Positions 1 to 10,498 of a DNA stretch of 10,498 nucleotides are shown here, piece by piece. Source of the DNA: Leptospira sp. (GTDB lineage Bacteria > Spirochaetota > Leptospiria > Leptospirales > Leptospiraceae); assembly GCA_034439575.1 (NCBI GenBank), contig JAWXAQ010000018.1, positions 1 to 10,498 of the forward strand, written 5' to 3'. The stretch's first letter is position 1; each line of letters starts with the position of its first letter. The notes beneath the pieces were generated by a model. That model saw nothing but the letters and a program-made list of their open reading frames with translations. It did no database searches and had not been told where the DNA came from. Position numbers and translations under genes: made by a program.

Positions 1-14
1 AATGGGCTACTCAT
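1..14 (-). CDS. 5' start of a third Gly-X repeat mini-gene (MSSP...), truncated by the window edge
   Basis: Bases 1-14 (aatgggctactcat) are identical to 543-556, the start of the 287..556 copy, with the same 4-nt gap after the previous TAA. Confidence 0.8.
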
Positions 15-18
15 AATA

Positions 19-282
19 TTAATTCTTAATTATTAAATTATATGGGTATCTTCCATCTCCATTTCCATCTCCATATCCATCTCCATCTCCATCTCCATCT
101 CCATCTCCATCTCCAAATCCATATCCACCTCCATATCCATTTCCACCTCCATATCCATATCCATATCCATATCCACGTCCATTTCCATATCCATCTCCAT
201 ATCCATCTCCAAATCCAAATCCAAATCCATATCCAAATCCATATCCATTTCCATATCCACCTCTACTTAATGGACTACTCAT
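19..282 (-). CDS. Gly-X (GY/GD/GN/GF) repeat protein, 87 aa
   Basis: Conserved N-terminus MSSPLSRGGYGNGYG and C-terminus GNGDGRYPYNLIIKN shared with 287..556; core is made of GGA-NNT hexamers. Confidence 0.8.
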   Translation of the reverse strand: MSSPLSRGGYGNGYGFGYGFGFGFGDGYGDGYGNGRGYGYGYGYGGGNGYGGGYGFGDGDGDGDGDGDGYGDGNGDGRYPYNLIIKN

Positions 283-286
283 AATA

Positions 287-556
287 TTAATTTTTAATTA
301 TTAAATTATATGGGTATCTTCCATCTCCATTTCCATCTCCAAATCCATATCCATTTCCATTTCCATATCCATCTCCATATCCATATCCATATCCACCTCC
401 ATTCCCACGTCCATATCCATATCTATATCCATCTCCATCTCCACATCCATCTCCATATCCATATCCATATCCATATCCATTTCCATATCCGTATCCATTT
501 CCATATCCATATCCATATCCATTTCCATATCCACCTCTACTTAATGGGCTACTCAT
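287..556 (-). CDS. Gly-X (GY/GD/GN) repeat protein, 89 aa
   Basis: Same termini as 19..282; its start overlaps the upstream stop (ATGA at 553-556). Confidence 0.8.
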   Translation of the reverse strand: MSSPLSRGGYGNGYGYGYGNGYGYGNGYGYGYGYGDGCGDGDGYRYGYGRGNGGGYGYGYGDGYGNGNGYGFGDGNGDGRYPYNLIIKN

Positions 557-828
557 CTTAGTGTTGTTCCCTTGAAGGTATATAAGTTAACACTTGATGC
601 AATGGAGTAGACGGCAGTAATAGGGAAAAGGGTCACTGTATCTTGCTCAAATTGATCTAATATAACCGTTGCGTCTTTGGCACCTCTTGCAACCCCTGGC
701 ATCCCTTTAGCTCCGGCAAAACCCCCAAATAATGCTGATTTATCGAGTCCTATAAAACCTTCTTGTGCCTGAACCTCATTACCGAAATAATAAAATCCTC
801 CTGCAACCGTTAAAATCTTCCAGTTCAT
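553..828 (-). CDS. Small beta-rich phage protein resembling DUF6948-like partners of Gly-X repeat genes
   Basis: Pattern ILTVAGGFYYFG...GAKG...LD...P..AV recalls phage proteins I remember adjacent to GxGxG-repeat ORFs; translationally coupled to the repeat gene. Family unverified. Confidence 0.5.
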   Translation of the reverse strand: MNWKILTVAGGFYYFGNEVQAQEGFIGLDKSALFGGFAGAKGMPGVARGAKDATVILDQFEQDTVTLFPITAVYSIASSVNLYTFKGTTLR

Positions 829-857
829 ACGAAATTAATAAAAAATAGATTATATAA

Positions 858-1037
858 TTAATTTATCTTGCCTTTGATAACATTCTCTCTTGAAATAAAG
901 TCTACAATACCTTTTCTGATTACCTTAGTTTTGTCAGTCTTAATTAGCTCTCTACTATTATGACTATTCAATGCCTCACTAAATTGTCGGAACATATCAT
1001 CATTTAGTTTTATCGCGATTCTTCGTATTCGATTCAT
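858..1037 (-). CDS. Ribbon-helix-helix (CopG/Arc-like) DNA-binding protein, 59 aa (not in ORF track)
   Basis: Manual translation MNRIRRIAIKLNDDMFRQFSEALNSHNSRELIKTDKTKVIRKGIVDFISRENVIKGKIN: alternating strand RRIAIKL, helix A, then helix B KTKVIRKGIVDFI; fills the intergenic gap. Confidence 0.65.
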   Translation of the reverse strand: MNRIRRIAIKLNDDMFRQFSEALNSHNSRELIKTDKTKVIRKGIVDFISRENVIKGKIN

Positions 1038-1055
1038 TATTAGATTAAAACTAAG

Positions 1056-1613
1056 TTAAAATGGTAGACCACTTTGATCTAACGCTTTTGCCACTCTTTT
1101 GCTATTGTCTGGTTTATTTTGTGATGAATCTACAAAATTTCCTGTATTACTTCTTAAATATTCCTCATCTTTTACCTTTTGCTTCGATGTCATGGGGATA
1201 AAGTAAGTTTTATCGCCTGATTTACTCTTTTTTATTTCCATGTCAAATTCGCTATCCATAAAGAATTCCTTGTTAACACCACCTTTAGCAGTTTTTCTAA
1301 TCTCATACCCCTCTTCACCCAATTTCGTCTTGATTGCCTCCTTTAGATCCCACAAAGTAGACGCTGGTATTTCAATTCCATCCGCACCCTTAAATCCACT
1401 ATACAATGGATTCTTATATTCCCCTGTACTAGTCTTTGCTAAACTCTGTCGTACATAGCTAAAGAACTCGTTGGATACCTCTTTAAACTTGATATCAATG
1501 TACTCGTAACCCTTTTCCTTATCTTCCACAATGTCGTAACCGGTTATTTGTAAAGTGTAAACTTTACTCTCTATATTTCCCTTTTTTTCCATATCTTGAC
1601 TCAAATCGTACAT
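1056..1613 (-). CDS. Putative phage single-stranded DNA-binding protein
   Basis: Beta-rich N-terminal part, polar low-complexity tail ending LPF, and position downstream of a Sak4-like gene. Confidence 0.45.
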   Translation of the reverse strand: MYDLSQDMEKKGNIESKVYTLQITGYDIVEDKEKGYEYIDIKFKEVSNEFFSYVRQSLAKTSTGEYKNPLYSGFKGADGIEIPASTLWDLKEAIKTKLGEEGYEIRKTAKGGVNKEFFMDSEFDMEIKKSKSGDKTYFIPMTSKQKVKDEEYLRSNTGNFVDSSQNKPDNSKRVAKALDQSGLPF

Positions 1614-1630
1614 AATTAAACTTTAAAAAA

Positions 1631-1879
1631 TTAAATAGCGTTGGTATTTTTCATGAACTTGAACTTTATCTGTGTCTTTTCGCTAAAATCTATACCTTGT
1701 TCTTTTGCATATAAATCAATTAAATATCTGTCGTAAATCCTATCTCTATCGTGAACTAATGGACTTACTCTAACTACTCCTGTTTGTAGATGCCATAAAG
1801 CTAATCTAAAAGCTTGGTCTAAATTGTCAGTATTCATATACCAACGACTTTTATTCATGAAATAGCTATATGCGTACAT
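1631..1879 (-). CDS. Hypothetical protein, 82 aa
   Basis: Co-oriented ORF tightly packed in the operon. Confidence 0.7.
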   Translation of the reverse strand: MYAYSYFMNKSRWYMNTDNLDQAFRLALWHLQTGVVRVSPLVHDRDRIYDRYLIDLYAKEQGIDFSEKTQIKFKFMKNTNAI

Positions 1880-1895
1880 ATATAGTTATTAAAAA

Positions 1896-2285
1896 TTAAA
1901 ATTTAGGATATCGAATGCTAGATTTACTAACCTTCATATACTCATCTTTTTCAGTCAGAGATCTAATCTTATCCTTAGCTTCTTGGTATTCCATTTGTTC
2001 TTTCATAGTTGCATTATTGGTAAATAATTCCTCGTTAAATCTTGGAGTACCTTTTTGAATGTTCCAAAAATTCATAAACTTGGCATCTCCTCTTTCAATC
2101 GCTGCCTCGATGTGATCCACTAACCATTTATCAATTTGCCCCTCAACTGCTTCTATCTCCCGTCTTTTTACATTGAGTATTGATTTCTCTGTGGATAACT
2201 CTTGCGGAGTAGTTTCTTTAGTTAATATTGTGCCAGTCAAGGGACTAACTATATCTTTTAATTTTACGTAATGCTGTGTATCCAT
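1896..2285 (-). CDS. Hypothetical protein, 129 aa, with coiled-coil segments, in the recombination module
   Basis: Co-oriented ORF between the Sak4-like and SSB-like genes. Confidence 0.75.
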   Translation of the reverse strand: MDTQHYVKLKDIVSPLTGTILTKETTPQELSTEKSILNVKRREIEAVEGQIDKWLVDHIEAAIERGDAKFMNFWNIQKGTPRFNEELFTNNATMKEQMEYQEAKDKIRSLTEKDEYMKVSKSSIRYPKF

Positions 2286-2310
2286 AGATTTATTGATAAT
2301 ATATAAAAAA

Positions 2311-3027
2311 CTATTTAATATAGTTAAGCAATTTTTTTCCTGTTTCCTGCGTAATCATTTCCCCGGTTTTACTGAAAAGGTTAGTTCTATCTTTTTCCGG
2401 TATCCCATAGCCCGGCTTAGAATTATCAAAGTCCAACACTGTGTCAAATTCATAATCTAACCCATCTCTTTGTTGTAATTCCATACCTTTCTTTATTACT
2501 TCCTTTTTCCCATCGTCTTTTGTTGACATCTCGTAAGCTTGCTTAGTTCTACCTGTTAATATTACGTGCATATCATTCCCAAAAAAGATTTTATTAATTA
2601 GAGACTGATATAACTGATTTCCTTCAGTCCATGATCTATAACTATTACCTTTATATTTAGTTTGAGTTAGATTGTTGACTATATCTAGTATTCCACCAAC
2701 CCCCATCCAACTGTGACTAAATGAATCTATGATTAGAACCTTATAATCTTCCTGCTCAACAAGTTCTATTAATTTAATGTATCGTTCTGGATTATGATCG
2801 TTACTCGTTATTAGGTTATAGTCAACAACATCAAAATCAAAGTCTTTTGCATTGTGGGTAGAACTCATTTTTTCAGTGTCTACAAGACAGATCTTGCCTC
2901 CTTCTGCTAGTTCTTTAGCTATAATTAAAGAACTACGTGTTTTTCCTGAACCCGACACTCCTCTTAATAGTAAACGCCATTTCTTTTGTTGTAATGCTGC
3001 TTTTTGAAAGGGACTGTTCATATTCAT
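2311..3027 (-). CDS. Sak4-like (AAA_24-type, RecA-fold) phage single-strand annealing ATPase
   Basis: Walker A GVSGSGKT, VDTE motif, Walker B VLIIDSFSHSW, YEFD and KDRT motifs typical of this family. Confidence 0.85.
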   Translation of the reverse strand: MNMNSPFQKAALQQKKWRLLLRGVSGSGKTRSSLIIAKELAEGGKICLVDTEKMSSTHNAKDFDFDVVDYNLITSNDHNPERYIKLIELVEQEDYKVLIIDSFSHSWMGVGGILDIVNNLTQTKYKGNSYRSWTEGNQLYQSLINKIFFGNDMHVILTGRTKQAYEMSTKDDGKKEVIKKGMELQQRDGLDYEFDTVLDFDNSKPGYGIPEKDRTNLFSKTGEMITQETGKKLLNYIK

Positions 3028-3302
3028 TTGCGATAAAAATTAGAATAAAACTCATTAGCTATCTTAATTGCATTCGATAATCCAAGTGGTGTTGTATCTC
3101 TAAAATACATACTACTTTCCGAAACAAAATTGGATTTCTTATTCTTTCTATTAATAAACCCTAATCTATATAAAGATATTGTATAAAATGATTTATTCAC
3201 AATAATGTCTATACTTAATCTCATATTCTTATAATAATATATGTCGATCCCTGTAGTTGTGTCCAATTTTTCTGTAAAATCTGCTATTGTTAATTGTTTC
3301 AT
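3024..3302 (-). CDS. Hypothetical protein, 92 aa
   Basis: Stop overlaps the Sak4-like start (ATGA at 3024-3027). Confidence 0.75.
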   Translation of the reverse strand: MKQLTIADFTEKLDTTTGIDIYYYKNMRLSIDIIVNKSFYTISLYRLGFINRKNKKSNFVSESSMYFRDTTPLGLSNAIKIANEFYSNFYRK

Positions 3303-3410
3303 TCCTGTTAAATAATAGATATTGACCTTGCTTGTTGCGCCTACCTTGTATTAGATGCTTCCATGATTCCAGTTTTCGTTCCCCCACTATCCAAAATGAA
3401 TCAATAAAGT

Positions 3411-3542
3411 CTAAGACATTGAACGGTTTCGGATGATATTCTTTATAATGTTGCATATAATTTCTATTATTTGGTCTCCTATAAGTATCCCCACAATAGG
3501 TGTAATAAATAAATATAACAACATGTTAAGCATTAGGGTCAT
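3411..3542 (-). CDS. Small single-TM membrane peptide, 43 aa (not in ORF track)
   Basis: MTLMLNMLLYLFITPIVGILIGDQIIEIICNIIKNIIRNRSMS; start coupled to the stop of 3539..3763 (ATGA at 3539-3542). Confidence 0.5.
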   Translation of the reverse strand: MTLMLNMLLYLFITPIVGILIGDQIIEIICNIIKNIIRNRSMS

Positions 3543-3763
3543 AAATATCTACCATCCTTCCCATTATCATCAAATATCGTTCCTTTTAACCCTGTGTGAT
3601 TATTTGGATTTTTTTTCTTGGCTTCTAATGTGTAGTAATCCCTTCTTGACTCTTCTAGCATCTCTGCTAAATCTTCTTGGCTTATTGGGAACGTGTCAGT
3701 TAACTTGTTAGTCAACAATACTAATTCTTCAACAATATCATTTAGATCCTGTAGAGTTGTCAT
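3539..3763 (-). CDS. Hypothetical protein, 74 aa
   Basis: Starts 1 nt after the stop of 3765..4013. Confidence 0.7.
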   Translation of the reverse strand: MTTLQDLNDIVEELVLLTNKLTDTFPISQEDLAEMLEESRRDYYTLEAKKKNPNNHTGLKGTIFDDNGKDGRYL

Positions 3764-3764
3764 T

Positions 3765-4013
3765 TTAGTTTGAGTAATAAGTATTATACATATCAGTTTC
3801 TATGTATTGCGCAAGCTCATATAATTCATTATCGTTCTGGATTCCTGCTGATTCTAGGTGAGCTGTAATTAATTGTATAATTTCTGGTCTTTTATAAGTC
3901 ACTATCCCAGTTATATCAGTTTCTAGGTAATGCTTTGGAATATAATTTGTACATTCGATCGGGTAGGTCTTCAACAATCTTTCTGCGATTTTTATTATCT
4001 TTGTCATGGGCAT
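3765..4013 (-). CDS. Hypothetical protein, 82 aa, first gene after the 4035-4063 promoter
   Basis: Co-oriented ORF directly downstream of a sigma70-like promoter. Confidence 0.7.
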   Translation of the reverse strand: MPMTKIIKIAERLLKTYPIECTNYIPKHYLETDITGIVTYKRPEIIQLITAHLESAGIQNDNELYELAQYIETDMYNTYYSN

Positions 4014-4034
4014 AACTGAAAATTAATATACTAT

Positions 4035-4063
4035 ATCTTATCATTAATACCTTTCTTTGTCAA
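4035..4063 (-). promoter_or_regulatory. Sigma70-type promoter for the recombination operon
   Basis: TTGACA-17 nt-TAAGAT on the minus strand in an intergenic gap. Confidence 0.7.
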
Positions 4064-4103
4064 GTCTTTGTATGCCTTTCCTTGGATATGTTAAACTGTT
4101 CAC

Positions 4104-4142
4104 ACCCATTCGAGTGACTTCATGTCATGGGCACGAATGGGT
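4104..4142. other. Stem-loop after 4142..4372 (possible terminator or processing site)
   Basis: acccattcg (4104-4112) / cgaatgggt (4134-4142) plus an inner tgac/gtca stem; no U-tract on the minus strand. Confidence 0.45.
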
Positions 4143-4372
4143 TATTTAATACTCATTGCTTTACGTCTTCGCTCAATCCTAACAATTATCGCTAATATAT
4201 CGTTTGGTGTGCCCCTGCCCATCTTTACCTGTAGAGCGTTCATTAATTTAGCTAGAAGTTTAGATTTAATTCGTTTTTTGATGAATCTACTTTCGATTAG
4301 ATTAGCATCTTTCATTTGTTGTTGTAGATCTAGTATTTGTGGATTGTACGCACTGCCTGTTGCTTGGTTCAT
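4142..4372 (-). CDS. Basic helical hypothetical protein, 76 aa
   Basis: Co-oriented ORF directly after the helicase-like gene. Confidence 0.65.
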   Translation of the reverse strand: MNQATGSAYNPQILDLQQQMKDANLIESRFIKKRIKSKLLAKLMNALQVKMGRGTPNDILAIIVRIERRRKAMSIK

Positions 4373-4393
4373 ATGTTTTAATTAATTAAAATA

Positions 4394-5983
4394 TTAATAA
4401 TTATCACTCTGGGTTTGTTCGAACTGATCAATTACAAAATCAGGTAAAGTATACAATTCAAACATTAACGACCTGAAAGTTGGCTTCCTTATACCTTCAA
4501 TCATTGGGCTTGTTACTACTATTCTATACCCATACGCCTGATTTAAATAGTTTTTAAGAGTGTCTTCTTCAATACGCATTTCTAAACCCTGTTTCTTGCG
4601 AAGCTGTAGCATGGCTGATTTAACTGTAGACCAATGCACATATAATTTCTTGTTTGTTCCGTAATAGAAATGTTGACCGTTTATGATTTGATCTGTTTTA
4701 ACTAGTGTTATAAAATCTTCCCAAAATTTAATAACATGCGATGCCCCTTCCTTACTTTCCGAATCTTCGTCAAGGAATGTCCAAATTAACTGTTCAGCAT
4801 TAAGATCGCTCTTTGCATCAATTAATATCAACTTTAAAAAATATAACAATATTGCATAAATTGTTACAATCCTACTGTCTTTAGATGGAAATATCAAAAG
4901 AAGTGCTTTCATCTCTTTTGAAATGCCTTCTCTGAGTTCTTGTTGCTTAGTTATTGTAGTACCCATAATCCACTTACTACCAATTACATGCAGGTCTTTT
5001 TCAAGATTGACAAGCTCGTTTTTGCCCTCGAAATTTTGCTTTGCTTTACTTAATGTAATATTAATAAATCTTTCTCTAGTAGCAATATCAGAGCTCATTG
5101 ATTCTCCAGAAAGAATAAAAGTTGATGTACAAATTGTTGTTACTACATCCTTAGCACTATCAAGATCTGCTTTTATAAACGGAGATCTATTAAATGCAGA
5201 TCTTAAAAATCCTTCAATTTTCTTTCCGGATTCTTTATTGTCCGAATACTCATCTAACCAATACGGTAAATCGACCATCATAGTGGATTTTCTCAAGATT
5301 CCCACCGAAGTACTTGAAGGTATTCCGTCACCGTTCGTATCTATTCCCATAACTTTTAGAAGAGTTTTGCAAAAGAAATTTTTACCGCTGCTCTTTTCAC
5401 CTACTACTAATAGAAATGGGAAAAAATCAAAATATCTGATAATTTCTGTTGCATGCAAACTAGCACGTAAAAAGGTTAAAGATATCAGACCCTCATAACT
5501 ATCGTTTAAACTTTTATAGGATGCCGAAATGAATTTTTGCAAGATGTTCTCGTAATTTGAAACATCGTTGGTTGTAAGTATAGGTATTGAATTAAGCTTA
5601 TTATCTAATTTATAATAACTACCTGCAAACTTAAACCCGTCTTCACTTAACCCGATAACAGAAGCGCCTACATACATGAAATTATTGGTTACAAAATTCA
5701 CTGGACTCGATTTACCTAATTTTTCGATCATTTTAATTTTAGTTGGCTTAGTTGCAAATACTAATTTAATGAATTTTTGGAAATCCTCATTATTACCATA
5801 AAAAAAGAACTCCCCTCGCGATGCTATTTTTTCCTTGAATAAACGAAGATCTACAGATTCTTTGTTAGTTAGCTCAACTATTTTGGTTTCGACGCCATTT
5901 GATAGCTCTAAGCCTCGAATTATGGCATCTTCTTTGCGTATTATGTATTTATAAACAGCCTCGAAATTCTTTTTAGTTGCCAT
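4394..5983 (-). CDS. Phage replicative helicase-like P-loop ATPase (SF3/DUF927-Cch-like), 529 aa
   Basis: Walker A LLVVGEKSSGKN, Walker B PYWLDEY, sensor-like FILSGE, Arg-finger-like TRERFI and a possible C-terminal winged helix; no primase motifs seen. Confidence 0.7.
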   Translation of the reverse strand: MATKKNFEAVYKYIIRKEDAIIRGLELSNGVETKIVELTNKESVDLRLFKEKIASRGEFFFYGNNEDFQKFIKLVFATKPTKIKMIEKLGKSSPVNFVTNNFMYVGASVIGLSEDGFKFAGSYYKLDNKLNSIPILTTNDVSNYENILQKFISASYKSLNDSYEGLISLTFLRASLHATEIIRYFDFFPFLLVVGEKSSGKNFFCKTLLKVMGIDTNGDGIPSSTSVGILRKSTMMVDLPYWLDEYSDNKESGKKIEGFLRSAFNRSPFIKADLDSAKDVVTTICTSTFILSGESMSSDIATRERFINITLSKAKQNFEGKNELVNLEKDLHVIGSKWIMGTTITKQQELREGISKEMKALLLIFPSKDSRIVTIYAILLYFLKLILIDAKSDLNAEQLIWTFLDEDSESKEGASHVIKFWEDFITLVKTDQIINGQHFYYGTNKKLYVHWSTVKSAMLQLRKKQGLEMRIEEDTLKNYLNQAYGYRIVVTSPMIEGIRKPTFRSLMFELYTLPDFVIDQFEQTQSDNY

Positions 5984-6003
5984 TTTGTTTTTGCTAAATC
6001 AGT

Positions 6004-6118
6004 AAGGTACTAAAAGTAGCCAACAATCTCTTAAAGCGGTTAAACTTGAAGTTTGTTGATTGATGACTACTTTCAATATCTTGTATTTGAATGAAATTGC
6101 ATATTTTTAACCGCTTTA
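6004..6118 (-). promoter_or_regulatory. Structured 5' leader of the helicase gene (interleaved helices A-B-A'-B', 9-codon uORF at 6073-6102)
   Basis: Perfect 13-bp inverted repeat 6106-6118/6032-6044; 25-bp helix 6058-6082/6004-6028 with 23 pairs, 3 of them G-U, on the minus-strand RNA. Confidence 0.6.
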
Positions 6119-6133
6119 TTTATTTCCTTAATC

Positions 6134-6162
6134 ACTCTATTACAATTTTCTAATAAAGTCAA
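6134..6162 (-). promoter_or_regulatory. Sigma70-type promoter for the helicase gene
   Basis: TTGACT-17 nt-TAGAGT immediately upstream of the structured leader. Confidence 0.55.
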
Positions 6163-6173
6163 ATAGCTTTTAG

Positions 6174-6398
6174 ATTGTAGTAATTGTAGTAGATAATATA
6201 TGTTCAGAATTAAGGATCTCCTTATCTATATACACATACTACAATTAATACAAATACTATATATATATATATATACATATACACTAATATGTATAGGGGG
6301 GTATATGTTTCCAAAAAGGTGTATTATTTGTAGTATGCTGATTGGTAGGGCGAATCCGTGTATTATTGGTGTATTATAAGCGTAGTAATTACTACATT
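6174..6398. other. Putative replication origin (iteron-like repeats plus AT-rich unwinding element)
   Basis: ATTGTAGTA at 6174 and 6183, inverted at 6237, variants at 6327 and 6381-6398; GTGTATTAT three times (6319, 6358, 6369); (TA)9 at 6258-6275; adjacent to the helicase gene. Confidence 0.55.
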
Positions 6399-6433
6399 GC
6401 CTCTTTTTTCCCCAAATATTGTAAAATTACTGA

Positions 6434-6598
6434 TTATATGTCTTTCTTGAATACCAGCCATACTTTTCCCACTTTCAAACCCTTTAAACTGCCCCTTTGT
6501 AGTCTTTTTTTCAGACTCTCTGCTTTGATATTTGTTTGTTTTTCTGCCTCTGTCAATGTCATGATCCCGAATATTTTAAAAAGCTTTTGTATTGTCAT
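6434..6598 (-). CDS. Excisionase/HTH_17 (MerR-like winged HTH) DNA-binding protein, 54 aa (not in ORF track)
   Basis: MTIQKLFKIFGIMTLTEAEKQTNIKAESLKKRLQRGSLKGLKVGKVWLVFKKDI matches the MTxxEA...G.L...KVG..W pattern. Confidence 0.8.
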   Translation of the reverse strand: MTIQKLFKIFGIMTLTEAEKQTNIKAESLKKRLQRGSLKGLKVGKVWLVFKKDI

Positions 6599-6607
6599 AG
6601 AATTTGT

Positions 6608-6710
6608 AAATTGATTGAAATATCAGATCGGTTGTGTCTATCTGATAAATCAAATTAAATAAAATTGATTGAAATATCAGATCGGTTATGTCTATCTGAT
6701 AAATCAAATT
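6608..6710. repeat. Two tandem 49-bp direct repeats (1 mismatch), each containing a dyad
   Basis: 6608-6656 and 6662-6710; each has TTGATT...TATCAGAT-N11-ATCTGATA-AATCAA. Confidence 0.95.
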
Positions 6711-6877
6711 GATTAGAATCCACTTGTAGTCTAAATACGGTTAGTCAATATCGCTCTGTAATGCCCCTAAATGGCTTTCAATTCTTTTCTAGCGATGATA
6801 TGCACTTGCTGGGTTAGAGTGGTCACAAGGTGTATCAAGGCATTATTTTTAGCTATACTTAACCACTACCACCATTA

Positions 6878-7003
6878 TTACAAGGTAATTATTGTAATAA
6901 TAATGAAAATAATTACAACTGCCGTTATCACAATCGCCCAAGTCGCACCGACTCTATCCCTTATTACATCATACTTATCATCAATATTTTTATTCTCAAA
7001 CAT
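6878..7003 (-). CDS. Small C-terminal-TM membrane peptide, 41 aa (not in ORF track)
   Basis: MFENKNIDDKYDVIRDRVGATWAIVITAVVIIFIIITIITL; TAATG coupling with 7003..7158. Confidence 0.6.
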   Translation of the reverse strand: MFENKNIDDKYDVIRDRVGATWAIVITAVVIIFIIITIITL

Positions 7004-7158
7004 TATAATTTTTTAAATAAATAAATTAATATTAAAATGCAAATAACTTCAACATAGCTAAAATCTAATCCCAGTATAGATAAAGTGGATTTCATAATTA
7101 TAATTATAATTATAATCATGGTTATAATTATAATTAATTTAGTTACTGTAATTTTCAT
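7003..7158 (-). CDS. Small two-TM poly-Ile membrane peptide, 51 aa (not in ORF track)
   Basis: MKITVTKLIIIITMIIIIIIIMKSTLSILGLDFSYVEVICILILIYLFKKL; fills the gap between neighbouring genes and its stop overlaps the next ATG. Confidence 0.55.
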   Translation of the reverse strand: MKITVTKLIIIITMIIIIIIIMKSTLSILGLDFSYVEVICILILIYLFKKL

Positions 7159-7175
7159 GGTTTTTTTTTAATAAA

Positions 7176-7388
7176 TTAAAATGGTAAATCATCTGGATCT
7201 ATTACTTTTTTTTCTTCAGTATCGTTATTTATATAAAATTCAAACACTTCTGTTTTTAAACCCTTCATATTCTTAGTTAATTCCTCAAAACACTTTAAAT
7301 TCATTCTTTCTAGTGCCATTTCTAGAACAACCATGCTTTCTAATATTCTTTCTAACTCGTATTTGCTGAATCGTTCTAGTTCTTTCAT
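7176..7388 (-). CDS. Hypothetical protein, 70 aa, ending in an SSB-like acidic tail DPDDLPF
   Basis: ORF track; the C-terminus matches the SSB C-terminal motif. Confidence 0.7.
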   Translation of the reverse strand: MKELERFSKYELERILESMVVLEMALERMNLKCFEELTKNMKGLKTEVFEFYINNDTEEKKVIDPDDLPF

Positions 7389-7389
7389 A

Positions 7390-7539
7390 TTATTTTGAAT
7401 TATATAATTTAATCTTGCATCTTACGCACTTGCTCATCAATTGTGTTTCATATTTATCATAGCTAATAATTTTCACCGCTTTCTTATTTGGTTTATGAAG
7501 TCCCAAAAAACAAAGTAAAACACCTAATTTTTTTTTCAT
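7390..7539 (-). CDS. DUF1660-like small Zn-binding prophage protein, 49 aa (not in ORF track)
   Basis: MKKKLGVLLCFLGLHKPNKKAVKIISYDKYETQLMSKCVRCKIKLYNSK: LLC-x4-H ... CxRC signature. Confidence 0.65.
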   Translation of the reverse strand: MKKKLGVLLCFLGLHKPNKKAVKIISYDKYETQLMSKCVRCKIKLYNSK

Positions 7540-7547
7540 ATTCTTAG

Positions 7548-7850
7548 TTAGTTCCTCAAAACGCTTATGATTTCTATAATATCGTAATGGTTAATATTAT
7601 CTTCTACCCACGTCTCGCATTCTTCTAATGTGTCGAACCTTTTTTCCACTCCGCCATCTCCCGCTAAATGGTATATGTTATATATCTCAATTTCTTCCCA
7701 TCCATATTCCCCGAATCTGTCTTCCTTTTCTTTTTTAATTTCCCAATTCGCCCTATCATCTGCACGATTGTATTCCATTGCTTCATCCGCGTCTTTGTAT
7801 GTGTCGTACTCTTCAATGACATTATCATACCAAGTTAATGCGTATCTCAT
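7548..7850 (-). CDS. Acidic hypothetical protein, 100 aa, paralog of 8623..9099
   Basis: About 54/92 identical residues ungapped by manual count; about 28% D+E. Confidence 0.85.
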   Translation of the reverse strand: MRYALTWYDNVIEEYDTYKDADEAMEYNRADDRANWEIKKEKEDRFGEYGWEEIEIYNIYHLAGDGGVEKRFDTLEECETWVEDNINHYDIIEIISVLRN

Positions 7851-7876
7851 AGTTTTTTAAATAATAAATAAATAAA

Positions 7877-8095
7877 TTAATCTTGCATAGGATTGAAACA
7901 ACTATAGCTGGCTGCATCAATTACCCGTTCACACTTTTGTGTAAGTGTGCAATCTGCATAACACCGTTCGACAAGCTCGTAGTACTCTTCTACTTTTTTT
8001 GTAGCGTCTTCCCTATTAATACTGAACTGGCTATATTTCGATAGTATCTTGACTACACGATTTATATAATCTTCCTTTGTGTGTGTTTTTTTCAT
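7877..8095 (-). CDS. Hypothetical protein, 72 aa
   Basis: Co-oriented ORF sharing an upstream motif with 8623..9099. Confidence 0.75.
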   Translation of the reverse strand: MKKTHTKEDYINRVVKILSKYSQFSINREDATKKVEEYYELVERCYADCTLTQKCERVIDAASYSCFNPMQD

Positions 8096-8116
8096 ATTTG
8101 TATAAGTAATAATTAA

Positions 8117-8521
8117 TTAATCCGCGGTCTGCATGAATTTGTCGTATACTTTTAATACTTGTTTTTTATCGAAATTATAATTTTTAATTGCAGCCTGAAA
8201 GCCGATATCTTGCAAGCCGTCAAAAGAATATTGCACTTCGTAATTGTTCAATTCTCTAAGTATTATTTTATCTGTGTCGTTGTTAGCCTTGTCTCTCTCT
8301 ACTTGTTGGCTTGTTATTCTTCGCATTCCATCACGCATTGCATCATAATTCTTAACTAAACAAAACATACCCGCCCCGCAATTCCTCACTTTGTCCCCCT
8401 CATTGATTAAGTGTTTTATTTTTTTGATTCCTTTTTTTAATTGCTCATTATTGAAAGCAAAAAATACCCCATTTTCTTTAAGTAATTTGTTTATCTCTAA
8501 TTCTTGTTGTTTGTTTCTCAT
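8117..8521 (-). CDS. Conserved-looking phage hypothetical protein (FFAFxxEQ...GAG...EL.N.E pattern), 134 aa
   Basis: The motif pattern resembles a widespread uncharacterised family from phage early regions; family name not verified. Confidence 0.7.
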   Translation of the reverse strand: MRNKQQELEINKLLKENGVFFAFNNEQLKKGIKKIKHLINEGDKVRNCGAGMFCLVKNYDAMRDGMRRITSQQVERDKANNDTDKIILRELNNYEVQYSFDGLQDIGFQAAIKNYNFDKKQVLKVYDKFMQTAD

Positions 8522-8560
8522 AGTTTTAATTTAATTGATAAAATATTCACTTTTTTTAAT

Positions 8561-8587
8561 GAGTTGTACGCAAAAATCGTACAACTC
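8561..8587. other. Perfect 10-bp hairpin without a U-tract
   Basis: gagttgtacg-caaaaat-cgtacaactc in an intergenic gap. Confidence 0.8.
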
Positions 8588-8622
8588 GCTATCTTCGGTT
8601 TCTAATTCTTTTCCATTTTTGT

Positions 8623-9099
8623 TTAGCAGTTATAACTAATTTTATAAGCATTCTCTGTAAAACTTCCATTTTTCTTATCTCGTTCTTCGTATTCTGTTAT
8701 AGCCCATTCCGCTTCATATCGTTCATTAAAATAATCAATCACATTAGATTTTGAATCTTTTGTCATGTATTGGTCTAAATGTACAATTTCAGGCTCGCTT
8801 CCGTCAGCTGTCTCTTTCATTCCCACAACCTCATAATGGCTAACCTCATTTTCTATCCACTCCTCGCACTTCTCTAATGTATCAAACGTTTTTTCTAATG
8901 CGCCATCTCCTACCGTATCGTATATGTTATATACCTCCACTTCTTCCAATCCCTCCTTAGTATATCTGTCTTCCTTTTCTTTTTTAATTTCCCAGTTCCC
9001 TCTATCCTCTTCAAGGTTGCTTTCCATCGCTTCATCCGCTTCTTCGTATGTATCGTACTCTTCGAAAACATCGCCATCTAAACTTAATCCGTATTTCAT
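8623..9099 (-). CDS. Acidic hypothetical protein, 158 aa, paralog of 7548..7850 with an extra C-terminal repeat
   Basis: Repeated motif EEYDTYEEA / KTFDTLEKC / DYFNERYEA. Confidence 0.85.
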   Translation of the reverse strand: MKYGLSLDGDVFEEYDTYEEADEAMESNLEEDRGNWEIKKEKEDRYTKEGLEEVEVYNIYDTVGDGALEKTFDTLEKCEEWIENEVSHYEVVGMKETADGSEPEIVHLDQYMTKDSKSNVIDYFNERYEAEWAITEYEERDKKNGSFTENAYKISYNC

Positions 9100-9129
9100 A
9101 TCTGTATAAGTAATAAATAAATAATAAAA

Positions 9130-9384
9130 TTAATCTCTAATAAAGTAAGAACCTTCAACTTCTCCCATATCTCTTAGTGTTTTGTATTTTTTTCTAAACT
9201 CTTTGTATTCTTCTTTAGTTACTTCCTCTATTAAATCTACTAATCCTATTTGCCCATTCTCTGTAGTTACATAACCTTGTGAACCTTCCGAAACAATTCC
9301 ATCCAAGTCTTTTGTGGATACTAAGATACTAAAGAAAGTATCTTCTCCATCCTGTAATGCTTCGCTTGTTTTGTAGTATTTCAT
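9130..9384 (-). CDS. Acidic hypothetical protein, 84 aa, first gene of the leftward transcript
   Basis: Directly downstream of the left promoter-leader cassette. Confidence 0.8.
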   Translation of the reverse strand: MKYYKTSEALQDGEDTFFSILVSTKDLDGIVSEGSQGYVTTENGQIGLVDLIEEVTKEEYKEFRKKYKTLRDMGEVEGSYFIRD

Positions 9385-9416
9385 GTTTGTTTTTGTAATA
9401 ATTAATTATAGAACTC

Positions 9417-9552
9417 AAGTAAGGTAGGAACTACTTAACTCGTACACTCATCTAATTTAATAGTTTGTTGTGCAGTCTTTGCGTTTCATTCTTTGATCCT
9501 TACTTGTTAATGTTCTAATGCTATTATATCCCGATATCGGGACAATGTCAAG
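9417..9552 (-). repeat. Left promoter-leader cassette (inverted repeat of 10051..10179)
   Basis: Manual alignment of its reverse complement to 10051-10179 gives about 112/128 identities and two indels. Confidence 0.95.
9523..9551 (-). promoter_or_regulatory. Consensus sigma70 promoter with a palindromic operator in the spacer
   Basis: TTGACA (9551-9546)-17 nt-TATAAT (9528-9523); perfect palindrome TCCCGATATCGGGA at 9529-9542. Confidence 0.9.
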
Positions 9553-9559
9553 TGTTTTA

Positions 9560-9588
9560 TTGCTTTTCTTTTCCGAATGTATTACTAT
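9560..9588 (+). promoter_or_regulatory. Putative promoter of the terS-like gene
   Basis: TTGCTT-17 nt-TACTAT, back-to-back with the leftward promoter, 8 nt before ATG 9597. Confidence 0.5.
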
Positions 9589-9596
9589 TACTATAT

Positions 9597-10055
9597 ATGA
9601 AAGACACAGGTGATATGACGATATTAGAGCTGCGCAAAAAGAATTGGGGATTGACTGACGCCGTATTAGCGAAGTTATTAGAAGCTTTTTCTTTTGATTA
9701 CACAATACAAGAAGCGTGCGCTTATGTATGTATTAGCACTAATACATTTTGCCGCTGGAATAGACAGTCTTCAGAATTCCGCGAAAGAATGGACAATGCT
9801 AAGTCTTTTTTAGGCATGACCGCGAAGGCAAATCTATACAGAGCAATTAAAAGGGACGGATCCGTTCCCGATTCCTGGGAATATTTGAAAAGGCGACAGA
9901 AAGAAATATACTCCGACAGACAAGAATTGACGGGGAAAAATGGCGACACATTAGAACTAAACATTTTTAATATTCTAGTTGCAATACAAAAAAGTGAACC
10001 CAAAACGATAGAAGGAATGCAGGCAATCCCTGCAGATTCGGAGGAAAGTCCTTGA
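9597..10055 (+). CDS. Terminase small subunit-like HTH protein (start at ATG 9597 or 9615 rather than GTG 9552)
   Basis: KLLEAF...TIQEACAYVCISTNTFCRW HTH, EF..RM..AK helix, YLKRR...YSDRQELTGKNG tail characteristic of TerS proteins. Confidence 0.75.
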   Translation: MKDTGDMTILELRKKNWGLTDAVLAKLLEAFSFDYTIQEACAYVCISTNTFCRWNRQSSEFRERMDNAKSFLGMTAKANLYRAIKRDGSVPDSWEYLKRRQKEIYSDRQELTGKNGDTLELNIFNILVAIQKSEPKTIEGMQAIPADSEESP

Positions 10056-10179
10056 CATTGTCCCGTTGTCGGGATATAATAGAGTTAGAAAGTAAGGATT
10101 CAAAGATTGAAAACCAAAGACTACACAATAAATTATTAAATTAAGTGAGTGTACGAGGCAAGTAATTCCTACTTTACTT
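10051..10179 (+). repeat. Right promoter-leader cassette (inverted repeat of 9417..9552)
   Basis: See the left copy; it begins within the last codons of the terS-like gene. Confidence 0.95.
10052..10080 (+). promoter_or_regulatory. Consensus sigma70 promoter with a palindromic operator in the spacer
   Basis: TTGACA (10052-10057)-17 nt-TATAAT (10075-10080); TCCCG-TTGT-CGGGA at 10061-10074. Confidence 0.9.
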
Positions 10180-10206
10180 TCTTTTTATATTGTTATTATT
10201 TAAAAG

Positions 10207-10338
10207 ATGGACTTAATCCAGATTGAGAGAAGAAAAAAATTGAGGCAGGAAATGGGGAAACTAAGCACGATAGATTACATCCAAGTTGTTTTATTTGTTG
10301 TATTTGTGTGGGTGATGTTGATTGTAATCTTAGTTTAA
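10207..10338 (+). CDS. Small C-terminal-TM membrane peptide, 43 aa (not in ORF track)
   Basis: MDLIQIERRKKLRQEMGKLSTIDYIQVVLFVVFVWVMLIVILV; first ORF after the right leader. Confidence 0.65.
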   Translation: MDLIQIERRKKLRQEMGKLSTIDYIQVVLFVVFVWVMLIVILV

Positions 10339-10358
10339 TTATTTATCAAAAACAAACT

Positions 10359-10498
10359 ATGCCACTAGAAATAATTGATGCAGATAAATTTGTGCTAGAG
10401 CAAGTCTTTAGACCCTATCAAAATATGCTTGGTGTAGAAAAGAGATTTGAAAAACAGCCATTTACTAATCAGAAAACTATTGAAATGCTGAAAGAAGA
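10359..10498 (+). CDS. Hypothetical protein, 3'-truncated by the window edge
   Basis: MPLEIIDADKFVLEQVFRPYQNMLGVEKRFEKQPFTNQKTIEMLKE... open to the end; preceded by CAAAAACAAA like other gene starts. Confidence 0.65.
   Translation, partial: MPLEIIDADKFVLEQVFRPYQNMLGVEKRFEKQPFTNQKTIEMLKE

Follow-up and report, generated by a model that had tools for sequence, protein, structure and literature searches.

Two inverted copies of a promoter-operator-leader cassette bracket a small terminase (terS)-like gene in the phage DNA studied here. On balance, if not strongly, we favour the view that they form a co-regulated, divergent sigma-70 promoter hub with a shared operator and a new structured leader, a view suggested by the sequences and by analogy with known phages. 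The copies lie at 9407-9552 (minus strand) and 10051-10189 (plus strand) of the window, which is the whole stretch of DNA analysed and the entire 10,498-bp contig C18 (32.5% G+C), one of the 37 contigs of a 4.1-Mb assembly. Most likely they set up two co-regulated divergent operons. This reading is based on consensus promoter hexamers, a palindrome at the same position in both promoters, a shared leader, a copy number of exactly two in each genome, and the presence of the same arrangement in a second lineage. The initial annotation had offered two interpretations of the repeats, a co-regulated pair of outward promoters or a segment invertible by recombination; the first fits everything that we computed, while the second finds no support, given the single orientation observed and the lack of a recombinase family in the phage records.

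The element belongs to an uncultured phage. The same region is present in two IMG/VR records (G001 and G002) and in two metagenome contigs (L055 and L056). G002 (30.1 kb) and L055 (41.4 kb) are 99.9-99.99% identical to the window and reach beyond it; G001 (43.5 kb) represents a sister lineage, 95-99% identical, and L056, which equals it in length, is probably the same sequence. The IMG/VR records, with CheckV completeness of 70% and 53%, jointly span both arms of the phage map. A DNA-level search of a phage collection with positions 9300-10498 gave no match. The distribution is narrow, comprising only these two close lineages, all out of similar metagenomes.

The link between the contig and the assembly, and so to a host, is weak, because the remaining phage is missing from the 4.1-Mb assembly, no short spacer-like matches were found between phage and assembly, and the sequencing runs that contain the phage are metagenomes. 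No overlaps were found between the ends of C18 and other contigs. Given this weak link, the relevant sigma factor is only assumed. The assembly encodes a classical primary sigma factor, a 588-aa RpoD whose regions 2-4 match solved primary sigma structures with a best E of 6.1e-125 (E. coli sigma-70, E 1.2e-118), and the SusD family, our test for a Bacteroidota-type host, has no matches in it. With such a classical RpoD, recognition of a perfect consensus promoter is to be expected if the contig's host is an organism of this type.

The initial description of two inverted copies of about 130 bp and about 87% identity is borne out, the copies being slightly longer than was thought. Repeat finding in the window returned two pairs of arms, 9407-9496/10100-10189 (90 nt, 82% complementary) and 9513-9552/10051-10090 (40 nt, 90% complementary), and a BLAST-type search of the window's own assembly aligned 9417-9552 (minus) with 10051-10179 (plus) at 82% ungapped identity (E 2.4e-32). 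Aligned with MAFFT, the arms have a mean column identity of 86%; in the stretch bounded by TTGACA and the end of the TTACTT block they agree at 111 of 127 aligned positions (87.4%) and have gaps in 9 columns. Other parts of that description also held. Between the arms lie only 44 bp and the 152-aa ORF of the terS-like gene (9597-10055), the stop codon of which (TGA, 10053-10055) falls inside the TTGACA of the right cassette (10052-10057), and different gene sets face away from terS, on the minus strand to the left and on the plus strand to the right.

Both arms contain TTGACA-N17-TATAAT, matching the consensus at 12 of 12 positions with a 17-nt spacer, and thus have the -35 TTGACA, the -10 TATAAT and the spacing within 16-18 nt of a sigma-70 promoter. 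The left cassette has its -35 element at 9551->9546 and its -10 element at 9528->9523, and its leader runs to about 9410; judging from the -10 spacing, transcription would start near 9516 (minus). The corresponding elements of the right cassette are at 10052-10057 and 10075-10080, followed by the leader, with a probable start near 10087 (plus). These are the only two 12/12 sites among the 56 promoter-like sites scanned in the window, and the only exact occurrences of TTGACA-N17-TATAAT in all 37 contigs (4.1 Mb).

The spacers of the two promoters carry, at an identical position, the palindrome TCCCG-N4-CGGGA (5+4+5), which reads TCCCGATATCGGGA, a perfect 14-bp palindrome, at 9529-9542 in the left cassette and TCCCGTTGTCGGGA at 10061-10074 in the right one. 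Its half-sites are invariant in all four copies from the two lineages, and the central four nucleotides differ between left and right. Each of the two phage records has two such sites, in the cassettes only, and a reversed control pattern gave none. Elsewhere in the 4.1-Mb assembly we found only two sites, so the idea of a common host operator was rejected. A third near-palindrome, with one mismatch (9867-9878), was treated as a chance occurrence, since it falls within the conserved VPDSW codons of terS and its half-sites are differently spaced.

The cassette is present in exactly two copies, inverted around terS, in the window's own assembly, in G001 and in G002, and a covariance model built from the four copies, run over 136,574 bases of phage loci and over that assembly, found no additional one. 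A generic promoter at many loci, which the initial annotation had named as the counter-explanation, is thus not borne out, since each record has two cassette copies, always flanking terS, and the palindrome is rare elsewhere. The left and right cassettes are 87.4% identical to one another in the window lineage and 85.0% in G001, whereas orthologous cassettes of the two lineages share 92.2% (right) and 97.8% (left); our yardstick, the overall identity for positions 8087-10498 of the window, is 94.75%. Because left and right copies (85-87%) differ more than orthologues (92-98%), the duplication is older than the split of the lineages. By these identities, the copies have not been homogenised since that split, and both have been retained.

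The left arm is entirely on the minus strand and comprises genes for an 84-aa acidic protein without a family match (9130-9384), two acidic paralogues, a DUF7659 protein, a primase-like protein and a Sak4-like ATPase. On the right are small ORFs, the first encoding 43 aa with a hydrophobic C-terminal half (10207-10338, plus) and the second cut by the contig end (10359-10498, plus; 83 aa when complete, at L033:3206-3457), then TerL, a head protein, large unassigned proteins that are presumably tail proteins, and a peptidase. The gene order suggests that the right cassette would head the packaging, structural and lysis arm, and the left one the arm with the small genes and the replication genes. 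The far end of G002 switches to tandem paralogue ORFs on the minus strand that resemble the array at the left end of the window, which suggests a map of about 40 kb with two divergent arms meeting there.

A position of terS directly upstream of terL is usual for the small terminase family and lies outside its definition. The initial annotation had implied such a neighbour, which is not found here: terL (phrog_2 at 9.7e-17; 42% identical to annotated terminases) is 1.55 kb downstream, outside the window, at L033:4452-5957. The interval holds the right cassette, four small ORFs (43, 83, 55 and 76 aa), an oppositely oriented tRNA-Leu(CAG) gene and another 83-aa ORF, which has no similarity to the TerS of Erwinia phage 49. 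A promoter-like site (10/12) lies upstream of this last ORF and terL; because of that site and the opposed tRNA gene, the late genes may be independent of the right cassette.

The terS-like gene (9597-10055, plus) encodes a protein of 152 aa with an N-terminal helix-turn-helix (HTH) followed by a long helix. We place its start at the first ATG (9597), since the second (9615) reads TTA in G001. A candidate weak promoter, TTGCTT-N17-TACTAT (9560-9588, plus), was read from the sequence and is below the scan threshold; it ends 8 nt 5' of the ATG, back to back with the -35 element of the left cassette. Its hexamers and 17-nt spacing are kept in G001, and the 8-nt geometry recurs in the relative L045. 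We infer that the terS message may be near-leaderless and made from this weak promoter of its own.

Profile searches place the protein with small terminases. It matches phrog_4102 (small terminase) at E 1.7e-08 and three further TerS phrogs, it has 948 representative relatives at E <= 0.001, and 71 of 71 aligned homologues match phrog_4102. Pfam gave only sub-threshold HTH matches, such as HTH_Tnp_1_2 at E 0.0029. The AlphaFold2 model (pLDDT 87.3) has the HTH and then a helix at residues 59-87; the best Foldseek matches, none at E <= 0.001, were Sf6 TerS (E 0.17, probability 0.94) and the phBC6A51 protein 2ao9, and VIA-align placed Sf6 TerS in its top three rows with a Z of 6.1, which is below the tool's safe level for helical proteins. 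In the viral contigs L044 and L045, the gene of a 44%-identical homologue overlaps the start of a TerL-like ORF, and the three genes that follow show weak synteny with those 3' of terL here. The TerS proteins of the phages with the closest TerL show no similarity to ours. From profile, predicted fold and the synteny of the 44% homologue, we accept the 152-aa protein as a member of the TerS family.

This assignment raises the question of whether the repeats also, or instead, bind the enclosed TerS, either as a pacL/pacR-like pair that would loop the 0.5-kb segment for the first cut, or for a late shut-off of both promoters, or for both. We regard this as unlikely, though worth weighing. The enclosed protein belongs to the TerS family and has an N-terminal HTH, its gene is the only one within the repeats, and Pfam recognised no other HTH in the window and the nearby ORFs scanned, nor did a candidate for a palindrome-binding protein emerge among them. 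The SPP1 terminase is also said to repress its own synthesis. A precedent is described for the pac region of SPP1 (pacL-pacC-pacR, PL1/PL2, gene 1), where the DNA recognised by the small terminase at its own gene coincides with promoters, and where, as in the present case, a central segment is flanked by arms, those of SPP1 being binding arms (PMC6316719). The boxes of SPP1 are described as direct repeats located at the 5' end of gene 1, within a stretch of a few hundred bp (PMC4737164), unlike the two inverted copies of about 140 bp seen here, which lie 498 bp apart, would fire outward, and bracket the whole gene.

Several observations weigh against such binding. Conservation within the repeat is highest in what is a textbook promoter. 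Palindromic operators are usually the targets of dimeric regulators. The small terminase family, by contrast, is described as ring-forming (PMC4737164). Five more distant relatives (L044-L048) have no inverted repeat around terS, so the bracketing repeat is specific to this lineage. Finally, the leader is also found behind a different upstream sequence, in a contig of run X4. There, a leader with 6 differences over the 90 nt of 10090-10179 stands behind an upstream sequence (30-letter consensus) that is similar to the L045 promoter spacer and has no CGGGA half-site; because of this different setting, the leader looks like a separate module.

The favoured reading, a pair of jointly controlled promoters, attributes the rest of the repeat to this leader. 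About 95 nt past the -10 element are conserved in blocks, and the 5' end of the leader pairs with its 3' end. In the predicted right leader domain (10089-10180, plus), a closing helix joins 10089-10097 to 10172-10180, with inner helices within; in the left one (9416-9506, minus), 9498-9506 pairs with 9416-9424, and the single-sequence fold adds an outer helix, UAGAAC/GUUCUA. The sense-strand RNAalifold consensus of the four copies consists of a 9-bp closing helix and inner helices (-13.25 kcal/mol); two-sided changes affect 4 of its 24 pairs, against -7.2 kcal/mol, 20 pairs and 2 such changes on the antisense strand. On the sense strand 97.9% of the cells pair, and none of 500 shuffles attained the observed pairing or covariation score, the basis being four sequences (two copies in two close lineages) from which the structure itself was predicted. 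Several A-to-G substitutions are kept as G-U pairs, which form on the transcribed sense strand only. Single-sequence folds are no stabler than shuffles (z -0.08 for the right copy, -1.6 for the left). Rfam gave no family at E <= 1 in the window or at E <= 5 in L033:2200-4500, so on this reading the structured motif formed by the leader would be one not described before. In the window copies, a 10-codon ORF within the leader has an SD-like AAGGA and begins with ATG or TTG; since AAG or GCG takes the place of the start codon in the sister lineage G001, we rejected the idea of a conserved leader peptide.

The closest functional analogues of such a hub are found in the lambdoid early control region, with divergent PL and PR and the nutL/nutR (lambda) or putL/putR (HK022) sites on either side of the immunity gene. 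By analogy, there are in each case two strong divergent early promoters, each with an operator and a related cis-acting leader, and the related elements lie on opposite strands around the gene of a small DNA-binding protein; as in put/nut-type leaders, related cis elements sit 3' of both divergent promoters. The put leaders of HK022 are described as about 70 nt long, similar to one another and sufficient for antitermination (PMC9378689). The differences are considerable. Unlike in lambda and HK022, the enclosed gene encodes a small terminase and not a repressor, and neither of the two phage records yielded lysogeny genes. The leader differs from nut and put in being about 95 nt long, in its architecture of a single long closing helix that surrounds inner ones, and in having no sequence or Rfam relationship to them (Rfam may lack a put/nut model). 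Intrinsic-type prediction found no terminators in either arm near the hub, unlike the downstream situation for nut and put, and antitermination is proposed here by analogy only. Given the lack of homology and the different enclosed gene, we do not claim membership in the put/nut-type leaders.

On the favoured reading, an old inverted duplication would have produced two paralogous promoter-operator-leader cassettes, each supplying a promoter that should be very strong with the host sigma-70, given its perfect hexamers at -35 and -10 and its 17-nt spacer. Through the spacer palindrome, one sequence-specific DNA-binding protein would switch both promoters jointly. Each transcript would open with a leader of about 95 nt, the first nucleotides of which pair about 85 nt downstream and close a folded domain; the leader may act in cis on the RNA, by stabilising its 5' end or by modifying or recruiting factors to the elongating polymerase in a nut/put-like manner. 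The left cassette would drive small acidic genes of early type together with replication genes, and the right cassette four small genes and, directly or via read-through, the packaging, structural and lysis arm. Between the two, terS would use its own weak, near-leaderless promoter, and its separation from terL would have come about when the right cassette and its small genes came in between.

If this is true, whole-genome control would be exerted compactly from one 0.8-kb hub consisting of two promoters of identical strength, one shared operator and one shared leader RNA. The location of terS between the promoters would also provide a simple system for studying the coordination of early transcription with the initiation of packaging. 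In practical terms, the sequence suggests that the cassette is a natural, very strong and probably repressible promoter with a defined 5' leader. A bolder version would make the leader a new class of cis-acting phage RNA on the transcripts of two perfect sigma-70 promoters, which express both arms of a virulent phage of about 40 kb; the intervening TerS would bind the palindromes or arms, shut both promoters, and mark the start of packaging in an island of DNA negatively supercoiled by divergent transcription. In this full form, we consider the proposal quite unlikely.

Each cassette might instead be a small-RNA gene, a promoter with a structured RNA of about 100 nt ending at the closing helix, the downstream genes being transcribed by read-through only. 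In favour of this, the conserved domain lies entirely within the closing helix, a U-rich run (TCTTTTTAT) comes after that helix in the right copy, and the repeat stops about 25-30 nt before the first start codons. However, the left copy has no U-run past the helix, and the helix itself is A/U-rich with an interior of about 75 nt, unlike an intrinsic terminator, none of which was called there by the terminator scan. With no Rfam match, and no other promoter evident for the first genes of either arm, a small-RNA gene appears distinctly improbable.

Alternatively, the repeat may be a functionless relic, such as a scar left by recombination or the termini of an insertion-sequence-like element with an HTH gene inside. 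Some insertion sequences are known to have outward promoters at their ends, the HTH of the enclosed protein has weak matches of transposase type (the below-cut-off Pfam match to HTH_Tnp_1_2, E 0.0029), and 19 of the 71 homologues match phrog_157, annotated as 'transposase'. Yet a catalytic transposase is absent, and the 44% homologue occupies the canonical place, overlapping terL, next to the same divergent left arm, which indicates that the terS gene is resident rather than mobile. Both cassette copies are, moreover, conserved across the two lineages (92% and 98%, against the 94.75% yardstick), and without selection perfect promoters would not persist. These considerations make a relic very improbable.

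Inverted repeats of about 140 bp that bracket a discrete segment also recall invertible DNA, and the Hin/Gin/Cin- and fim-type switches likewise consist of inverted repeats around a short segment. Known switches of these types work through short sites that are nearly identical, with a recombinase encoded next to them, and flipping the segment alters what a promoter transcribes. The repeats of this phage are long and have diverged, it is they that contain the promoters rather than the segment, the two phage records have no recombinase family, and only one orientation is seen. Recombination between the arms that inverts the 0.5-kb terS segment is extremely unlikely: all spanning sequences (the window, G001, G002, L055 and the Logan contigs from runs X1, X2 and X3, X1 being a possible source sample and contigs being unable to show rare inverted forms) have the same orientation, no inverted-type joint occurs among the Logan contigs listed, the Resolvase and Phage_integrase families (PF00239, PF00589) are found in neither of the two phage records, the arms (85-87% identical, with a 9-column indel and left/right differences that are independent of lineage) are not homogenised, and inversion would flip only the strand of terS, because both promoters are inside the arms.

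Returning to the jointly controlled promoter pair, we searched for diverged cassettes in more distant sequences. Among viral contigs, the first exact-block pattern returned nothing beyond the two related records; metagenome contigs gave the same two lineages only, and a neighbour-gene search the same two records only. No diverged cassettes were found by a TerS profile scan of species genomes or by a P0002 locus search, and the TerS protein had no match when searched against 155 other genomes from the same order. A looser block pattern, applied to viral contigs, returned the same records and one unrelated high-GC lineage (L036/L037), in which the same promoter-palindrome geometry lies beside a small ORF, with a second palindrome, CCCG-N4-CGGG, upstream. 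We regard this likeness as analogy or chance, since the search pattern itself imposed the geometry. By eye, the N-terminus of the small ORF looks like an XRE-type HTH repressor, and, as an analogy, the arrangement may illustrate how a palindrome in the promoter spacer could serve as an operator.

The arrangement of promoter and palindrome that characterizes the cassettes flanking terS is also found outside this phage. In an unrelated viral lineage of high G+C content, the sites L036:4180-4241 and L037:2630-2690 read TTGACA-tgc-TCCCGtattCGGGA-TATAAT, with the same promoter-palindrome geometry as the window cassettes. This promoter site adjoins a small ORF that, judged by eye, has the look of an XRE-type repressor, and a second palindrome, CCCG-N4-CGGG, lies about 30 bp upstream. 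A diverged copy of the leader (window 10090-10179) occurs on a 469-nt metagenome contig (record 25 of sequencing run X4), where the promoter spacer before it is a different one, without the palindrome half-site, with 30 letters visible per flank. Between the two cassettes, the 3' end of terS carries a hairpin, TGCAGG-CAATC-CCTGCA (10018-10034), which has a terminator-like score on the minus strand only, the orientation that opposes leftward transcripts running into terS.

The left arm encodes two paralogous, very acidic small proteins (7548-7850 and 8623-9099), whose genes are 75-81% identical at the nucleotide level across about 300 bp. Neither matched a family, and a pair of this kind is typical for genes that phages use early or for host takeover. 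Three genes of this arm have in common, at their start regions, a motif of ~49 nt (8071-8119, 9075-9123, and 9360-9408), reading roughly TAATTAATTATTAC..ACAAA..ATG on the coding strand and containing no Shine-Dalgarno sequence. Its role may be that of a common signal for translation initiation or an intercistronic one. Separating the small-gene block from the primase-like gene is a noncoding stretch of ~0.8 kb (5984-6770), a candidate replication origin, which includes a (TA)n run along with a tandem pair of 54-bp units (6608-6715) at 94% identity; a hairpin lies inside each unit. The sister-lineage phage (G001) has about 2.1 kb of additional sequence at the same place (L032:4878-6963).

Beyond the right cassette, at 10358-10498, contig depth summed over four metagenome runs is abruptly about 7-10 fold higher, and several short variant contigs occur there. 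The gene starting at 10359 (83 aa) seems to be common to many phages in the sampled metagenomes, which probably explains why the window contig ends there. Outside the window, 0.9 kb past its right end, L033:4038-4110 is a tRNA-Leu(CAG) gene encoded on the opposite strand from the right arm; the small ORFs lie on one side of it, the 83-aa ORF and terL on the other. Next comes a promoter-like site with 10/12 matches (L033:4111-4140), which could serve the packaging genes.

The left end of the window (1-582) is a tandem array with units of about 268-274 bp, each consisting of one minus-strand ORF of 87-91 aa. Related sequence also lies at L032:12867-14711 and L060:14081-14997, and copies of the array unit are more numerous in the sister-lineage phage (G001). 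Because contigs end inside this array, the two phage arms probably meet there. Paralogue ORFs with a unit of about 315 bp occupy the right end of G002, the near-identical phage record that extends the window.
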